Part shown: positions 1-52,633 of the stretch, in pieces
Numbering within the stretch: the stretch's first letter is position 1
Layout: each line of letters begins with the position of its first letter
NCBI GenBank assembly: GCA_001781035.1
Contig: MFKK01000034.1
Span: 1-52,633, forward strand
Reading direction: 5' to 3'
From: Candidatus Jorgensenbacteria bacterium RIFCSPLOWO2_01_FULL_45_25b
GTDB lineage: Bacteria > Patescibacteriota > Minisyncoccia > UBA6257 > GWB1-50-10
Length of the DNA stretch: 52,633 bases
Position numbers and translations under genes: made by a program
Notes under the pieces: model-generated
What the model was told of the DNA's origin: nothing
Database searches by the model: none
What the model saw: the letters and a program-made list of their open reading frames with translations, nothing else

Positions 1-1
1 T

Positions 2-1216
2 GTTCCCCGCGATATTACGAGCGAGGAGGTGAAGGGAGCGAGCGGGGAGAACCTTCGGAGTCTTATTGAATCCAAAACTTCGGAACTGCAAAAAATTCAG
101 GAGGAGCGCGAACGGCTTCAGACGGAGCTTCGCGAGGTTAGTAAGATTAAAGGAGTGCTTACAAAGGATATTCGGGCGATTGAGAACAATATCAAACAAT
201 TAGACCTCTCTGTTAAGTCAAACAAGCTGACCTTAGAAAAACTTGAACTTGAAATTGAATCGCTCAATAAAGACATGAAGAGCGTTGAGGAGAGCGTTGT
301 TGTGAAGAAGAGCACGATCGGTAAGCTTATTTTTGAACTTGACCAGATGGACCAGGAGACCTTTTTGATGGTTTTTTTGAAGAGCGGGTCTCTCGCGGAG
401 GGATTTTCGGAACTTCAATCTATCGTTTCCTTTAACAGTGACCTTGTATTAAATGTTCGCGAACTGCGGGACTTTCAAAGCGATATTCTTTTGAAGTCGG
501 CATCGGTTCAGCGCAAAAAAATGGAACGCGAGGCGGAGAAGGGGAATCTTCTGAACAGGCAATATATTGTTCAGGACCAAAAAAAGGAGAAGGAAAAGCT
601 TTTGCTTACCACAAAAAATCAAGAGCAGGTGTATGCGGGACAGATAGCCGAGCTTGACCGCCAGCAGGGAGAGATAAGCAAGGTTATTGACCAGATTGAA
701 GCAACATTACGCGAGAGTTTTGACCCGACGCTTTTGCCGATAAAGCGAGCAGGGGTGCTTGCCTTTCCGGTTCAGAATCCCCGCGTGACCCAGAAGTATG
801 GCAGTACGCCCGACGCGCAAAAATTATACAAATCAAAAATTCATAACGGAATTGATTTCGGCGTTCCGCTCGGCACGCCCGTATACGCTTCCTATGACGG
901 CAAAGTTGTCGCGGTTGATAATAACGATAAGGGCATATCCCGTTTTCAAAAATATCAATACGGAAAACATATCGTAATTGAACATCAGAATAGTTTGGCG
1001 ACGCTTTATGCTCATCTTTCCCGGCAGGTTGTTACGAAGGGCCAGGAAGTAAAGAAGGGGGAGCTTATCGGATATTCGGGAAACACGGGATATTCCACCG
1101 GACCGCATTTACATTTTACGGTTCTTTGGGCGCCGAGTGTTCAGTATAAAAAAATCGCGCCCGCCGCGGGGCTTGTGCCGATTGGCATAACGATAGATCC
1201 GGAGGAGTACCTTTAG
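2..1216 (+). CDS. Coiled-coil / M23 (LytM-type) peptidoglycan endopeptidase, probably 5'-partial
   Basis: The C-terminal motifs 'HNGIDF' and 'GYSGNTGYSTGPHLHF' are the M23 metallopeptidase signature. The N-terminal ~230 aa are heptad-rich and EnvC-like. The frame stays open to the window edge upstream of the GTG at 29. Confidence 0.8.
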   Translation, partial: VPRDITSEEVKGASGENLRSLIESKTSELQKIQEERERLQTELREVSKIKGVLTKDIRAIENNIKQLDLSVKSNKLTLEKLELEIESLNKDMKSVEESVVVKKSTIGKLIFELDQMDQETFLMVFLKSGSLAEGFSELQSIVSFNSDLVLNVRELRDFQSDILLKSASVQRKKMEREAEKGNLLNRQYIVQDQKKEKEKLLLTTKNQEQVYAGQIAELDRQQGEISKVIDQIEATLRESFDPTLLPIKRAGVLAFPVQNPRVTQKYGSTPDAQKLYKSKIHNGIDFGVPLGTPVYASYDGKVVAVDNNDKGISRFQKYQYGKHIVIEHQNSLATLYAHLSRQVVTKGQEVKKGELIGYSGNTGYSTGPHLHFTVLWAPSVQYKKIAPAAGLVPIGITIDPEEYL

Positions 1217-1404
1217 CGAATTTCTAATTTCTAAAAAACAGTTTTTTAAGAATTGTTTTGTGGGGGAGAGGGAAGGGGGACGAAATTTCTAATTGCTAAT
1301 TTCTAATGACTGGTTTTCCACAAGGGAGGGTGGTTTTGTGGTTTTGGTGTGGTATTATAAAAGAACATAAAGTTCGCATAATTTAAGTTAATATACCTTA
1401 TATT

Positions 1405-2769
1405 ATGAAACAAAGCCAAAAGCCACTCCCCTCTCACTTAGAAGATTTTTTGGATTGGTTGGTTCGTAAACGTAATCTTACTTTGAAAACTCAAGCCAAC
1501 TATGCCCGGTTCTTGGAGAAATTTTTTTCTTGGCTTGGCTCTAATTACCTTTTTTCCTTAAGGCCGCATGAACTTACTTCAGACCATTTGGAAAAGTATC
1601 GTTTTTTTCTTGTCTCTGATAAACATCTCAAGTCCTCAACTCAAAACATTTATCTTATAGCCCTTCGTTCCCTCTTAACGTATTTTGTTGAAAATAATAT
1701 TTTCGCTCCTTCTCCAGAAAAAGTACATTTACTGGGAAGTGTTTTGACCAAAAAACCTCGTTTTTTAAGTTTTCAAGAATTACGGTGCTTATTAGAACAG
1801 CCGGATGTTTCTATGATTCGAGGACTTCGAGATAGAGTAATTATGGAATTATTGCTTGCGACAGGCCTTCGGATAAGTGAACTTGTTCGCTTAAATAGAG
1901 ATTTTCTTTCAAGTGATAAAATTTCAGAAGATTGCCATTATTGGATAGGTCGTTATATGGCCGTTCGTCTTGATAAGAATGAGGCGCTTTTTGTTTCTTG
2001 GCGAAATGAAAAGAAACAATTATCACCGAAGCGTTTGAGTGTGCGAACGATACAGCATTTTTTTAAAAAATACGCCACTGAGGCGGGAGTGCCTTTTGCT
2101 ATCACTCCGCACATATTGCGTCACACGCAAGCACAAAATTTATTCACTAGGTCTGTTGACTTAAAACCGCTTTATCGGGCGTGTGGTCATTCTCAGATGT
2201 TTTCCGGTGAATATGTTGCTCCTGTTGGGAATATTCGTTCCGCTCTTCGAAAAAACGAATTTGTATGGCATGATGTTGAAAAACGTATTCAGGATGAAAT
2301 TTGCTGGCTTCGGGAAGTAATTTCAACCTTTCTACGCGAAGAAAAACATGCGCCTGATGGATGTAGCCATTGTTTTTTGCGTTCCATCGCTATTTTGATT
2401 GTGCAAGGGATTATAAGTGCGACGGAAATTCGTTTTGACCACACTCAAGTTTCTTTTTGGAAAAATCCTCATACTAATTCTTATCCGCAAGAGATTTATC
2501 ATGGAAAAGATTGGCATCATAGGACAATGAGTCAAATCGAGGGTCATTTTATTGTTCAGGGCTATAAAGTTGTTCGCCAGCCGATCCTACAACAAGGGCG
2601 GGCAGACCTCGGTGTTTCTGATTTTGGAGGTATGGACTTATTTATAGAAGTAGGAACGGTCTCGCTATACAAGCTTATAATAAATTTTTTAAGCATGGAT
2701 AATTTCGTGTATCTTATTGCTCCACACGAAGGAGTCTTGGTAGAGTTTATAAAGAAAAAGAAAAAATGA
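1405..2769 (+). CDS. Degenerate tyrosine-recombinase-like protein with a ~170 aa C-terminal extension (possible PD-(D/E)xK-like fold)
   Basis: The N-terminus aligns residue by residue with the neighbouring Xer ('FLDWL..K.LS.KTQ.NY.RFL..FF.WL', 'LRPHELTS.H'). It retains 'ATGLRISEL', 'HILRH', 'GH' and a late Tyr. It lacks the 'GKGGRTRTV' beta-hairpin that carries the catalytic Lys. The extension contains 'GRADLGV...DLFIEVGT', which resembles a D...E-x-K nuclease core. Confidence 0.6.
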   Translation: MKQSQKPLPSHLEDFLDWLVRKRNLTLKTQANYARFLEKFFSWLGSNYLFSLRPHELTSDHLEKYRFFLVSDKHLKSSTQNIYLIALRSLLTYFVENNIFAPSPEKVHLLGSVLTKKPRFLSFQELRCLLEQPDVSMIRGLRDRVIMELLLATGLRISELVRLNRDFLSSDKISEDCHYWIGRYMAVRLDKNEALFVSWRNEKKQLSPKRLSVRTIQHFFKKYATEAGVPFAITPHILRHTQAQNLFTRSVDLKPLYRACGHSQMFSGEYVAPVGNIRSALRKNEFVWHDVEKRIQDEICWLREVISTFLREEKHAPDGCSHCFLRSIAILIVQGIISATEIRFDHTQVSFWKNPHTNSYPQEIYHGKDWHHRTMSQIEGHFIVQGYKVVRQPILQQGRADLGVSDFGGMDLFIEVGTVSLYKLIINFLSMDNFVYLIAPHEGVLVEFIKKKKK

Positions 2770-2781
2770 TGTGACATAATT

Positions 2782-3729
2782 ATGAAAAACTCAAATAAAA
2801 GTATACAACAATACGTTTCTGATTTTCTTGACTGGATTGATGTGGAAAAGGGCCTAAGCTCAAAAACCCAGGAAAATTATTCGCGTTTCTTGAAAAGATT
2901 TTTTGTTTGGCTGGAAGAAAAGAAAATTCTTGATTTAAAGCCTCACGAACTTACTCCGGAACATATATGGGAGTACCGTATTTATCTTGCTCGCAAGACC
3001 CATTCTCGACGAACTGCGACCTCTTTAAAAAAATCTACTCAAAATTATTATCTCATCGTTCTTCGTTCGCTTCTCGCGTATTTTGTGGAGAGAAATATTC
3101 CCTCTCTTCCTCCTGAGAAGGTGAAGTTGGCACGGGATAAAGACGACAAGGAGATTCGTTTTCTGACCTTGGAGCAATTGGAGAAGCTTTTTTTTGTGCC
3201 CGATATTTCCTCTCCTGCAGGTGTTCGAGATAGGGCTATTTTGGAGACATTTTTTTCTACTGGAATGCGTGTTTCGGAGTTAGTTGCCCTGAATCTTGAT
3301 CAGGTAAGGTCGTCGCTCCATTTGGATTCGCTGGAACTTGGAATTGTGGGAAAGGGCGGCAGAACACGCACAGTGTATTTTTCAAAACGCGTGCTTTCCT
3401 GGATCGAAAAATACCTTGAGATGCGGGGTGATTTTGAAGAACCGCTTTTTATTAATTATCGTTCTCCGAAAACATCTTCCCGACGGCTTAGTGTTAAATC
3501 TATAGAGAATCTTGTGAAACGCTACGCTCTCCGAGCGGGTCTTCCTAAAAATACTACCCCACACGTGCTTCGACATTCTTTTGCTACTGATTTATTAAAT
3601 AAAGGTGTTGATATTAGAATTTTGCAAGAGTTTCTTGGTCATAAGAGTATTACTGCTACCCAGATATATACGCATGTCACGAGTAAAAAACTACGGGAGA
3701 TTCATAAGAAATTTCATGGTACTATATAG
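2782..3729 (+). CDS. XerC/XerD-family site-specific tyrosine recombinase (canonical)
   Basis: The full catalytic set is present: 'STGMRVSEL' (Arg), 'GKGGRTRTV' (Lys), 'HVLRHSFAT' (His-x-x-Arg) and 'LGHKSITATQIYTHV' (His, Tyr). Confidence 0.9.
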   Translation: MKNSNKSIQQYVSDFLDWIDVEKGLSSKTQENYSRFLKRFFVWLEEKKILDLKPHELTPEHIWEYRIYLARKTHSRRTATSLKKSTQNYYLIVLRSLLAYFVERNIPSLPPEKVKLARDKDDKEIRFLTLEQLEKLFFVPDISSPAGVRDRAILETFFSTGMRVSELVALNLDQVRSSLHLDSLELGIVGKGGRTRTVYFSKRVLSWIEKYLEMRGDFEEPLFINYRSPKTSSRRLSVKSIENLVKRYALRAGLPKNTTPHVLRHSFATDLLNKGVDIRILQEFLGHKSITATQIYTHVTSKKLREIHKKFHGTI

Positions 3730-3737
3730 AAGTATTT

Positions 3738-5192
3738 ATGACTAAAAAACACGTACATTTTGTGGGGGTTGGAGGCATAGGAATGAGCTCTCTTGCCCGA
3801 TGGTATTTGGCTCAAAATTGGGCTGTTTCGGGGTCTGACCTCTCCCCCTCTGAAATTACCAAAGAGCTTGAAAAGGAGGGCGTACGGGTCAAAATTGGGC
3901 ACAATTCCTCAAATTTGCCTCAAAAATTGAATGTTTTGGTGTATAGCAACGCTCTTCCGCAGAATACCCCTGAAATTGAGGGGGCGCGGAAATTGGGGGC
4001 TTCTGTTGTGAGCTATTCCGAGGCGTTGGGCGCTATTGCCAAAACATATACGACGCTTGCGGTTGCGGGGTCGCATGGAAAGAGCACGACGACCGCGCTT
4101 TTAGGTTTGTGTCTTCTTTCGGGCGGTTTTGACCCAACCGTTATTGTCGGAACGAAGGTGAAAGAGTTCGGCGGGAAAAATTTTCGTTTTGGAGGAGGCA
4201 AGTTTTTTGCGCTTGAGGCGGATGAGTATAAGGGAGCGTTTTTTCAATATGTTCCAACCTCTCTTATTATCACGAACATTGATAAGGAGCATTTGGATTT
4301 TTACAAGACGTTCGCGAACGTGAAGAGGGCGTTTTTGAGGTTTCTTGGGCAGGCGGTGCCGGGTGGGAAGTTTGTTTTCAATAGAGACGATGCTGTTTTG
4401 TGGGGATTACGGGCGCAGATTTTGCGTATCGCGAAAACGAAGCATTCGGAGATTCTTTGGTATTCGCTTCACTCCCCCATGGCGAAGAAGATTGAGCGAG
4501 TGTTGCGAATTCCCGGCAGGCACAATGTTTCAAACGCGCTCGCGGTTTATACGCTTGCCCGCGCGCTTGGCGTATTGGAGAGACGGATTTTTTCTGTCTT
4601 CCGAACATTTTCCGGTACGTGGAGGAGGATGGAGTACTGTGGCGATCTAAGGATCGCCACCGCGGATGAGCGCGGACTTGTACGCGGAAAAACGCGGAAA
4701 GAAACAAATGTTGAGGTGTACGATGATTACGCGCATCATCCGACGGAAATAAAGGCGACACTCTCTGCTTTTAAGCAATCCCCGTTAGAAGCAAAGCTTC
4801 TAACGGGGCAAGCCGCGAACGAACGCAAAAAGCGGAAGATTGTGTGCGTGTTTCAGCCTCATCAGGCGCATCGATTAAAATCGCTTTTTAAGGAGTTTGT
4901 TGATTCATTTCAAGATGCGGACGGACTTATTCTTCTTCCAACGTATCAGGTTCCTGGTCGGGATATTGCTTTGGACAAGCGATATTCATCCGAGGCGCTC
5001 GCGAAAGCAATCATCAGAAAGTATCCCCGAAAGCGTGTGTTGTATCTTGAAGACCCAAAAAGGCTGAAAGAGGAGATTTTCAATATGTTGCGCGGACTCC
5101 CCTCTTCGGACGGAGTTTTGGTTATGATGGGAGCGGGAGACATTTTTCAATTAACTTCGGAGTTGATTAAAAAAAGAATCTCTAATATCTAA
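3738..5192 (+). CDS. murC: UDP-N-acetylmuramate--L-alanine ligase
   Basis: Motifs 'HFVGVGGIGMS', 'GSHGKSTT', 'DDYAHHPTEI' and 'VFQPH' are present. The last codons and the stop lie inside a heptamer-repeat element. Confidence 0.9.
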   Translation: MTKKHVHFVGVGGIGMSSLARWYLAQNWAVSGSDLSPSEITKELEKEGVRVKIGHNSSNLPQKLNVLVYSNALPQNTPEIEGARKLGASVVSYSEALGAIAKTYTTLAVAGSHGKSTTTALLGLCLLSGGFDPTVIVGTKVKEFGGKNFRFGGGKFFALEADEYKGAFFQYVPTSLIITNIDKEHLDFYKTFANVKRAFLRFLGQAVPGGKFVFNRDDAVLWGLRAQILRIAKTKHSEILWYSLHSPMAKKIERVLRIPGRHNVSNALAVYTLARALGVLERRIFSVFRTFSGTWRRMEYCGDLRIATADERGLVRGKTRKETNVEVYDDYAHHPTEIKATLSAFKQSPLEAKLLTGQAANERKKRKIVCVFQPHQAHRLKSLFKEFVDSFQDADGLILLPTYQVPGRDIALDKRYSSEALAKAIIRKYPRKRVLYLEDPKRLKEEIFNMLRGLPSSDGVLVMMGAGDIFQLTSELIKKRISNI

Positions 5193-5324
5193 TATCTAAT
5201 TTCTAAATCCTAAACAATTTCAAAATATTAATCTCAAAAACGTAGTTTGATAGGCTCATTATAAAGTTTTGAATTTTGACATTTGAGATTGTTTAGAAAT
5301 TGGGGTTTAGAAATTAGAGATTTT
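5176..5324. repeat. AATTTCT-family heptamer-repeat hairpin element filling the murC / nuclease-gene spacer
   Basis: The left arm is 'aatctctaatatctaatatctaatttctaaatcctaaacaatttcaaaat'. The right arm is 'attttgacatttgagattgtttagaaattggggtttagaaattagagatt', an imperfect inverted repeat of the left. Confidence 0.8.
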
Positions 5325-5325
5325 T

Positions 5326-6087
5326 ATGTTGGATTATAAAAATGTTGAGGAATTTAAATCCCAATGCGGGTATGAAATTGACGGCGTGTGGTATCCGCGG
5401 GTGACGAAAATTGTTGATATTAAGTCAAAGCCCGCGCTGTATCGTTTTTACGGCGCGATGAAGAGTTATCAGGACGCCGAGCGCATGAAGGAGCAGTCCG
5501 CGATTGAGGGGACGCTTGTGCACGATACGATTGAGGCAATATTAACCGGACAGGAGCCTTCCATTCCTCTCTTAATCAAGCCTTCGGTGGACGCCTTTTT
5601 GAAGTTTTTAGAAGACAATTCCATTGAGGTTCAGACTCAATACGTTGAGTATCGTCTTTTTCATCCCACGCATCGCTACGCGGGAACGCTTGACGCTATC
5701 GCGACCATTCACGGCAAGACGGGAATTTTGGACATAAAAACGTCGCAGGCGATTTATAGGGATTATAACTTACAGACATCGGCCTATATGGCGGCGATGA
5801 TAGATAAGGTGCCGTCGCTTCAGGCGCGATGGATTTTGCGCATTGACCAGAATCAGAAGTGTCTTCAGTGCGGAGCCGTGTTGCGCACCAAGGGAGGGAA
5901 CGGAAAGATTCGCACCCAGTGGAATAATTATGTTATGCAGACGTGCGCGCATGAGTGGGGGCCGGCTCGCGGGCTCATTGAGCTTAAGGAGTTTCCTTTT
6001 TGGGAGAATGATTTTGAGGCGTTTTTAGGAGCGAAACGACTGTGGGAGTGGGAACATGAGGAGATGTTGAAGAAGATTGGGTATTAG
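5326..6087 (+). CDS. PD-(D/E)XK nuclease, RecB/Cas4-like
   Basis: The motifs 'GTLDAIA', 'GILDIKTS' (D...D-x-K) and 'QTSAY' (the Q-x-x-x-Y of RecB-family nucleases) are present. There are four Cys residues: one N-terminal, plus 'CLQCG' and 'TCAHEW'. Confidence 0.7.
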   Translation: MLDYKNVEEFKSQCGYEIDGVWYPRVTKIVDIKSKPALYRFYGAMKSYQDAERMKEQSAIEGTLVHDTIEAILTGQEPSIPLLIKPSVDAFLKFLEDNSIEVQTQYVEYRLFHPTHRYAGTLDAIATIHGKTGILDIKTSQAIYRDYNLQTSAYMAAMIDKVPSLQARWILRIDQNQKCLQCGAVLRTKGGNGKIRTQWNNYVMQTCAHEWGPARGLIELKEFPFWENDFEAFLGAKRLWEWEHEEMLKKIGY

Positions 6088-6145
6088 GTTTATAAAAGTT
6101 TTCTTTCTTTTCTGTCGCGACTAGTTATTTTTGTATAATGTTGAA

Positions 6146-6380
6146 CGTTCGCGACACGTTCCTACCGGGACCGGCGGTTGGTTTGCTCTAGTGGCAAGCA
6201 ACCATTGTTTCTATAATCACTGCTCCATGTTTTTGAATTTCCCCCGCCACACTCCCTTCACTCGGGCGCTCCGGGGCGCTAGCCCAAGTCTTACCCTCGT
6301 TCAAGGAGTGTGGCAGGGGAAATTATGTTGTTGTGGCGATAGAGTGTAACGCTTTTGGCGTGCGGACCCCGTGTGATCCA
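6146..6380 (+). ncRNA. Candidate structured RNA, enlarged variant of the 'CCUACCGGGA' family (copy C)
   Basis: A TATAAT box lies at 6134-6139. The 5' part 'GUUCCUACCGGGACCGGCGGUUGGUUUGC...GCAAGCAACC' matches copies A and B, including the hairpin with a bulged nucleotide. A long internal stem pairs 6237-6256 with 6305-6324. The closing pair is ACACG (6154-6158) with CGUGU (6370-6374). Confidence 0.35.
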
Positions 6381-6468
6381 TAAGCTCGCGTATGAGAAGA
6401 AAGAAACCCCCCAATCTTCTTTTTTGTGGGGAGGGGTGAGTTGGAAACCATGCCCCGAGTCCTTCCTC

Positions 6469-7221
6469 CTAGAGAGTCCATGAGAGCGCGTCTTGCGCTC
6501 TAATCATGGAGGATTGGATTTCTCCTCCGCAGAAACGGAAGAGGTGGTCTTTTATGAGATTCGCCGATCCCAGTATCGCTTCATCCGTGATTGCCAGACT
6601 TGTCGCTTCGCAGAAAAGCGCGATGTCTTGAGAACTCTCCGTGATTTTCGCCGTGTCGCTGTCTTTGTAGTTCCATCGGCGCGTGAGCACTTTTTTGCGG
6701 TCGGCGTACACCACCTCTCCTTTTTGTGTCGTTTCAGGCTCGCCACCGCCCAGCGGAAGGAATTGTTCTTCTCCCTCGCTGAATCGGAGAGTAATGTCGT
6801 CCTCTATTTGCGACAGGTCATAACCGCCTACCGGCAGGAACCATTCCAGTTCCGCGAGCAGATAGCAGTTCACCACCACATTGATGATGGGGGCGCTGTT
6901 TCCACGGACGATGCGCCGTAGAAGCGCTTCCGCGGTTGGTCGATGATCTTTCGGGTTCACTCCGAAACTGCGGTAGGTTTCCCGCCAAGCAAGCACGGTT
7001 GGATGCGTGTTGACGTCTTCGGGCGAGTATTGCGCTCGAAACTCATTCTCCATCTTCGCTTTGAGCGCGGATAGTTCTGGGTTTTCGCGCGCGTTCTTAA
7101 TACCTCGCGCGATTACGACGCCAATGCGGAGCGCCGGATACTTCTCGGCGACTTCCTTTTGGATTGAGAAATGGAGCTTGTTGTTTATAATTGCAGTTTT
7201 TGGGCAATAAGGGCGGCACAA
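6469..7221 (-). CDS. B3/B4 (PheT-like tRNA-binding) domain protein; start uncertain
   Basis: The homologous part begins near 'KLHFSIQKEVAEKYPALRIGVV'. No ATG or GTG lies upstream of it, so I took the TTG at 7221. ATT/ATA at 7191/7188 are alternatives. The long ORF-track N-terminus (to 7443) overlaps the upstream kinase gene and is not credible. Confidence 0.55.
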   Translation of the reverse strand: MCRPYCPKTAIINNKLHFSIQKEVAEKYPALRIGVVIARGIKNARENPELSALKAKMENEFRAQYSPEDVNTHPTVLAWRETYRSFGVNPKDHRPTAEALLRRIVRGNSAPIINVVVNCYLLAELEWFLPVGGYDLSQIEDDITLRFSEGEEQFLPLGGGEPETTQKGEVVYADRKKVLTRRWNYKDSDTAKITESSQDIALFCEATSLAITDEAILGSANLIKDHLFRFCGGEIQSSMIRAQDALSWTL

Positions 7222-7724
7222 TCTTTTGGAGGAAGGTTGGAATTGTCTATGATTGTCGCGGGACGAGACGCAGACGCCTTTGCATTCGGCTGTTCCAAAA
7301 ATTCCTGAAGCTCTTCTTCTGTTGAAATTTTTGTATGAAGGAGGCGGGAGGGTTCTTTGATTCTTTTTACCAGTTCGTCCATAGAACATTGAAGTTCCAC
7401 CAGATGAATCGCGCCGTTGTGTGTTTCCGCGCAAGCAACACATTCTTTGATAAATTCTTCCGCGCCGGAACTGCCACCCGTGAAGGTTATAATCATCCCC
7501 TTCAGTTTTGTTTTTAAAACGCCGTTTAGGAGGTCAATTCGGAAGCCCTTTTCCACCCCTTTTCCTTCAGGAAATTCTTTCGGAATAAATTTTTGTACGA
7601 TATCCAGAACGAGATGATTGTTAAGAAGAGGGAGCCCTGTTAATTTTTCCAACTCCTCCCCTACCGTTTGCTTTCCCACTCCCGGCAAGCCGTAGAGAAG
7701 GATGATTGTTGTTTTTGTATCCAT
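7185..7724 (-). CDS. P-loop NTPase / small-molecule kinase-like protein
   Basis: The Walker A motif 'GLPGVGKQT' lies at the N-terminus. The size of ~180 aa fits AAA_33 / shikimate-kinase-like proteins. Confidence 0.6.
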   Translation of the reverse strand: MDTKTTIILLYGLPGVGKQTVGEELEKLTGLPLLNNHLVLDIVQKFIPKEFPEGKGVEKGFRIDLLNGVLKTKLKGMIITFTGGSSGAEEFIKECVACAETHNGAIHLVELQCSMDELVKRIKEPSRLLHTKISTEEELQEFLEQPNAKASASRPATIIDNSNLPPKDCAALIAQKLQL

Positions 7725-7748
7725 GCGTTTTATTATATCATATTATTT

Positions 7749-9200
7749 TTATATTAACGGTTCCTCTGTCTGGCTCTCGTGACTTTCCTTCTTTCCTTTT
7801 TTGCCGGTGATTGCGGATTTTTCCCGCGCGCTTCGGATGATACTTACCTCTTCTTCCATCATCAGGCGTTTCGCCTCTTCTATCGGCACCGCGAATTTTT
7901 TTCTTGAGGAGGCTATGATTTCTTCTCTTTCAGAGGCGTAGTTTGGTCTTGTTATGTTTAGGGTTTCCGCGGAGAAGGGGTCGTATGTTTCGCCGTCTAT
8001 CGTCATTTTTATGTAGAATTCACGGACGCCAAGGTTAATCATGTCTTTTTGGTCAAAGACGGGAACCATTTCCGGTTTCAATTTTATGGAATCCTCTCCT
8101 CCCACCCGAAAGATGACGATGGTTCCCACGTTTCCCAAGACTGCCGCCTGGACGCTTGATAGGAGTTGTTGCATGTATTGGTGCGCCATCGTAAGGCAGA
8201 GACCGTACTTTCTCGCTTCCGAGAGGAGGTTTTCAAATGTTTGGGTTACCACATTTTGAAACTCATCCACGTAAAGATAAAAATCGTGGCGTTTATTTTC
8301 CGGGAGCGCCGCGCGCGCCATGCCTGCTTGTTTTATTTTTGTTACGAACATGGAGCCGAAGAAGCTGGAGTTTTCCTCCCCTATTTTTCCTTTCGCGAGG
8401 TTGATGAGGACAATCTTTCTTTCATTCATGATTTTTTCCAAGTCAATTTTATTTTCCTTTTGTCCGAAGATGTTGCGGAGCATCGGGTCGGAAAGGAATT
8501 GTCCGAGCTTGTTTACCAGAGGGATGATGGCATCGGTATCAAATTTTTCCGACCAGTCCGCGAATTCAATCGCCCAGAAGCGTTTTACCATGTCGTCTTC
8601 AATGTATTCAACCACTTTTTGGCGGTAGTTTCTGTCCGTTAGCATTGAAATCATTCCGCGCATGGTCGCGTGGGGATAATCAAGAAGCGCGAGACAGGTG
8701 AAGCGGAAGACGTGTTCAAGGCGTGGCGTCCAATTCGCGCCGAACTGTTTTTCCAGTACCTCAATCAACCCTTGCGTGAGCTGGTGCTTGAATTCGGGCG
8801 CGATGTTTGAGAGCGGATTGAAGGCGACCGGGTAGTCTAGATCGGATGGGTCAATGATAATCACATCCTCCACGCGGTTTTTGGGAACGAAATCCAGTAT
8901 CGCTTCAATGAGGTCGCCGTGAGGGTCCATCACGCAGACGCCGTGACCGTAGGCGATATCCTGGCGAATCAAAAGTTCAATCAGTTTTGATTTTCCGACG
9001 CCGCTCTTCCCCACCATGTAGAGATGGCGTCTGCGGTCTACCCGCTTTAATCCGAAAACGAATTTTTTTTCTTCAAGCGCCGCCACATAGTTTGTTCTGC
9101 CGATGAAGGAGACTTCTTTCGGGTCGATTCTTCCATACATGGGAAGTTCCGGCGGGGGCGGAGCATATTTAATTCGTTGAATTTTTGAGCGTTCTTGCAT
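7749..9200 (-). CDS. Soluble VirD4/TraD/TraG-like (type IV coupling protein-like) ATPase
   Basis: Walker A 'VGKSGVGKS', 'DPHGDL', Walker B 'FYLYVDEFQN', 'RKYGLCLTMAHQYMQQL' and 'GNVGTIVIFRVG' are present. There is no N-terminal transmembrane segment. Confidence 0.75.
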   Translation of the reverse strand: MQERSKIQRIKYAPPPPELPMYGRIDPKEVSFIGRTNYVAALEEKKFVFGLKRVDRRRHLYMVGKSGVGKSKLIELLIRQDIAYGHGVCVMDPHGDLIEAILDFVPKNRVEDVIIIDPSDLDYPVAFNPLSNIAPEFKHQLTQGLIEVLEKQFGANWTPRLEHVFRFTCLALLDYPHATMRGMISMLTDRNYRQKVVEYIEDDMVKRFWAIEFADWSEKFDTDAIIPLVNKLGQFLSDPMLRNIFGQKENKIDLEKIMNERKIVLINLAKGKIGEENSSFFGSMFVTKIKQAGMARAALPENKRHDFYLYVDEFQNVVTQTFENLLSEARKYGLCLTMAHQYMQQLLSSVQAAVLGNVGTIVIFRVGGEDSIKLKPEMVPVFDQKDMINLGVREFYIKMTIDGETYDPFSAETLNITRPNYASEREEIIASSRKKFAVPIEEAKRLMMEEEVSIIRSAREKSAITGKKGKKESHESQTEEPLI

Positions 9201-9270
9201 GATTTATATTTTAGTTATCAATGGCTTTGGAAGAGATTGTAAAAAGGTTAGGTACTAGAAGTTTTATACA

Positions 9271-9412
9271 CTCTCCAACGCTTCCCTACCGGGACCGCTC
9301 TTCGTCCGCTCCTGCGGCGGACGAGAGCTTAACTCTCAATGCTCGGACTCGCTTTCGCGAGACCAAGCTCCGAGCATTTCCGAGATATCCTGTACGGGAA
9401 GCGTTGAAGAGA
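9271..9412 (+). ncRNA. Candidate structured RNA, 'CCUACCGGGA...UCCUGUACGG' family (copy A)
   Basis: The outer stem pairs 'CUCUCCAACGCUUCCC' with 'GGGAAGCGUUGAAGAGAG'. An inner helix pairs CGGGA with UCCUG. Hairpin 1 is 'GCUCUUCGUCCGC..GCGGACGAGAGC'. The second arm pairs 'AUGCUCGGA' with 'UCCGAGCAU' and encloses 'CUCGC UUUC GCGAG ACCAAGC'. A U-rich tract follows. The RNA is antisense to the flanking genes. Confidence 0.5.
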
Positions 9413-9445
9413 GTTTCTTTATTTTTTTAATTTTCAAATCGAATT

Positions 9446-9982
9446 TTAAACGATTCCGATTTCTTCCAGAAACGCCTGATAATCTTTTAGCGTTTCTTTC
9501 GCGTCTTCATCGCTTATTTCAAATCCGGATGTGTTTACGATGTCATTTTTTGTTCTATGCGCCCGCCAGAGCCTTTCCAATGTTCTTACGTTTTCTTTGT
9601 CAATTTGTTCTATGCGGTCTGCCATGTGTTCCCCTTTTAATTCCAAGAGCTGGAGGATTTCGTCCGTGAACTCATCCGCCTGAATGATTGCTTGCAGAAG
9701 CGAATCCGGAGGAGAGCTTTCCGATTTTTTCATGAGCGTTTCCCATCGGTGTTTTAGAGCCTTATTATTTTCCCCTTCCGTTATTGTTTTTTTACCGGGC
9801 TTATAATCGTAGGTAAATTGAGACTTGTATTTCCATGCTTTTGGAAGCACGAATACAAAACCAGCAACAAGAAAAAAAGTGATGGAAAGAAACAGATATT
9901 TTATACCGTTGTAAACACTCCACCACGGTATTCCGAAGAAGGCTTCTTTGAATGTTTGTATGAAGAAGGATATGTAGCTCAT
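9446..9982 (-). CDS. Membrane-anchored hypothetical protein (one N-terminal TM, helical C-terminal domain)
   Basis: A hydrophobic segment 'IKYLFLSITFFLVAGFVFVLP' is present. The gene starts 6 nt after the upstream membrane-protein gene ends, which suggests translational linkage. Confidence 0.6.
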   Translation of the reverse strand: MSYISFFIQTFKEAFFGIPWWSVYNGIKYLFLSITFFLVAGFVFVLPKAWKYKSQFTYDYKPGKKTITEGENNKALKHRWETLMKKSESSPPDSLLQAIIQADEFTDEILQLLELKGEHMADRIEQIDKENVRTLERLWRAHRTKNDIVNTSGFEISDEDAKETLKDYQAFLEEIGIV

Positions 9983-9987
9983 GCTTT

Positions 9988-11385
9988 TTATTGATATTTC
10001 GCTATGTCTTCCTCATCTCCGAATATCGGAAGCCCGGATTGAGCCCCCGCTCTTCTTGATTCAACTCTTCGGAGGTGGGGCGCGGTCATAACGAGAATGG
10101 TTGGCGGATGAAAGAGAGAGGCAATCGCTTCGGTGTTTAAAATTGAAGTTTTCATCATGAAGTTCTGATTAAAAAAATGGGACGTGAGAAGCTTTCCCCA
10201 GAAGGTGTCTTTCGGCATCTCTCTTGTAAAGTAGTTCATTAGAAGGCGCTGTTTTCGGAATTGAACGCGTGTTTTTGGAAAGATATACGGGAATGCCCAG
10301 AGCTTTGCCCTGGTACTCATCGGTTCATTTAATATGAAGCCGTTTCTTCCCGCATCGCTGTACTGATTGAAGGCGCCGCGGATTCCCCTTCTCGCGTAGC
10401 TGTCGTAGAAGCCTTCCTGCGGGGCGATGTAGAGAAATCTTATGACGGTGTTAAAGGCGACCTTCCCGATATTATTCTCCATTTCCGTGAGCTTTTCCGT
10501 CTCTCCCGGAGAGCGAATGGAGATGCTTGTTTTCGCCTCTCCTTCCGGCGTAATAATCTGGCGCTTCGCGGTGTCTTCCTTGAACTTATCAATTATTTTT
10601 TGAGCGGGTTCCACCCAATCGGCGCTTGCCGGACAGATGAGAATTTGAACTCCCGCTATTTCGTTTTGTTTTATCTTCCCGAATACTTCAAGGAAATTTC
10701 CCATCGGGTCAACCCGCTTTTCTTCTCCCGGGTCGTCCAGAAAATGTTGATATGTTTTTATGGGGTAGACGGGATCTTTTTTTAATATCATGTCCGAGCC
10801 CCACATTTCATTTCCCGCCTCGTATATTTCCTTTGTGGTTTGAGGAAGGTGTTTCATGTAGTCTTCGCTTTTGACGAGTTCAATTTCTGGATAGTGGGCG
10901 AAGAAGGCCGCCTCCAGGAGTGTTTTCGCTTTTTCATATCCGCGGAAGTAAAAGTGTACCTCTCCCCCAAAGCTTATGATTTCCAAAGACATGTAGCGGG
11001 TTACCTCTCCGTCCCAGTAGATTTCTTTCGGATCGTCCGCCGTGTTTCGCAGGGAGTGAAGGCTCGCGAGCACCTGCTCCATCGCTTGCGGGCCTTTTTC
11101 GGTTTCTCGGGGAATGCGGATTTCATATACGATGTATTTTGTGTCGGCTTGAAAAATTTCTCTTCTCCAGAAGAGCCAGATGGAGAGGAAGTTTTTTATC
11201 ACAAACAAAAATAACCAGAACCACCAGGTTAGTTCAATGAATTTCATAAAGGCATTTTCAATTCCCAGTGGGAGAAAGAAAAAGATTCCCGCGAAACCCG
11301 CAATAAAGAGAATAATCCACACCTCCTCTTTTTTAAAAAGCTCTTCACCGGCATCCAGAATTATCTCTATCAGTTTTTTAAGCAT
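9988..11385 (-). CDS. Membrane protein (two N-terminal TM helices plus a large soluble domain), hypothetical
   Basis: Hydrophobic segments 'IILFIAGFAGIFFFLPLGI' and 'WWFWLFLFVIKNFLSIWLFW' are present. The coding frame is long and clean. I recognised no family motif. Confidence 0.6.
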   Translation of the reverse strand: MLKKLIEIILDAGEELFKKEEVWIILFIAGFAGIFFFLPLGIENAFMKFIELTWWFWLFLFVIKNFLSIWLFWRREIFQADTKYIVYEIRIPRETEKGPQAMEQVLASLHSLRNTADDPKEIYWDGEVTRYMSLEIISFGGEVHFYFRGYEKAKTLLEAAFFAHYPEIELVKSEDYMKHLPQTTKEIYEAGNEMWGSDMILKKDPVYPIKTYQHFLDDPGEEKRVDPMGNFLEVFGKIKQNEIAGVQILICPASADWVEPAQKIIDKFKEDTAKRQIITPEGEAKTSISIRSPGETEKLTEMENNIGKVAFNTVIRFLYIAPQEGFYDSYARRGIRGAFNQYSDAGRNGFILNEPMSTRAKLWAFPYIFPKTRVQFRKQRLLMNYFTREMPKDTFWGKLLTSHFFNQNFMMKTSILNTEAIASLFHPPTILVMTAPHLRRVESRRAGAQSGLPIFGDEEDIAKYQ

Positions 11386-11514
11386 TTGGTTTATTATACA
11401 TTACTTTTGACGCAGAATATAGAAATTTATATTAAGACTCAAGACTCAAGAAAAAAGACTCAGGAAACGAGAAATGGGGATATGGGAAATGAAGAAATAT
11501 GGAAAATTCTTGAT

Positions 11515-11548
11515 GCCTCAAAATTTAACGTACGTTAAATTTTGAGGC
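11515..11548. repeat. Perfect 34-bp palindrome
   Basis: The sequence 'gcctcaaaatttaacgt|acgttaaattttgaggc' has 17-bp arms and no loop. Confidence 0.8.
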
Positions 11549-11602
11549 AAGTGTTGAGCGAGCTTGAAATCATACTACTTGCTTCACGATTTGTTTTACG
11601 AC

Positions 11603-11630
11603 AAACCCCGACCACACGGTCGGGGTTTGT
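11603..11630 (-). terminator. Intrinsic terminator-like hairpin downstream of the HTH gene
   Basis: The GC-rich stem 'aaaccccgacc acac ggtcggggttt' is flanked by T/A runs on both sides. Confidence 0.6.
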
Positions 11631-11635
11631 TTGCT

Positions 11636-12652
11636 TTATGCTTCGCGGATGTCGTATTTTCCGGTTTCCAGCCTTCTGAAACGTTTTCTGTTTTGAAGAT
11701 TCAAGAGAATGGTGTTTTCCTTCAGGAAGCGTTTTTGATTTACCAGTTCAACCACTTCTTTTGAGTTCAGGGGGCCGTTTTCTTTTATGAGGTTTACGAT
11801 GACCTCGCGCACCGTTCCCGGAAGATAGCCGTATTCTTTGAGTCCATACATTCCCCTTCCGACCAGGACGAAGCGTTTGTCTTTGATTAGTTCGTTATGC
11901 ACCGTTTGCGTGTTTACCGGCTTCGCGCTGATTTTATTTTCGTGAATGAGCTTCGCGATTTGCTCAAAGTGGAGAGGCTTTCCATGTTTTTTAATCGCGA
12001 GATAGGCTTTGTCGCGCACGTTTTTCGGCTTGATTTCCGCCCATGTCATAAGCCCAAAATCTCCGAAGGCGTTTTTACCGAATTTTTTGGAGATTTGAAG
12101 GAGGCTTGAATTCGCGTATTCGTTTATTTTTTCCCTTAGTTCGGAATTTCCGAATATGCCTTCCCTTCCCGCTTCTTCAAAGAACGCTATCGCTTCTTTG
12201 ATGTAGTTCAACAGTTTTTCTTTTTCCTCCTTTCCGAGATGCCAGAAGCCCTTTGTGTCCGTTCCTTCTTTTTCGTAGAGAGGCTCTCCCGCCGCGAAAA
12301 AGAAAAATTGAATTTTGTTTTCAATGTTTTTTGCCGTGGGGTCAATGCCCAAAAGACGGGCAATGTTTCGCATGAAACCATACTCCTCTTCCACTCCCTC
12401 GCCTTCCCGAAGATAATTTTTCGCGATGTCCACAATTTCCCCAAAGCTTTTATTGATTTCTTTTTGAATTTTCAGAAGGCTCTGATTTTCAATCTGGCGA
12501 ACCCGCTCCCGAGTGATCGCCAAGACATCTCCAATTTCTTGGAGTGTTTCCTGTTTTCCCGCTAACCCATACCGTTTTACCATAATCCGTTTTTGTTTTG
12601 GGTTCAGGCTTTGGAGAATATTTTCTATCAGGTTTTCCAGGTTTATGACCAT
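11636..12652 (-). CDS. Sigma-70 region-4-like HTH protein with two HARE-HTH-like domains
   Basis: The N-terminus 'RYGL..ETLQEIGDVLAITRERVRQIENQSLLKI' is a region 4.2-type HTH. The C-terminus 'KPLHFEQIAKLI...DKRFVLVGRGMYGLKEYG' matches the RNA polymerase delta / HARE-HTH pattern. A second, weaker copy follows. Confidence 0.65.
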   Translation of the reverse strand: MVINLENLIENILQSLNPKQKRIMVKRYGLAGKQETLQEIGDVLAITRERVRQIENQSLLKIQKEINKSFGEIVDIAKNYLREGEGVEEEYGFMRNIARLLGIDPTAKNIENKIQFFFFAAGEPLYEKEGTDTKGFWHLGKEEKEKLLNYIKEAIAFFEEAGREGIFGNSELREKINEYANSSLLQISKKFGKNAFGDFGLMTWAEIKPKNVRDKAYLAIKKHGKPLHFEQIAKLIHENKISAKPVNTQTVHNELIKDKRFVLVGRGMYGLKEYGYLPGTVREVIVNLIKENGPLNSKEVVELVNQKRFLKENTILLNLQNRKRFRRLETGKYDIREA

Positions 12653-12700
12653 GTTTTATTTATACCATAAGTGTTAAAATAAGTCAAACCACTCTTGTTC

Positions 12701-13588
12701 CTATTTTTCTTTTGCTCTCCAGATATAGATAAGGGGGCTTGCCACGAATATGGAAGAGTAGGTTCCTATGATTGTGCCGACAAGAATGGTCAGGATGAAG
12801 TAATACAGCGTTGATGGCCCGAAGAAAAGAACGGCGAGCAGTATCAGAACAAGCGTCAGCGAGGTGTTGATTGACCTTACCATTGTTTCTTGAACGCTTT
12901 TGTTAATGATTGTTTCCATGTCGTCTTTTTTGTCTTTTGTCGCCAGGCGCTCTCTTATTCTATCAAAGACCACTATGGTGTCGTGTACCGAGAAGCCGAT
13001 GACTACCAAAAGCGCCACGATAAAATTCGTGTCTATTTCAATTCCCTTATACCATCCAAGAAAGGCGAGAAGCCCTGTCGGGATGCTTACATCGTGGAAG
13101 AGCGTAAGGAGCGTTACCACGCCATACTTCCATGATGTAATCGGATTTGAGACCTTCCTAAACGCCCAGGCGATGTAGAGAGAGATGCCGAGGAGAACCG
13201 CGATGATTGCCTGAATGGACTGCTTTCTTAGTTCCGTTCCGATTGTTGGTCCGATGTTTGAGAAGCTTACCTCCTCCGTTTCTCCGAATGTTTTTTTGAT
13301 TGTTTCAAGGTATGCCTGATGAGCCTCTTCTTTTATTTCGGGCAGACGGACGACAAATTCATTTTTCTCCCCTGTTTTTATGATCGGGTTTAGTTCCGGA
13401 TGATTTGCCCGCAGGACGGTTTTTATTTCTTCCGCGCTTACGCCTTTTTGAATCGTCAGACGCCATTCCGCGCCTCCCTTTAAATCTATTCCCTGTTTCA
13501 GGTCGAGCGTTGCCACAAGAATCCAGCTTACGAGGACGAGAATACTAGATGCTCCAAGAAAGATATGTTTATGTTTGATGAGATTCAT
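12701..13588 (-). CDS. secF: Protein translocase subunit SecF
   Basis: It has six-TM SecD/F-type topology, lies immediately downstream of secD, and carries a conserved 'DTIVVFDRIRE'-type segment. Confidence 0.85.
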   Translation of the reverse strand: MNLIKHKHIFLGASSILVLVSWILVATLDLKQGIDLKGGAEWRLTIQKGVSAEEIKTVLRANHPELNPIIKTGEKNEFVVRLPEIKEEAHQAYLETIKKTFGETEEVSFSNIGPTIGTELRKQSIQAIIAVLLGISLYIAWAFRKVSNPITSWKYGVVTLLTLFHDVSIPTGLLAFLGWYKGIEIDTNFIVALLVVIGFSVHDTIVVFDRIRERLATKDKKDDMETIINKSVQETMVRSINTSLTLVLILLAVLFFGPSTLYYFILTILVGTIIGTYSSIFVASPLIYIWRAKEK

Positions 13589-13604
13589 AATTAAAATTTC
13601 TAAT

Positions 13605-14891
13605 TTAGGATTTTTTTAGAAATATTCTTAGGAGAGCGCGGGTTATCGTGATTGCGGAAAACATGCTTATCAGAACGCCTATCAGAAGAGCGAGCGCGAA
13701 ACCTTTTACGAAGCTTGATGTGAAGTAATAGAGAGTAAGCGAGGTAATGATTGTTGAAATGTTGGAGTCGCGGATTGATGTCCATGCCCGTTTGAAACCC
13801 TCCTCAATCGCCGTTTCCCTTTCCCTTCCTTTTTTCAGTTCTTCTTTTGTCCGTTCAAAAACGAGGATGTTCGCGTCTACCGCCATACCGATTGAGAGAA
13901 TGAATCCCGCGATGCCGGAAAGAGTGAGAGTGATGGGAATGATTTTAAATATCCCAAGCGTGAGAGCAATATACATAAGAAGCGCTATAGAGGCAAAGAC
14001 ACCCATCTTTCGGTAGTATCCAATCATGAAAAGGATAACAAGGAGGGTTCCTATGCTTCCCGCGAGGAGTGCTTTTTGGAGAGAATCCTTTCCCAGTTCC
14101 GGGCTGATTGTTTGCTGATTTACGAGTGTTATGGGAGCAGGCAGGGCTCCGGCATTAAAGCGTTCAACAAAACCCTTCGCCTCTTTCACAGTGAAATTTC
14201 CCGTAATTTGAGCGTTTCCTCCCTCTATCTTTGTTTGCACGGTCGGCATTTGAAGGAGCTCGTTGTCCAAGAATATCGCGAGAGGCTTTCCGATGTTTCT
14301 TTCCGTTATTTCCGCGAAGAGTTTCCCTCCCTCGTTATTGAATTGGATGTTTACCACTCCTTCGCCGCTTATGTTATCCAGCGAAACTTGGGCTCCTTTT
14401 ACAAACCTGCCGTTTAACGCCGTTGGAAGAAAATCAATAGTTGTTGAGGCGGAATTTCCGATAAGCTCCATTTCCCCCTCTTCGCTTTTTTCTTTCGGCT
14501 TTTCAATCACTTCCCGAAATTCCAGGAAGGGAGTTTCGCCGATTTCTTGTATCGCCTGTTTAATGTCTTTTACTCCCGCGAGCTCAATCACGAGCCGGCT
14601 TCGTTCCCCGCTTTTTGTTATGAAGACGCGAGGCTCGCTTACCCCAAAAAGGTTTACGCGCCTTTCTATCACGTCCCGAAGGCCGTTTAAGACACTCTCC
14701 CTTTCCACGCCGTTTATCTGGCTTGTGTCTACCTCATAGATGAGATAGCTTCCTCCCGCGATGTCTAGCCCAAATGTCCACGGGCGGAAGGAGCTTATTT
14801 TTGACCAAAAAGGCTGATACGAAAAAACGCCGGCTATGAGAGATACGGCGATTGTTATTGCGAGGAGGGTTGTTTTCTTTTTTTCTTGCAT
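13605..14891 (-). CDS. secD: Protein translocase subunit SecD
   Basis: It has an N-terminal TM, a periplasmic domain 'GLDIAGGS', and a C-terminal SecD/F TM bundle 'VDANILVFERTKEE'. Confidence 0.85.
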   Translation of the reverse strand: MQEKKKTTLLAITIAVSLIAGVFSYQPFWSKISSFRPWTFGLDIAGGSYLIYEVDTSQINGVERESVLNGLRDVIERRVNLFGVSEPRVFITKSGERSRLVIELAGVKDIKQAIQEIGETPFLEFREVIEKPKEKSEEGEMELIGNSASTTIDFLPTALNGRFVKGAQVSLDNISGEGVVNIQFNNEGGKLFAEITERNIGKPLAIFLDNELLQMPTVQTKIEGGNAQITGNFTVKEAKGFVERFNAGALPAPITLVNQQTISPELGKDSLQKALLAGSIGTLLVILFMIGYYRKMGVFASIALLMYIALTLGIFKIIPITLTLSGIAGFILSIGMAVDANILVFERTKEELKKGRERETAIEEGFKRAWTSIRDSNISTIITSLTLYYFTSSFVKGFALALLIGVLISMFSAITITRALLRIFLKKS

Positions 14892-14973
14892 ACTCTTTTT
14901 ATTTGCTCTCGCTTGTTGCTTAGACGGCAGGAATACAACGTTCTTTATTCTACGCCATGTTATTTCAAAAAAT

Positions 14974-15200
14974 CAACCCCGTTAGAAAGTTTCGTATGAA
15001 AAAGGAGATTTGGTCTTGGTTTTTTGAAAAAAAACCCAGCGTAGTTTTCTCACTCATTCTCGCTCGTCCAGCGTCTCGCTCCGAGGTTTTGGTCGTTTTG
15101 CCCCGCCAAGGTGGGTACTATGCCCCCGCACAAATCCCTTCGGGATTCTGCAGGGCAGGCGAAAATGACCTCAAAATCCGTTCGGAAATCATGTTGGATT
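14974..15200 (+). ncRNA. Candidate structured RNA module X (copy 1), directly upstream of family copy B
   Basis: It shares 'CUCaCUCAUUCUCGCU', 'CCGAgG..', 'GGuCGUUUUGCCCCGCC' and a closing 'GGCGAAAAUGACC' with the reverse complement of 31961-32106. A G-U pair in the GGUCG/UGACC stem favours the plus strand. It begins with the box 'ACCCCGUUAG'. Confidence 0.35.
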
Positions 15201-15205
15201 TTATT

Positions 15206-15349
15206 CATCCCAAAGATAAGCTCCTACCAGGATCGCGGTTGGTTTGCTCCAGCGGCAAACCACCGCTGCCTCTCAACGGCGCGCCTCCTTTGGGAGACCA
15301 AGCGCGCGCCGCTTCCGAGAGCTCCTGTACGGAGCATATCTTTGGGATG
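15206..15349 (+). ncRNA. Candidate structured RNA, 'CCUACCGGGA...UCCUGUACGG' family (copy B)
   Basis: The outer stem pairs 'CAUCCCAAAGAUAAGCUCC' with 'GGAGCAUAUCUUUGGGAUG'; its sequence differs completely from copy A but still pairs. The inner helix is CAGGA/UCCUG. Hairpin 1 is 'GCGGUUGGUUUGC..GCAAACCACCGC' with a bulged U. The second arm pairs 'CGGCGCGC' with 'GCGCGCCG' and encloses 'CUCC UUUG GGAG ACCAAGC'. A U-rich tract follows. Confidence 0.5.
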
Positions 15350-15419
15350 TTTTGATTTCTCCAATTTTCTCTTTTGTGGTGTGAAAGAATATGTGAAGAT
15401 ATGATTATGTTTATTCTTT

Positions 15420-17966
15420 CTAACCGGGTTTATTTTTCATAACCTTGTCCCTAAAGAGGAATTTTCCCAGCTCAACTCCAAGAATATTAAATATGCCGAA
15501 GAGCAGGACTCCTCCCAGCCACGCGGGGGGCAGGGGCACGGTTCCCAGTGTGTTTTGGAGAGCGGGTATGTATATCGCGGATAGCATAAGTAAGATACCT
15601 GTTCCAACTCCCCCAGTCAGATATTTGTTGCTTAGGGGATTGTATGTGAAGATGCTTGTTTCCAATTTGCGAATAGAGAGCGCGAGAAGGAGCGTGTATA
15701 TTCCAAATGTCGCGAATATAAAGGTTCTTACCAAATTTTCGTCTATTCCTCTTCCTAAGAGGACAAGATACATAACGAGAAGGAGGGCGCTTGAAATTGT
15801 TCCTATAACACCTATTAGAAAGATTGTTTTCGCGTCAAATATATCCTTCACCGGTTTTGTTGTTTTTTTATCTCCTTCCTCAAACGCAAAAGCGATTGCC
15901 GGAAAACTATCCGAGAAAAAATTTACCCATAGAATTTGAAGCGCGTTTATCGGGAGGGCGATTCCCATGAGGAGAGAGCCTCCAATCAGGAAGAGTTCGT
16001 TTAATGAGTCGGAGAAAAGATAGATGATTGTTTTTTTGATGTTTTCCAGCATTCTTCTTCCTTCGTGGATAGCCGTTTGAATCGTCTCAAAGTTGTTATC
16101 AAGAAGAATGAGGTCGGAGGCTCCTTTTGCCACATCCGTGCCTGACCCCAAGGCGATTCCCACATCGGCTGTCTGAAGGGCGGGGGCGTCGTTTACTCCG
16201 TCTCCCGTCATCGCGACAACCTCTCCCTTTTTTTGCCACATCCGCGCGATTCTTACCTTATCTTCCGGAGTTATCCGCGCGAAAATTTTTACGTTTTTTA
16301 TACTTTCTGCTAGTTCTTTGTCGCTCATGGAAAGAAGCCTGCTTCCCGTTACAACTTCTTTTGATTCTTCATTTATTTCTATGCCGACTTCTTTCGCTAT
16401 CGCGATCGCGGTGCCCGCGTGGTCGCCCGTAGCTATCACGATTCGTATTCCGTTTTTGAGCGTTTGCTCTATTGTTTTTCTTACCTCTTTTCGGACGGAG
16501 TCTTTGCATACTAGAAGCCCGATAAATTTTTTATATTCTGTGACTCCGAGAACCCGCTCTCCGATTCTCGCGAGCGTATCGGTTTCTTTGATGATTTTTT
16601 CTTTTTCTTCTTTTCCTAAATTTGCCCTCTCGCTTATTATTTCGGGCGCTCCCACGTATATCCATCTTTCTTTTTTTCCCTTTTCCGCGATTAATGTTTC
16701 GCTGTATTTCTCCCGTGAATTGAAGGGATGATGGTCTATTACTTGAATTTCTTTTTCTGTTTCGGAGAAGAGAATTTCGTGTTCTTCCGCCGCTTTGATG
16801 ATCGCTTTTTCAAGCGGACTTTTGCTTTCCAGCCACCTCTCCTTCGCTATCCTCTCGGTTTTTACTGAAATATTCATTCCCGCGAGGGCAAGCTTCAGCA
16901 CATATTCTTTTTTCTCGTTTGTGATAATTTGGGTAAGTTTTAGGTTTGCTTCCGTCAGTGTTCCGGTTTTATCCGTTATGATAACCGTTGTTCTTCCCAG
17001 TGTTTCCGCCGCGAGGAGTTTTCGCACCACTCCTTTTTTCTTCGCGAGACGCTCCACTCCCACCGCGAGTATAACGGTTAGCGCGATTGGCAAACCTTCC
17101 GGCACCGCGGAAACTCCTATCGCGATGGAAACGATGAACATTTCAAGCATATTCTTGCCTTTCCACACCCCCAGAGCGAAGAGAATGCTTATGAAGGCAA
17201 GAAGCGCCAATGATGCCCGTAGCGCGAATGTTCTGATGGTTTTTTGGAGAGGAGTCTCTTTTTTTCTTTCTTGGGAGATGAGACTTGCTATTCTGCCGAG
17301 TTCGGTTTGGAAACCTGTGCTTACAACCACTCCTTCTCCGAATCCTTCCTCTACGTATGTTCCGGCAAAGACCATACTAGTTTGCTCTACTATGAGAGAT
17401 TTTTCGTTTACCGGTTTCGGGTTTTTTTCCACCGCGATAGATTCTCCCGTTAAAATAGATTCATTTACGAGGAGTTCGTTTACGACAAGGAGGCGGGCGT
17501 CTCCCGCTATTCGTTTTCCCGCGCGTAGAATGATGATATCTCCCGGCACAAGCTTTTCAGCGTCAATTTCTATTTCTTGATTTTCGCGAACAACTTCCGT
17601 CCGTTCTTTGACGTAGCTTTTTATGTTTTGAAGCGCTGTTTCCGCTTTGTGTTCCTGATAGAATCCAAGCGCGGAATTCACAATAACCGCTCCGAATATA
17701 AAGAGACCGCTTTTGAAATCACGAAGAATAAGGGCAATACTTCCTGAGCCTACTAGAATGAGAATAAGAGGGCTTTTAATCTGATTCCAGAGGATTTCCA
17801 GATGGTCTATTTCTGTTTTCTTTTCAATCGTGTTTTTTCCAAACACGCTTTGCCTCCGCTTTATTTCGTCTTCGCTTAACCCCTTCTCCCCGACTTCTAA
17901 AAGCCCCAGTGTTTTTTCCGGAGTGAGCGACCAGAAGGGATGTTTTATGGATTCTTTGGAAAGCAT
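15420..17966 (-). CDS. Cation-transporting P-type ATPase (P2-type, Ca2+/Mg2+-like)
   Basis: Motifs 'TGES', 'DKTGTLT' and 'TGDGVNDAPAL' are present, and the protein has about 10 TM segments. Confidence 0.9.
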   Translation of the reverse strand: MLSKESIKHPFWSLTPEKTLGLLEVGEKGLSEDEIKRRQSVFGKNTIEKKTEIDHLEILWNQIKSPLILILVGSGSIALILRDFKSGLFIFGAVIVNSALGFYQEHKAETALQNIKSYVKERTEVVRENQEIEIDAEKLVPGDIIILRAGKRIAGDARLLVVNELLVNESILTGESIAVEKNPKPVNEKSLIVEQTSMVFAGTYVEEGFGEGVVVSTGFQTELGRIASLISQERKKETPLQKTIRTFALRASLALLAFISILFALGVWKGKNMLEMFIVSIAIGVSAVPEGLPIALTVILAVGVERLAKKKGVVRKLLAAETLGRTTVIITDKTGTLTEANLKLTQIITNEKKEYVLKLALAGMNISVKTERIAKERWLESKSPLEKAIIKAAEEHEILFSETEKEIQVIDHHPFNSREKYSETLIAEKGKKERWIYVGAPEIISERANLGKEEKEKIIKETDTLARIGERVLGVTEYKKFIGLLVCKDSVRKEVRKTIEQTLKNGIRIVIATGDHAGTAIAIAKEVGIEINEESKEVVTGSRLLSMSDKELAESIKNVKIFARITPEDKVRIARMWQKKGEVVAMTGDGVNDAPALQTADVGIALGSGTDVAKGASDLILLDNNFETIQTAIHEGRRMLENIKKTIIYLFSDSLNELFLIGGSLLMGIALPINALQILWVNFFSDSFPAIAFAFEEGDKKTTKPVKDIFDAKTIFLIGVIGTISSALLLVMYLVLLGRGIDENLVRTFIFATFGIYTLLLALSIRKLETSIFTYNPLSNKYLTGGVGTGILLMLSAIYIPALQNTLGTVPLPPAWLGGVLLFGIFNILGVELGKFLFRDKVMKNKPG

Positions 17967-18140
17967 ATCGGGCGAATTTCTAATTCCTAATTCCTAAATA
18001 GATATTGTTTTTTGAGTTCCGAGAATAGACCTATTGCGTAAAGATTGTTCTACTGCAATTTCAAAATCATGGCTGAAACTTGTCAAAAAAAGTTCACAAG
18101 ATACGTTGTATATTGCTCACTTTTTTTGATTTCGTTTCGC

Positions 18141-19379
18141 TCATGATTTTGAAATTTCGTGACGAAAATCTTTGCGCAGTAGGTCTAATTTATTTTCTTT
18201 AATTGCCGTTCGGATTTGTTCCATAAGGTTGTTGAAGAAGAAGACGTTGTGGATGGTCGCGAGGCGGGCGGCTGAAGGCTCTTTCAGCTTGAAGAGTTCG
18301 TGGAGGTCTTTGCGGCGGATGTTTTTTTCACCGCATGTTTCGCAGGCGCAATTCTTTTCAATCGGTTCGGAGTTTGTTTTTTGACCGCCTTTCATCATAT
18401 CAATCGCGCCGTTTTTCGTCCAAAGGCGTCCATGTCGCGCTTCGCGGGTCGGAATCACGCAGTCAAAGGTATCAATTCCCGCTTCCACGCCGTCAAACAA
18501 GTCTTCTATTTTTCCTATTCCAAGAAAGTGGCGCGGTTTTTCTTCAGGGAGTAGAGGGAGCGTCCAATCCAAAATTTCAAACATGTTGTTTCGCGATCTT
18601 CCAAGAGAGCCTCCTATCGCGAAGCCGTCAAATGGCAGAGAACCGATGTATTTCGCGCTTTCTTCCCGAAGGTCGCGAAATTCTCCGCCCTGTACAACTC
18701 CATAGAGCAACTGTTGTTGCTCTATGGAGTTGTAAGTTGAAAGTTGCAAGTTTGCTTTTGATTCGTGTTCTTCTAGGCAGATTTTTTCCCACGCGTGCGT
18801 GCGGGCGAGAGATTTTTTTGTGTATTCGTAATCGTGAAGCGGAGAGGTGCACTCGTCAAAGGCAATTATGATGTCGGCTCCCAATTTATGCTGAATTTGT
18901 ATTGATTCTTTGGGGCCTAAAAACTGCTCTTCTTTTTCCGTTGTCCCCCCCACATCGCTCGGGACAAGAAAATATGCGCCTTCATCCGTAATACGAACAC
19001 GAGATCGTAACTCGTAAGATTTACGAGTTACGATCTCGTAAGATTTTTCTATTTTCCCTACGCCGTGCTCCCGGCTGGAACCAAGGCTAAATACCTGAAA
19101 ACCGCCCGAATCGGTCATGATGGGGCCCTGAAAGCCAAGTTCGTTGTGAACTCCCTGGTATGTTTTTAACCCCTCGTTTCCCAGCCGTTGCCAGAGATGG
19201 TAGGTATTCGCAATCACAACCTGTGTTTTGGTTTTTATCAGGTCTTCCGGCGTTAGGGTGCGCACTTTCGCGTGGGTGCCGACAATGACATAGGCGGGGG
19301 TTTCAATGATGCCGTGAGAAGTGTGAATTGCGCCCGCGCGGGCGCGGGAGGTTTTGTCTTTTTTCTGGATTTCCAGCAT
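18141..19379 (-). CDS. tgt: Queuine/guanine tRNA-ribosyltransferase with two palindrome-derived in-frame insertions
   Basis: Motifs 'DSGGFQVFS', 'AFDECT', 'GVVQGG', 'FDGFAIGG', 'DCVIPTR' and the zinc motif 'CxC..C' are present. It aligns with E. coli Tgt except for extra segments of about 30 and 11 aa. Confidence 0.9.
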   Translation of the reverse strand: MLEIQKKDKTSRARAGAIHTSHGIIETPAYVIVGTHAKVRTLTPEDLIKTKTQVVIANTYHLWQRLGNEGLKTYQGVHNELGFQGPIMTDSGGFQVFSLGSSREHGVGKIEKSYEIVTRKSYELRSRVRITDEGAYFLVPSDVGGTTEKEEQFLGPKESIQIQHKLGADIIIAFDECTSPLHDYEYTKKSLARTHAWEKICLEEHESKANLQLSTYNSIEQQQLLYGVVQGGEFRDLREESAKYIGSLPFDGFAIGGSLGRSRNNMFEILDWTLPLLPEEKPRHFLGIGKIEDLFDGVEAGIDTFDCVIPTREARHGRLWTKNGAIDMMKGGQKTNSEPIEKNCACETCGEKNIRRKDLHELFKLKEPSAARLATIHNVFFFNNLMEQIRTAIKENKLDLLRKDFRHEISKS

Positions 19380-20425
19380 TATTTAAGAAGTCCCAGGTCT
19401 TTTACCGTTACTATAATCATAAGAAGGACGAGCGCAAGAAAGCCCGTCGCGTTTGTGATTGCCTGAACTTTGTGAGAAATGTTCCTTCTGGTTATTTTTT
19501 CAATAAGAAGAAAGATAAATCTTCCGCCGTCCAGGGCCGGAAAGGGAATGAGATTTAAAATGGCAAGATTTAATGAGATGAGCGCCATAAGTTGGGCGAG
19601 ATAGATTGCGCCCATTTTTCCCGTTTCATTCGCAACCTGAAAGATGCCAACCGGACCGGTTACCTGGCTTAGCACATCAGTCTTTCCAAACAGTCCCGCT
19701 ATCAGCGTGAGTATCCCCCCGCCTATGAGGCGTATGTTTTCAATCGTGCTTTTTGTTCCTTCTAAGATGTTTTTTGGAAAGGGACTTTTATCAAAACCGA
19801 TTTCAATCAGGTTTACTCCCAACGCTCCCTCTCCTTCGGGCGGATTTATTCTCGGCGTTATTTCTTTTTCCAACACCTCTTCTCCTCTTTGAATTGAAAG
19901 ATGAATCGTACTGCTTTCTTTTTTTATCAGCTCAACAAATATTTCAGAAACTATTGGGTCTTTTAAATTTTCCCTGTTTATTTTTGCTTCAAGAATAATG
20001 TCACCGGATTTCAGTCCGACTTGTTCGGCGGGTGAATCGGGCGCGATGTCGCTTATGATGAGATGTTTCGGAACGCCTATGGTAAATATGATGATTATGA
20101 TTATCCACGCGAGAAGTATATTTGAGGCGATGCCGGCAAGAACGATTACGGAGCGCTTCCATACGGGTTTGGAGGAAAAGGAAGTTTCGTTTTTTTGTTC
20201 CGAAGCTTCCGCGCCGTTTTCCCCGAATATTTTTACGAAGCCTCCCAGAGGGAAGAGATTTAAGCTATACACCGTTTTACCGATTTTTTTCGCGATGAGG
20301 CGTGGGGGGAAGCCGAATCCGAATTCTTCCACGCTTACTCCGCATGCTTTTGCGGCAAAAAAATGCCCAAGTTCATGAACCAGGACGAGGAGGGCGAGAG
20401 AGATGATTACTAGTAACAATATCAT
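19379..20425 (-). CDS. RseP-like site-2 (M50) zinc metalloprotease with PDZ domain
   Basis: The 'HELGHF' motif is followed by a PDZ-like segment and C-terminal TM helices. I took the ATG at 20425; a TTG at 20434 is an alternative. The stop overlaps the tgt start by 1 nt. Confidence 0.85.
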   Translation of the reverse strand: MILLLVIISLALLVLVHELGHFFAAKACGVSVEEFGFGFPPRLIAKKIGKTVYSLNLFPLGGFVKIFGENGAEASEQKNETSFSSKPVWKRSVIVLAGIASNILLAWIIIIIIFTIGVPKHLIISDIAPDSPAEQVGLKSGDIILEAKINRENLKDPIVSEIFVELIKKESSTIHLSIQRGEEVLEKEITPRINPPEGEGALGVNLIEIGFDKSPFPKNILEGTKSTIENIRLIGGGILTLIAGLFGKTDVLSQVTGPVGIFQVANETGKMGAIYLAQLMALISLNLAILNLIPFPALDGGRFIFLLIEKITRRNISHKVQAITNATGFLALVLLMIIVTVKDLGLLK

Positions 20426-20434
20426 AATTGACAA

Positions 20435-20496
20435 TCTCTAAATCCTAATTTCTAAATTCTAAACAATCTCAAAATTCAAATAATCAAAAAACATTT
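20435..20496. repeat. AATTTCT-family half element filling the frr / rseP spacer
   Basis: The sequence 'caatctctaaatcctaatttctaaattctaaacaatctcaaaattcaaataatcaaaaaac' shows the same heptamers plus the 'AAACAAT.TCAAAA.TCAAAT' core as the other copies. Confidence 0.75.
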
Positions 20497-21042
20497 TTAT
20501 TCTGAAATTTCTTTTATTTTGCGCTCAATAAGCTCCTCAATTTCTTGATTCGCTTTTTCCGTTGCTTTTTGTATTTCATTGCGCTCTCTGAATTTCTGGT
20601 CTTCATTTAGTTCTCCTCCTTTTTCCTGTCTCTCAACTTTTTTATTTGCTTCGTCTCTTGCTCCACGGATTTGAATTCTATTCTCTTCCCCCATCTTTTT
20701 TATATGTTTTGTGAGTTCTTCCCTTCTTTCTTTGTTTAATTCGGGCAAAAACACGCGAATTGTATTTCCTTCGGTATTCGCGGTGAAGCCAGTATGAGAT
20801 GACTCAATCGCTTGAGTTATGCTTTGGGCGGCTTCTTTATCCCACGCCTGAATTTGGATTTCCCGCGGGGGGAGAATACTGATAGAACCAAGTTGTTTTA
20901 TGAGCATGGATTGCCCGTAACACTCAGCTTTTATGTTTTCTATCATTCCCGCCGACGGCCTATTTGTGCGCACGGAGGATAGTTCATCTTTTATTTTTTG
21001 AACGATGCCTTTTGTTTGATGTTTAAATTCATCGGAAAGCAT
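20497..21042 (-). CDS. frr: Ribosome recycling factor
   Basis: The 181-aa protein shows the pattern 'VRTNRPSAGMIENI...LPELNKERREEL.K' typical of RRF. Confidence 0.9.
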   Translation of the reverse strand: MLSDEFKHQTKGIVQKIKDELSSVRTNRPSAGMIENIKAECYGQSMLIKQLGSISILPPREIQIQAWDKEAAQSITQAIESSHTGFTANTEGNTIRVFLPELNKERREELTKHIKKMGEENRIQIRGARDEANKKVERQEKGGELNEDQKFRERNEIQKATEKANQEIEELIERKIKEISE

Positions 21043-21055
21043 ATGTTTGAAAAAA

Positions 21056-21811
21056 TTAAATCATTTCGCTTATCGCTTTTCTTTGAAGTTTTTGATTAAG
21101 ATTCAGGCGTTTCGCGACCTCTTCTTTATGAAGGAGAAATGCCAGGCTTTTCGCGTTTTTTATCGGATGTTCCGAATATCTTTCTATGATAGCCGATTCA
21201 ATACTCTCGGCAAGTGTCGGCTCTTCGTTTTTTTCTATTGGTGGAGGATTCAGGAGATTAAGGGCCCTTCCGATGCTTCCAAAACTCTTTTTCGCTATTT
21301 CCGCCGCTTTTTTTTCTGAAGCGCCTTCCGCGAGAAGGCAGGATTCAATCTGTTTTTTTGATGAGGATTTGAAGTATATTTTTATGAGACGCGATCGCAG
21401 AGCTTCTGAAAGACTGTCGGGATGTTTCGCGATGAATATGATAAGTCCGCAGGGAGGCGGTTCCTCGGTTATTTTTAGCATCGCCGGAACGGCTTGTGGC
21501 GTCAGTTTTTCCGCGTTGTCTATGATGACGAGTCGTTTTGTTGACCGCAGAGGGGTTTTCCCCAAAAATCTTTTTACATCTCTTATTTCATCTATGCCGA
21601 TTCCTTTTTCTCCCTCAATATATGTCGTATCAAAAAGCGGACGGTTTTCCGCGTCAAAGATATTATATTCAAGGAAGTTCGCTATTCCTCTCGCGAATGT
21701 TTTTTTCCCCGCTCCTTTTTGGCCGAAGAAGAGGTAGGCGTCGCTTAATCCATCTTTTTCAATGAGATTTTTAAAAAGAGCGATTTTTTCTTCTAGGTCG
21801 TACAGCATCAC
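21056..21811 (-). CDS. holB: DNA polymerase III delta' subunit-like AAA+ protein
   Basis: The P-loop 'GQKGAGKKTFA', 'VIIDNAEKLT' (Walker B / sensor region) and 'TEEPP' are present. The protein is short at 251 aa. Confidence 0.7.
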   Translation of the reverse strand: MMLYDLEEKIALFKNLIEKDGLSDAYLFFGQKGAGKKTFARGIANFLEYNIFDAENRPLFDTTYIEGEKGIGIDEIRDVKRFLGKTPLRSTKRLVIIDNAEKLTPQAVPAMLKITEEPPPCGLIIFIAKHPDSLSEALRSRLIKIYFKSSSKKQIESCLLAEGASEKKAAEIAKKSFGSIGRALNLLNPPPIEKNEEPTLAESIESAIIERYSEHPIKNAKSLAFLLHKEEVAKRLNLNQKLQRKAISEMI

Positions 21812-21902
21812 TTGAGATTTATAGAGATTCGTAGAGATTTGTTGTTCATAAATCTTTATTGATTTCTACAAGCCTTACGAGCAAGGCGAGTTAGTTTCTA
21901 GA

Positions 21903-22913
21903 TTATCGCCTGGCGCTCAACAATGTTCGCTTGTAAACATCAATGTGGCTTAGCACAATCGCGGTGCCTTTGGCGACACAGAAGAAGGGGTCTTCCGCGA
22001 CGAACGCTTCCACTCCCAGAGAGCGTTTAATAAATTCGTCCAGGTAGCGGAGCTGGGAGCTTCCTCCCGAAAGAATCATTCCCTTTTCCATAATGTCCGC
22101 CGCGAGTTCGGGTGGAGTTACGTTAAAGACCGATTGTATGGAGTTTACGATTTCTACTAGGAAGGGATTTATGGCTTCCGCCACTTCGTTTGAGTTGATG
22201 ATGATATTTTTTGGAAGACCCGTCATAAGATCTCTTCCGCGCACCTTTACATCCGCCTTTGTTTTGTTGGGAAGCGCGGAGCCCGCCGTTATTTTGATAT
22301 TTTCCGCGGTACTTTCTCCTATCGCGAGCCCGTATTTCTTTCTCGTGTATTCCGTGATTGCCTGGTCAAATCTGTTTCCCGCGATTCGGAGACTTGACCA
22401 CGCGACGATTCCCCCGAGCGAGATGACGGCAACTTCCGTTGTTCCTCCCCCGATATTCACGATCATATTTCCTTCGGACGAGTGAATAGGGATGCCGGCT
22501 CCAAGCGAGGCGAGAAGGGGCTCTTTTACGAGAAAGACCTCCTTCGCTCCCGCTTCTTTTGCCGCGTTTGTAACCGCGCGCTCTTCCGTTGAGGTAATTC
22601 CGGCAGGAACGGAAATGACGACTTCGGGCTTGAAGATGTTAAACGCTCCAATACTTTTTTCAATAAAGTAACGGAGCATTGCCTGCGTGATATAGTATTC
22701 CGCTATCACCCCCTCTTTTAAGGGGCGGTAGGTTATGATGTTTTCCGGCGTTCTTCCCACCATTTCTTTCGCTTCCGCTCCAACCGCGAGAACGGAATTT
22801 TCCGGCTTTTTTAAGGCAACAACTGTTGGTTCGTTAATCACGATGCCCTTGTCCGGAAGAAAGACGAGCGTATTGGTTGTTCCGAGGTCAATTCCTATTT
22901 TTCTTGTAAACAT
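21903..22913 (-). CDS. mreB: Rod-shape determining actin homologue MreB
   Basis: Motifs 'IGIDLGTTNT', 'NIGGGTTEVA' and 'ILSGGSSQL' are present. Confidence 0.9.
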   Translation of the reverse strand: MFTRKIGIDLGTTNTLVFLPDKGIVINEPTVVALKKPENSVLAVGAEAKEMVGRTPENIITYRPLKEGVIAEYYITQAMLRYFIEKSIGAFNIFKPEVVISVPAGITSTEERAVTNAAKEAGAKEVFLVKEPLLASLGAGIPIHSSEGNMIVNIGGGTTEVAVISLGGIVAWSSLRIAGNRFDQAITEYTRKKYGLAIGESTAENIKITAGSALPNKTKADVKVRGRDLMTGLPKNIIINSNEVAEAINPFLVEIVNSIQSVFNVTPPELAADIMEKGMILSGGSSQLRYLDEFIKRSLGVEAFVAEDPFFCVAKGTAIVLSHIDVYKRTLLSARR

Positions 22914-22952
22914 ATTTCAAGCGTAAAACGTAAAATGAAAAGAGAAAAACAA

Positions 22953-24224
22953 CTACGACTTTACTCGCTGAATGCTGGCGCCGAGAGCGTTTAGGCGTTC
23001 CTCAATACGCTCATATCCGCGATCTATTTGGTAAATATTTCCAACTTTTGATTCTCCTTTCGCTGTCATGGCGGCAATTAGGAATGCCAGTCCCGCGCGG
23101 ATGTCGGGGCTTTCAATTTCTCTTCCTCGCAGTTCTGTTTTGCCCCTCACGAGCACGCGATGAGGGTCGCAGGTTGTGATTGTCGCTCCCATCCGGTTTA
23201 GGTCTTCAACATAGTTTAACCTCCCCTCAAAGACCGTTTCAAACACCATACACTCTCCTTCCGCCTGTGTCATTAGAACGGCGAAGGGAGACTGGAGGTC
23301 TGTCGGGAAGCCCGGGTATTCTTTTGTTTTAATATCAACGCTTTTCAGGCGCTTCGCGGCGGTAACTCGGAGCCAGTCCCCTCCTTTTTCTATTTCAACG
23401 CCTGCTTGTTCCAGTATCGCAATCGGTACCGCTATGTCTTCCGGACTACACTCCGTTATTTTTATCGGTTTCCCGAGAAGACTTCCTAGCACGAGAAAGC
23501 TTCCTGTTTCAATACGGTCGGGGATTGTTTTTATTGCTTTTCCGCGAGATTCAAGGAGCGTTCCTTCCGTCCCCTCTATTTCTATCGTATGCGTTCCCGC
23601 TCCCTTGATGCTTGCTCCGCACTGGTTTAAAAATTCGGCAAGCGCGGGAATTTCCGGTTCGCACGCGGCGTTTTTTAGGATTGTTTTCCCTTTCGCGAGA
23701 ACGGCGGTCATCATCAATGTTTCGGTCGCGGTTACGCTTATATTTTTAAATACGATTTCGGCGCCACGCATATGTTGAGATTCTATCCGATACCCGCTTT
23801 TTGTTTCTTCTATATTCGCTCCCATCGCGCTCCAGCCTTCAATGAAAAAATCTATCGGGCGTTTTCCTATCACGCATCCTCCCGGGTGCGGAAAGAATAC
23901 CTCTTTTTCTCTCGCGAGAATTGGGCCGGTCAGCACAACCGAAGCTCGGATTTTTTTTGCTATTTCCGGGTCAATGTCTTTTCCTCCCACTTTCTCCGGA
24001 TTAATTATCATTGTTTTTCCTTCAATTTTTATATCTGCTCCCAAATTTTCCAGCAATTCCGACATTCTTTTTATGTCTTCCACTAAGGGTATGTTTTCAA
24101 TGACGAGCTTGTCTTTAAACAACAAAGAAGCCGCCATTGATTTTAGCGCCGCGTTTTTCGCGCCGTTTATGCGCGTCTCTCCTTCTAACCATTTTCCTCC
24201 CTGAACGATAAAGTGTGGAAACAT
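22953..24224 (-). CDS. murA: UDP-N-acetylglucosamine 1-carboxyvinyltransferase
   Basis: Motifs 'GAKNAALK', 'PGGCVIGKRPID' (active-site Cys loop) and 'IDRGYERIEE' are present. Confidence 0.9.
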   Translation of the reverse strand: MFPHFIVQGGKWLEGETRINGAKNAALKSMAASLLFKDKLVIENIPLVEDIKRMSELLENLGADIKIEGKTMIINPEKVGGKDIDPEIAKKIRASVVLTGPILAREKEVFFPHPGGCVIGKRPIDFFIEGWSAMGANIEETKSGYRIESQHMRGAEIVFKNISVTATETLMMTAVLAKGKTILKNAACEPEIPALAEFLNQCGASIKGAGTHTIEIEGTEGTLLESRGKAIKTIPDRIETGSFLVLGSLLGKPIKITECSPEDIAVPIAILEQAGVEIEKGGDWLRVTAAKRLKSVDIKTKEYPGFPTDLQSPFAVLMTQAEGECMVFETVFEGRLNYVEDLNRMGATITTCDPHRVLVRGKTELRGREIESPDIRAGLAFLIAAMTAKGESKVGNIYQIDRGYERIEERLNALGASIQRVKS

Positions 24225-24297
24225 GAGTGTTTTTAATGTATCAGAAGGAATGGAAAAATGGAAATTTACGGAGAAAATGGGAGATGAAAAAAAGAGA

Positions 24298-24497
24298 AGG
24301 GGGAACCGATAGTTCTCCCTGACTCTTAGTTAGGCTTTAGGCGTTAGGCTCTAGGACGACTAGTATAAGAAGCTAACGCTTCTTCCATTGTTGGGTCGCT
24401 CACTCCATTCGCTCTTTGAAACCTTGCGGTTTCAAAGCTTCCACCACAGGGGAACCGATAGTTCCCCTGACACCCCTCCTTCCAACAGCGTAAGAAG
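24298..24497. repeat. Duplicated rpsI 3'-end / hairpin region with an inserted TAGGCTT-type array
   Basis: 'aagaagctaacgcttcttcca(c/t)tgttggg' occurs at 24492-24520, where it includes the rpsI stop codon, and again at 24367-24395. 'gg(g)gaaccgatagttc(c/t)cc(c)tg' occurs at 24449-24469 and 24298-24321. 'taggctttaggcgttaggctctagg' lies at 24330-24354. Confidence 0.7.
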
Positions 24498-24992
24498 CTA
24501 ACGCTTCTTCCACTGTTGGGGTCTTCTTGCCTTTCGGAAGCCCGGTTTTTTGCGCTCAACTTCTCGGGAATCTCTTCGGAGATACCCCGATGTTTTTAAC
24601 GGAAGGCGCCATTTTTCGTTCAAAGCATTTAATGCTCTGGAGAGTCCGAGGCGTACTGCTTCCGCCTGACTGGATTCTCCTCCGCCGCTTACCTTCGCGG
24701 TCATTTTGAAGGCGACGCTTAAAAGATTTAAAGGAGAAATCGCGATTTGCAGAAGTTTTTCTTTTTTAAAGTAGTCTTTTAAGTGTTTTTCATTTATCTG
24801 AACTTCCATGTCTCCTCCCGATATTAGGCGCGGATTTTTTTCATCTCTTGTCGCGACATCCTTTAGCGGTTTTGACGTGCTCGGGTATATCCGCACTCTC
24901 GCGGTCGCGGCTTTTCTTCTTCCAATTCCTTCCACGTATCGGTCTTTATTTTTTGGTTTTTCAACTGGTTTTGTTTTTGCAATTAGTGCCAT
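24498..24992 (-). CDS. rpsI: 30S ribosomal protein S9
   Basis: The motif 'GIGRRKAATARV' and the C-terminus 'GFRKARRPQQWKKR' fit S9. I placed the start at ATG 24992, 5 nt after the rplM stop, not at the ORF-track start 25019. Confidence 0.9.
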   Translation of the reverse strand: MALIAKTKPVEKPKNKDRYVEGIGRRKAATARVRIYPSTSKPLKDVATRDEKNPRLISGGDMEVQINEKHLKDYFKKEKLLQIAISPLNLLSVAFKMTAKVSGGGESSQAEAVRLGLSRALNALNEKWRLPLKTSGYLRRDSREVERKKPGFRKARRPQQWKKR

Positions 24993-24996
24993 ACGT

Positions 24997-25356
24997 TTAT
25001 TCTTCAGTTTTTGAAACATTCTCTATAATCAATTTTTTTAGGCGTTTTGCCTGAAGTTTGTTTTTTGGAAGCATGAGGCGTACCGCTCTTCGCAATACCC
25101 ATGACGGGTCTTTTTCAAATTTTTTCGCGTACGAAACTTCTTTTAAGTGTCCGAGCGCTCCCGCGTGGCGGTAGTATATTTTTTGTTCCCGCTTTTTGCC
25201 CGATACTTCAATGTGTTCAATATTTTTTACGATTACCCGATTTGTTCCCTCTATTCTTTTCTCGTACGAAGGGATTGTTTTTCCCTGCAAAATAACCGCT
25301 ATTTCCGTAGCTAGTCTTCCTAAGCGTTTTCCTTTTGCGTTTATGTTGTAATCCAT
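24997..25356 (-). CDS. rplM: 50S ribosomal protein L13 (short form)
   Basis: The pattern 'GKRLGRLAT.IA..L.GK...Y' fits L13, and the gene lies upstream of rpsI as in the conserved rplM-rpsI pair. Confidence 0.85.
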   Translation of the reverse strand: MDYNINAKGKRLGRLATEIAVILQGKTIPSYEKRIEGTNRVIVKNIEHIEVSGKKREQKIYYRHAGALGHLKEVSYAKKFEKDPSWVLRRAVRLMLPKNKLQAKRLKKLIIENVSKTEE

Positions 25357-25545
25357 AAGTATTTAATCTCTAATCTCTAATTTCTAATCTCTAAATAATC
25401 TCAAAACTCAAATATCAAATGTTTAAATACTTTTACGTTTTAATTTCTAATTTCTAATTCCTAATTTCTAAACAATATAAAAACTCAAATATCAAATTAA
25501 AACATTAGGTTCCTGCGCGACTTGAGGTTCCCCCCCCGTGCCTTT
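25357..25545. repeat. Two tandem AATTTCT-family elements filling the rplQ / rplM spacer
   Basis: 'aatctctaatctctaatttctaatctctaaataatctcaaaactcaaatatcaaat' is followed by 'taatttctaatttctaattcctaatttctaaacaatataaaaactcaaatatcaaat'. Confidence 0.8.
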
Positions 25546-25896
25546 TTATACGAATTCAATTGTTGCTTTTTTGCTTCCGTCGCCGACCCTTCTTTCGGTA
25601 TGTTTGATGATTCTCGTGTATCCGCCCTTGCGGTCTTTATATCGTGGCGCGATTTCGTGATATATTTTATAAACTGTTTGTTTCGGCAGTTTGCTTAAAA
25701 GAAGGCGCATGGCGCCGATGTTTTGTTTTTTGCCGTGCGTTATGAGGCGTTCCACGAACCTTCTTGTTTCCTTCGCCCTCGTTTCGGTTGTCGTCATCTT
25801 TCCATGTTTAATAAGGTTTACCGCCAAACCTTGCAAGAAGGCCTTTCTTTGCCCCTTCTTTCTTCCAAATTTTTTTCCTTCTTTTAGATGTCTCAT
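25546..25896 (-). CDS. rplQ: 50S ribosomal protein L17
   Basis: 'MRHLKEGKKFGRKKGQRKA...' is the L17 N-terminus. The ATG is at 25896-25894. The ORF-track extension to 26103 overlaps rpoA. Confidence 0.9.
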   Translation of the reverse strand: MRHLKEGKKFGRKKGQRKAFLQGLAVNLIKHGKMTTTETRAKETRRFVERLITHGKKQNIGAMRLLLSKLPKQTVYKIYHEIAPRYKDRKGGYTRIIKHTERRVGDGSKKATIEFV

Positions 25897-25972
25897 GCTA
25901 TCTCGCCGAATAACGAATTTCGTACGAATGTACGAATTTTCCTGGATTCGTATTTGATTTGATATTCGTTGA
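25897..25972. repeat. ACGAATA-family repeat filling the rpoA / rplQ spacer
   Basis: The sequence is 'gctatctcgccgaataacgaatttcgtacgaatgtacgaattttcctggattcgtatttgatttgatattcgttgatta'. The two halves are inverted relative to each other. Confidence 0.75.
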
Positions 25973-26767
25973 TTATCCTTTTTTCTTCGCGGTTTTCTTT
26001 GTTTTTGGTTCCTTCTTCTTTTCTTCTTTTTCGGTTTCCTTTTCGGTTGTTTCCTCTGATATGTTCTGTTTTTCGAACACTTCGGATGAAAGCATTTGTT
26101 CAAAGTGTTCTTTCAGAACGCTTGTCGCTTTATGAAGAGCCTCACTTGGAGTTATTGAGCCGTCGGTTTCAATTTCCAGTTTTATTTTGTTGTAGTCCGT
26201 TTTTTCTCCGACGCGCATGTTTTCCACATCAACATCAACTCTCATCACTGGAGAAAAGATGGCGTCCAGAACAATCGTTCCTATGGAGAGCCGTTCCGTT
26301 CTTTTTTCTTCCGAGGGGATATACCCAAGCCCTCTTTCCACGACGATTTCCATGTCCAACTCGGCTGTTTTTTTGGTGAGTGTGGCGATGCGCAGTTCGG
26401 GGTTTACAATTTCCACAAACGAATTTGTTTTTATGTCTTCCGCCGTTATTTCTCCCTCCCCCTTACCTTTTAGCGAAAGAGTTTGAGGTTCCTCTGTAAA
26501 GAGTCTAAATCTTACTTTTTTTAAATTCAGCGTGAATTCCACGATGTCTTCCATCATTCCCGGAAGCGTGGAAAATTCATGGTCTATTCCCTTGATTTTT
26601 ATCTGGGTAATTGCCGCTCCCGGCAGAGAAGAAAGAAGAACTCTGCGGAGCGAGTTTCCTACTGTTTGACCGTATCCGGTGTATAATCCTTCAATCGTAA
26701 ATACTCCGACATTTTTTTGTTCGGATATTTTTTTTACGCTTACCGATTCGTATAATGATTGGTTCAT
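25973..26767 (-). CDS. rpoA: DNA-directed RNA polymerase alpha subunit, N-terminal domain only, with a Lys/Glu-rich tail
   Basis: The alpha-NTD motif 'GNSLRRVLLSSLPGAAI' is present. The protein is 264 aa and ends 'EKEEKKKEPKTKKTAKKKG'. No alpha-CTD-like helix-hairpin-helix segment is present. Confidence 0.85.
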   Translation of the reverse strand: MNQSLYESVSVKKISEQKNVGVFTIEGLYTGYGQTVGNSLRRVLLSSLPGAAITQIKIKGIDHEFSTLPGMMEDIVEFTLNLKKVRFRLFTEEPQTLSLKGKGEGEITAEDIKTNSFVEIVNPELRIATLTKKTAELDMEIVVERGLGYIPSEEKRTERLSIGTIVLDAIFSPVMRVDVDVENMRVGEKTDYNKIKLEIETDGSITPSEALHKATSVLKEHFEQMLSSEVFEKQNISEETTEKETEKEEKKKEPKTKKTAKKKG

Positions 26768-26802
26768 AATGTTTAAAAAAAATTCTATATATGTTTGTAT
26801 TA

Positions 26803-27405
26803 TTATCTGCGAGCGTAGAATTCGCCGACCAGGCTTACGTCAAACGGCGATGACGCCTTATCTATTTCCGGTTTCGCGACTATCTCTCCCTCATGATTTG
26901 ACGTACGACGCAACCACTTGGGTTCCGTGTATTGCTTAAGATATGTTTCTATGTCTTCAAACATCTTAAGCTTTCGGGATTCTTCTCTGATTCCGACCTT
27001 GTTTCCTATGCTTGTTATGTATGACGAAACAGTCACTTTTTTCTTGTTTACCGTAATGTGTCCGTGAGAAACGAGCTGGCGCGCGACTCTCGTGGATTTC
27101 GCGAATCCGAAAAGAAAGACTACCCTGTCAAGCCGTTTCTCAAGTGCCTCCATGATTTCTTCGCGCTCATTTGATTTAAATATGTTCGTCATTTGACGGT
27201 TGGTGAGCCCGTAGGTAATTTGAAGTTTTTGTTTTTCCTGGAATTGGCGCCCGAACTCCGAGAGCTGTTTTTTGCGTTTTGCTCCGTGTACTCCCGGCGC
27301 GTGAGGTCTGCGAATCATCGCGCATTTCGGTGAATTGCAACGATCCGCTTTCAAAAAGAGTTTTGTTCCAAGCGCGCGTTCTTTTTTTTCTTTTACATTT
27401 CGCAT
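26803..27405 (-). CDS. rpsD: 30S ribosomal protein S4
   Basis: 'ERRLD.VVF..GFA.T...ARQLV.HGHI.VN' is the S4 domain. The operon position fits. Confidence 0.9.
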   Translation of the reverse strand: MRNVKEKKERALGTKLFLKADRCNSPKCAMIRRPHAPGVHGAKRKKQLSEFGRQFQEKQKLQITYGLTNRQMTNIFKSNEREEIMEALEKRLDRVVFLFGFAKSTRVARQLVSHGHITVNKKKVTVSSYITSIGNKVGIREESRKLKMFEDIETYLKQYTEPKWLRRTSNHEGEIVAKPEIDKASSPFDVSLVGEFYARR

Positions 27406-27440
27406 ATCAACGAATAACGAATTAGTTACGAATAAGCGAA
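27406..27440. repeat. ACGAATA-family repeat filling the rpsK / rpsD spacer
   Basis: The sequence is 'atcaacgaataacgaattagttacgaataagcgaattag'. Confidence 0.7.
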
Positions 27441-27896
27441 TTAGACGCGACGAGGTTTTTTTTGTCTCGGGCCGTTATGCGGAATCGGTGTTATATCTTT
27501 TAAGAGGCTGATTTGGAAGCCCTTGCTCGCGAGCGCCCGAATTGCCGAATCTCTTCCGCTCCCAACTCCTTTTACGTATACCTCCACGTTTATGGGGCCT
27601 GTTTTTTGGGTTTTTTCCGCGATTGCTTCGGCTACTTTTGAGGCGGCAAACGGAGTTGCTTTTTTTGGTCCCGAGAAGCCGAGCGATCCCGCGGACATCC
27701 ACGTTACAACGTTCCCCTTCTCATCCGTTACCGTCATCATGGTGTTATTGTATGTTGCCTGGACGTAAATTTTTCCTCTGTCGTGCTTTCTTTTTCCGCT
27801 TTGTTTTTCCTTTTCAGCAGTAATGACACCCTCAACGGTTTCCCGTTCTTTTATCAGCTCCTCATTTGTTTTTTTTATGACTCGTTTCTTACCCAT
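27441..27896 (-). CDS. rpsK: 30S ribosomal protein S11
   Basis: The S11 core 'YVQATYNNTMMTVTD..GN...W.SAGS.GF.G.KK.TPFAA' is present, with a basic N-terminal extension. Confidence 0.9.
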   Translation of the reverse strand: MGKKRVIKKTNEELIKERETVEGVITAEKEKQSGKRKHDRGKIYVQATYNNTMMTVTDEKGNVVTWMSAGSLGFSGPKKATPFAASKVAEAIAEKTQKTGPINVEVYVKGVGSGRDSAIRALASKGFQISLLKDITPIPHNGPRQKKPRRV

Positions 27897-28009
27897 AATT
27901 AGGCTTTAGGCTCTAGGCAACTAGGCTTTAGGCTTTAGGCTTTAGGCTTTAGGCTTTAGAAGCCGTACGCCTAGTCCCTAACGCCTAGCGCCTAACGCCT
28001 AGCGCCTTT
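27897..28009. repeat. TAGGCTT-family heptamer hairpin filling the rpsM / rpsK spacer
   Basis: 'taggctttaggctctaggcaactaggc(tttaggc)x4' is followed by the inverted arm 'gcctagtccctaacgcctagcgcctaacgcctagcgcc'. Confidence 0.85.
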
Positions 28010-28393
28010 TTATTTTAATCCTACTTTTTTCTTTCCGCTTCCGGCTGTTTTTCTTACGTTTCCCCGAACTGTTCTTGAATTTGTTTTTGTTCGCTGGCCT
28101 CGGGAGGGCAAATTTCTCATGTGCCGTATTCCGCGATATGCTTTTATGTCTTTTAATCTCGCGATGTTGTTTTTTTTAACTTGCCTTAACTCTCCTTCAA
28201 TCGTGTGGTTTTTCGCGAGCATCCCCGCGATGTTACTTATTTCGTCTCCTGTCAATTCTTTTGCCCGCTTTTTTATATCAATACCTGTTTCTTTGATAAT
28301 TTTTTTCGCGGACATCAAACCAATGCCATATATATATGTAAGCGCGATTTCTACTTTTTTTTCATCCGGAATGTCTATGCCTTGAATTCTCAT
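28010..28393 (-). CDS. rpsM: 30S ribosomal protein S13
   Basis: The motifs 'RI.G.DIP..K....ALT.IYGIG' and 'YRG.RH...LP.RGQRT.TN.RT' are present. Confidence 0.9.
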   Translation of the reverse strand: MRIQGIDIPDEKKVEIALTYIYGIGLMSAKKIIKETGIDIKKRAKELTGDEISNIAGMLAKNHTIEGELRQVKKNNIARLKDIKAYRGIRHMRNLPSRGQRTKTNSRTVRGNVRKTAGSGKKKVGLK

Positions 28394-28394
28394 A

Positions 28395-28511
28395 TTATCC
28401 TTGTCGTTGTTTGTGTTTTGGATTTTTTTTACAAATAATCCGCACCCGCTTTTTTCTGCGGACTGTCTTGCAATCTTTACAAATTGTTTTTACGGATGCT
28501 CGTACCTTCAT
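28395..28511 (-). CDS. rpmJ: 50S ribosomal protein L36 (not in the ORF track; 38 aa)
   Basis: Manual translation of the minus strand gives [38 protein letters not shown]. This is the L36 signature, in the expected position between infA and rpsM. Confidence 0.9.
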
Positions 28512-28614
28512 TAGTTAGGCTTTAGGCTCTAGGCTCTAGGCAACTAGGCTTTAGGCTCTAGGCTTTAGAAGCCGTACGCCTATAGTCCCTAACGCCTAGC
28601 GCTTAACGCCTTTT
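28512..28614. repeat. TAGGCTT-family heptamer hairpin filling the infA / rpmJ spacer
   Basis: 'taggctttaggctctaggctctaggcaactaggctttaggctctaggctttagaagcc' is followed by 'gcctatagtccctaacgcctagcgcttaacgcc'. Confidence 0.85.
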
Positions 28615-28839
28615 TTAAAAACGACGGATGATGCGGCCCCGGATGTCGTTTATGTTTGACATTTCTACGGCAACCGTATCCCCTGCCACAATTCGGATTT
28701 TGTGGATTTTCATCTTGCCACCAAGGTGCGCAAGAATTTGCTTTTGCCCCTCCTTGGTCCGCAATGTTACCCTAAAAAGAAGCCCCGGAAGAGCTTCTTC
28801 CACGATTCCTTCTACTTTAATCGCCGACGTATTTTTCAT
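28615..28839 (-). CDS. infA: Translation initiation factor IF-1
   Basis: The 74-aa S1-like OB protein 'VEG.V.EALP...FRV.L..G....AH..GKM....IRI..GD.V.VE.S' fits IF-1. Confidence 0.9.
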   Translation of the reverse strand: MKNTSAIKVEGIVEEALPGLLFRVTLRTKEGQKQILAHLGGKMKIHKIRIVAGDTVAVEMSNINDIRGRIIRRF

Positions 28840-28909
28840 CTTTTAAGAGCTTAGGTATTCTAATGGCTTTCTGTTTTTTCGTCAAGAACTGGAACCTATT
28901 AAGGGGAGG

Positions 28910-30595
28910 CTATTGGACAAGCAGTTTTCCCCTCTCAAATTCTATTACTTCCTTTTCTATTTTTCTGAAAAGAGGCCGTGATTCCTCAATGTTTATTTTT
29001 TGCAGAGCTCTTTTTAACTCGCCTTTTTGAGGCCAAAGCGAGAGAGTTATTCCCGTCATTTTTTCCATTTTTTGACATGTTTCTGGCAGGAGGGGCTTTA
29101 GGAGCGTTTGGACACCCAGAAGAATCATCGCGCAATTTGTCATCGTTTTATGAAAGATGTGGGTCGCGCTGTCCTTTTGTTTCCAGGGTTCGTGCTTGCT
29201 TAAGTATTTATTTCCCTCATCTGAAAGCGCGAGAAGCGTTTCCAGATATTTTTTTCCCTCTCCGTGAAGCATTGCTTCTTTTGCTTCCTCAAGCTTTTTT
29301 TCAACGTGATTTTGAATTTTCTTTTCCACGAGCTTTTCTTGAAACGTCGCGTCTCTCGCGAGCGTAAGAGTGCGATTTATAAAGTTTCCTAGATTTCCGA
29401 TGAGCACGTCGTTGTGTTTGTTTACGAATTCCGCCCAGCTGAAATTCGCGTCTCTTTTTTCCGGCGAGATGCTTGTGAGATAGAAGCGCACGGGATCGTT
29501 CCCGTAGGTTTCCGTGATATATTTTGAATCAATGATAATATTTCTGCTTTTTGAAAATTTTTGTCCTTCAAGGGTAAGAAACTGGTTGATAAAAAGATTG
29601 TCGGGAAGGTGTATGTGTTCGTCGTATCCATAGAGTTCACCCGGCCAAAAAAGCGCGTGGAAGGCAAGGTTGTCCTTTCCCATGAAGTAGGAGTGTTCCG
29701 CCCTCTCGTTACACCAGAAATCTTCCCAGCTTACCTTTTTCCCCTTCTTTGTTTGGTTGTGGCTCCACTCAATTGAGGCGGAGAGATAGCCGATGACCGC
29801 CTCAAACCATACGTATATCCGTTTTTCTTCAATGTGCCGTATTCTTTTGTCTTCTGAAATATCTTTGAGGGGAAGCTCTATGCCCCAATCAAGGTCGCGC
29901 GTTATCGCTCTTGGTTTTAGCCCCTCTTTTAACCAGCCAAAGGCTTCGTTCCACACCCATTCTCGCCACCTCCCCTTTCTTTTTTCCAGATATGACTTGA
30001 GAAAGGGTTCAAATTTTTGCCAGTCAATAAAATAGTGTTCCGTGTCCCGCAATTCCACCTTTTTTCCGTTTTCTTTGCTTTTCGGATTTATTAGTTCTCC
30101 TTGTTCCAGTACTCTTCCGCAGTTTTCGCACTGGTCGCTTCTTGTTCCTTCGTAATCGCAGTGCGGGCAGATTCCCTCAACATATCTGTCGGGAAGGAAT
30201 TTTTTTTCTGCCGGAGAGTAGTATTGAGGGGTCGTTTTTTTTATTACATACCCTTTATTTAAGAGCGCGAGAAAGATTTCCTGCGTTATATTCTTGTGAG
30301 TTTCTGTCGTTGTTTTTGTGTAGAGGTCAAATGAGATTCCCAATTCTTTGAAAAGACTTACGTTTTTCGCGTGATACTCGTCTATGATATCTTTTGGATG
30401 AAGGCCGCGCCTATCCGCTTCAATGGTGATGGGGGTTCCGTAGCAATCGGAGCCGGAGACCATCAACACGTCGTTTCCGAGAAAGCGGTGAAAGCGCGCG
30501 AAGATATCCGCGGGAAAAAGATAGCCAGCCAAGTGTCCGATATGAAGATCACCGTTTACGTACGGCCAGGCTAGTCCGATGAGGATTTTTTTCAT
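28910..30595 (-). CDS. metG: Methionyl-tRNA synthetase
   Basis: Class I motifs 'NGDLHIGH' (HIGH) and 'KFSKS' (KMSKS) are present, together with the zinc knuckle 'CPHC...CENCG'. Confidence 0.9.
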   Translation of the reverse strand: MKKILIGLAWPYVNGDLHIGHLAGYLFPADIFARFHRFLGNDVLMVSGSDCYGTPITIEADRRGLHPKDIIDEYHAKNVSLFKELGISFDLYTKTTTETHKNITQEIFLALLNKGYVIKKTTPQYYSPAEKKFLPDRYVEGICPHCDYEGTRSDQCENCGRVLEQGELINPKSKENGKKVELRDTEHYFIDWQKFEPFLKSYLEKRKGRWREWVWNEAFGWLKEGLKPRAITRDLDWGIELPLKDISEDKRIRHIEEKRIYVWFEAVIGYLSASIEWSHNQTKKGKKVSWEDFWCNERAEHSYFMGKDNLAFHALFWPGELYGYDEHIHLPDNLFINQFLTLEGQKFSKSRNIIIDSKYITETYGNDPVRFYLTSISPEKRDANFSWAEFVNKHNDVLIGNLGNFINRTLTLARDATFQEKLVEKKIQNHVEKKLEEAKEAMLHGEGKKYLETLLALSDEGNKYLSKHEPWKQKDSATHIFHKTMTNCAMILLGVQTLLKPLLPETCQKMEKMTGITLSLWPQKGELKRALQKINIEESRPLFRKIEKEVIEFERGKLLVQ

Positions 30596-30648
30596 GTTTT
30601 TTTGTCAGCTATATTCTTATTGTGAAAGGTTTTTTGATTTTACGCAAC

Positions 30649-30819
30649 CAAAAAACCGCCCTGAAGCGATTTTTTGAGGCCCTACTCGTAGATGGCTTCC
30701 CGGCTAGTATCCAGGTGGATTCCCGCAGTCGTAAGTTCCCGGACGAACCAGCGAACTTGCGACTATGTAAGGATTCCTTTGTAAACCATTTAATCCGGAA
30801 AATCTGACAGAGTAGGGTT
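30649..30819 (-). promoter_or_regulatory. Structured ~170-nt leader or small RNA immediately upstream of metG
   Basis: An extended -10 'TGgTATAAT' (complement of 30826-30834) precedes an RNA whose ends pair (CCCUACUC / GAGUAGGG). Further helices follow: GUCAGAU/AUCUAC, UUUUCCGG/CCGGGAAG, and GUCGCAAGUUC/GAACUUACGAC. It ends in the hairpin 'AAAAAAUCGC UUCAGG GCGGUUUUUU', 45 nt before the metG ATG. Strand call: two G-U pairs favour minus and one favours plus. Confidence 0.35.
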
Positions 30820-30840
30820 ACTTTTATTATACCATGTTGC

Positions 30841-31914
30841 TTATGTGGGAAGTATCGCGACAAGCTGTTTGATAAGAGAGAGCACAATCGCGGATGGCAG
30901 GAGGCTGTAAGACGGGACTCTTTCATCGTCTTGTATCACCCAGGGTTCTTGAATTGTTGTGACGGAGTTTGTTTTTTCATCTATTTCGTAGCGATACGCC
31001 GGGGTAAGCTCGTATTCATCCACATTGTTTTTTGCTTCGGAAACGGGAAGCGCGTTTCGGAGATAGATTTTCGGCACGCCTTCCAGCCTCAAAAGCGTTT
31101 TCATCACCTCCTTATCGGCTTCAATTCTTTCCCGCAAAGGTTCTATTCCGAGCTTATCCCCCTCTTTTCCGACGAGACGCGCTTTTTTGCATTCAGCGTT
31201 ATCGCAGATAAGATATATTTCTTTTTTTTCTGCGTCGTATTTTACTTCTTTTGTTTTTAAAAGTTTTATGCTTCTTGGCGTCTGGCACACCGGGCAAACC
31301 ACGCGATATTTCATTCGCTCGTCTATCACGCTTTCGGGAACATCTATGAAGGTGAAGAAGTCCTGGTCGTCGCGATATCCCATGAGCGCTCGGAAAAATA
31401 AGGAGTAGGATATTTGGTCAAGACTTCTCGGAAAGCCGTCAATAAATATCGCTTTCTTTTCGGAGCCCGCGATTTCCCGTTCCACGAGGGTGAGTATGAT
31501 TTCCGTCGGAAGGAGGGTTGTGGTGTTTCTTCCGAGGAGCGCGTCAATCGCGTCGTTTAGCGGAACGAGTCCCCGATAATTTTTTTTCAGATACTCAAGC
31601 AGTTCCGCTTTTTTTGCTTCATCTTTAAAGTCTTTGTGTATGCTTCGGACGATATCCCCAACCGATATGTGGCGGACGTGTTTTTCGCCTACGGCTTCTT
31701 TAAATAATTTGCAGTAGGTTCCCTTTCCCGAGTTTTTCGGGCCTAAAAGAAAGCCCACGAAGGTATTTTTTTCAAGATATGTTTTCAGCTTTTCAATTTC
31801 TTCGCCCGCTTTCGCTTCAAAGTATTTTTTTCGTTCCACGGGGTCGTCAAGATGAAACGTTTGCGTAACGCCTGGTGTTTTTGTTTTGAATATGGGAAAT
31901 TCGTAATTTTTCAT
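30841..31914 (-). CDS. Adenylate-kinase-family protein (long form with N- and C-terminal extensions)
   Basis: The P-loop 'GPKNSGKGT', 'ISVGDIVR', 'IDGFPRSLDQ' and the Cys4 lid 'CPVCQT...CDNAEC' are present. Confidence 0.7.
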   Translation of the reverse strand: MKNYEFPIFKTKTPGVTQTFHLDDPVERKKYFEAKAGEEIEKLKTYLEKNTFVGFLLGPKNSGKGTYCKLFKEAVGEKHVRHISVGDIVRSIHKDFKDEAKKAELLEYLKKNYRGLVPLNDAIDALLGRNTTTLLPTEIILTLVEREIAGSEKKAIFIDGFPRSLDQISYSLFFRALMGYRDDQDFFTFIDVPESVIDERMKYRVVCPVCQTPRSIKLLKTKEVKYDAEKKEIYLICDNAECKKARLVGKEGDKLGIEPLRERIEADKEVMKTLLRLEGVPKIYLRNALPVSEAKNNVDEYELTPAYRYEIDEKTNSVTTIQEPWVIQDDERVPSYSLLPSAIVLSLIKQLVAILPT

Positions 31915-31922
31915 ATCTTTCG

Positions 31923-31951
31923 TATTATGCAGAATTTTTCCGACCCGTCAA
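31923..31951 (-). promoter_or_regulatory. Sigma-70-type promoter for the adk-like gene, implying a (near-)leaderless mRNA
   Basis: On the minus strand: TTGACG, a 17-nt spacer ending in TGc, then ATAATA. The ATG follows 8 nt after the -10 hexamer. Confidence 0.45.
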
Positions 31952-31960
31952 TGCCTCGCG

Positions 31961-32106
31961 CTAAAAACCCGTTGCGGTTTTTGAATGGATTCTAAGGCCG
32001 TTTTTGCACGTTCCCGTCTTCGGCGGGGCAAAACGGCCGAAGCTTCGGAGTGAGTCCGTCAGCTGACGGACAAGCGAGAATGAGCGAGGAAGTCGTAACG
32101 GGGTCT
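31961..32106 (-). ncRNA. Candidate structured RNA module X (copy 2) in the aspS 3' region
   Basis: The minus strand reads 'GACCCCGUUACGACUUCCUCGCUCAUUCUCGCUUGUCCGUCAGCUGACGGAC..CCGAAGCUUCGG CCGUUUUGCCCCGCCGAAGACGGG..GCAAAAACGGCC'. It shares blocks and stems with 14974-15200. Confidence 0.3.
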
Positions 32107-32113
32107 CCTTCGC

Positions 32114-33523
32114 TTATTTATTTGTTTTGATGTGAAGTTCTTTTAACTGCGTATCTGATACGTCGGAAGGGCTATTCATAAGCAAGTCACGGCCATCGCC
32201 GGTTTTGGGGAAGGCGAATACTTCGCGAATTGTTGATTCGTTTTGAAGAATCGCGACGAAGCGGTCAAGTCCCATTGCGAATCCGCCGTGCGGAGGCACG
32301 CCGTATTCAAATGCTTCCAGTATGTGCCCGAATTTATCCTTAATATCCTCTTTTTTGTTTCCCATGACCTCAAAGACGCGCGAGAGAAGATTCGGGTCGT
32401 GAATGCGGATGGAGCCTCCCGCGATTTCATAGCCGTTTAAGACGATATCGTATTGGAAGGCGAGCATCGCACTCGGGTCTTTTTTGAACTGCTTTTCAAA
32501 GTCCTCAATGTCTTTTACCTGTGGCATGGTAAAGGGGTGGTGGACGGCGTCCCATCTTTTTTCGGATTCCTTCCATTCAAATACCGGAAAATCCACCACG
32601 AACACGAATGCCAGTTCGTTCGGGTCGTTTTTGTCCTTGCGAATGTCCGGTCTGTCTGTGTTGTAAGTTTTCGTTGCTTCCTTGTATGTCATACGAGGAA
32701 CATTTCCGTTTTCGTCCAAGGTTGAGATGTGTTTTTCGGGATATAACGTTTTTGCGACAGTGAGGCAGGTTTTTTGAATGAGAGCGAGTATTTCTTCCTG
32801 GTCGGTGAAGCTTATTTCAACGTCCAGCTGGGTAAATTCAGGCTGTCTATCCCCTCTTGTGTCTTCGTCGCGGAAACAGCGGACAATCTGAAAGTATTTT
32901 TCAAAGCCCGCGACCATGAGGAGTTGTTTATATTGTTGGGGCGATTGGGGCAGGGCGTAAAATTTTCCCGGGTGAAGGCGGGCGGGTACGAGATAGTCGC
33001 GCGCGCCTTCGGGAGTTGATTTTGAAATATATGGCGTTTCTACTTCAAAGAAACCGTCTTCGGTAAAGGTATCGCGAATGAGTTTTTCTATGTTTGCCCG
33101 CATACGAAGGTTTTCTTGCATGCGCGGACGGCGAAGGTCAAGGTAGCGATATTTCATTCTATGCTCCTCGCCGATTTCTTTGCCGTCCGTTGTAACGTCA
33201 AAAGGGGGTGTTTTTGATTCGGCGTATATTTCAAGACTTGTGGCTTGAATTTCGTGCGTGCCGGAGGGCATTTCCGTGTTTATTAGTTTTTCAGGTCGTT
33301 TGACAGATACACCTTTTATTTCCACCACCCATTCGGGGCGAAGCGTGTCCGCTTTTTTCAGCGCTTCGGCGTGCTCTGGCGAGAATACGATTTGAACAAG
33401 GCCTTCTTTGTCGCGAAGGTCTATGAAGATGAGTTTGCCATGATCGCGACGGGAGTTTACCCAGCCTTTTAGAATTACTTCCTTACCCTCTTCTTTTTTG
33501 ATGTCTTTTGAGTAGGTTCTCAT
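32114..33523 (-). CDS. aspS: Aspartyl-tRNA synthetase (compact form without the GAD insertion)
   Basis: An OB-fold N-terminus is present, with class II motifs 'FRDEDTRGDRQPEFTQLD' and 'GGFAMGLDR'. Confidence 0.9.
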   Translation of the reverse strand: MRTYSKDIKKEEGKEVILKGWVNSRRDHGKLIFIDLRDKEGLVQIVFSPEHAEALKKADTLRPEWVVEIKGVSVKRPEKLINTEMPSGTHEIQATSLEIYAESKTPPFDVTTDGKEIGEEHRMKYRYLDLRRPRMQENLRMRANIEKLIRDTFTEDGFFEVETPYISKSTPEGARDYLVPARLHPGKFYALPQSPQQYKQLLMVAGFEKYFQIVRCFRDEDTRGDRQPEFTQLDVEISFTDQEEILALIQKTCLTVAKTLYPEKHISTLDENGNVPRMTYKEATKTYNTDRPDIRKDKNDPNELAFVFVVDFPVFEWKESEKRWDAVHHPFTMPQVKDIEDFEKQFKKDPSAMLAFQYDIVLNGYEIAGGSIRIHDPNLLSRVFEVMGNKKEDIKDKFGHILEAFEYGVPPHGGFAMGLDRFVAILQNESTIREVFAFPKTGDGRDLLMNSPSDVSDTQLKELHIKTNK

Positions 33524-33600
33524 ATTATCTCGCCGAATAACGAATTTTGTACGAATGAACGAATTTGTTTACTCGTATTTTATTTGTGTCATTAACTAGC
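33524..33600. repeat. ACGAATA-family repeat immediately upstream of aspS
   Basis: The sequence is 'tatctcgccgaataacgaattttgtacgaatgaacgaatttgtttactcgtatttta'. Its first ~25 nt match the element upstream of rplQ. Confidence 0.7.
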
Positions 33601-33638
33601 TTATAGTTTTTTGTTTTTCGGCGCAAGGGTTTATTATT

Positions 33639-34544
33639 TCATTTTATGGTTTTGATTGTTAAGATTTTTCCGTTGGTTGTGATTTGAATCGTGCCATCGC
33701 GGTCGGTGCGGTAGATTTTTGCTCCGATTTCTTCCAGACGCTTCAGTGTTTGCGGTGTTGGATGGCCGTAAGTATTTTTTCCCACTTCTATGATTGCTAT
33801 TTTAGGACTTACCGCTTTTAGGAACTCTTTGGTTGAGGAGAAGCGCGAACCGTGGTGCGGAACCTTCAATATATCAATATTTGGGAGTTCGGCTTCCAAA
33901 TATTGGAGGAGGAGCTTTTCGGTTGTCGCGCCCGCGTCGCCAGTGAAGAGCGCGCCCACTCCTTTGCTTTTGAGTTGTAATACCAGCGATGATTCGTTTA
34001 TGTCTTTTATTTTTCCCGTGGAATTTGCCGGTGGATGAAGAACCGTTATGACGCTTTCTTTGTATTTTATTTTATCCCCTTTTGTTATCGCGATATTTGG
34101 TATGTTTTCTTTTTTCGCGGTTTTGACGAAAGTTTGATATATAGATGTTTCGCTTGTTTCTCCATTTGATAGAATTGCTCCTACTTTGTACCGCTTCATC
34201 ACTTCGGGCAGTCCGCCCATGTGGTCAAGCTGGAAGTGTGAGGGCGAGACGATGTCTATGGTTCTTTGAAAGGGCGAGAGGATTTTTGAGAGCTCTTCCA
34301 GCGCCTTTTTGTTTGGAGGCCCCGCGTCTATCAGGATGCTTGCTCCGCCGGGAAGGAGGATGAGTTCACTGTCTCCTTGTCCGACGTTTAGGAAGTAAAG
34401 ACGAAGAAGGTTGTTTTCTTTTCTTTCCTTTATAAGGTTTCCGTATAGGAGGAAGGTAAGAAGGAGGACAGAGCAGATTAGTATACCTGTTTCTGTTTTT
34501 CGTTTTTGTATTTTTTTCTGAATCACGTTTAAGATTTCTTCCAT
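33639..34544 (-). CDS. Metallo-beta-lactamase-fold protein (ComEC C-terminal-domain-like) with its own N-terminal TM
   Basis: 'SHFQLDHMGG' is the H-x-H-x-D-H-type MBL motif, and 'HHGS' is also present. The gene overlaps the end of the ComEC channel gene by 16 nt. Confidence 0.8.
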   Translation of the reverse strand: MEEILNVIQKKIQKRKTETGILICSVLLLTFLLYGNLIKERKENNLLRLYFLNVGQGDSELILLPGGASILIDAGPPNKKALEELSKILSPFQRTIDIVSPSHFQLDHMGGLPEVMKRYKVGAILSNGETSETSIYQTFVKTAKKENIPNIAITKGDKIKYKESVITVLHPPANSTGKIKDINESSLVLQLKSKGVGALFTGDAGATTEKLLLQYLEAELPNIDILKVPHHGSRFSSTKEFLKAVSPKIAIIEVGKNTYGHPTPQTLKRLEEIGAKIYRTDRDGTIQITTNGKILTIKTIK

Positions 34545-35959
34545 TTGTGTATGACGCGCGCTAAAAGCGCGTAGTAGCCGATTATGAAGGGCAGGGTGAG
34601 GCGCGGGTGGATTTCCACTGATAGGTTTGAGAACAGACTAATGATTCCAAGTTCAGTTTTGAGGGGCAGAAGAGAGAGCCAGGCGAGTATTTGCGCGAGG
34701 TTTTGTGATACTTGATGCGTCGCTATTTGCAGGAAGCCGAGCGCCATTGTTGTCGGTATCAGTTCCATGATTAAAATGTTGGAAATAAGCGAGGTTAGGG
34801 AGATTTTTTCAAATGTTTGAATAAGTATCGGAGCAACCATGAGTTGCGCCGAGAGTGTCATTGCTGCGTTTTCTTTCCATCGCAGGAAACCTCCCCGAAG
34901 ATTGGTGATGTTTTGAATAGCCGGAAAGAGATAGACGATTCCGAGGAGCGCGAGAAACGAGAGCTGGAAGCCGACATCAAATGCGAGGATGTTCGGGTTT
35001 TGAAGCGCCATCACGAGCGCGCTAAGCATGATGATGTTTCTTGGAGCGTATACCCTTCCCATTATGGGCGCCATGTTTACCGCGATTCCCATAATTGCGG
35101 CGCGCATGACGGAGCTTTCTCCTCCCGTCATTATCACGAAGGCAATGATTCCCAATATTGCCACGAAAAACGCTGTCCTTTTTCTCCATATCGTTCCTAG
35201 TCCCGCAAGGAGAGCGGTTATTAGGATTGTGATATTGTATCCCGAGAGCGCCACAAGGTGGGTGGTGCCACTTTTCTTCATATCGTCTTTCAGGGTTTTT
35301 GAGAATTCTTCTTTCGCGCCAAGCGTGATTCCGCTCATGAAGGCGGATTCATTGTACGGGAGCGTTTTTTGGAAGACTCGTATTGCCCGATTCCTTATAT
35401 GAAAGAGAGTTTTTTTAACTGACACGTCTCCTTTTTCAAACTTCTTTATTTTTGGGAAGGAGAGTTCACCAAGTATCTGTTCTTTCTTTTCGTAATAAGA
35501 ACCGTATGGTTTGGGAATTTTTTTGACTACCCCTTCAAGTTCCAACACATCTCCATATTCATACTCCTCGTCGTTTTGAAGATTAACCTTTATATTTCCC
35601 TCGTGTTGCTCCTCCAGTTTTATGTTTATTGTTTGCAGGGCTCCTCTTTCGGGATTGTTTATAATTTTTCCCCGCCATATTTGTTTTTGTCCAAAAGGTA
35701 TTTGAATTGTTATCATTTCTTTGTTTTGTTTCCATGTATAAAACATAGCTCCCACAGGAGCGAGGAGCGCGAGGCAGGAGAATGTCAGCAACCATGTTCG
35801 TTTTGTCTCTAAGCCGGGAAATAAGAGGACGGCTATAAGAGTTAGAATGATGAGTATGATTGTGAGTTCAAGCACGGCCTCTCCCCTCCCAATGCTTTTT
35901 ACATATATTCCAAGCAGAAAGAAACAGGAGGCATAAAAAAACTTGTCGTGGAGGAACAT
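34529..35959 (-). CDS. comEC: ComEC/Rec2 DNA-uptake channel (DUF4131-like plus competence domain), lacking the MBL domain
   Basis: The protein is polytopic and shows 'SGTTHLVALSGYNITIL', typical of the ComEC competence domain. Confidence 0.8.
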   Translation of the reverse strand: MFLHDKFFYASCFFLLGIYVKSIGRGEAVLELTIILIILTLIAVLLFPGLETKRTWLLTFSCLALLAPVGAMFYTWKQNKEMITIQIPFGQKQIWRGKIINNPERGALQTINIKLEEQHEGNIKVNLQNDEEYEYGDVLELEGVVKKIPKPYGSYYEKKEQILGELSFPKIKKFEKGDVSVKKTLFHIRNRAIRVFQKTLPYNESAFMSGITLGAKEEFSKTLKDDMKKSGTTHLVALSGYNITILITALLAGLGTIWRKRTAFFVAILGIIAFVIMTGGESSVMRAAIMGIAVNMAPIMGRVYAPRNIIMLSALVMALQNPNILAFDVGFQLSFLALLGIVYLFPAIQNITNLRGGFLRWKENAAMTLSAQLMVAPILIQTFEKISLTSLISNILIMELIPTTMALGFLQIATHQVSQNLAQILAWLSLLPLKTELGIISLFSNLSVEIHPRLTLPFIIGYYALLARVIHKWKKS

Positions 35960-36008
35960 ACGTTCAAATTCCTAATTCCTAATTTCTAAAACAATGAAGT
36001 GAATTGTT

Positions 36009-37169
36009 CTATAAGATAATGCCACCACCGAGGAGCTCGCCTTGTTTTGAATAGAAGACGGCGGACTGGCCGGAAGCTATTGCTTTTTGGGGGCTCTCAA
36101 AAATTAGTTGAAAGTTGAGAGTTGAAAGTTTATGGAGAGTTGCCAACACGAGAGGTTGGCGGTAACGGATGCGAGTTAAAAGTTGAAAGTTGAGAGTTGA
36201 AAGTTTTGTTTCAGTTTTTGGATTTATAAAATGGACGTTGGTGAGAATTAGTTCTTTGCGGTAGAGGGTTGGGTTTTCATCTCCTTCGGCGACTGTGATT
36301 GTGTTTGTTTTAAGGTCTTTTGCGGTTATGTAGTGAGGTTTTGTTTTGGGGGAGTTTGTTACCCGCAATTTTTTATTTTTTTCCCGCAAATCCAAACCGT
36401 GGCGCTGGCCTATGGTGTAGTAGTAAATTCCGTTATGAGTTCCCAAGATTTTTCCCTCGGTGTTTACGATGTTTCCTGGTTTTTGCGGAATGTATTCTTT
36501 TAAAAAGTCCTCCAGCGTTATGGAGCCCAAGAAGCAGATGCCTTGTGAGTCCTTTTTGTCGGCGGTTGGGAGGCCGGCTTTGCGGGCGATTTCTCTGACC
36601 TTCGGCTTTAGATAATCTCCTATCGGGAAGAGACAGTGTTTTAATTGATTTTGGGTTAGTGTCCAGAGGAAGTAGGATTGGTCTTTCGCACTATCGCGAG
36701 CGCTCATCAACGAATACCAAATTTTTTTTGAATTTACGAATTTACGAATACTGAATTTTTTTATTCGTTTATTCGTATTTGATTCGTTATTCGTTGATAA
36801 TTTTACATAATGGCCTGTTGCGATGAAATTCGCGCCCATCTTCAGGGCTTCGCGGAGAAATAAATCAAATTTAATTTCCTTGTTGCACATGACATCCGGA
36901 TTCGGCGTACTGCCGTTTTTGTACCCCTCAATCATGTATTCCACTACCCTCTTTTTGTATTCTTCTTCAAAATCAAACACATAGAAAGGTATTCCAAGAT
37001 GAGACGCGACACGGCGCGCGTCTTCCGCGTCCTTCTCGGCGCAACCATCAAGATTCAGGCAGCGCATGAAGACGCCTGTTACGTTGTATCCTTGTTTTTG
37101 TAATAACAAAGCGGCGACGGAGCTATCTACCCCGCCACTTAGGCCGACGAAGACTTTGTTTTTTCGCAT
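36009..37169 (-). CDS. mnmA: tRNA 2-thiouridine(34) synthase MnmA carrying repeat-derived in-frame segments
   Basis: Motifs 'GLSGGVDSSVAA', 'ATGHY', 'KDQSYFL' and 'SGQSAVFY...GGGII' are present. Relative to E. coli MnmA there are about 22 extra aa between ATGHYV and DSAKDQSYFL. Confidence 0.9.
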   Translation of the reverse strand: MRKNKVFVGLSGGVDSSVAALLLQKQGYNVTGVFMRCLNLDGCAEKDAEDARRVASHLGIPFYVFDFEEEYKKRVVEYMIEGYKNGSTPNPDVMCNKEIKFDLFLREALKMGANFIATGHYVKLSTNNESNTNKRIKKFSIRKFVNSKKIWYSLMSARDSAKDQSYFLWTLTQNQLKHCLFPIGDYLKPKVREIARKAGLPTADKKDSQGICFLGSITLEDFLKEYIPQKPGNIVNTEGKILGTHNGIYYYTIGQRHGLDLREKNKKLRVTNSPKTKPHYITAKDLKTNTITVAEGDENPTLYRKELILTNVHFINPKTETKLSTLNFQLLTRIRYRQPLVLATLHKLSTLNFQLIFESPQKAIASGQSAVFYSKQGELLGGGIIL

Positions 37170-37268
37170 ATATTGCTATGGTATTCGGTTTGATGTTTTG
37201 GCACAAGATATTGGTAGAGTTTTTATGTTCTCTTGATTTGCGCTTTTTTATTGGTTATTCTATGAGGC

Positions 37269-37838
37269 ATGTTGTCGTATACGGATTTGAAACAGGGAAC
37301 GATTTTTGTGCGAGACGGAGAGCCGTGCCGTGTGTTGGAATACGAGTTTATTCGGATGCAACAGAGAAAACCCGTTGTTCAGCTAAAGATTCGGAAGCTG
37401 ATTTCGGGAAAGGCTATTCCCATGACGGCGTATCCCAGCGACACGTTTGAGGAGGCGGAAATTTCAACCGGAGAGGCGCGGTTTATTTATGAGAGCCGGG
37501 GAACATATTGGTTTCATCCTGTCGGGAATCCAAAAGAACGCTTTTCACTTACGGCGGATGCTATCGGAGAACAGGTGAAGTTTTTAAAACCCGGCATTCA
37601 GATTAAGGCTTTTCGTTTTGGTGAACAGATTATCGCCGTAGAATTGCCCGTGAAGATAGAGGTTGCGGTTACGGAGGCTCCTCCTTCGGTACGGGGCAAT
37701 ACCGCGCAGGGCGGGATGAAGACTGTTACGGTTGAGACGGGCGCGAAGGTTTTAACCCCCCTTTTTATTGAATCAGGAGACTTGATTCGGGTGAACACGC
37801 AGACGGGAGAGTATTCGGAGAGGGCGCAGAAGAGTTGA
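37269..37838 (+). CDS. efp: Elongation factor P
   Basis: The 189-aa protein begins 'DLKQGTIF..DGEPCRVLE' and contains 'VETG..V.VPLFI..GD.I.V.T..GEY..R'. Confidence 0.9.
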   Translation: MLSYTDLKQGTIFVRDGEPCRVLEYEFIRMQQRKPVVQLKIRKLISGKAIPMTAYPSDTFEEAEISTGEARFIYESRGTYWFHPVGNPKERFSLTADAIGEQVKFLKPGIQIKAFRFGEQIIAVELPVKIEVAVTEAPPSVRGNTAQGGMKTVTVETGAKVLTPLFIESGDLIRVNTQTGEYSERAQKS

Positions 37839-37903
37839 AAGTTGAAAGTTGAAAGTTGAAAGTTGAAAGTTGAAAGTTGAAAGTTGAAAGTTGAAAGTTG
37901 ACA
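37834..37903. repeat. Tandem array (GTTGAAA)x9 plus GTTGACA; contains the efp stop codon
   Basis: The array is a perfect 7-nt periodicity over 63 nt. The efp TGA (37836-37838) lies inside the first unit. Confidence 0.95.
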
Positions 37904-37941
37904 ACATTTTTCTGATTATTTATCAGGTGTCAAGTTTATTT

Positions 37942-39786
37942 TCATTTTTTCGCGAGGGCTTCGCGGAGCGCTTTTCGGAGTTCGTTTACATCATCTTTTG
38001 ATGATTTTTCTTTTTCTTTTGGTTTCATATCTTTTGGTTTTAGGTCGGCGAGCCCTATTTCTTTTTGTTTTTCGCCGTATTTTATGGAGGCAAATTTTTC
38101 TTCCAGTTTATCAATGATGGACTTGTGACTGCCATCCCGAACTTCTCCTCCCCGCTTTTTTTCTTGAAAATGCTGTTTTTTTTGATTTTGTCGCTCCACT
38201 TCTCCGGATTTTTCTTTGCCATTTCCCTCTCCCGCTATTTTTTGTTTTTGCTTGCGCATTTCTTTTTCCTCTTCCACTTCAATTCCTATTTCTCCGAGGT
38301 TCGCGAAGTATTTGTTTTTCGCTTTTTTGAAATCTTTTTCGCTTGGAATCGCGGTTATTTTTCCCTCTTTCACTTTTTTCAGACAGTCAATGCAATAGAT
38401 TGGCTTTCCTGGCGTCGGTTCAAAATTTAAAACAGTTTCTTTGCCGCAGACGTCGCAGACAGCCTCTACTTTCGGCGCTACGTTGGTGTTGCTCCACTTT
38501 TCAATTTCACTCTCAACTATTTTTCTCGGGCGGGCGTAGAGTCTTCTTGAGCGTTCAATGATTTCTTCCGCAGGCAGTACCGTTCTGGGAATTTTGAAGG
38601 GCGGAAGGGTGGTCGCGGAGAAGGGTCTTGATGTGATGCCGTCTACCATGAGTTTCAGATAAATGTGATAGTTTGGAATTCCTACCATGTCTATGGGAAC
38701 GAATTCCGGTTCAAATTCGCTTTCCAGAAATTCAGCGTCTGTCGCGCCTATACGGAAGATGACCATAGTTCCCGCGTTTCCGAAGACGGCATCGCGGACT
38801 TTTGTTGAAATATCCGTTTCTAACTGTCCGATATATTGATGGGCAATTGTGAGATTTAGGCGGTACTTCCTCGCTTCGGAGAGGACGTTCGCGAACGAGT
38901 CTGTCGCGAAATTTTGAAACTCGTCCACGTAGAGATAAAAATCCAGGCGTTCTTCTTCGGGAATGCGCACGCGTTCCATCGCGGAGAGCTGGATTTTGGT
39001 GATAAGCATGCCTCCCAGAAGCGCGGAATTATCCTCCCCTATCTTTCCTTTGGAGAGGTTTATCAGAAAAATTTTTCCGCTGTTCATGATATCAAAGATG
39101 TCTATGGTGCTTTTGTTTTGCCCAACGATGTTTCGGATGAGCGAGGTTGATAAGAACTGTCCCACCTTGTTTTGAATCGGCGCGATTGCTTCGTTTCTGA
39201 ACTGGTCGCGCCATTCTTCATACTCATGCACCCAGAAGGCGCGGACGACGGGGTCTTTTATGTTTTCCACGATTCGTTGGCGGAAATCCTTGTCTACGAG
39301 AATCCGATTGATTCCGAGGAGAGTGCTTCCGGGCGTTTCTACGAGCGCGAGGATGGCATTGTTTAAGATATATTCCATGCGCGCCGACCAGACGTTTGAC
39401 CAGATTTTTGTAAAAATACTCATCAAGCCCGAGGCGACCAGATTTTTATATTGCGGGTCGGGCATTTCAAGCACGTTGAAGCCTATGTGATATTCGGTAT
39501 CCGAGGGGTTGAAGTATATTACGTCCTCTTTTCTTGACGCGGGAATTTTCGAGAGGACGCTTTCCACGAGCTCTCCGTGCGGGTCTACAACGCACAGGCC
39601 TTCGCCGTTTTCAATATCTTGAACAATGAGATTGTGGAGGAAGGTGCTTTTTCCCGTTCCGGTTTTTCCGACGACGTAGAGATGCTGGCGCCGATCTTTT
39701 CGCTTGATGCCGAAGAGCCTGTTTTGGTTTCTAAAGTTGGTTCGCCCAAAATACACGACATCATCCTTGTTGCGAGCCTTTTCCAT
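37942..39786 (-). CDS. Second soluble VirD4/TraD-like ATPase with a C-terminal zinc ribbon and a Lys/Glu-rich tail
   Basis: It is a paralogue of 7749-9200: 'VGKTGTGKS', 'DPHGEL', 'FYLYVDEFQN', 'RKYRLNLTIAHQYIGQL'. It adds 'CDVCGKE...PGKPIYCIDC' and a ~150 aa charged tail. I placed the start at ATG 39786; the ORF-track start is 39834. Confidence 0.75.
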   Translation of the reverse strand: MEKARNKDDVVYFGRTNFRNQNRLFGIKRKDRRQHLYVVGKTGTGKSTFLHNLIVQDIENGEGLCVVDPHGELVESVLSKIPASRKEDVIYFNPSDTEYHIGFNVLEMPDPQYKNLVASGLMSIFTKIWSNVWSARMEYILNNAILALVETPGSTLLGINRILVDKDFRQRIVENIKDPVVRAFWVHEYEEWRDQFRNEAIAPIQNKVGQFLSTSLIRNIVGQNKSTIDIFDIMNSGKIFLINLSKGKIGEDNSALLGGMLITKIQLSAMERVRIPEEERLDFYLYVDEFQNFATDSFANVLSEARKYRLNLTIAHQYIGQLETDISTKVRDAVFGNAGTMVIFRIGATDAEFLESEFEPEFVPIDMVGIPNYHIYLKLMVDGITSRPFSATTLPPFKIPRTVLPAEEIIERSRRLYARPRKIVESEIEKWSNTNVAPKVEAVCDVCGKETVLNFEPTPGKPIYCIDCLKKVKEGKITAIPSEKDFKKAKNKYFANLGEIGIEVEEEKEMRKQKQKIAGEGNGKEKSGEVERQNQKKQHFQEKKRGGEVRDGSHKSIIDKLEEKFASIKYGEKQKEIGLADLKPKDMKPKEKEKSSKDDVNELRKALREALAKK

Positions 39787-39927
39787 GTTTTTATTATAGC
39801 AGATAACTTCATTTGACCCCGTTAGAAAGAACAAATATTATTCTGTCTTTATATACTCTTCTTGTTGCGACACAGGGGGACTTTCTAACGGGGTTTGACT
39901 TTTTTTCGTTTTTTATGTTTAGTTTAT

Positions 39928-40430
39928 GGGCGAGTATATCAGGCAATAGCTCCGCTTTTGCGGAGAGGAAAGTCCGGACACTCGGCCTTATGCGCGGCAC
40001 AAGGAAATTCTAATTTCTAATCTCTAAACCGACCGAAATTCGCAGTCAGTTTAGAATTTAAGATATTAGATATTAGGATTTTCTCGTGCTGTGCGTGAGG
40101 CAAGGGTAGCGGGTAATGCCCGTCGTCCGCGAGGATAGAGGTGCGAACAGAGACGTCTGGGCGCGAAAGCGCCTAGAGAGCCCAATCCTAAGCTAGATGG
40201 CTTAATTCCGCCATAGGGAGAAAAAAGCGGAAGTGAAACGGTCCCGACGTTTCAGTCGGGACTCCGACCTCGTAAGAGTGTCGGATGCTAAATCCTTACT
40301 TGAGTGCAAGGTCGCGCCAGCAGTGCTCCGCACTGGTTGGAGAACCGCTTGATCTTGAGGGCAACCGAGAGACCAGATAAATTATTGCCGCTCTTTTGAG
40401 TACAGAATCCGGCTTACGATATACTCGCCC
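39928..40430 (+). ncRNA. rnpB: RNase P RNA (bacterial type A-like) with insertions
   Basis: P1 pairs 'GGGCGAGUAUAUC' with 'GAUAUACUCGCCC'. The P4 strands are 'GAGGAAAGUCCGGAC' and 'ACAGAAUCCGGCUUA'. A terminator 'CCCCCUUCGGGGGUUUUGUUUU' follows. At ~503 nt it is longer than the usual 350-400 nt. Confidence 0.9.
40003..40083. repeat. AATTTCT-family hairpin inserted inside RNase P RNA
   Basis: 'ggaaattctaatttctaatctctaaac ... gtttagaatttaagatattagatattaggattttc' sits on the stem GCACAAG/CUCGUGC, shortly 3' of the P4 5' strand. Confidence 0.8.
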
Positions 40431-40447
40431 CCTTCGGGGGTTTTGTT

Positions 40448-40885
40448 TTACGCGTCAAGCGCCTGATTTACAAGTTTATCCGCTTCTTTGTTTTTTTCCC
40501 GCCGGATGGCAACGAAGCTTATTTCCTTAAAATTTTGTTTTAACACTCCGATTTCCGCGGAGAGTTTTTTTAGAGATTCTTCTTTGATTTTGTATTCCCC
40601 TTTTTGCTGTTTTACGAGAAGCTCGCTGTCGGAACGGATTTCAATTTCGGTTTCTTTCGCTTTCGCTTTTCCAAAAAGTTCTTCCGCTTTTTTTATGGCC
40701 ATAATAACCGCTTTGTATTCGGCAACGTTGTTTGTCGTCTTTCCGATGGTTTCGGCGTATGTTTTACTTGCCCCGAGTTTATTCGAGGGGTCGCCGATTA
40801 CGGCTCCAATCGCGGCAGGCCCGGGATTTCCCCTTGCCCCGCCGTCGGTATAGATGATGATTTTATGATTTTGTTTCGTTTGCAT
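40448..40885 (-). CDS. rnhA: Ribonuclease HI
   Basis: 'IYTDGGARGNPGPAAIG', 'TNNVAEY.A', and the later 'DSELLV' and 'NKEADKLVN' fit the DEDD catalytic pattern of RNase H1. The start is uncertain (40885 or 40912). Confidence 0.8.
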   Translation of the reverse strand: MQTKQNHKIIIYTDGGARGNPGPAAIGAVIGDPSNKLGASKTYAETIGKTTNNVAEYKAVIMAIKKAEELFGKAKAKETEIEIRSDSELLVKQQKGEYKIKEESLKKLSAEIGVLKQNFKEISFVAIRREKNKEADKLVNQALDA

Positions 40886-41483
40886 GTTCCGCGGGCAGTT
40901 TTGTGAATTCAAGAAGATAAGAGCCTATTCCCACATATTCTCCTCTCATAAAAGGTTTGAATTGTTCCCGTGTTTTTCCTGTTGTTTCCAGCGGATCTTT
41001 CATGACTACTTTTTTTGTAAGCGCAAAACCGTTTTTTTCAAAAAGCAGTCGCACATCATCAGGTTTTTGCCAGTTAGGCGTGTACGTTTCAATAATGTGT
41101 ACCACTCCCCCGTCCTGTAGTACCCGATGTATTTCACTTATTATATCTTTTAACGATGTCTCAAGACCTTCCCTGTCGTCCTCTTTTTCTGTAATTCTTG
41201 GGTCGCCAATTACGTTTTGCAGAATCACCTCATTTATTTTTTCACTTGCTATCGGAAGCGCCTCGCCTCGCGCGCGTATCACATCTTTTCTTTCTTCATG
41301 ACGTAGCACGGCATTCAATCTTTTTGTTTTTGTCTGACTTGGTTCTATCGCAATGTATCGCGTGTTATCATCTGGCTTGTTAGACATTCCATAAGGGGAA
41401 GGAAATAATCCCGCGCCGACCTCCAGAATGATACGGGCTTTGTTTGTTTCCGGCTGTTCAATTGTTGGTTTTTCAATTGACAT
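40863..41483 (-). CDS. Class I SAM-dependent methyltransferase
   Basis: Motif I 'ILEVGAGLF' and a post-I acidic residue 'IAIEPS' are present. The protein is 206 aa. Confidence 0.65.
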   Translation of the reverse strand: MSIEKPTIEQPETNKARIILEVGAGLFPSPYGMSNKPDDNTRYIAIEPSQTKTKRLNAVLRHEERKDVIRARGEALPIASEKINEVILQNVIGDPRITEKEDDREGLETSLKDIISEIHRVLQDGGVVHIIETYTPNWQKPDDVRLLFEKNGFALTKKVVMKDPLETTGKTREQFKPFMRGEYVGIGSYLLEFTKLPAEHANETKS

Positions 41484-41488
41484 GATAA

Positions 41489-42334
41489 TTATGATTTCCA
41501 GGGCAATGATGTGTTTTTTGGAATACGGAAGCTCGCCGCCGCTTTGTGTCCTCCTCCGCCGTATTTCTCCGCTATTTTCGCGACGTTTACGTTTCCGTCT
41601 GAACGGAGGGAGACTTTTATTTTCTTTCCGTCGTCATGCCAGATGATGGCGATTTTCGCGCCGTGTCTCACCAGTTCATTTCCGATTTCAGAGGCGAAGA
41701 TGGGGCTGTTTATGACTTTTGCCTTGTGGCCGTGAAATTTCACTTCTTTTGACTTTGAAACAAGGCGTCCGATGGTTCGTTTTTTGTGTTCCAATACTAT
41801 ACCTCCCTTTTTGATGACTTCTTGTCTTGTTTTTCGGTTTTCCAATTTTTTCGCGAGATTGTCCCAGGATTTGAAATTGTGGTTTTCGTCGTCAATTACG
41901 GCAAGTATCTCTTTCGCACGCGGGAGATTGAATTTCCAAAGGTCGCCATCTTCCACATATTTTATGATTTGGGGAAGCGGTTTTTTCGGGTGAAAGTGTT
42001 GCCACGCGAGAACCGCGCCTGAATGTTCATTTTTTCCCACGATTTCAATGTTTACGAGGTCCGACTTCGTAAGTTTACGAATAGCTTCGTATGCCGAGGC
42101 GTGATGGTCTATGATGATAATTTTTTTGTTTTTTTCCGCGAGATTTTTTATGATTTCCGGTTTATAAACAAAATCAAGCATGTAAATTGCCCCTCCTTCC
42201 AAATTTTCGGGCGGAGGAGTTTGATGTTCCACGGGAAGGTATCGCGCCTTTGTTTTTAATTTTTTCCACGTGGCCCAGGCGGCGGAGAAGCCGTCGGGGC
42301 AGTTTGCGTGGTAGAGGATGGTGATGGGGATCAT
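41489..42334 (-). CDS. DHH-family phosphoesterase (NrnA/oligoribonuclease-like)
   Basis: Motifs 'HANCPDG', 'IIIDHH' and 'GGGGHKAAA' (DHHA1) are present. Confidence 0.75.
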   Translation of the reverse strand: MIPITILYHANCPDGFSAAWATWKKLKTKARYLPVEHQTPPPENLEGGAIYMLDFVYKPEIIKNLAEKNKKIIIIDHHASAYEAIRKLTKSDLVNIEIVGKNEHSGAVLAWQHFHPKKPLPQIIKYVEDGDLWKFNLPRAKEILAVIDDENHNFKSWDNLAKKLENRKTRQEVIKKGGIVLEHKKRTIGRLVSKSKEVKFHGHKAKVINSPIFASEIGNELVRHGAKIAIIWHDDGKKIKVSLRSDGNVNVAKIAEKYGGGGHKAAASFRIPKNTSLPWKS

Positions 42335-42604
42335 GGTAAGTTAAAATTCAAAAGGCAAAATTACAATTCAAAAGTTAAAGGTTTACGAAAATTAATAAGG
42401 GTTAAATCTTTACATTTTTTATATTAATTGGTTTTGTTTAGGAGGTCAATTTAGTTAAAAAGAAAAACCCTCGCTTGGGGGCGAGAGAGTGATATTTTTT
42501 TTTGCGCTATTATTGAAATAATGAATCAAATGCACGTTGAAGTCTGGAGTTTAACGATGATGGTGATGTCTTTGCCAAGGCGCCCCTGTTTTTTTTGTTT
42601 AGCT

Positions 42605-42745
42605 TTATTTAAGAATTTCCATAAAATGTTTTCGCGCGCCACTTCGTTCGCTCTTGTTCACTGATTTTTTGCCAACATACCGCGCGTGTTTCCACCATCC
42701 GGTATGCGATCGCGATTTTTTGCTTGCGTATTGCGGTTTTCTCAT
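42605..42745 (-). CDS. Small basic protein, 46 aa (not in the ORF track)
   Basis: Manual translation gives MRKPQYASKKSRSHTGWWKHARYVGKKSVNKSERSGARKHFMEILK. It starts 7 nt after its paralogue ends. A terminator-like hairpin lies downstream near 42465-42500. Confidence 0.35.
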   Translation of the reverse strand: MRKPQYASKKSRSHTGWWKHARYVGKKSVNKSERSGARKHFMEILK

Positions 42746-42752
42746 GGGTATA

Positions 42753-42893
42753 TCAATATGGTTCGCGGAGTTTAACGTGTTCACCGAAATCAGTAATAAA
42801 TAATCTTTTCAGAACTCGCGCCTTTTTGGTATGATTCATTTTCCATTTCTTATGTGGCTTACACAGTCCGCAGGCAGAAGTATTTTTTCTCAT
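42753..42893 (-). CDS. Small basic Cys-x2-Cys protein, 46 aa (not in the ORF track)
   Basis: Manual translation gives MRKNTSACGLCKPHKKWKMNHTKKARVLKRLFITDFGEHVKLREPY. It has the same length and the same MRK start as its neighbour, and shares His14 and Trp17. Confidence 0.35.
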   Translation of the reverse strand: MRKNTSACGLCKPHKKWKMNHTKKARVLKRLFITDFGEHVKLREPY

Positions 42894-43178
42894 CAAATAT
42901 AAAACGATATCACGATAAAATAGTTACTTTATGTTTGGGATTGAACGCCTTCCTTAAATCATTCCAACATTCTCAAGAATGTTGGAATGTTATTTTGTTG
43001 GTTGCGTGGACAGAAAGGTTTGGCCGCGAAGATTTTGTCGTAATGAAGTGGTGTGTTCTAACGAAATGGCTGCTGTTTTTTATATGATTTGAAGCTATGT
43101 GTCAATAATTTTTAAAATACTTTATTTGACATAAATTAGATTTTGTTTTACTCTATTTTTTAGAAAGGCGGGCCGGTC

Positions 43179-43427
43179 ATGGACAGGCTGATAAAGAGAA
43201 CGCGGAAGGCGCATGTTTGTCGCTATTGTAAAAGGGTGATTAATCCGAGTTCGACTTGCTATTATGGCGAGGGCGAGCGCGGATATTATCACAAAGAGTG
43301 CGCCGAGACTCTTCTTGAGTTGGGGGGCTTGGCAAAAAAAGGCGGTTACAAAAATGATGCCTTTACGGCGTTGGAACAGAAACTTGAACGCCTAAGAAAG
43401 GAGTCTGATGAGGACGGAGGCGAATAG
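43179..43427 (+). CDS. Small zinc-finger-like protein, hypothetical
   Basis: 'CRYCKR', a further Cys and 'HKEC' are present. The C-terminal half is charged and helical. A strong terminator follows. Confidence 0.5.
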   Translation: MDRLIKRTRKAHVCRYCKRVINPSSTCYYGEGERGYYHKECAETLLELGGLAKKGGYKNDAFTALEQKLERLRKESDEDGGE

Positions 43428-43440
43428 CCTCCGTTTTTTT
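43415..43440. terminator. Bidirectional intrinsic terminator between the small zinc-finger gene and pgk
   Basis: The stem-loop 'cggaggc gaata gcctccg' is followed by T7. The plus-strand stop codon lies in the loop. Confidence 0.7.
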
Positions 43441-44545
43441 ATTTATTTAACGCTGTAATTCCTGGAAGAGTTTTACCGGAGAGATAATCAAGCATGGCGC
43501 CACCACCCGTCGAAATGTATAGATTTCGCAAATCCGAAATCCGAAATCCGAAATCCGAAACTAATTTGATTGAAGCAGTGGTTTCGCCACCGCCGACAAG
43601 CGAAAAGGCGGTTTTATTTTTGATGATAGCCTGCCACACGCCTTTTGTGCCTTTCTCATAGCCGTGTTTTTCAAACATGCCTATCGGGCCGCTCCAGATA
43701 ATGGTTTTTGATTCGGAGATGATGTTTGCGAACTTTTGAATTGTTTTTGGACCAATATCAAGAATTTTGTTGTCGTGAAACTTAATATCTTCGGGCAGAA
43801 GAATGTTGTTGTAAAGGAGATAGTCTTTAATATCTTTGACCTCATCAACGATGGAGTTCTTGACGTCTTCGCCCCGAGCTTTTAAGAAGGTGTTTGCCAA
43901 TCCCCCGCCAATCAGAATGGTGTTCGCTTTTTCTTTGAAATACTTAATAATATCGCCTTTATCTTTTATTTTTATACCTCCCAAGATGAGGGTGAGCGGA
44001 GGTTCGTATGTTTTCACCGCGCGCTCCAAATGTTCTATTTCTTTTTCCAAAAGCAATCCTCCGTAGAAGGGCAGAAATTTTGTGATGGCGCACACAGAGG
44101 CGTTTTCACGATGGGAGACGGCGAAGGCGTCGTTTATGTAGATGTCGCCGAGACCAGCCAGTTCTTTCGCAAAGTTTATATCGTTTGCTTCTTCGCGAAA
44201 GTCAAAGCGGAGGTTTTCAAAGAGAACTATTTGAGTTTTTGTTTGTACTTCCCTCCTTTCGGGATTACAATAAGGGAAGAAGCCTACTTTTGAACCGACT
44301 TTTTTCGCGAGCAATTTGGCGAACGGTCTTAGGGAGAGTTTTTTGTCTTTTCCCTCGGGTCTGCCCCGGTGGCTTATGATGTGAATACGACACCCAAGCT
44401 TTTGCAGAAAGCGTATTGTCGGGATGGTGGAATCCAAGCGGTACATTTCTTCTTTTGTCTTTGTGTTGATGTTTAAGTCAACGCGCAAAAGGCATGTTTT
44501 TCCCGCTATGTTTTCGGGGTTGATGGCTGAAAGGTAGTTAATCAT
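43439..44545 (-). CDS. pgk: Phosphoglycerate kinase, with a heptamer repeat in the C-terminal region
   Basis: Motifs 'RVDLN', 'SHRGRP' and 'STGGGA' are present. I placed the start at ATG 44545 ('MINYLSA...'), not at the ORF-track 44623. Confidence 0.9.
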   Translation of the reverse strand: MINYLSAINPENIAGKTCLLRVDLNINTKTKEEMYRLDSTIPTIRFLQKLGCRIHIISHRGRPEGKDKKLSLRPFAKLLAKKVGSKVGFFPYCNPERREVQTKTQIVLFENLRFDFREEANDINFAKELAGLGDIYINDAFAVSHRENASVCAITKFLPFYGGLLLEKEIEHLERAVKTYEPPLTLILGGIKIKDKGDIIKYFKEKANTILIGGGLANTFLKARGEDVKNSIVDEVKDIKDYLLYNNILLPEDIKFHDNKILDIGPKTIQKFANIISESKTIIWSGPIGMFEKHGYEKGTKGVWQAIIKNKTAFSLVGGGETTASIKLVSDFGFRISDLRNLYISTGGGAMLDYLSGKTLPGITALNK

Positions 44546-44570
44546 TTTTTTATTATATCCTGTTTTTTTT

Positions 44571-45824
44571 ATGTCTACAAAAACTATTCTTATTGTCGGA
44601 GGAGGTTTTGGAGGGATTCGCACCGCTCTTTGTCTTCTACAAAAGCTTGCACGATACCATCTTCTTTCTCGTTATGAGATAGTGCTCGCGGATAAGAATG
44701 CCAGCCATACCTACACTCCTCTTTTGTACGAGGCGGCTTGTGTTCCTTCGGGCGCGTCTTCACGAGAAGAGATTCAATCGCTTGTTTCGTATCTTTTTTC
44801 CTCCGTCTTTTTTGGAAGGCGAATTACTTTTCTTGAAAAGGAGGTTTTGAGAGTTGATGTCGCGGGAAAAAAAATTATTTTTTCAACAGGAAGCCGTGCC
44901 TTTGACTATCTTGTGCTCGCAACAGGCCTAGAGGTTAATTATTTCGGTATTCCCGGAGCTTCTGAATATGCCCTGCCTTTGAAAACGCATAAGGATGCTC
45001 TCGCGATTAGAGATTCTGTTATACGTCTTTCGGAACAGAGCGAGCGGATTTCTCTTGTCGTTGGCGGTGGCGGGCCTACGGGGGTTGAGCTTGCTTCCGA
45101 GTTAAAAAACTGGATTCCGGAGGCTGATGTTGTTTTGCTTGAGGGAAAAGAGCGTATTTTGTCCGGGTTTGATGAACGCATTCAATCTCTTGTTTTAAAG
45201 AGACTTTCCCGATTAGGAGTTCAGGTCAAAACCTGTTTTTGCGTTTCTTCAGTTGAAAAAGACGTGGTTCTTTCCACGAATGGCGCGCGCGTTTCTTCCT
45301 CCCTGTTTTTATGGACTGCCGGAGTTGGAGCGGGCGGGTTTACGGAACGATTTCCATTTTTGAAGACGAAAGGAGGCTGTCTGGCTGTGGATCCTTTTTT
45401 AAGATGTTTTTCTTTGGATTCCGAGCAGAATGTGTTGGATGTTGTTTATGCTTTGGGCGATGTAAGTTTGTTTTCCGATTATCACGCAAAGCAAACACTC
45501 CCTCTTCTCGCGCAAATCGCTTTGGATGAGGCAAGGGTTGTTTCTTCAAATATTGTTGAGGATATTCGGCTTAAAGAGGGATTTATTCACCGCGCTTCTT
45601 TTTCTTCTTTTTTTCCAAAGAAGGAATATCCTTACGTGTTGCCGGTTGGGGGCAAGTTTGCCGTCGCGAAGGTTGGCGGAATTATTTTTTCTGGTTTTTT
45701 TGGCTGGCTCATGAAGGGGCTTGTTGAGTTAAGATATCTTCTTTCCATTTTTCGCGCGCGAACCGCGTTTCAAATCTGGTTTAAGGGACTTTTGATATTT
45801 TTGAAGGACGATAAGTTGGGGTAG
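44571..45824 (+). CDS. ndh: Type II NADH dehydrogenase-like FAD-dependent oxidoreductase
   Basis: Two Rossmann motifs are present, 'IVGGGFGG' and 'VVGGGGPTGVE', followed by 'GDV'. Confidence 0.8.
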   Translation: MSTKTILIVGGGFGGIRTALCLLQKLARYHLLSRYEIVLADKNASHTYTPLLYEAACVPSGASSREEIQSLVSYLFSSVFFGRRITFLEKEVLRVDVAGKKIIFSTGSRAFDYLVLATGLEVNYFGIPGASEYALPLKTHKDALAIRDSVIRLSEQSERISLVVGGGGPTGVELASELKNWIPEADVVLLEGKERILSGFDERIQSLVLKRLSRLGVQVKTCFCVSSVEKDVVLSTNGARVSSSLFLWTAGVGAGGFTERFPFLKTKGGCLAVDPFLRCFSLDSEQNVLDVVYALGDVSLFSDYHAKQTLPLLAQIALDEARVVSSNIVEDIRLKEGFIHRASFSSFFPKKEYPYVLPVGGKFAVAKVGGIIFSGFFGWLMKGLVELRYLLSIFRARTAFQIWFKGLLIFLKDDKLG

Positions 45825-45900
45825 AGTTGGGTAGAGGATTAAGGACTAAAGATTAAGGATTAAAAAAAACAGCCTCCGCTTTGGCAGGACTGTTTTTTTA

Positions 45901-46037
45901 GATCTTTTGTCTACCGGCATATCCTACTTTCCCAGTCAAAAAAGACAAGTATCATCAGACGAAAACGCTTTCACTTCTGTGTTCGGAATGGGAACAGGTG
46001 GATCTCGTTTACGCTAAACACCGGCAGGCAAAAGATC
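45901..46037 (-). rRNA. rrf: 5S rRNA with an extended terminal helix
   Basis: The reverse complement contains 'CCACCUGUUCCCAUUCCGAACACAGAAGUGAAAGCG'. The ends 'GAUCUUUUGCCUGCCGG' and 'CCGGUAGACAAAAGAUC' pair. Confidence 0.9.
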
Positions 46038-46450
46038 TAAAATGTTTTGTTGAAAGTAAACTTTTTAAGGTAGAAGTTTATCCTCTGCGTGAGGTATAAA
46101 AGTGTATTGCTCGAATAAGCAAGGTGGGATTTATTAGTACTCCTCGGCTCCATCCCTTGCGGGACTTCCACCTAGAGCCTATCAACCTGGTAGTCTTCCA
46201 GGAATCCATGATGCATTATCTTGGGAGGGGCTTCGTGCTTAGATGCCTTCAGCGCTTATCCCTTCCGAACATAGCTACCCAGCGATTCACCTGGTGGCAA
46301 AGCTGGTAGACCAGAGGTTCGTTCAACCCGGTCCTCTCGTACTAGGGTCAACTTCCCTCAAGCATCGTAACGCCGACAGTAGATAGAGACCAACCTGTCT
46401 CACGACGGTTTGAACCCAGCTCGCGTACCACTTTAATTGGCGAACAGCCA

Positions 46451-46483
<33 letters not shown>

Positions 46484-46497
46484 GTGAGCCGACATCG

Positions 46498-47331
46498 CAT
46501 CTTCTCTATTATTACTAATAGCGTGGACTATATCTTCATCCTTTTTATCTTAAAAAGGAGCTGACGTGTTAGCTGGAAACCATGTTTCCAACTCTGCCTC
46601 GTTGCAACCCAATGCATAAGGCAAGTCTCTACGGGGTTATAACTCAATTTTATATCTCATTGAAGGAATGATTTCTTTATCTAGTATTTTTCGCAATATA
46701 GCAAGTGAAGATTTTAGAAAACGCAACCGATAATACTGTTTATCTTTATTAAGAGTCGCTTTTAGATTGAGCTTTTGAAGTGCTCGCACTAACTTTTTCT
46801 GATCTTGAATGCTAAATTGTTGAGTATTCAGATATATGTCATTGGTTTTACAACGACTTCCATCATCCATGAACCAGACTGCTAAACTTGTTGGATCTAG
46901 GGTAAGGTTTGCAGGAATTACCTTTTTCGTTTTTCTATAAAAGAGTTGATGCAGAGCGGTTAGCTCTGATAACTGCTTTGAGTAGAAACGATAGGCAATT
47001 CTTGTTCCATTACTTTTCCGCATTTTGGGCGGAGAACCGGAAATATTTTTTAATATTTTATATTTCCAATCAACATATTCTTTTTGGGCAAAAGAATGAT
47101 TGATTTCCAAAAGAGCATGTTTTCTTTTTGGAATGATTCTTAGATAACCATCTCCCAAAAGCGTTCCAACAATCAATGATTTTTGTTGTTGAGTTAAACT
47201 TCCCACGGTATTGTCCATATAATGATTCTATCATTTCACTGTATGGAGTTCACCGTTATAAGTCAGATTTTTCTTTGATCGCATCACAGCGATCGGGAAT
47301 GAGATTACTCTCATTGCACCCCAATGTGTTA
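46498..47331 (-). mobile_element. Intron (group I-like) in 23S domain V carrying a LAGLIDADG ORF
   Basis: On the plus strand the conserved string 'gagccgacatcg|aggtgcc' is interrupted by ~834 nt. Joining the flanks restores the 'GGCACCUCGAUGUCGGCUC' consensus, at about E. coli position 2500. Confidence 0.8.
46637..47218 (-). CDS. LAGLIDADG homing endonuclease (double-motif)
   Basis: Both motifs are present, 'LIVGTLLGDGYL' and 'LAVWFMDDGS'. The gene lies wholly within the 23S intervening sequence. Confidence 0.9.
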   Translation of the reverse strand: MDNTVGSLTQQQKSLIVGTLLGDGYLRIIPKRKHALLEINHSFAQKEYVDWKYKILKNISGSPPKMRKSNGTRIAYRFYSKQLSELTALHQLFYRKTKKVIPANLTLDPTSLAVWFMDDGSRCKTNDIYLNTQQFSIQDQKKLVRALQKLNLKATLNKDKQYYRLRFLKSSLAILRKILDKEIIPSMRYKIEL

Positions 47332-47952
47332 AGGTGCCGAGCTCCGTCGTCGATGTGGACTCTCGGACGGAACCAGCCTGTTATCCCCGGAGTAGCTTTT
47401 ATCCGTTATCTCCGACCTTCCTATAAAGATTCGTCGGGTCGCTAAGCTCTGCTTTCGCACCTGCGCGACTTGTATGTCTTGCAGTTAAGCTGGCTTTTGC
47501 CTTTACGCGTCCAGCCCGATTTCCATCCGGGCTAAGCCAACCTTAATAGACTCCTCCGTTACTTTTTGGGAGGAATCCGCCCCAGATAAACTGCCCACCA
47601 GGCACTGTCTCCACGGCGTTTTGCGCCGCAGGTTAGATATTAACAACTAAAAGATGGGTATTTCACTGACGGCTCCATCCCATCCGAAAACAGGACTTCA
47701 AAGCCTCCCCACTATGCTACGCATCCAGACATTAATACCAATACCAAGCTACAGTAAAGCTTCCGGGGTCTTTTCGTCTTACTGTCGGTATCCCGCGTCT
47801 TCACGGGAATCGCATTTTCATCGGGCTCCTCGTTGAGACAGTTCTCCAGTCGTTACACCTTTCGTGCGCTCCGGAACTTACCCGGAAAGGAATTGCGCTA
47901 CCTTAGAACGGTTATAGTTACCGCTGACATTGACGAGGGCTTCGGACAGTAA

Positions 47953-48160
47953 GCCGCACCTCACTACGGTTCGGTGCGTACAGAAATAAATAGAAATTGA
48001 TAGAAATATGCTTCGCGAAATTAACCCCACCCCTCCCTCCCCTAAGACTTAGGGGAGGGAGACGGAGGGAGAGGTTAGTCTCTATTGAATTTCTATGAAT
48101 TTCGTCCCGAATAAAGTGAGGGACATATTTCTGTCGCATCGAACGATAGTGAGATGCGAC
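47953..48160. other. ~190-nt expansion segment at the tip of 23S helix 68 (E. coli ~1870)
   Basis: The conserved flanks 'GGUAAC..CCCUCGUC' and 'GGUUAACGAUGG' are separated by ~215 nt here, against ~28 nt in E. coli. The insert is a long imperfect hairpin with the apical stem 'cccctccctcccctaagacttaggggagggag' and the inverted arms 'acagaaata..' / '..tatttctgt'. Confidence 0.75.
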
Positions 48161-48830
48161 CTCCATCGTTAACCTTCTCGCATCGGTCAGGTGTCACCCC
48201 CTATACATCCTCTTACGAGTTCGCAGGGAGCTGTGTTTTTGTTAAACAGTCGCCAGAGAAACTTTCGCTGCGGGCGTGCTTACGCGCGCCAGGCCTTATC
48301 CCGAAGTTACGGCCGCTTTTTTGCCGAGTTCCTTAACGAGGACTCACCCGTTCCCCTTGGGCTTCTCGCCCTATCCACCTGTGGCGGTTTCCGGTACGGA
48401 TTCCATACTTCAACCTTAGAGGTTTTTCTTGAACGCGCGCTCTATCAACTTGCGTCGACACGTATGCCAACACTTGCCTCTACTCTGGAGTTTGCGACTA
48501 AACGCAGAGACGCGGATTTGCCTACGCCTCACTCTCGAGTCAAGGATGCCAAACCATTAAGACACTTAATGTACTGCGCGTTGTCCCCCCATCGGACTAT
48601 GAAATACGGAAGGGCTGGAATATTAACCAGCTGTCCATCAGCTTCGGCTTTCGCCATTGCCTTAGGGCCGCCTCACCCTCCGCCGATTCGCGTTGCGGAG
48701 GAAACCTTGGATTTTCGGGGAGCCGGTTTTTCACCGACTTTGTGATTACTCATGCCAGCATTCTCTCTTCCTAACGCTCCAGTCGCCCTCACGGATCAAC
48801 CTTCAGCGCATTAGGAATGCTCTCCTACCA

Positions 48831-49008
48831 CGCCTCGCGCTTTGCGCGAGGAAATCCTAAGCTCTAAATTCTAAATCCTAAACAATATCAAAACTCAAAT
48901 GACCGAAACTCAAAACATTTTGTTTTAAGTGTTTGGATTTTGAATTTAAAATTTGTTTAGAGTTTAGAGATTAGAATTTAGAATTTCCTTGTGCAAAGCA
49001 CAAGACAT
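48831..49008. repeat. Intervening sequence at 23S helix 45 built from an AATTTCT-family hairpin
   Basis: Between the conserved 'CCGAAG' and 'GGUAGGAGAGC' blocks lie three hairpins: CUUGUGC-UUU-GCACAAG, a ~140-nt heptamer-repeat hairpin, and CCUCGCGC-AAA-GCGCGAGG. Confidence 0.8.
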
Positions 49009-49684
49009 TCGCATCTTCGGTACCTTGCTTAGCCCCGGTAAATTTTCGGCGCCATCATCCTCGAATAGTGAGTTGTTACACACTCTTTAAAGGATGGCTA
49101 CCTCTGAGCCAACCTCCTATCTGTTTATGGATAATGACCACCTTTCACACTTAGCAACTCCGATACCCTTGCGGAGATCGGAGTCCCGACTTCACGTCGG
49201 GAGAATTTAGGGACCTTAGATGGCGATCTGGGCTCTTCCCCTCTCGACCACGGAGCTTAGCCCCCGCAGTCTGACTGCTAATGAACAACTCATGGTATTC
49301 GGAGTTTGATTGATCGTCCGAGCTTGCGCCCAGTGACGATCATCCAGTGCTCTACCCCCACGAGTCTATTTAATTAACGCTAGCCCGAAAGCTATTTCGG
49401 AGAGAACCAGCTATTACCAAGTTCGATTAGTTTTTCGCTCCTTACCCCAATTCATCCGAGAGTTTTGCACGGCTCACCGGTTCGGACCTTCATTCGATTT
49501 TACTCGAACTTCATCCTGATCAGGGCAAGCTCACCTGGTTTCGGGTCTTACACGTACTGCTTAATCGCCCTATTAAGACTCGCTTTCGCTACGCCTCCTC
49601 CCGCTTGGCGGGATTAGACTTGCAACACATGCAAACTCGCTGGCTCATTCTTCAATAGGCACGCCGTCACTCGCCGTTGCACAG

Positions 49685-49846
49685 CAGCGGAATTTCTAAT
49701 TTCTAATCTCTAATTTCTAAACAAACCCAAATGATAGAATGACTAATGACTAAAACAATTTAAGTTTAGACATTACACATTTTGACATTAGAAATTTATT
49801 AGATATTAGTAATTAGGAATTAGTTATTCCGATGCTGCGCATCGGT
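49685..49846. repeat. Intervening sequence at 23S helix 25, hairpin cassette copy 1
   Basis: The cassette reads 'gcacagcagcgg aatttctaatttctaatctctaatttctaaac ... gatagaatgactaatgactaaaacaattta ... attagaaatttattagatattagtaattaggaatt ... ccgatgctgcgc'. Confidence 0.85.
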
Positions 49847-50202
49847 TGAGCTCCGGCTCTTTGTAAGTAAGTGGTTTCAGATACTATTTCATCGCCCTCA
49901 CCGGGCTGCTTTTCACCTTTCCCTCACGGTACTGGTTCACTATCGATCACCAAATGTATTTAGCCTTACCAGATAGTACTGGCAGATTCCCTCAAGGTTA
50001 TCTTGGCCTTGAGGTACTCAAGAACAAGAACGATTGGTCACTTTGTTTTCGCCTACGAGGCTTTCACTCACTATGGCTGTCCTTTCCAGAACATTTGACT
50101 AACAAAGTGATTTGTAACCAATTACCAAATAAACTTCCGTAGCTCCGGAAATTTCCGAAGCTTCAGAAGTTTTTTGGAATGTTCTCGCCTTACAACCCCC
50201 GC

Positions 50203-50374
50203 CGCTGCACAGCAGCGGAATTTCTAATCTCTAATTTCTAATCTCTAATTTCTAAATAAATCCGAATGATAGAATGACTAATGACTAAAACAATTTACGT
50301 TTAGACATTTAAGCATTTTAACATTAGAAATTTATTAGATATTAGTAATTAGAAATTCCGATGCTGTGCATCGA
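50203..50374. repeat. Hairpin cassette copy 2 in 23S domain I (E. coli ~270-280)
   Basis: It has the same base stem, heptamer arms and central 'gatagaatgactaatgactaaaacaattta' core as 49685-49846. On the rRNA strand it lies just 3' of 'GUAGCGGCGAGCGAA..CAGCCC'. Confidence 0.85.
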
Positions 50375-50474
50375 CAGGTTTGGGCTGTTCCCTTTTCGCT
50401 CGCCGCTACTTGGGGAATACAAATTTGTCTCTTTTCCACCAGGTACTTAGATGTTTCAGTTCCCTGGGTGCGCT

Positions 50475-50631
50475 CCACTGCGTAGCAGCGGAATTTCTAA
50501 TTTCTAATATCTAATTTCTAAATAAATCCGAATGATAGAATGACTAATGACTAAAACAATTTACGTTTAGACATTAGAAATTTATTAGATATTAGTAATT
50601 AGGAATTAGTTATTCCGATGCTACGCACTGG
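50475..50631. repeat. Hairpin cassette copy 3 in 23S domain I (E. coli ~140)
   Basis: It is the same cassette, lying between 'CCGAAUGGGAAAACCC..' and 'GGGAACUGAAACAUCUAAGUA' on the rRNA strand. Confidence 0.85.
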
Positions 50632-51120
50632 TTACCGCGTTTTACACGGCAGGGTTTTCCCATTCGGAAATCTCCGGATCAAAGGTTGCTACACACCTCC
50701 CCGAAGCTTATCGCAGTTACGCCACGTCCTTCATCGCCATTTGGTGTCAAGGCATCCACCACCTACCCTTAACTTGCTTACATGAGCAATTTCACTTTTA
50801 TCTTACATATATGATATGCAAGAAACTTCTACCTTAGAAAGTTTACTTTCTTAACTGCCTATTTCGCCTGCTTGCGGGGCGAAATGAGGCTATGAAGTTT
50901 TCAAAGTTCAAGAAAGCATCCATACCGTCGGAGCGCCAATGTTGAGGTCGGCTTGTTTCGGCCGCAACATTGAGGCTCTTTTTCTGTCTTTGTTTCGCGT
51001 GTGAAGAAATAAAAATCCCGCCAGGTCTTGGCGGGCCGACACATCAATAATATAGGGCTTTCTTCACCCGTGTCTCCCACCTTGATATGTATTGGCTTTT
51101 TTCATTAGCAGTAAGTACCA

Positions 51121-51148
51121 ATTCTATTCATTATTTGAGGCTTGTCAA
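51121..51148 (-). promoter_or_regulatory. Candidate sigma-70-type promoter of the 23S-5S operon
   Basis: On the minus strand: TTGACA (51148-51143), a 16-nt spacer, then TAGAAT (51126-51121). It lies ~325 nt upstream of the mature 23S 5' end. Confidence 0.5.
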
Positions 51149-51200
51149 GCGGTGATAATCCCTTTTTTATCTAGCTTGGGAATGGCTTTGGCGAACAGGC

Positions 51201-51824
51201 TTATTTACGCGGTTTTTCGTCCGTAATAAGAGGCACGAAACGAAAGCCAGCGTACTCTTTTTTCTTGAATTCTTTTGCAGATTTTTTTTCAATTTGGATG
51301 ATGCTTTCTCCCACAGGAGCAACGACATACCCGCCTATTTTTAGTTCGGATTTCCATGCCGATGAAACGCGAACGCACGTTGCCGCCGCGATGATTTTGT
51401 CGTATGGCGCGCGCTCTTTATATCCTTTCGCTCCGTCGCCTTTTATTATTTTTATGTTCTCGTTTTGATATGTTGAAAGATTTTTTTCCGCTTGCCTCAT
51501 GAGTTCCTCTATTCTTTCAATTGTTGTAACGCTTCCCTCTTTTCCGACAAGTTTTGAGAGAAGCGCGGTTTGCCATCCGGAGCCGGTTCCGATTTCCAAA
51601 ATCTTTTCTCCTTGTTTCGGTTCCAAGAGTTCCAGCATGAACGCCACGACAAGCGGTTGGGAGATTGTTTGTCTGTAACCAATCGGAAGCGCCTGATTTA
51701 GATAGGCATGCTTCTTCATTTCTTCCGGTAGAAAATCTTTTCGGTCAACGTATTTGAACGCTTCTATAATTGAGGACGTTTTTAGGTAGCCTTCGGAGAT
51801 GAGTTGTTGAATAAGAGTTTCCAT
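51201..51824 (-). CDS. pcm: Protein-L-isoaspartate O-methyltransferase
   Basis: Motifs 'QTISQP', 'ILEIGTGSGWQTA' and 'YDKIIAAA' are present. Confidence 0.85.
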   Translation of the reverse strand: METLIQQLISEGYLKTSSIIEAFKYVDRKDFLPEEMKKHAYLNQALPIGYRQTISQPLVVAFMLELLEPKQGEKILEIGTGSGWQTALLSKLVGKEGSVTTIERIEELMRQAEKNLSTYQNENIKIIKGDGAKGYKERAPYDKIIAAATCVRVSSAWKSELKIGGYVVAPVGESIIQIEKKSAKEFKKKEYAGFRFVPLITDEKPRK

Positions 51825-51953
51825 AATAAACTATGCGAACCTACAAACGCTCGCTAATCTACAAATGAATGCGAATCTACAAATATCTACGAAACCTACG
51901 AATTTTTATATTGAAAGAAGGATGCCGGGAAGTTGTGAGTTGAAGGTTACTTA

Positions 51954-52325
51954 TCAGGCAATTTTTAGAACTTCTTTAATTTTTGTAATGTCTTTGTCGT
52001 GTCTTGCGACCGCGTGCGAGATGGCCGGGATTTCTTCTTGAAGGTCTCGCAAGATGGTTATCATTTCGTCTTGATTTTGAAGAATCTGCGCGGTTGAATC
52101 ATCTACTTTCTTTTCCAGTTGATCAAATCGAGTATCATGTTCCATCGCTTTTTTCGCAAGCACATCAATTGCCCTTTCGTGATTATCAAACCTCTTGTCA
52201 TGACTATCAAACCTTCCGTCGTGCTCAAGCATCTTCTTGGCAAGCAGATCAATCGCTTTATCTTGAGCGTCAAATCTTTCATCATGCTCCTCCAGTTTAT
52301 GTAAGATTTTTTCTTCGTTGTTCAT
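51954..52325 (-). CDS. Coiled-coil protein with repeated 'HD-x-RFD' motifs, hypothetical
   Basis: Four motif copies are present: 'EHDERFDAQDKAIDLLAKK', 'EHDGRFDSHDKRFDNHERAIDVLAKK' (two copies) and 'EHDTRFDQLEKKVD'. Confidence 0.5.
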   Translation of the reverse strand: MNNEEKILHKLEEHDERFDAQDKAIDLLAKKMLEHDGRFDSHDKRFDNHERAIDVLAKKAMEHDTRFDQLEKKVDDSTAQILQNQDEMITILRDLQEEIPAISHAVARHDKDITKIKEVLKIA

Positions 52326-52381
52326 GAGGGAATTATATCATATTTTAAGAACTCTGGTTCGCAGGTTGTTTTCAGCTTTTA

Positions 52382-52603
52382 CTAAAGCTTTTTTTGATTC
52401 TTCTTTGGATATTTTTTTTGAAAATACTTTTTGCCCGCTTGCCATAGGTATACATCTATTTCTTTGTAGGTATATCTTTCCAGATTAAAATATTTTATAA
52501 ATTTGTCTATTATTTTTTTAAATTTTGAATAATCTTTTAGATATTGGTTTGTAAAATTGTGAAATTTGCCAAAATCTGAATTTTCTTTCCAATGAACTAA
52601 CAT
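52382..52603 (-). CDS. Hypothetical Lys/Tyr-rich protein in an AT-rich stretch
   Basis: This is an ORF call only, with no recognised motif. The composition shifts towards AT at the window end. Confidence 0.3.
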   Translation of the reverse strand: MLVHWKENSDFGKFHNFTNQYLKDYSKFKKIIDKFIKYFNLERYTYKEIDVYLWQAGKKYFQKKYPKKNQKKL

Positions 52604-52633
52604 TTTTTCTACAAAATAATCATAAATTGGATA

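Follow-up and report, generated by a model that had tools for sequence, protein, structure and literature searches.

The window analysed here is a stretch of 52,633 nt, corresponding to positions 1-52,633 of the forward strand of contig MFKK01000034.1 (GCA_001781035.1) from Candidatus Jorgensenbacteria bacterium RIFCSPLOWO2_01_FULL_45_25b, and all counts given for its own genome cover these 52.6 kb. The neighbouring proteins and their relatives, which come from metagenomes of groundwater, place it within the Patescibacteria/Parcubacteria and close to Jorgensenbacteria and Paceibacteria. There is an rnpB gene, encoding RNase P RNA, at 39931-40431 on the plus strand. Its gene neighbours, a VirD4-like gene and an RNase H gene, were used for the retrieval of loci from other genomes.

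The gene is 501 nt long (about 503 nt had been given in a preliminary description of the locus), and the P1 pairing, both P4 strands and the terminator by which it had been delimited are all present. The terminator-like site at the end of rnpB (40427-40450, plus strand) consists of a hairpin (40427-40441) and a T run. The architecture is that of a type A RNase P RNA, with the P1-P4 core, conserved P4 strands and the helix order P5/P7-P11, P12, P15 and P18. The Rfam model RF00010, which had been suggested as a check, locates both the gene and the insertion within it, matching over the full model (positions 1-367) with 94.9 bits and an E-value of 1.7e-29. Because of a 156-nt insert the score falls below the RF00010 gathering score of 100, so that a default gathering scan, and with it standard annotation, misses the gene; it surfaced only in an E-value scan.

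An assembly chimera or misjoin might have put a repeat into rnpB, given that short-read assemblers are prone to error at repeats and that several short contigs end inside the gene. However, none of the listed contig breaks lies within the hairpin described below, the P5 and P7 strands on either side of it form their proper pairings, and all 501 nt are 100% identical across five independent assemblies from different samples. The chance that the insertion was created by a misjoin is therefore negligible. On the basis of the five identical assemblies we have rejected an assembly artefact.

A long hairpin between P5 and P7 of rnpB

There is a 117-nt hairpin inserted in rnpB at 39985-40101 (plus strand), at the P5.1 position. 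On its 5' side lies the 5' strand of P5 (CACUC, 39979-39983, plus strand), which pairs with GAGUG at 40302-40306. The P5-equivalent strands are fully paired (5/5 positions) in 67 of 84 distinct relatives, with covariation at four positions. Directly 3' of the element are the core helices P7 (5' strand GGGUAG, 40104-40109), P8 (40110-40122) and P9 (40126-40135), all on the plus strand. The 5' strand of P7 pairs partially with 40296-40301, and covariation in P8 and P9 is seen in 24 relatives. Since P5 and P7 flank the hairpin, it fills the linker between them, and does not sit just downstream of P4 as had been proposed. This linker has only 8 unpaired bases in the Rfam type A consensus, and we take it to be the place where type B RNase P RNAs have helix P5.1.

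The predicted fold of 39985-40101 is a single 117-nt rod of about 48 bp (-58.3 kcal/mol), the base of which is predicted to form a 16-bp GC-rich clamp. Its z-score against 200 dinucleotide shuffles is -10.4 and none of the shuffles folds as well. An nhmmer match to the repeat family covers 39986-40100 (E 6.7e-17). The hairpin sequence quoted in the preliminary description lies exactly at 40003-40083. The hairpin is indeed real and stable, and most of the extra length of rnpB is due to it, in line with that description, but it extends well beyond these limits on both sides.

At the 5' end of the element there is a GC-rich terminal module (39985-40004), the near-palindrome GCCUUAUGC-GCG-GCACAAGG. 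It is followed by a 5' heptamer arm, AAAUUCU AAUUUCU AAUCUCU AAAC (40005-40029), a core loop, CGACCGAAAUUCGCAGUCA (40030-40048), a 3' heptamer arm, GUUUAGA AUUUAAG AUAUUAG AUAUUAG GAUUU (40049-40081), and a 3' GC-rich terminal module, UCUCGUGC-UGU-GCGUGAGGC (40082-40101), all on the plus strand. TRF detects period 7 in both arms, as TTCTAAT x2.9 at 40008-40027 and as AGATATT x2.3 at 40061-40076. The heptamer unit of the element is TCTAATN and each arm has only 2-3 imperfect units. In the predicted fold the 3' arm pairs with the 5' arm via G-U pairs. The hairpin folds more stably in sense than in antisense (-56.6 vs -44.5 kcal/mol), and the same is true of every family copy when the transcribed sense is compared with the antisense. 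When the hairpin itself was compared with Rfam families, only weak plant/animal microRNA precursor models were returned, i.e. generic long hairpins.

There are 23 matches to TCTAATNTCTAA in the window, where 0.03 would be expected, and some of them are inside the 23S rRNA gene. The rnpB hairpin is a real feature, since it is placed exactly, is stable, is built on a repeat that is far above chance and is 100% identical in the five assemblies.

The same site in related genomes

About 120 related rnpB loci were retrieved with a DNA pattern based on conserved sequence in J11/12; most of the loci fetched via the VirD4-like neighbour had no rnpB in the flank. Between the end of P4 and P7 there are 129 nt here, compared with a median of 34 nt in 117 relatives, and only ten other loci have more than 60 nt. 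In 106 of 114 distinct related sequences the P5-P7 linker folds as a hairpin of at least 4 bp. With each sequence folded separately, this native hairpin has a median of 8 bp and a median z of -2.8; examples are CCCCCGCC-UUGG-CGGGGG in L008 and GCCCAC-UUUU-GGGUGGGC in L105. No P5.1-like helix emerged when RNAalifold was applied to a MAFFT alignment, the sequence of this region being too variable to align. A short, sequence-variable native P5-P7 helix is the rule in related Parcubacteria. As nearly all relatives have such a helix, the element extended or replaced a variable peripheral hairpin and did not create a new one.

The nearest syntenic relatives, L218 and L219, have the same gene order and are 72% and 66% identical to the window, respectively, in the neighbouring VirD4-like protein. 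A comparison with sister genomes had been proposed, and neither of these two close relatives has the element in rnpB; both have only short P5-P7 hairpins. A conserved native helix of similar sequence had been named as the finding that would speak against an insertion, and the native helix proved to be short, with a sequence unrelated to that of the element. The short hairpins of the relatives, including L218 and L219, show that the 117-nt insertion is derived in the window lineage.

Long hairpins unlike this one are found at P5-P7 in other lineages, for example an ACGAAU-repeat hairpin in L009, and in some lineages long hairpins are placed at P9 rather than at P5-P7. The lengths of the P5.1 and P9 tips thus vary across relatives, as would be expected if a native P5.1-like helix had been lengthened in place by replication slippage of heptamers, with no element having moved. 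Such growth reportedly has a parallel in the STRR repeats of helix P12 in cyanobacterial RNase P RNA, and period 7 dominates the tandem repeats of these genomes. It accounts for 56 of the 101 tracts with at least three copies in 199 Parcubacteria loci, and there are 17 period-7 tracts in the window. The heptamer units reported by TRF are TCTAATN, AGTTGAA, TTAGGCT and AAATCCG. A perfect (AGTTGAA)n tract has 7, 8 or 9 units depending on the assembly. Heptamer tracts therefore slip in place, and part of the arms could have grown locally. As an account of the whole hairpin, however, slippage has to contend with arms of so few and such imperfect units, would need the two arms to have grown in step, and has no intermediate in the closest relatives. 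The copies described below bear on it further.

Copies elsewhere in the window

There is a 23S rRNA gene at 46115-50779 (minus strand), which is 4665 nt long in comparison with a model of 2925 positions. The gene directly upstream of it encodes a protein-L-isoaspartate methyltransferase (51201-51824) and is not a 16S gene. At E. coli positions 2500/2501 the 23S gene is interrupted by an insertion of 835 nt, which contains a LAGLIDADG ORF and is taken to be an intron.

The preliminary description had placed the same repeat family in a second essential RNA and this is the case: there are four hairpins of the family in the 23S rRNA gene, all on the minus strand. The copy at 48834-49004 replaces E. 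coli nt 1162-1186 (helix 45). The copy at 49675-49850 is located at E. coli nt 540-548, the tip of helix 25, the copy at 50198-50378 is a hairpin after E. coli nt 270, at about 271 (domain I), and the copy at 50475-50631 lies within E. coli nt 130-178 (helix 9/10). In the Rfam alignment the last three are inserted in terminal loops. We take E. coli nt 130-178, 540-548 and 1162-1186 to represent helices 9/10, 25 and 45, the classical IVS sites.

Additionally, the family is found between genes. There is a full hairpin copy in the intergenic region between a Mur ligase gene and the next gene (5169-5330, plus strand; nhmmer E 1.6e-28), which lacks the GC modules and has an A run and a T run at its flanks. 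There are also two tandem intergenic half-copies of one arm each (25364-25471, plus strand) and further single arms at 1219-1307 and 20433-20491. The element had been thought to target RNA hairpin loops. This does not follow, because copies are also intergenic and survival at tolerated helix tips fits equally well.

Six full copies can be aligned, including the rnpB copy and the intergenic copy at 5169-5330. The helix-45 copy is closest to that in rnpB, with 39/45 nt identical on the 5' side and 41/54 on the 3' side in ungapped comparison. The identity extends to the non-repetitive GC base, at 15/20 nt for the 5' module and 14/19 nt for the 3' module, a likeness that counts against slippage of heptamers as its source. 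Consistent with a paired base stem, the differences there are compensatory (GCG/UGU in the rnpB copy vs UUU/AAA in the helix-45 copy). As judged from this alignment, the rnpB copy has its nearest paralogue at helix 45. The GC-rich stem had been described as a separate short stem carrying the hairpin but, as it is matched in the helix-45 copy, it is part of the repeated element.

In all five RNA-gene copies the terminal modules follow the pattern CC..UGC-NNN-GCA..GG; they are near-palindromes and pair with each other as well. Across the five copies a long-helix model has 87% of cells paired and 10 pairs changed on both sides, in comparison with 90% of cells paired for a model in which each terminal module is a local palindrome. 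The pair counts do not separate the two models; what favours the long helix is the central triplets, which covary in that model alone. The GC-rich modules are confined to copies inside RNA genes and a solo hairpin resembling them is present at one 23S site of L219, so they might originate in part from host helices.

The family in other genomes

With a profile built from the six window copies, family members were found in several other loci. There are members at helix P9 of rnpB in L091, L106 and L125, with the ends CCAGUGC-UUCG-GCACUGG and CCAAUGC-GGAG-GCAUUGG and with the arm units GAAAUUC, GAAAUCC or UCCAAAU. Intergenic members are present in L200 and L164, and shorter matches in L044, L162 and L031. 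As judged from these copies and those in the window, the architecture of the family is one of GC-rich terminal modules (in the RNA-gene copies), genome-specific heptamer arms and a variable core that is able to carry cargo.

The comparison of 23S rRNA among relatives rests on L218 and L219, as the previously retrieved loci reached no further than the 3' ends of 23S genes. Both carry the family at helix 45, where the sequence has diverged and the architecture is kept in all three genomes. The helix-45 insertion is therefore older than the rnpB insertion, and helix 45 was likely occupied first and rnpB later. L218 has a second 23S site and intergenic copies with TCTAAT/TCTAAAC units, as in the window genome, and insertion sites therefore differ between relatives.

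Hairpins of the family in L218 contain a GC-rich cargo of 103 nt, without a family in Rfam. The cargo of an intergenic copy matches that of the copy at 23S helix 45 with 100% identity, a sign that copying between intergenic and rRNA sites has been recent. This agrees with the dispersed-palindrome behaviour put forward in the preliminary description. There is a 21-nt exact match between window positions 40017-40037 (minus strand) and the 3' end of the L218 cargo, and the other cargo end, TCGCAGTCAGTTTAGA, is visible in the alignment with the rnpB loop. On our reading, the rnpB loop CGACCGAA-AU-UCGCAGUCA keeps both ends of the cargo known from the L218 copies, in inverse orientation and with a middle of ~85 nt deleted. 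The rnpB core would then derive from a cargo-bearing variant of the family. The shared non-repeat base, the cargo ends and the state of the relatives together make it unlikely that the hairpin arose by purely local growth of a helix through slippage.

Origin of the rnpB hairpin and fate of the RNA

Taken together, the data suggest that the hairpin in rnpB is probably one copy of a dispersed family of palindromic elements of Parcubacteria, IVS-like or MITE-like, which is tolerated at the periphery of the RNA. The copy would have arrived in rnpB at the DNA level from a sibling copy, and candidate routes are copy-and-paste, template switching or ectopic conversion between hairpin-forming DNA. It may persist because the tip of the helix projects away from the catalytic core. 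The elements of the catalytic core are intact. The insert is predicted to fold by itself as an independent rod on its GC-rich clamp, in which case the P4/P5/P7 core should still form.

The retention of terminal modules and heptamer arms at 23S helix 45 in three genomes despite sequence divergence, the covariation of base-stem pairs, the greater stability of the sense strand and the lack of polymorphism across five assemblies could also be read as signs of selection. The hairpin would then be a functional module of RNase P RNA and rRNA, serving for instance as a platform for protein binding, as an aid to folding or as a signal for localisation. We consider this quite improbable, as the element is absent from the rnpB of the closest relatives and from ~90% of 117 related rnpB genes, the family sits at P9 instead in other genomes, the host helix is variable, there are intergenic copies, and neither loops nor cores are conserved.

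If the hairpin is a copy of a dispersed element, its transcript could be clipped by RNase III or could be retained as an extension of the helix. We lean slightly towards clipping, because the siblings are located at classical IVS sites, insertions have been reported in CPR, and a 48-bp duplex is a plausible substrate for RNase III. Clipping would leave a two-piece RNase P RNA joined by P1, P2, P4, P5 and the GC clamp. This makes rnpB with the element a candidate for a naturally fragmented RNase P RNA.

A wider proposal, which we put forward tentatively and regard as rather doubtful, is that an undescribed, clade-wide family of self-folding hairpins repeatedly colonises the helix tips of essential RNAs (23S IVS sites, and P5.1 and P9 of rnpB) and is excised by RNase III to give a split, two-piece RNase P. 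Members of this family would end in GC-rich palindromes, have arms of heptamers particular to each genome and in some cases carry a structured cargo, and the period-7 process that builds the arms would also write heptamers into protein genes.

Comparison with known systems

The IVS at helices 9, 25 and 45 of 23S rRNA are excised by RNase III without religation. Tsurumaki et al. (2024; PMC11270868) describe many short ORF-less insertions at IVS sites of CPR 23S rRNA, and also state that the CPR rRNA insertions of Brown et al., which are often intron-like or protein-coding, are removed from transcripts; searches of that paper for the terms 'repeat', 'hairpin' and 'RNase P' gave no match. The element resembles IVS in that it is an ORF-less extended stem-loop of the 100-200 nt class that replaces the tip of a helix, and its four siblings take the place of E. 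coli nt 130-178, about 271, 540-548 and 1162-1186. It is unlike them in having heptamer-repeat arms, in belonging to a family that is also intergenic, and in that this copy is located in rnpB and not at 23S helix 9, 25 or 45. To our knowledge there is no IVS in any RNase P RNA.

STRR repeats have the unit CCCCAGT and others. The rnpB genes of heterocyst-forming cyanobacteria reportedly contain heptamers of this kind (Vioque, 1997; Nucleic Acids Res 25:3471). Heptamers in helix P12 of cyanobacterial RNase P RNA are said to be a retained extension of the helix. The element is similar to STRR repeats in that tandem heptamers form a period-7 array that lengthens a peripheral helix of RNase P RNA, and in that period-7 repeats abound in the genome as a whole. 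It is unlike them in its Parcubacterium host and its unit sequences, and presumably also in its position, which is the P5.1 site here and P12 for STRR. Additionally, the repeats form the arms of a dispersed hairpin, at 2-3 imperfect units per arm, and its non-repeat parts are common to other copies. Period-7 repeats are not limited to heterocyst-forming cyanobacteria, where we know of no explanation for their origin, and a very small and simple type of genome is now available for comparison.

Rickettsia palindromic elements, of which the hairpin had seemed reminiscent, are described mainly in protein-coding genes. The parallel holds in that palindromes are tolerated in essential genes, and in the window genome there are also palindromic in-frame insertions in the protein genes mnmA and tgt. 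The Rickettsia elements have no heptamer periodicity and, with a Parcubacterium as host here, the likeness is one of functional analogy, and kinship in sequence is not to be expected.

REP/REPIN and MITE-type repeats are likewise short, non-autonomous hairpins, largely intergenic, of which recent identical copies exist. The arms and terminal modules form the terminal inverted repeats by which MITEs are recognized, and the terminal modules are themselves palindromic, as in REP doublets. Unlike these repeats, the element has heptamer arms and resides in structured RNA genes. A Pfam scan of ~30 window ORFs found no transposase, with no match to a Y1 (RAYT/IS200-like) enzyme and only two tyrosine recombinase genes, and rnc, the gene for RNase III, was not among the ORFs scanned. 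By eye, there is no target-site duplication, in the form of a direct repeat, beside the rnpB, 23S or intergenic copies, and no empty-site allele of rnpB was found. The Correia elements of Neisseria, which are repeats of this type, are cut by RNase III in transcripts.

The P5.1 helix of type B (Bacillus-type) RNase P RNA is also a hairpin between P5 and P7, and the relatives have a short native version of it. The rnpB described here differs from a type B host in being otherwise type A. Type B P5.1 makes a loop-loop contact; the native loop is not conserved in the relatives, so a contact of this kind is unlikely.

Among the diverged RNase P RNAs of CPR, scores under the Rfam thresholds, large helix extensions and missing helices have been described (Lui et al., 2021; PMC8172020); the passages searched in that paper do not link the helix extensions to a repeat family shared with rRNA. 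The window rnpB resembles these RNAs in falling below the Rfam cutoff. In a search of the literature for heptamer repeats in CPR or Patescibacteria nothing relevant was found. Two oddities of CPR that had been described separately, the unexplained short insertions without ORFs in their 23S rRNA and the oversized helices in their RNase P RNA, are joined here in one dispersed repeat family. Each component has a precedent, in IVS, MITE-like or STRR-like elements. What is new is that one hairpin family is common to rnpB, 23S IVS sites and intergenic DNA, and that the architecture of this family is conserved across Parcubacteria, with independent arrival in different helices of RNase P RNA.

Period-7 repeats in Parcubacteria

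A census of tandem repeats with at least three copies, covering the window and 199 related loci (L007-L206), shows that seven is the commonest repeat period in Parcubacteria. Of the 101 tracts, 56 have this period, compared with four for period 6 and 10 for period 8. The density of repeats in the window is about nine times that of the average locus.

The (AGTTGAA)n tract beside efp is perfect and begins at the efp stop codon (37833-37901). There are nine units in the window and in four assemblies, eight in the assembly L001 and seven in L209; the tract is therefore a live length polymorphism. A perfect (AAATCCG)x4.4 tract lies within the coding region of pgk (phosphoglycerate kinase; minus strand) at 43530-43560. 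Its translation, SDFGFRISD, falls in a loop that is variable among relatives, and slippage by a single unit would cause a frameshift.

Between rpsK and rpsM there is a hairpin (27899-28007) in which TTAGGCT x8.6 stands opposite CCTAACG-type units, a heptamer family other than that of the element in rnpB, the RNase P RNA gene. Another TAGGCTC tract follows rpsM (28516-28568). Two adjacent genes for tyrosine recombinases of the phage-integrase family (1405-3729) lie a short way downstream of the heptamer tracts at 1219-1307. For the first gene, the match to the catalytic domain spans only part of the profile.

Orientation and flank of rnpB

In the window and its two closest syntenic relatives, L218 and L219, rnpB runs away from the VirD4-like gene, but in the related rnpB-bearing loci L007-L010 it runs towards it. 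As these directions are opposite, the gene appears to have been inverted between sublineages. At the P13/P14 position the rnpB of the window has two hairpins (~40233-40285) that are missing from L007-L010. In the spacer that separates rnpB from the VirD4-like gene there is an inverted repeat of ~14 nt, found by eye, with arms ACCCCGTTAGAAAG (39817-39830) and CTTTCTAACGGGGT (39881-39894); this repeat overlaps the best promoter-like site (39813-39841).

Insertions in 23S rRNA

The loops of the heptamer hairpins in L218 hold a nested, structured, GC-rich cargo of ~100 nt with several hairpins (L218:17513-17615 and L218:161-263). The intergenic copy and the copy in 23S helix 45 are 100% identical over 103 nt, and the cargo has no match in Rfam. 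At the 23S hairpin site that follows E. coli nt 270, L219 has a solo hairpin, CGAUGC-UU-GCAUUG, without heptamers (L219:70-110). It is similar to the terminal module that the window's element has there, and could be either the native helix or a remnant left after deletion of an element.

The 23S rRNA of the window carries an 835-nt insertion at E. coli position 2500/2501 (46497-47332), with a LAGLIDADG ORF inside it (46637-47218), and a further insertion of ~190 nt at E. coli 1854-1887 (47944-48169). It also contains a palindrome with 28-nt arms (50128-50175).

Repeats within tgt and mnmA

Two perfect palindromes with 19-nt arms lie within tgt (tRNA-guanine transglycosylase; 18141-19379, minus strand). 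The one at 18999-19039 corresponds in position to a ~25-aa insertion by comparison with solved TGT, and the one at 18693-18752 is next to AGTTGAA heptamers and an insertion of ~11 aa.

In mnmA (36009-37169, minus strand), ACGAAT-type units form an inverted repeat at 36706-36798, which encodes an in-frame insertion of ~25 aa (residues ~130-154) with no counterpart in solved MnmA structures. Relatives have 0-45 extra residues at this hypervariable site, and the ACGAAT-type insert is common to the window and the related locus L009. In the C-terminal domain of MnmA the peptide KLSTLNFQL is encoded twice by AGTTGAA-family heptamers (36106-36130 and 36174-36205). The length of this domain is little altered in comparison with the solved MnmA structures.

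Follow-up and report, generated by a model that had tools for sequence, protein, structure and literature searches.

The window analysed here is the whole 52.6-kb stretch of DNA introduced above. It carries an RNase P RNA gene (rnpB) on the plus strand and, on the minus strand, genes for 23S and 5S rRNA:

39931..40431, plus strand: RNase P RNA gene, bacterial class A (RF00010, 94.9 bits, E = 1.7e-29, full model 1-367)
45912-46025, minus strand: 5S rRNA gene (Rfam)
46115..50779, minus strand: 23S rRNA gene (RF02541, 2155.9 bits; 4665 nt against a 2925-position model, with several insertions)
46637-47218: LAGLIDADG_2 open reading frame (ORF) within the span of the 23S gene

The rnpB score lies just below the gathering score of RF00010, and the gene was found by a permissive search. 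No tRNA genes were found in the window. The best relatives of the neighbouring proteins belong to Paceibacteria-, Jorgensenbacteria- and Minisyncoccia-type Patescibacteria. For the PGK ORF as delimited in the window (394 aa), an exact look-up was negative; a homology database holds a 100%-identical protein of 368 aa, so the chosen start codon is probably too far upstream.

Both large RNA genes contain a copy of one GC-rich module, at 40242-40286 (plus strand) in rnpB and at 49158-49202 (minus strand) in the 23S gene, each in the sense orientation of its host RNA. The module consists of two abutting hairpins, referred to here as hairpin A and hairpin B:

40241..40262, plus strand: hairpin A of rnpB, at the P13 position, GUCCCGAC-GUUUCA-GUCGGGAC (cmscan, MFE fold)
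40263..40286, plus strand: hairpin B of rnpB, at the P14 position, UCCGAC-CUC-GUAA-GAG-U-GUCGGA-U (cmscan, fold)
49155..49206, minus strand: 52-nt expansion in the 5' strand of 23S helix H41, between CCCUAA and CUAAGUG
49184..49202, minus strand: hairpin A of the 23S copy, UCCCGAC-GUGAA-GUCGGGA
49158..49183, minus strand: hairpin B of the 23S copy, CUCCGAU-CUCC-GCAA-GGG-U-AUCGGAG

The two copies align locally over 44 columns, 36 of them identical; the longest exact run is 14 nt (AGTCGGGACTCCGA) and the Smith-Waterman score is 44. The preliminary description had reported the module at these two sites with an identical first stem, and the identity in fact extends to a seventh U-A pair of hairpin A. 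It was equally right about the second stem, in which a C-G pair of rnpB is replaced by U-A in the 23S copy, a compensatory double change beneath GNRA loops in both copies (GUAA in rnpB, GCAA in 23S). The copies fold as two abutting hairpins each, with energies of -29.8 (z -5.2) and -27.4 kcal/mol (z -4.7). By our own count, the G+C content of the module is ~68%; the median of the host loci is 43%.

Two GC-rich hairpin pairs might resemble each other by chance, given that hairpins halve the independent information and that each RNA natively has the 3' flank GCUAA(A/G)U. The controls leave this explanation a negligible probability. Shuffled modules (n = 500) reached a mean score of 18 and a maximum of 27, and random GC-rich double hairpins of the same architecture (n = 2000) a maximum of 37, so that none attained the observed score. 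A third, natural control is given by the double hairpins at the 23S site, of which twenty others reach only 37-57% identity with the rnpB module. The pattern CCCGACGN5GTCGGGACTCCGA has an expected count of 0.00 in the window. Chance is refuted by all three kinds of control, and the rnpB and 23S copies are related. The 52.6-kb window holds just these two copies, both in RNA genes, with no further dispersed ones. An Rfam search with the module matched no family for it, rnpB and tRNA being the only matches.

Within rnpB, the module occupies the canonical P13/P14 position. cmscan places 40240-40286 on P13 and P14 of RF00010 (model positions about 161-205), and the two adjacent hairpins lie between GGGUGAAA-GG and G-AAACC, as P13 and P14 do. 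The proposal of an accessory module in two RNAs therefore holds for the 23S rRNA, where the module is an insertion, but not for rnpB, where it is no addition relative to the family model. It agrees with canonical class A P13/P14 in position, size, two stacked hairpins, a GNRA loop on the second and one 3' bulge; it differs in being absent from ~6 related lineages and in having the sequence of a dispersed repeat, as described below. To our knowledge, no other P13/P14 is known whose sequence equals that of a dispersed repeat. L14 and L13 make tertiary contacts with P8 and P12. The GUAA of the window L14 would be compatible with such contacts, and L13 reads GUAAAA in two other rnpB genes that carry the module (L064 and L131), close to the consensus GUAAGA.

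The absence from relatives is precise, and in alignments with three of them it defines one further feature:

40241..40286, plus strand: 46-nt rnpB block, a clean gap in L147, L152 and L157, between GAAACG and GC(U/A)AAAUCC

The gene order PGK-DHHA1-RNase H-rnpB(-TrwB) is conserved, and by synteny the window rnpB is orthologous to the genes of these three loci; in their alignment the 46-nt gap equals the module and the flanks align well. Owing to this conserved order, homologues of the window RNase H provide an unbiased sample of related rnpB genes. In total, nine related rnpB loci of the candidate phyla radiation (CPR) from ~6 lineages, all of them RF00010 matches, lack exactly the module: L147, L152, L157/158, L156 and L160-162, taken by synteny, and L039, captured incidentally. 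Their empty junction shows GUGAAACGG joined directly to CUAAAUCC (L039, L156, L160-L162) or GAUGAAACG joined to GCAAAAUCC, with no P13/P14, so that these two helices are not vertically conserved among the relatives. Identity between the window RNase H and its counterparts at the empty loci is 65-76%, against 52% for that of the filled locus L027. Among the matches listed, four rnpB genes are filled (L027, L064, L088, L131), all Rfam-confirmed; they share near-identical stems but were ascertained by the search pattern. An ordinary bacterium captured incidentally (L117, RF00010 251.7 bits) has a normal P13/P14 of unrelated sequence. Hairpins with a CUCCGAC stem occur in related rnpB genes not only in P14 but also in P3 and P12. 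The preliminary description had reasoned that absence of the module from the rnpB and 23S genes of every related genome would suggest a one-off duplication. By that criterion, absence from the rnpB of ~6 unbiased lineages argues against a conserved shared function.

At the 23S site, the module makes up most of an expansion of 52 nt where the Rfam bacterial consensus has 7 nt, and it is indeed extra sequence, as had been claimed. By our own count from the fragment 1051-1108, we take the insertion point to be at about E. coli position 1014. The best match in an E. coli collection was a mislabelled 2.9-kb 'plasmid' with a foreign 23S gene, and the numbering does not use it. We scanned 185,579 species representatives for inserts of 30-60 nt between the conserved flanks. 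Inserts of 31-60 nt with exact flanks were present in 21 of them, mostly labelled as Patescibacteria/CPR phyla; a few loci have odd bin labels, and some of those inserts match CPR inserts. With the window included (n = 22), 18 inserts form two abutting hairpins and 4 form one longer hairpin. RNAalifold recovered both hairpins from the nine short inserts, with 12 pairs, 7 of them showing compensatory changes; the consensus was built from these nine, MAFFT having put the stems of all 17 double-hairpin inserts out of register. The predominance of double hairpins and their covariation indicate that the H41 site is a widespread CPR double-hairpin expansion of freely varying sequence, with the fixed site across a clade and the covarying structure of an rRNA expansion segment. 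It resembles the intervening sequences (IVS) of helices 25 and 45 and the other CPR rRNA insertions (Tsurumaki et al.) in being lineage-specific extra 23S sequence in CPR, and differs from the helix 25/45 IVS in being a branched double hairpin within a helix strand instead of an elongation of the helix tip. Surveys of CPR rRNA insertions applied a lower limit of 100 bp to the introns and IVS that they counted (PMC11270868, PMC9297842), and the 52-nt insert falls below that cut-off.

Sequence relationships at this site bear on how the window came to have two copies. Identity to the window rnpB module is highest for the window insert (73%), followed by those of L019 and L092 (69% each), above the range of the remaining inserts. 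In its flanking 23S sequence, L002 is closer to the window than L019 is (84%/92% against 64%/87%), yet its insert is unrelated, which fits a CCCGAC flavour that, as far as these sequences indicate, may not simply follow descent. The L019 23S gene has CUCCGAC hairpins at two other variable sites as well, one of them identical to P14 of L064 and L131. L092, which has the one 23S copy among the metagenome matches listed, also has a copy outside rRNA with an identical hairpin A, loop included. A single duplication within the genome, from the rnpB P13/P14 into the 23S gene or the reverse and independent of any dispersed repeat, would agree with the lack of further copies in the window and with the 3' junction UGCUAA shared by both genes, a possible microhomology. 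We consider it very unlikely, because the flavour of the window insert recurs at this 23S site in L019 and L092, L002 shows a different insert despite its closer flanks, the site is already a double hairpin across CPR, and more than 100 dispersed copies have the same unit boundaries and architecture. The module at this 23S site and an rnpB that lacks it have each been observed in other lineages, in different genomes.

These dispersed copies came from a metagenome scan with the pattern CCCGACGN{3,6}GTCGGGRCTCCGA, built from the window's own module. At least 120 stretches match it, and the same double hairpin occurs in more than 100 unrelated contexts. As the pattern specifies hairpin A together with the 5' strand of hairpin B, sharing of those parts is circular, and the independent evidence for a family lies in the closure of hairpin B, the seventh pair of hairpin A, the inner-stem architecture and the unit boundaries. 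The second hairpin is closed by (C)GTCGGAG, which the pattern does not require, in 107 of 120 loci among the matches listed; closed copies number at least 113 and are the basis of the context counts below. A fuzzy search of 931 kb of retrieved DNA yielded 159 copies, against 0 in shuffled sequence. In 110 listed copies, the base before CCCGAC and the base after GTCGGG are C and G in 62, T and A in 39 and another combination in 9. This covariation around hairpin A defines the unit as two abutting 7-bp hairpins.

The family unit thus reads YCCCGAC-loop-GTCGGGR followed by CTCCGAC-variable-GTCGGAG and spans 38-55 nt. Both loops and the interior of hairpin B vary freely among copies, the latter from a 6-nt loop to nested hairpins, typically with an inner CYC/GRG stem and one bulged C. 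In a short form, CCCGACGCTTCGGTCGGG-G-CTCCGACCGAAGCGTCGGAG, hairpin B is nearly the reverse complement of hairpin A, loop included, and the unit can adopt either a two-hairpin fold or a single long hairpin. The window copies belong to this family: the rnpB hairpin A stem equals the consensus YCCCGAC/GTCGGGR, and its hairpin B has the family architecture of CTCCGAC, inner stem, one bulged base and GTCGGAG. A search of IMG/VR for the unit gave 1 match only, and a link to phages was dropped. The literature that we searched contains no account of a repeat of this kind from CPR, and the family is apparently undescribed.

About 18% of the closed copies listed (20/113) are located far inside long ORFs whose reading frame continues through them, and 17 of these 20 have the opposite orientation from the rnpB and 23S copies. 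The encoded peptide is typically ..APTPE.VGVPT.SVG.. and, by Pfam, the hosts include SecA (two copies), GyrB, UvrD, PheT, a class II aaRS, a CCA/polyA polymerase, a T2SS ATPase, ComEC and a radical SAM enzyme. The L107 SecA has the same sequence as proteins annotated as SecA of Candidatus Nomurabacteria. Among SecA orthologues that are 84-92% identical, the unit is present or absent at two sites, and some orthologues have a differently framed variant of the unit nearby. At the DNA level, the first site shows a precise in-frame block of 45 nt, CTCCGAC..GTCGGAG-TCCCGAC..GTCGGGA, between GTAGAAG and AAGATAAA. No target-site duplication is visible at this junction, the one cleanly resolved empty/filled site.

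A further 17 of the 113 copies listed (~15%) lie within 120 nt of a tRNA gene, about half of them in the opposite orientation. In at least 9 loci, excision of the unit joins its flanks into a copy, 14-28 nt long, of the 5' part of the neighbouring tRNA, with the unit in the D-loop. In L060, a perfect 23-nt copy of nucleotides 1-23 of tRNA-Thr lies 23 nt upstream of the intact gene, and in L120 a second copy of tRNA-Val has interruptions in three loops (D, anticodon and T). Excision restores a detectable tRNA in one locus only, L074. Since most tRNA-linked copies sit in partial 5' duplicates beside an intact gene, and a tRNA is restored in that single case, we rejected a reading as tRNA introns and do not call the units introns. 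The flanks are biased towards CAR/YTG (the slash marks the insertion point), resembling D-loop DNA. A closing stem formed by the flanks was also discarded: the pairing frequency at -2/+1 to -4/+3 does not exceed the expectation from base composition, so the bias represents a target or terminal preference, not a helix. Intergenic copies are present as well.

The contexts of the dispersed copies bear directly on whether the two RNAs share the module for functional reasons. A single protein or RNA partner could recognise the double hairpin in both RNAs and elsewhere. Such a docking site would be consistent with the pairing kept by compensatory change, the GNRA loops of both copies, the recurrence of CUCCGAC stems, both in related rnpB genes (P3, P12 and P14) and in the L019 23S gene (three sites), and the covariation of the seventh hairpin A pair across the 110 copies. 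The copies nevertheless occur in both orientations relative to host transcripts, within ORFs and in pseudo-tRNA fragments; the interior of hairpin B and both loops vary freely; the module is missing from all unbiased related rnpB genes; a different sequence occupies the 23S site in most CPR; and no candidate partner was found. The docking-site idea gains no support beyond the kept base pairing, and we regard it as unlikely. The compensatory change can be understood if each copy is now a helix of a folded RNA.

The contexts also bear on the manner of spread. The preliminary description had suggested, as its other option, a small mobile insertion acting at the RNA level. Mobility is borne out by the more than 100 contexts and by presence and absence in SecA and rnpB, whereas the RNA level is not: both orientations, in-frame ORF copies and intergenic copies make the mobility look DNA-level, and mobility through RNA is the less likely of the two. 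In such a route, the units would enter loops by reverse splicing or ligation and then be reverse transcribed, as proposed for the double-hairpin elements of Allomyces. The lack of a target-site duplication in SecA, the position of the tRNA-gene insertions in hairpin loops (D, anticodon and T in L120) and the uniform orientation of the rnpB and 23S copies would agree with it. We nonetheless judge it quite unlikely in view of the opposite orientation of 17 of the 20 listed ORF copies and about half of the tRNA-associated ones, the intergenic copies and the lack of a linked reverse transcriptase, the RVT_3 match beside rnpB being an RNase HI domain. No transposase or other mobilising gene was identified at the loci analysed.

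Comparison with known repeats places the CPR unit near several systems. Rickettsia palindromic elements (RPE) are abundant in intergenic as well as protein-coding regions, and housekeeping genes, PheT among them, are translated through RPE in frame (PMC1779305). The CPR unit is likewise a short palindromic repeat of a small-genome bacterium that is read through in frame, with PheT, SecA and GyrB among its hosts, and its in-frame copies in a housekeeping gene are absent from close orthologues, as SecA illustrates. RPE are 100-150 bp long and alphaproteobacterial, whereas the CPR unit has 38-55 nt, belongs to Patescibacteria and occurs also at a ribozyme junction and an rRNA expansion site. The differences in size and host phylum set it apart by description, as an analogue and not a member, and no relation in sequence would be expected.

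Mitochondrial genomes offer closer architectural parallels. In its passages on such repeats, PMC2800124 describes the Allomyces mtDNA double-hairpin elements and the repetitive hairpin-forming elements (RHE) of sponge mtDNA as invading intergenic DNA, variable regions of rRNA and, less often, protein genes, and cites Paquin, Laforest and Lang (2000) for Allomyces elements without flanking duplications. The same passages place GC-rich palindromes beside tRNA genes in Neurospora mitochondria and describe the GC clusters of yeast mitochondria as optional in var1 and mobile at the DNA level. Like the Allomyces elements, the CPR unit comprises two hairpins, is dispersed and optional, occurs in rRNA variable regions and lacks a flanking duplication. 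The Allomyces and sponge elements are mitochondrial, however, whereas the CPR unit is located on a bacterial chromosome, at the rnpB P13/P14 and in tRNA D-loops, and it is an analogue only. With the Neurospora palindromes and yeast GC clusters it shares the character of GC-rich palindromes in AT-richer genomes and the enrichment at tRNA genes, while those elements are organellar and differ in sequence and architecture.

The REPs of gamma-proteobacteria are extragenic by definition and tied to RAYT transposases. In location the CPR copies differ, given those deep in ORFs and others in rnpB, 23S and tRNA genes. The short form is nevertheless, like a REPIN (PMC3116915), an inverted doublet of a short imperfect palindrome. 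The SecA site does not show the combination of TIR and TSD that characterises a MITE, as it has no target-site duplication. By analogy with these systems, the CPR family may work like RPE, mitochondrial double-hairpin or hairpin-forming elements and REPINs, while being a member of none.

The GC-rich module is not the only hairpin sequence that rnpB shares with the 23S gene. The best local match between the two genes is an AT-rich stretch of 33 nt (39997-40029 against 48994-48962), identical at 32 of 33 positions, which lies in a long hairpin of YCUAAU repeats:

39995..40095, plus strand: AT-rich long hairpin of YCUAAU repeats in rnpB, inserted in a 5'-domain hairpin (-45.7 kcal/mol, z -6.8)
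48850..48995, minus strand: sibling AT-rich long hairpin in the 23S gene, after model position about 1218, in the helix-45 region
~49675-49815, 50210-50355 and 50475-50600, minus strand: further AT-rich copies
5175-5330, plus strand: further AT-rich copy

The window therefore has one such hairpin in rnpB, four in the 23S gene and one at ~5.2 kb. The rnpB hairpin is unrelated to the GC-rich module and is missing from L147 and L152 as an alignment indel. As both the GC-rich block and the AT-rich hairpin are absent from the nearest sampled relatives, the window rnpB has two extra hairpin modules, each with a sibling in 23S. Spread of hairpin repeats within the genome among tolerant structural-RNA sites would produce this two-module pattern.

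Taken together, we propose that the window copies belong to one family of GC-rich double-hairpin repeats that probably behaves as small mobile DNA in Paceibacteria-type CPR. Units would be inserted or lost exactly where an extra hairpin pair is tolerated, that is, at peripheral RNA junctions, in the hairpin loops of tRNA genes, in frame in surface loops of proteins and in intergenic DNA. Two old copies would have become fixed as structural helices, one at the rnpB P13/P14 junction and the other at the CPR-wide site in the 5' strand of 23S H41. With both copies fixed from one DNA family, their similarity would reflect shared DNA descent, by insertion or by conversion from family copies, and not a function common to both RNAs. 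Membership in the family, the presence or absence of whole units, their two orientations and the in-frame ORF copies are observed directly; from them we infer the DNA-level mechanism and the direction of events.

For rnpB itself, we tentatively place first an insertion of the element at a vacant P13/P14 junction. All unbiased relatives are empty, the block equals one unit of a repeat with demonstrated insertion at other sites, and CUCCGAC hairpins occur in P3 and P12 of related rnpB genes. It is also possible, if a little less so, that the window retained an ancestral P13/P14, which seeded the repeat family and was lost in the relatives. The exact canonical position, the GUAA of L14 and the near-consensus L13 of L064 and L131 point this way, and a canonical position with canonical-like loops fits vertical inheritance of an ordinary P13/P14 that reduced relatives have lost precisely. 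The remaining probability, smaller than either, falls to conversion of an ancestral P13/P14 by a family copy. A first tree of the rnpB backbone grouped the window with the empty loci, and a stricter one gave the grouping of window and empties a bootstrap of 24/200. As these trees leave the branching unsettled, we make no claim on gain by the window as against loss by its relatives. Our tentative proposal is that the P13/P14 of the window lineage arose, or was remade, when a selfish double hairpin inserted at a junction empty in close relatives, with the same family supplying 23S helices. The mirror reading, in which a fragment of an RNase P RNA gene founded a genome-invading repeat family, would be equally unusual.

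Many Paceibacteria- and Jorgensenbacteria-type CPR have an RNase P without P13/P14, and at least one lineage has a pair that is repeat-derived or repeat-seeding. Genomes usually deemed streamlined harbour an apparently undescribed palindromic family, with in-frame inserts of 15 residues in SecA, GyrB, UvrD and aminoacyl-tRNA synthetases. Such repeats can break Rfam and tRNA detection, as with the window rnpB, which falls below the gathering score, and the interrupted tRNA copies, which go unseen, and they can mislead alignment-based phylogeny of rRNA and marker proteins. If the proposed reading is true, structured RNAs would gain helices through ready-made hairpin pairs inserted at tolerated junctions, and natural filled and empty alleles would be available for comparison. 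An essential ribozyme and the ribosome would then be acquiring new helices from mobile hairpins, in a process that is still live and can be observed.

Alongside the double-hairpin units, the window contains a second repeat family, consisting of long AT-rich hairpins of 100–150 nt that are built from YCUAAU heptad-like repeats. One copy is located in the RNase P RNA gene (rnpB) and four in the 23S rRNA gene, with further ones in intergenic regions:

39995-40095, plus strand, AT-rich YCUAAU hairpin in rnpB
48850-48995, minus strand, AT-rich YCUAAU hairpin in 23S, after model position about 1218
about 49675-49815, minus strand, AT-rich YCUAAU hairpin in 23S
about 50210-50355, minus strand, AT-rich YCUAAU hairpin in 23S
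about 50475-50600, minus strand, AT-rich YCUAAU hairpin in 23S
5175-5330, plus strand, AT-rich YCUAAU hairpin
25364-25471, 20440-20464 and 1219-1307, partial copies of the AT-rich YCUAAU hairpin

A stretch of 33 nt with 32 identities, shared by the rnpB copy and a 23S copy, is the strongest match between the two genes in the window. One 23S copy, which follows model position about 1218, falls at the classical helix-45 IVS region.

One hairpin in the 5' domain of rnpB seems to be a hot spot for hairpin inserts that differ between lineages. In L157, a related rnpB locus that lacks P13/P14, the same hairpin position that holds the AT-rich insert of the window is occupied by a different flavour of hairpin repeat, built from ATTCGTAT/TACGAAT units (2160-2290). 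These repeats also flank many double-hairpin units elsewhere (L075, L077, L085, L094, L121, L127 and L133). With 94.9 bits, the rnpB of the window (39931-40431) falls below the Rfam gathering score of 100 and is therefore overlooked by default annotation. The rnpB genes of L088, L039, L161, L152, L147 and L157 likewise fall below it, at 55–97 bits, the scores being lowered by loss of P13/P14 and by hairpin inserts. In the window, rnpB adjoins the gene of a type IV coupling ATPase (37942-39834, minus strand), which is TrwB/TraG-like and carries a treble-clef zinc finger; this synteny is kept in L147, L152 and L157.

The 23S gene of the window measures 4665 nt, compared with 2925 positions in the model, and includes a LAGLIDADG_2 homing-endonuclease ORF (46637-47218, minus strand; E 1.8e-42), presumably housed in a group I intron. 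Group I introns are common in CPR 23S genes. In the 23S of L019, a comparison locus, two further variable sites, near model positions 312 and 425, hold more CUCCGAC-type hairpins (6340-6565 and about 6700-6790), adjoined by an AT-rich hairpin. One of the L019 hairpins, CUCCGACCUCGUAAGAGCGUCGGAG, is identical to P14 of L064 and L131, two rnpB loci with the unit.

The type of 23S insert seen in CPR-labelled loci is also present on contigs labelled Gammaproteobacteria, Promethearchaeota or Thermoplasmatales (L004, L005, L006, L011, L012, L015, L016 and L018), which are probably mis-binned CPR contigs; the insert in L012 is very similar to the ones in L014 (Nealsonbacteria) and L021. The RefSeq 'E. 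coli plasmid' NZ_AP027616.1 (L142) is circular, 2.9 kb long and almost wholly a 23S rRNA gene. The E. coli 23S sequence strings that were looked for are absent from this gene, and the record is probably a contaminant.

Two single hairpins with CCGAC/GTCGG cores are also present in the window and may be solo relatives of the double-hairpin family:

11608-11623, single CCGAC/GTCGG hairpin, AACCCCGACCACACGGTCGGGGTT
47412-47437, minus strand, single CCGAC/GTCGG hairpin in the 23S region, CCCGACGAAUCUUUAUAGGAAGGUCGGAG

Double-hairpin units also reside in tRNA copies. At one locus (L120, 4380-4625), an extra tRNA-Val copy beside an intact tRNA-Val is split by three units, which occupy the D loop, the anticodon loop and the T loop; at another (L074, about 1110-1240), a single unit occupies the D loop. 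In a repeated arrangement, a 14–28-nt duplicate of the tRNA 5' part, comprising the acceptor strand and D arm, is interrupted by the unit precisely at its D loop (L060 5208-5285; also L028, L042, L089, L105, L111, L117, L124 and L129). The intact tRNA gene is 15–60 nt away, and both sides and both orientations occur. Such an arrangement suggests either a target preference or a partial duplication linked to insertion.

Follow-up and report, generated by a model that had tools for sequence, protein, structure and literature searches.

A palindromic spacer repeat in helix 45 of a Patescibacteria 23S rRNA gene that probably acts as an intervening sequence

The 23S rRNA gene of Candidatus Jorgensenbacteria bacterium RIFCSPLOWO2_01_FULL_45_25b carries in helix 45 a hairpin-forming insert, which an earlier note, made from the letters of the DNA, assigned to a family of heptamer-armed repeats that fill spacers between protein genes. 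The locus raises the questions of where such an insert comes from and what becomes of it in the RNA. Intervening sequences (IVSs) of 23S rRNA have been known since 1990, and their 'functionality and origin remain unclear' (PMC4990558). The insert was analyzed here within its whole 52,633-nucleotide stretch of contig MFKK01000034.1, called the window below, and in comparison with sister copies in other genomes, metagenomes and metatranscriptomes.

The host gene lies on the minus strand, and the 5S gene is next after it.

46115 to 50779, minus strand: 23S rRNA gene that hosts the insert (Rfam RF02541, 2155.9 bits)
48833 to 49005, minus strand: whole helix-45 element, clamp to clamp, 173 nt (Rfam local alignment, nhmmer, fold)

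The gene comprises 4665 nt, compared to 2925 positions in the bacterial model. It also houses three hairpin inserts, referred to here as 'family B', a further insert in helix 68 and a group I intron, the ORF of which is of the LAGLIDADG type (LAGLIDADG_2 match at 46637-47218, 145.6 bits). In the local Rfam alignment, the extra sequence falls within a hairpin flanked by the conserved strings ...CCGAAG... and GGUAGGAGAGC; this hairpin, model positions 1206-1226, is helix 45. The position claimed in the earlier note, the classical helix-45 site, is thus borne out, and the insert sits, as is typical of IVSs, at the tip of a variable helix (helix 25 or 45). The helix-45 copy has no ORF, and no PF05635 frame is present in the whole window. 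Within 48831-49008 there is no Rfam intron match and no group I or group II ribozyme fold.

In RNA order, the element consists of the clamp U-CUUGUGC-UUU-GCACAAG-G, a 5' heptamer arm, a centre of ~70 nt, a complementary arm and the clamp C-CUCGCGC-AAA-GCGCGAG-G.

48987 to 49005, minus strand: RNA 5' end clamp, the 'T/A version' (sequence; also in the RNase P RNA insert, in genome L056 and in at least 115 metagenome copies)
48955 to 48986, minus strand: RNA 5' heptamer arm, with units of the AAAUUCU, AAUCUCU and AAACUCU types (Tandem Repeats Finder, period 7)
48878 to 48900, plus strand: 23-nt family core CTAAACAATATCAAAACTCAAAT, an exact pattern match, antisense to the rRNA (pattern scan)
48852 to 48882, minus strand: RNA 3' heptamer arm, which pairs with the 5' arm, G.U pairs included (Tandem Repeats Finder, period 7; fold)
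48833 to 48851, minus strand: RNA 3' end clamp, the 'C/G version' (sequence)

Read on the minus strand, the palindrome CUUGUGC-UUU-GCACAAG occupies 48988-49004 and the palindrome CCUCGCGC-AAA-GCGCGAGG occupies 48833-48851. The AAA triplet of the 3' clamp and the UUU triplet of the 5' clamp complement one another. About 136 nt separate the two palindromes, made up of the inverted heptamer arms and an asymmetric conserved centre, in which CTAAACAATATCAAAAYTCAAAT... is opposite ...ATTTGAATTTGTTTAG. Two short palindromes with a hairpin between them are therefore in the sequence, much as originally described. As an RNA fold, however, the three-part layout does not hold. The predicted minimum-energy structure is one unbroken rod of ~85 bp (-82.6 kcal/mol, z -9.45) in place of three hairpins, and in this rod the two short palindromes pair with one another. 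The rod is more stable than the two-hairpin fold by 5.4 kcal/mol and is favored in 89 of 90 sister copies; complementary ends that form a long stem are another property of IVSs. The 'left arm' quoted in the earlier note does match the family, but it is plus-strand sequence and hence antisense to the rRNA.

Comparison of copies identifies the short hairpins as the element's own GC-rich end clamps and not as host sequence. Copies inside structured RNAs have one clamp of 17-19 nt at each end. Such a copy is present in the window's RNase P RNA gene (39931-40431).

39986 to 40100, plus strand: sister copy in the RNase P RNA gene (Rfam RF00010, 94.9 bits)

According to the Rfam RF00010 alignment, the RNase P RNA has a 156-nt insertion in the hairpin after P7. 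The clamps of this insert are CCUUAUGC-GCG-GCACAAGG and UCUCGUGC-UGU-GCGUGAGG. Its left 33 nt differ from those of the helix-45 copy by 1 nt, its centre is shortened, the blast match between the two inserts is 88% over 43 nt, and its fold has a z of -8.5. A different Patescibacteria genome, L056, has the same clamps at another 23S site, and its element can be aligned with the helix-45 copy from end to end.

A metagenome scan with the left clamp and the start of the arm as the query found clamped copies in at least 119 contigs. They represent at least 115 distinct copies with a median length of 167 nt. Blast against the 23S gene of the window and a comparison with universal 16S primer motifs placed 80 of the copies listed in 23S and 15 in 16S, with 20 unplaced, several of which have recognizable rRNA flanks. 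The flanking motifs point to recurring sites: helices 25, 45 and 63, a domain I hairpin, 16S helix 6 and others. By the same motif-based counts, at least 19 clamped copies are in helix 45, and 43 of those listed are at an 'other' site. All of the ~115 clamp-less genomic copies checked, among the matches listed, are devoid of clamps. The possibility that clamped rRNA copies contain PF05635 ORFs was ruled out, as none of the 115 copies listed carries any ORF.

The central triplet of the left clamp occurs in 17 types, and in 83 of 90 metagenome copies the right triplet complements it. In a set of 69 different clamp sequences, 29, 12 and 44 have compensatory changes at the three positions of the triplet. 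The long-range pairing of the clamps keeps two A.C mismatches, whereas each clamp alone is a perfect palindrome; this second covariation count is biased, because the right clamps were located partly by their hairpin.

The fate of the element was examined in RNA sequencing data. No RNA run was found to match the organism-specific 23S stretch of the window. The best runs for the helix-45 region contain only relatives of 90-95% identity, and coverage in the small SOLiD metatranscriptomes of the same study is limited to conserved blocks. The L056 organism is absent from four groundwater RNA runs, where one contig represents a relative without the insert. The metagenome contig L231, which has the same arrangement in three assemblies (L138, L222 and L231), contains three clamped elements.

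9347 to 9534 of L231: clamped element in helix 25
10233 to 10404 of L231: clamped element in helix 45
10946 to 11143 of L231: clamped element in helix 63

Groundwater metatranscriptomes contain up to 59% of the words of the L231 stretch. In seven of them, originating from several studies, the depth is zero over all three elements, and the rRNA flanking the elements was assembled at 0-1 mismatches. None of the contigs in these seven RNA runs bridges any of the elements or joins its two sides. The sister copies in L231 are clearly removed from the rRNA without religation.

RNA contigs end at the L231 clamps, with 3' ends at 10944, 10946 and 10952 and 5' ends at 9531, 10399, 10403, 10404 and 10410. 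Illumina adaptor sequence adjoins 10403 and 10944 in one run, so that these two positions are true RNA ends. In the left clamp the innermost ends follow position 7, and in the right clamp they precede position 13' (13'/14'), an offset that corresponds to a 2-nt 3' overhang. This stagger is a signature of the RNase III family. The cut geometry at the L231 clamps fits such an enzyme, although the fit is only suggestive, since the positions are ends of assembler contigs and not read pile-ups, and were pooled over various elements and runs. The outer RNA ends at the clamps look like products of trimming. Retention of the clamps on the mature fragments as protective terminal hairpins was also considered. 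It was rejected because the RNA ends in L231 are at or inside the clamps, which are therefore removed.

The most satisfactory explanation for the helix-45 insert, and one that we consider likely, is that a non-autonomous foldback repeat of palindromic structure serves here as an intervening sequence, and that an RNase III-type cut in the clamps probably removes it. The element would be transcribed as part of the pre-23S rRNA and would fold into the ~85 bp rod, extending helix 45. A double-strand-specific nuclease of the RNase III family would then cut within the clamp duplex. The entire insert would be discarded and the ends trimmed, leaving the two 23S pieces unjoined. By analogy with L231, the primary cuts in the helix-45 copy are predicted at 48998/48997 and 48839/48838. 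Excision of this copy would fit what is seen for its sister copies in L231. If the three family B inserts are excised as well, the 23S rRNA of this organism is predicted to be built from several pieces.

Alternatively, the rod could be kept in the mature 23S rRNA in the manner of eukaryotic expansion segments, possibly as a platform for protein binding. The insert folds independently at a solvent-exposed helix tip, which would suit such a role, and RNA runs containing the organism's own 23S stretch were not found. Nevertheless, sister copies with the same clamps, one of them in helix 45, have no RNA coverage in seven runs that cover their flanks. Furthermore, published summaries on CPR (Patescibacteria) rRNA describe its insertions as being removed from transcripts (PMC11270868), and five or more rods of 130-200 nt per ribosome would seem implausible. 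Retention is thus unlikely. The same source calls the short ORF-less insertions at 23IS2/23IS4 'probably' intervening sequences (PMC11270868).

Splicing, in which the element would leave and the exons would be religated as in a group I, group II or bulge-helix-bulge type of intron, is very unlikely. A true group I intron is indeed present elsewhere in the 23S gene, and rare joined forms can escape assembler contigs. The insert itself, however, has no match to an Rfam intron, the seven RNA runs lack contigs joining the sides of the sister elements, and in one of these runs contigs end in sequencing adaptors at the element boundaries. Excision without religation, as seen in the sister copies, together with the site and the stem of the present copy, suggests that the element works like a classical 23S IVS.

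The origin of the insert can be approached through its relatives. The window contains the following copies besides those already described.

5181 to 5324, no strand assigned: clamp-less full palindromic copy, which fills the spacer of two plus-strand genes (nhmmer 58.1 bits, E 1.3e-17)
20430 to 20489, plus strand: one-armed half copy in the spacer of two minus-strand genes (nhmmer 36.0 bits; exact core at 20459; masked blast 32.6)
25363 to 25524, plus strand: two successive half copies, 25363-25429 and 25439-25524, in one spacer (nhmmer 33.5 and 35.7; masked blast 35.4 and 36.8 bits)
49680 to 49843, minus strand: helix-25 insert, 'family B' (Rfam insertion at model position 583; nhmmer 49.8 bits; alignment)
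50214 to 50370, minus strand: family B insert; hairpin of domain I, Rfam model positions 274-296 (nhmmer 40.5 bits; alignment)
50484 to 50622, minus strand: family B insert; hairpin covering positions 151-178 of the Rfam model, helix 10 judging by position (nhmmer 40.1 bits; alignment)

The pattern CTAAACAATNTCAAAAYTCAAAT, with at most 3 mismatches, has six matches in the window (5210, 5274, 20459, 25391, 25468 and 48878) against 0 expected. When the arms are masked, the centre of the helix-45 insert (48879-48958) still matches 25469 (36.8 bits), 25392 (35.4) and 20460 (32.6) in blast, and three matches that strong did not occur in any of 400 composition-matched controls. The match at 5211, which belongs to the copy at 5176-5324, has 25.4 bits and is not significant once the arms are removed. 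An independent nhmmer profile was built from 73 palindromic copies from other genomes, none from this one. The helix-45 insert is its best match in the window (48847-48991, 100.5 bits, E 1.2e-30) and is covered over the full length, from model position 5 to 151 of 155; low-complexity heptamers partly drive this profile, with a bias of ~21 bits. There are eight profile matches in the window; terminal inverted repeats and many dispersed copies are traits that the family shares with MITEs and foldback transposable elements. The helix-45 insert shows every attribute of the family: its heptamer arms are inverted, it contains the 23-nt core, and the profile matches it over the full length.

Membership of the insert in the spacer-repeat family, as first proposed, is upheld by the masked matches at 20460, 25392 and 25469 and by the score of 100.5 bits with the profile from other genomes. 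The proposal had named three spacer regions. Two of them, 20435-20496 and 25357-25545, match without the arms, but 5176-5324 does so only with them. Masking of the heptamers, the check named in the earlier note, left the alignment at 32.6-36.8 bits, with none of the 400 controls equal to it. The arms-masked matches and the independent profile support the view that one repeat family lives both in mRNA spacers and in rRNA. The 23S gene has four family members, and the same-clamp copy in RNase P RNA is the fifth. In the helix-25 family B insert the clamps are CCGAUGC-GCA-GCAUCGG and CCGCUGC-UGU-GCAACGG.

It might be argued that the insert arose locally, by heptamer slippage and fold-back copying of helix 45, and that its likeness to the spacers reflects shared low-complexity units. 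Tandem Repeats Finder detects heptamer arrays of many unit types throughout the genome, and the number of heptamer units differs among the copies. A local origin is nonetheless highly improbable, for the non-repetitive core and the clamps are conserved over sites, genes and genomes, the match persists at significant scores with masked arms, and the same clamps recur in RNase P RNA and in other helices.

The family extends well beyond this genome. A scan for the 23-nt core that covered one genome per species found it in at least 116 genome stretches. Among the matches listed, the hosts are many classes of Patescibacteria, Deltaproteobacteria, Bacteroidota, Planctomycetota, Chloroflexota, Nitrospirota, Ignavibacteria and others. 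The common layout in the stretches listed comprises AAATYCT-type heptamers, the core, a short centre, ATTTGAATTTGTTTAG and complementary heptamers. An inverted core is found at most 1.5 kb from the core in 87 of 119 copies among the matches listed, with a gap of mostly 20-60 nt, which leaves no space for an ORF. The intergenic copies have no favored orientation relative to neighboring genes (31 vs 26 among the matches listed).

[quoted passage not shown] PF05635 ORFs are also found between other inverted heptamer arrays in L041, L060 and L225, of which the L225 ORF is inside 16S. We know of no transposase activity for PF05635. In Coxiella, the helix-45 IVS encodes a protein of the same family, preceded by tandem heptamers, and RNase III excises the IVS (PMC4990558). 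On the evidence of the PF05635-bearing relatives and these features of the Coxiella IVS, the helix-45 insert is best classified as a relative of the classical intervening sequence of this helix that lacks an ORF.

The distribution of the element suggests that it moves. Its conserved ends occur at many unrelated sites in three kinds of RNA gene, and three nearly identical family B copies occupy three helices of one 23S gene. Copies that share a contig but occupy different sites have a median likeness of 0.71 (top 0.83), somewhat above the 0.65 of copies that occupy one site in different organisms. Between the window and L231, the helix-45 copies have 80% identity, although the 23S blocks that can be aligned reach only 78.7%. 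In a relative with flanks of ~90-95% identity, the tip of helix 45 is a plain 29 nt; the DNA runs showed no empty helix-45 site at 95% identity or more. The contig L236, which is 99.7% identical upstream, has a different element at the helix-10 site, but it may be an assembly chimera, because it stops 16 nt past the variant element. Judged by eye, no direct repeat that could represent a target-site duplication is evident in the flanks of the clamped copies listed. No transposase, autonomous partner or donor-recipient pair was identified, and PF05635 is the only cargo seen. The element is thus putatively mobile, as judged by its distribution.

A repeat mis-joined into the rRNA gene during metagenome assembly is almost certainly not the answer, because, even though rRNA genes and repeats are classic sites of mis-assembly and several contigs of this organism break within inserts, zero-mismatch contigs from DNA runs X1-X4 span both junctions at the genome's own ~20x depth, L237 and L239, from separate assemblies, have the same sequence wherever they reach the junctions, and more than 100 analogous insertions exist in independent assemblies.

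The helix-45 insert can be compared to several known systems. It shares with the classical 23S IVSs of Salmonella, Leptospira and Coxiella burnetii (PMC4990558), which are found in helices 25 and 45, the same helix and a long stem formed by complementary ends. Removal without religation and a cut geometry suggestive of RNase III are also common to both, here as seen in sister copies, as are heptamer repeats (GACAGAT in Coxiella) and, in relatives, a PF05635/S23p ORF. The element is new relative to classical IVSs in that it has no ORF, has conserved GC-rich end clamps and belongs to a dispersed cross-phylum repeat family, found also in protein-gene spacers, 16S rRNA and RNase P RNA of many phyla. 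A link between an IVS and such a family was not found in the searchable literature.

The short ORF-less 'insertion sequences' of CPR rRNA at 23IS2 and 23IS4 (Tsurumaki et al. 2024, PMC11270868) resemble the insert in the kind of organism, the sites and a length below 200 bp. They are presumably intervening sequences of the RNase III type (PMC11270868, citing Brown et al. 2015). Tsurumaki et al. 2024 left the short insertions 'uncharacterized', and the words 'repeat' and 'hairpin' are absent from the text (PMC11270868). Unlike in that account (PMC11270868), the insertions described here form a single sequence family, the ends of which are defined and the polarity fixed, and which also has relatives elsewhere than in rRNA.

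Among bacterial palindromic repeats, the Correia elements of Neisseria, the Rickettsia palindromic elements and REP/REPIN are similarly small, ORF-less and multi-copy, with terminal inverted repeats and hairpins in transcripts. Correia hairpins are RNase III substrates, and the Rickettsia elements lie within genes. The present element differs from such MITEs and palindromic repeats in its heptamer-array arms, its cross-phylum core and a dedicated subfamily adapted to structured RNAs, and neither a target duplication nor a cognate transposase was seen. The cyanobacterial STRR, the TAACTGA repeats of Beggiatoaceae (PMC4679880) and the heptanucleotide sites of Geobacter (PMC2700814) likewise consist of intergenic 7-nt tandem units in variable number, and the Geobacter sites are sometimes drawn as hairpins (PMC2700814). 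These have been described as simple arrays or regulator sites, however, with no non-repeat core, clamps or presence in rRNA. Finally, the long-hairpin MITE in P9 of the Thiomargarita dsrA group I intron (PMC4853749) is also a dispersed hairpin repeat in a peripheral helix of a structured RNA. Its host is an intron and not mature rRNA, its sequence is unrelated, and no endonuclease excision has been described for it (PMC4853749). Descriptions of the family, its core or its clamps were not found in the searchable literature, and a full-text search with core and arm strings returned nothing relevant.

The insert is thereby tied by its sequence to a repeat family of mRNA spacers, to PF05635 cassettes of multiple phyla and to a clamp-ended subfamily in 16S, 23S and RNase P RNA, so that the origin of rRNA 'intervening sequences' can be traced to repeat DNA that is probably mobile. 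The origin of IVSs becomes testable, as the elements have defined ends, a consensus and a fixed polarity, and natural samples allow their removal from RNA to be measured. Surveys and assemblies of CPR bacteria that are based on rRNA are expected to break at these repeats.

The fixed polarity has provided some clues to the architecture of the element. The CTTGTGC/GCACAAG clamp is always at the RNA 5' end and the CTCGCGC/GCGCGAG clamp always at the 3' end (95 of 95 placed copies among those listed). The polarity holds on the window's 23S and RNase P RNA genes, which are oppositely oriented. It is not explained by the stability of the rod, because either orientation contains equal G.U pairs and A.C mismatches. 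A founder effect involving the whole element was also rejected, because the inner core points both ways relative to the clamps (32 vs 26). L231 has, in addition, a solo clamp pair with nothing between. The fixed clamp polarity, the core in either direction and the solo pair indicate that the clamps and the inner palindrome are separable modules.

These observations raise the possibility, which we put forward only tentatively, of a two-module device, in which a polar 'clamp shell', an RNase III-type cut site, surrounds a flip-flopping heptamer-armed palindrome. The shell may let anything inside it be cleanly removed from rRNA or RNase P RNA, and the inner module may be the palindrome common to mRNA spacers and PF05635 cassettes across phyla. 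Since the polarity follows the transcript and not the DNA strand, the shell may be selected, or even integrated, at the RNA level; integration could, as one route, proceed by reversal of the cleavage followed by reverse transcription. If this two-module reading is true, many of the 'uncharacterized' short insertions in CPR (Patescibacteria) rRNA would be one self-excising mobile family. A copy with the opposite clamp polarity would show CTCGCGCNNNGCGCGAGGAAAT on its 5' side, read in the rRNA sense.

The 23S rRNA gene that holds the helix-45 element also contains three family B inserts:

50484-50622, minus strand: family B insert in helix 10, as assigned by position
50214-50370, minus strand: family B insert in a hairpin of domain I (Rfam positions 274-296)
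49680-49843, minus strand: family B insert in helix 25

They are bounded by a clamp type of their own (the end sequences CCGATGC-NNN-GCATCGG and CCGCTGC-NNN-GCAACGG). The three inserts are near-identical, differing by heptamer units gained or lost and by one 16-nt block. Because of this likeness, the sequences suggest a recent spread of family B, or its homogenisation, inside one gene.

The helix-10 site can be compared with the corresponding region of two contigs that are near-identical to the window over part of their length. The first, L236, has 99.7% identity to the window across 2 kb upstream of the 23S gene and into its 5' end. Its helix-10 site (L236:7190-7369, compared to 50480-50640 in the window) holds a different element, the clamps of which are short (CCGTGC-TTT-GCACGG and GCGC-AGA-GCGC). 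Either one element has replaced another between near-identical strains, or the contig is an assembly chimera, which is conceivable because it stops 16 nt past the variant element. The second contig, L240 (region 2307-2988), encodes an identical pcm protein and has a 23S leader that is 99.7% identical to that of the window. From about 130 nt into the 23S gene, the identity to the window's 23S drops to only 77% and the helix-10 insert is absent. L240 is either a chimeric assembly or carries a recombinant rRNA gene.

Family B clamps are also found without an element. In the 23S gene of the metagenome contig L231, a solo clamp pair (L231:10134-10172; CCGATGC-TTT-GCATCGG-TATT-CCGCTGC-AGA-GCAGCG) has no heptamer arms between its two clamps, and is a shell with nothing inside or else the scar left by a lost inner element. 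Elsewhere in this gene, a 250-nt stretch (L231:9568-9817) is skipped by some contigs and read through by others in four RNA runs. This stretch may be a spliced insertion, or the contigs that skip it may belong to a relative that does not have it.

Another structured RNA of the window, the RNase P RNA (39931-40431), contains a clamped copy within the hairpin after P7 of the Rfam model:

39986-40100, plus strand: clamped copy with a shortened centre

At 94.9 bits, the gene falls slightly short of the Rfam gathering score of 100, and it is presumably the insert that lowers the score. Excision of this copy, if it happens as it does for those in rRNA, would leave a two-piece RNase P RNA.

A further insert in the 23S gene differs in design from the element family, and the family profile has no match to it:

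47953-48160, minus strand: helix-68 insert whose apical stem is rich in G/C and whose flanking repeats are of another kind

In several unrelated genomes (stretches L002, L010, L018 and L046), a small GC-rich palindrome of the CCTGCC...GGCAGG type is nested within the left heptamer arm of the element. It seems to be a second, tiny repeat with these heptamer arms as its target. In the stretch L225, helix 6 of the 16S rRNA contains an ORF for a PF05635 protein ('23S rRNA intervening sequence protein', 95.5 bits), with inverted arrays of another heptamer type (ACAACAA) on its two sides, and the same 16S gene holds a clamped, ORF-less element further down.

Follow-up and report, generated by a model that had tools for sequence, protein, structure and literature searches.

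A family of GC-clamped, heptamer-armed hairpin cassettes at helix tips of 23S rRNA and other stable RNAs

The 23S rRNA gene in the stretch of DNA analysed here (52,633 nt in full, hereafter the window) contains three paralogous copies of one hairpin cassette, located at the tips of helices H10, H15 and H25. We consider it fairly probable that these cassettes represent an intervening sequence (IVS)-type family of helix-tip insertions that is copied within genomes and probably carries an RNase III-type processing site. The family reaches well beyond what the first-pass annotation of this DNA had described, extending to H45, RNase P RNA, 16S rRNA and many environmental contigs, of which the nameable ones are from CPR bacteria. 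The features in the window are listed in Table 1.

Table 1. Location of the 23S rRNA gene, the cassettes, their relatives and associated features in the window
Feature	Position	Strand	Remarks
23S rRNA gene	46115..50779	(-)	4665 nt; Rfam LSU_rRNA_bacteria, 2155.9 bits, model 1-2925
Cassette in H10 terminal loop	50475..50631	(-)	157 nt; 138 nt vs 8 in model 151-178
Cassette in hairpin at LSU model 274-297	50202..50374	(-)	173 nt; 164 nt vs 5 in model
Cassette in H25 terminal loop	49674..49845	(-)	172 nt; insertion within hairpin at model 573-600
Diverged fourth member in H45	48833..49005	(-)	~157 nt extra between E. coli 1162 and 1186
835-nt insertion, E. coli 2502/2503	46497..47332	(-)	Insertion map; ORF 46637-47218 inside
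Pre-23S processing stem, 3' strand	46052..46079	(-)	Inverted repeat I10, 28 bp
Pre-23S processing stem, 5' strand	50823..50850	(-)	Inverted repeat I10
RNase P RNA gene (class A)	39931..40431	(+)	Rfam RF00010, 94.9 bits, E 1.3e-29
Heptamer-armed, GC-clamped hairpin within RNase P RNA	39986..40100	(+)	156 nt vs 11 in model
Intergenic heptamer-armed hairpin without GC clamp	5169..5330	(+)	Inverted repeat I1; dG -45.3, z -7.0

Three near-identical cassettes had been described in the 23S gene by the first-pass annotation, and all three were recovered. A 30-nt core occurs exactly three times, once per cassette, compared to 0 expected (100 shuffles). The copies share 90-92% pairwise identity over aligned positions, and the indels in their arms are of 7 nt. 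With its limits refined to take in both flank palindromes, every copy folds into one long hairpin with a dG of -57 to -62 kcal/mol and a z-score of about -9 (H10, dG -56.6, z -9.1; model 274-297, dG -58.9, z -8.5; H25, dG -61.5, z -8.8). A search with a 24-nt core (GAATGACTAATGACTAAAACAATT) returned 0 matches in genome contigs and 0 in metagenome contigs, and the exact cassette was found solely in assemblies of one population.

The 23S gene, which belongs to an uncultured groundwater (CPR) bacterium, is 4665 nt long, compared to the 2925 positions of the LSU model. An E. coli 23S insertion map was built from blastn segments, and the covariance-model alignment proposed in the first-pass annotation was run. 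In this alignment all three segments are insertions at native helix tips, with 138-164 nt in place of terminal loops of 5-8 nt, as expected for IVSs, which form extra stems of approximately 100-200 nt. The sites proposed earlier agree with the alignment in two cases, namely H25 and a position near E. coli 275, which corresponds to the hairpin at model positions 274-297. This hairpin, which we take to be helix 15, is absent from E. coli. The third, proposed near position 140, has to be moved, as the alignment places it in the loop of H10 and not in H9. The closest named relative with a full 23S gene, the related Harrisonbacteria genome L148, has no heptamer cassettes and carries unrelated inserts at the same helices. 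Both the helix-tip position relative to the LSU model and the unrelated sequence in L148 indicate that the segments are not homologous native helices.

Many short contigs break within or beside the cassettes, as repeats tend to cause, and in contig L006 the sequence changes to that of a different organism's 23S immediately before the first cassette, which would be expected if the three copies were an assembly artefact. However, contigs ERZ27254767, ERZ27254763, ERZ4903072 (1 mismatch), ERZ4903055 and JGI 3300002502 agree with the window across the cassettes that they cover, and a further scaffold, ERZ28563625, spans two cassettes. Since the five independent assemblies, from different samples and pipelines, are concordant, the cassettes are not assembly artefacts, and copies that are 8-10% apart do not represent a collapsed repeat. 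Overall, it is extremely improbable that the copies are an artefact or native helices.

The cassettes are sporadically distributed, as is typical of IVSs. For example, a close strain (L003) is 99.7% identical in the flank yet carries a different family member at H10, and L148 has its unrelated inserts. The L003 hairpin was considered as a copy of the H45 member of the window and rejected, its likeness being at family level only. Look-ups via a spurious ORF within the 23S gene and via a variant of the upstream PCMT protein (protein-L-isoaspartate methyltransferase; Pfam PF01135) yielded no new strain variants.

Further relatives of the cassettes were identified in the window. The H45 member has heptameric arms and the clamp UCUUGUGC-UUU-GCACAAGG / CCUCGCGC-AAA-GCGCGAGG, shares 66-71% identity with the three cassettes and folds with a dG of -73.5 (z -12). 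The RNase P RNA gene, which scores slightly below the RF00010 gathering score of 100, contains a hairpin (dG -53.2, z -8.5) whose 5' end, GCACAAGGAAAUUCUAA, is identical to that of the H45 member. The covariance-model alignment is unreliable around this hairpin, and a manual alignment to E. coli M1 RNA tentatively places it between P5 and P7. In two other contigs (L222 and L175), the insertion helix of the RNase P RNA is P12. A total of 25 period-7 arrays were found in the window, compared to 0.13 in Markov shuffles, while periods 5, 6 and 8-11 yielded 0-2 arrays, and 16 of the 20 period-7 arrays outside rRNA are wholly or mostly non-coding, an excess similar to that of the STRR repeats. The H45 copy, the RNase P RNA hairpin and the period-7 arrays in intergenic DNA had been missed by the first-pass annotation. 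The coding share of the window is 87%.

Members of the family share a common design, with a GC-rich base clamp of 15-17 bp, AU-rich arms of imperfect 7-nt repeats (5' CUAAU-type, 3' AUUAG-type) and a variable apex. The clamp is conserved and pseudo-symmetric and arises from pairing between two short interrupted palindromes, for example CCAGUGC-GUA-GCAUCGG and CCGCUGC-UAC-GCAGUGG in the H10 cassette. A comparison of 50 distinct cassettes shows covariation at both outer positions of the central triplet (A-U 17, U-A 18 and G-C 6 at one; A-U 20, U-A 15 and C-G 7 at the other), indicating selection on flank-to-flank pairing. The central pair is U.G in 36 of these 50, but this U.G is absent from the window's own copies. 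In the window copies, one clamp pair occurs as G.U, A-U or G-C, and the next pair shows a compensatory change from C-G to U-A. The common non-Watson-Crick position noted earlier in the base stem is real, and the suggestion of a common handle gains from the retention of the GC-rich base stem across many contigs, with covariation. Each flank alone is a perfect palindrome, whereas the flank-to-flank duplex retains U.G and A.C (or A.G / U.C). Simple selection for one RNA duplex does not explain the perfect flank palindromes, which may point to an alternative fold, a three-hairpin structure with a four-way junction, or to recognition of the element as DNA. In having paired palindromic ends, the cassettes resemble MITEs and REPINs, which carry such ends or terminal inverted repeats.

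Within-genome copying is supported by the sequences of three independent genomes. The 23S gene of a Falkowbacteria genome (L073) has its own cassette at H25 and H45 with 97% identity, and that of another MAG (L097) has its own at H15, H63 and H78 with 96-99% identity. Across the three genomes, cassettes are 90-99% identical within a genome and 65-80% identical between genomes. The earlier proposal that one cassette was copied to several helices is therefore strengthened, but its dating as recent is not, since copies that differ by 8-10% indicate that the copying was not very recent.

A scan for the clamp/arm junction retrieved 75 matches, 70 of which are in the sense strand of stable-RNA genes (56 in 23S, five in 16S and nine in RNase P RNA), always in variable peripheral helices. 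About four matches are chance-like, leaving 70 of ~71 genuine clamp-bearing copies in stable-RNA genes, all 70 of them sense. The occupied sites are H9/10, H15, H25, H45, H63 and H78 in 23S, h9/10 and h17 in 16S, and P12 in RNase P RNA. When only the heptamer arm was used, at least 120 loci were retrieved, and three were within 23S genes among the matches listed. Crude hairpin scoring around all heptamer-pattern matches was non-discriminating, and selected loci were inspected by hand instead. Cassette-like hairpins in six contigs (L102, L096, L068, L060, L047 and L119) were rejected as members, being intergenic and clampless, with no RNA gene at those positions in Rfam. Contig L173 contains a putative 276-nt x2.6 tandem array. 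Almost all clamp-bearing members thus have sense orientation and lie at variable helix tips of 23S, 16S or RNase P RNA genes.

This distribution bears on whether the cassettes could be non-autonomous mobile DNA of the MITE/REPIN type, with palindromic ends read by a transposase in trans and with persistence in stable-RNA helix tips, among the few neutral sites of a very compact genome. Sharp ends, two short palindromes in inverted arrangement and the hairpin form of the whole element correspond to the REPIN/MITE design, and the palindrome of each flank stays perfect even at positions where the RNA duplex is thereby less well paired. Several near-identical copies occur per genome at sites without flanking homology, their content varies between close strains, and the window is densely coding. 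Transposon-mediated 23S inserts are also known in Nostoc and Deinococcus (PMC2672173). However, a DNA transposon would also be expected to hit intergenic DNA, in both orientations, and the intergenic heptamer hairpins lack the clamp. No target-site duplication is evident, the host sequence beside the three copies having no common direct repeat, and a transposase was found neither in association with the cassettes in the window nor among the 10 window proteins scanned. The covariation of the central triplet, which reflects selection on flank-to-flank pairing, also argues against mobile DNA, and we regard this explanation as doubtful.

As IVS-type insertions, the cassettes would form part of the precursor transcript. 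A dimeric nuclease specific for double-stranded RNA, most probably RNase III, would act on the ~70-bp duplex and its dyad-symmetric clamp, and a cut at the clamp would remove the hairpin while the RNA pieces would be kept together by the host helix; alternatively, the hairpin may be merely tolerated as a protruding extension. Copying would take place at the DNA level within a genome, from one tolerant helix tip to others, and the copies may then be partly homogenised. The arms could lengthen or shorten by slippage in 7-nt steps, drawing on the genome-wide tendency toward period-7 arrays. Cleavage of the cassettes by RNase III is plausible by analogy, as the 23S gene is bracketed by a 28-bp stem in the classical RNase III arrangement (the two I10 strands are complementary at 96%) and IVSs are defined as extra stems of 100-200 nt that are excised by RNase III (PMC8708148). 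Short non-intron inserts at known IVS sites of CPR 23S genes have likewise been judged to be probably IVSs (PMC11270868). H25 and H45 are among the classical IVS sites (helix 9, 25 or 45), whereas H10, H15, H63 and H78 lie outside this set. The cassettes have a plain hairpin structure, and no match to Intron_gpI was found within the window at the gathering score. The 835-nt insertion is intron-like and outside the cassette family; its ORF is a LAGLIDADG_2 gene (Pfam annotation of the ORF in L002) with homologues in the thousands. A tentative assignment of the window to Harrisonbacteria draws on the similarity of this homing endonuclease alone. Scanning of 10 window proteins, one of which (2782-3729) has a phage-integrase domain, revealed no RNase III gene. 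Transposition, gene conversion and RNase III processing, all raised in the first-pass annotation, are indistinguishable on sequence alone.

The sites outside the classical set and the lack of an RNase III gene among the proteins scanned speak against the IVS-type explanation, as do two further points. Cuts left unreligated in RNase P RNA or 16S rRNA would fragment these molecules, which is tolerable in principle but has few precedents, and the flanks are perfect palindromes despite the U.G and A.C appositions in the duplex. Fragmentation of RNase P RNA and 16S rRNA would be avoided if the hairpins were expansion segments retained as protruding rods in mature 23S, 16S and RNase P RNAs, similar to those in eukaryotic, Asgard or mycobacterial ribosomes. 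The clamp would then only insulate the host fold from the AU-rich arms, or serve as a protein-binding handle. Retention is consistent with the location of all sites in universal variable regions of the three RNAs and with the extended helices already reported in CPR RNase P RNAs, where large extensions are drawn within the mature RNA (PMC8172020). A mismatch about every 7 bp in the arms could also weaken recognition by double-strand RNA nucleases. On the other hand, RNase III typically acts on near-continuous duplexes such as this one of ~70 bp, the conserved dyad symmetry of the clamp is more reminiscent of the site of a dimeric enzyme than of a passive stem, and a conserved functional handle in the arms or apex is hard to reconcile with the change in sequence between close strains. 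Retention is possible, although we would not expect it.

The symmetry of the clamp, with wobble-type appositions at +/-4 around the central U.G, could also suit a new type of RNA splicing, in which a dimeric endonuclease would cut both strands at the clamp and the host RNA would be religated, in a manner similar to archaeal bulge-helix-bulge introns in rRNA. The strictly sense orientation would agree with this, as would the occurrence of the element in RNAs that are essential and single-copy, 16S and RNase P RNA among them. The archaeal-type motif consists of two 3-nt bulges with a 4-bp helix between them, at exon-intron boundaries, whereas the clamp has 1x1 appositions 7-9 bp apart, no 3-nt bulges and no bulge-helix-bulge motif, and the central U.G is missing from the window's own copies. 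To our knowledge, no splicing endonuclease has been reported in CPR bacteria. Splicing is considered very unlikely. It is also unlikely, though less so, that the cassettes are a distinct CPR element specific to stable RNAs, inserted or retained only in sense orientation within rRNA and RNase P RNA genes, with its own dyad-symmetric site for a dimeric endonuclease and mobile between helices and RNA genes. Since such an element would have its own processing site, the host RNA would be freed of the insert, via fragmentation or even religation, and the two flank palindromes, whose perfection comes at the expense of the RNA duplex, would act as recognition or switching elements.

[quoted passage not shown] The short inserts, left as probable IVSs, now gain a defined anatomy of clamp, heptamer arms and apex. 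One cassette is able to occupy several helices of one gene, and its design recurs in 23S, 16S and RNase P RNA. Testable questions now include the way in which the inserts spread, the possible assembly of CPR ribosomes and RNase P from RNA fragments, and the identity of the enzyme that reads the conserved symmetric clamp. In practice, these repeats break assemblies in rRNA operons and push RNase P RNA under standard detection thresholds.

Compared to known systems, the cassettes are most readily placed beside the classical 23S IVSs of Salmonella, Yersinia, Campylobacter, Leptospira, Coxiella and alpha-proteobacteria, in which 100-200-nt stems replace the tips of peripheral helices. Shared features are the occupation of H25 and H45, the lack of an ORF, the sporadic presence with content varying between close strains, and a classical processing stem around the 23S gene. 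In contrast to classical IVSs, a single cassette is found at several helices of the gene, among them the non-classical sites H10 and H15 and, in relatives, H63 and H78; cassettes also occur in 16S rRNA and RNase P RNA and have arms of heptamer repeats; and conservation of the base clamp extends to many contigs, of which the few nameable ones are from several CPR lineages. Many uncharacterised CPR rRNA inserts of <200 bp have been reported at 23IS2 and 23IS4, which correspond to known IVS sites, in the same organisms and genes as the cassettes (Tsurumaki et al., 2024; PMC11270868). The words "hairpin" and "repeat" are absent from that study, which reports neither a shared sequence design nor paralogous inserts within one gene, and describes neither the clamp nor a connection with RNase P RNA (PMC11270868). 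No description of the shared cassette design was found in the literature.

[quoted passage not shown] They differ from the cassettes in repeat sequence and phylum, are without a reported GC clamp or defined cassette, and, as far as we know, have not been reported in rRNA. REPINs, BIMEs and hairpin MITEs (Correia, ERIC, RUP) resemble the cassettes in their length of 100-170 nt, single long hairpin, palindromic ends and many copies per genome, and transcripts of some of them, such as Correia elements, are cut by RNase III. These elements are intergenic and occur in both orientations, whereas clamp-bearing cassettes are nearly confined to stable-RNA genes, in sense orientation and with no visible target duplication. 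Finally, the helices that carry cassettes are those that carry rRNA expansion segments in eukaryotes, Asgard archaea and some bacteria, with ES5 at H15, ES7 at H25, ES15 at H45, ES27 at H63 and ES31 near H78-79. The expansion segments of one rRNA, however, are not copies of each other and are retained by definition, whereas the cassettes are copies.

Sequence in excess of the E. coli 23S rRNA was mapped by blastn segments against the E. coli gene, and the cassettes were placed with the Rfam LSU alignment (see the table). Three near-identical cassettes are present in the 23S rRNA gene, as the first-pass annotation had claimed. A 30-nt core occurs exactly three times (none expected from 100 shuffles), the copies can be aligned end to end with 90–92% identity at aligned positions, and every copy folds into a single long imperfect hairpin (dG -57 to -62 kcal/mol, z about -9). 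The indels in the arms are 7 nt long, and one copy also lacks a 16-nt stretch near the apex. The site previously put at about E. coli position 140 is to be corrected to H10, where the alignment locates this copy. The second copy lies in a hairpin, missing from E. coli, that we take to be helix 15. The segments are insertions and not native helices, as indicated by their placement at helix tips and by a related Harrisonbacteria 23S gene (L148), in which the same helices hold unrelated, non-repetitive sequence. The non-Watson-Crick position noted in the base stem of all copies corresponds to a U.C apposition in the clamp, and the earlier interpretation was broadly right overall. The 23S gene also contains two expansions without heptamers and a large insertion carrying a LAGLIDADG_2 ORF. 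This ORF has thousands of homologues, the closest named ones being from Candidatus Harrisonbacteria, and the group I intron model gave no match at gathering score in the insertion.

Features of the window; limits of the H10, H15 and H25 cassettes include both flank palindromes
Feature	Position	Strand	Remark
23S rRNA gene	46115-50779	minus	4665 nt against a model of 2925 positions
5S gene	45912-46025
Cassette, H10	50475-50631		Terminal loop of hairpin at model 151-178; 138 nt against 8 in model; H9 intact just upstream
Cassette, H15	50202-50374		Hairpin at model 274-297; 164 nt against 5 in model
Cassette, H25	49674-49845		Within H25
Fourth hairpin, H45	48833-49005		GC clamp and heptamer arms; 66-71% identity to cassettes
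Non-heptamer expansion	47944-48169	minus	About 190 nt between E. coli 1854 and 1889
Non-heptamer expansion	50105-50175	minus	About 60 nt inside H18; palindromic hairpin
835-nt insertion	46497-47332	minus	At E. coli 23S 2502/2503
LAGLIDADG_2 ORF	46637-47218		Within the 835-nt insertion
RNase P RNA gene	39931-40431	plus	94.9 bits; Rfam gathering score 100
Fifth member	39986-40100		Inside RNase P RNA gene
Intergenic array hairpins	5169-5330; 27898-28007		No GC clamp
Period-7 arrays (examples)	1284-1307; 25360-25471; 27898-28007; 28514-28568; 37830-37904; 43526-43562
PCMT-type methyltransferase gene	51201-51824	minus	Neighbour of 23S
18-nt imperfect tandem repeat	51833-51893		ATGCGAATCTACAAATGA-like, about 3 copies; just upstream of PCMT gene

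An assembly artefact was considered as a source of the three copies. For comparison, contigs with either the PCMT (protein-L-isoaspartate methyltransferase) gene next to the 23S or the intron ORF were taken from other assemblies, all of them Rifle-series aquifer metagenomes. ERZ27254767, ERZ27254763 and ERZ4903072 share 100%, 100% and 99.98% identity with the window across the entire 23S gene. JGI 3300002502 (L005) is 100% identical and spans all three copies, contig L008 is 100% identical and spans two, and ERZ4903055 is 100% identical from 50473 down, spanning the H15 and H25 copies. A collapsed repeat is excluded because the copies differ among themselves by 8–10%, and with the agreement of these assemblies the three copies are not an artefact. 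Many short contigs end at cassettes, and contig L006 (2307-2988) is 99.7% identical to the window until the conserved 23S sequence before H10 and then continues as the insert-free 23S of another organism, probably a chimeric assembly. These repeats therefore disturb assembly.

The set of three stood but was incomplete, as members in H45 and in the RNase P RNA gene had been overlooked. Both share the 5' end GCACAAGGAAAUUCUAA. The inserted hairpin brings the score of the RNase P RNA gene slightly below the gathering score, and the default scan of the window also overlooked this gene. The window contains 25 period-7 tandem arrays, against a mean of 0.13 in Markov shuffles and 0–2 arrays for each other period from 5 to 11. 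Outside the rRNA there are 20 such arrays, 16 of which are wholly or mostly non-coding, the non-coding share of the window outside the rRNA being 13%. The array families (AATTTCT, TAATCTC, TTAGGCT, AGTTGAA and AAATCCG) are mostly intergenic; some arrays immediately precede start codons, and a hairpin separates two ribosomal-protein genes.

The junction between GC clamp and heptamer arm is common to all rRNA members. A scan of metagenome_contigs with this junction (GTGCNNNGCACGGAAWTYCTAA) retrieved 75 matches on 70 contigs, representing 57 distinct cassettes, mostly of 94–199 nt. Matches were located in 23S genes in sense orientation (56), 16S genes (5), RNase P RNA genes (9) and a 23S 3' trailer (1); one further match is a real cassette with no host gene assigned, and three without a partner flank are apparent chance matches. 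In 23S genes they mostly follow E. coli 130-135 (H9/H10) or 517-542 (H25), with fewer at H15, H45 and H78; the 16S sites are near E. coli 180 and near 455, and the RNase P RNA sites are in P12 (L222, L175) and the P15-17 region (L185). Three AATTTCT-type heptamers, scanned against genome_contigs, matched at least 120 loci in many phyla; about a third of the matches listed are from Patescibacteria, and only three of those listed are inside a 23S gene. Of the 75 junction matches, 70 are on the sense strand of stable-RNA genes, and most heptamer arrays by themselves lie outside such genes. It is the clamp that goes with stable RNAs. Both possible fates of the cassettes, excision and retention, would fit an origin as mobile elements. 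That the orientation is strictly sense and that the cassettes are restricted to stable RNAs disfavours a plain DNA transposon.

The three 23S genes with heptamer matches belong to a Falkowbacteria genome (L073; H25 and H45, 97% identity between sites), a MAG labelled Gammaproteobacteria (L097; H15, H63 and H78, 96–99% identity) and a Berkelbacteria genome (L056; single copy at H78). Identity between genomes is only 65–80%, indicating that in three unrelated genomes (that of the window, L073 and L097) a genome-specific cassette was copied to several helix tips. Helix 78 (E. coli 23S 2084-2227), which bears a cassette in L097 and L056, belongs to the L1 stalk region; ribosomal protein L1 is said to be missing in some CPR lineages. 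Inside H25 of another 23S gene (L173, 7080-7804), a 276-nt unit that includes a complete cassette occurs 2.6 times in a row with 100% identity between repeats, which points either to genuine tandem amplification or to a loop in the assembly. The cassettes also turn over quickly between strains. Contig L003 has a different heptamer hairpin at H10 (7725-7890), where the contig ends, and its flanking gene is 99.7% identical to that of the window. Contig L007 (window 50333-52633) has only two SNPs over 2301 nt, both inside the H10 copy, and one turns it into the state of the H15 and H25 copies, a change that may stem from gene conversion or from confusion of reads between the repeats. Overall, the cassettes sit at helix tips as insertions, are copied within genomes and evolve by 7-nt slippage.

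The clamp consensus over 50 distinct cassettes is 5' CCGUGC-NNN-GCACGG and 3' CCGCGC-NNN-GCGCGG. The two flanks pair together, and the outer triplet positions covary, with A-U 17, U-A 18 and G-C 6 at one and A-U 20, U-A 15 and C-G 7 at the other. Of the 50 cassettes, 36 have U.G at the centre. The counts of flank-to-flank pairing are biased upward, since the 3' flank was identified as the segment complementary to the 5' one; the triplet accounts for only 3 of the 13 scored positions. Changes of this kind are also seen among the three copies of the window (G.U, A-U and G-C at one pair, C-G to U-A at the next). Each flank alone is a perfect interrupted palindrome, as seen in L153-L222, with a single symmetric pair distinguishing one palindrome from the other, so the duplex has U.G and A.C appositions symmetric about the centre. 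These are present in 39 and 34 of the 50 cassettes, respectively; the window copies instead have A.G and U.C. Within the 3' flank, the internal pair covaries, being C-G (34), U-A (11) or U.G (5), and never C.A. Judging from these patterns, conservation appears to extend to the long duplex as well as to both small hairpins. Possible reasons are an alternative fold with a four-way junction, a site for a dimeric protein, or recognition at the level of DNA.

On sequence grounds, the cassette is a helix-tip insertion of the intervening-sequence (IVS) or the expansion type. The cassettes probably behave as IVSs: the duplex of about 70 bp with a dyad-symmetric base would be a fit target for cutting by a dimeric double-strand RNA nuclease. 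A classical 28-bp stem surrounds the 23S rRNA of the window. Retention of the cassettes as expansion segments is a serious alternative to excision. The design is unexpectedly regular and widespread, and its clamp is symmetric.

In a full-text literature search, no description was found of the shared cassette design, of its within-gene paralogy, of the conserved symmetric clamp, or of the occurrence of the cassette in all three RNAs (23S, 16S and RNase P). Inserts have been reported in 82% of CPR 23S genes, with many uncharacterised ones below 200 bp at classical IVS sites termed 'probably IVS'; that paper uses neither of the words 'hairpin' and 'repeat' (Tsurumaki et al., 2024; PMC11270868). 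In CPR bacteria, RNase P RNAs that have greatly extended helices and fall under Rfam thresholds have been reported, as have rRNA genes that are mostly unlinked (Lui et al., 2021; PMC8172020). The window is alike in the latter respect: no 16S gene is present upstream of its 23S gene (50780-52633), and its rRNA genes are therefore unlinked, as in most CPR bacteria. By definition, IVSs are extra stems of 100–200 nt excised by RNase III (PMC8708148). The small IVSs of other bacteria are without homologues elsewhere, and transposon-borne 23S inserts are known from Nostoc and Deinococcus (PMC2672173).
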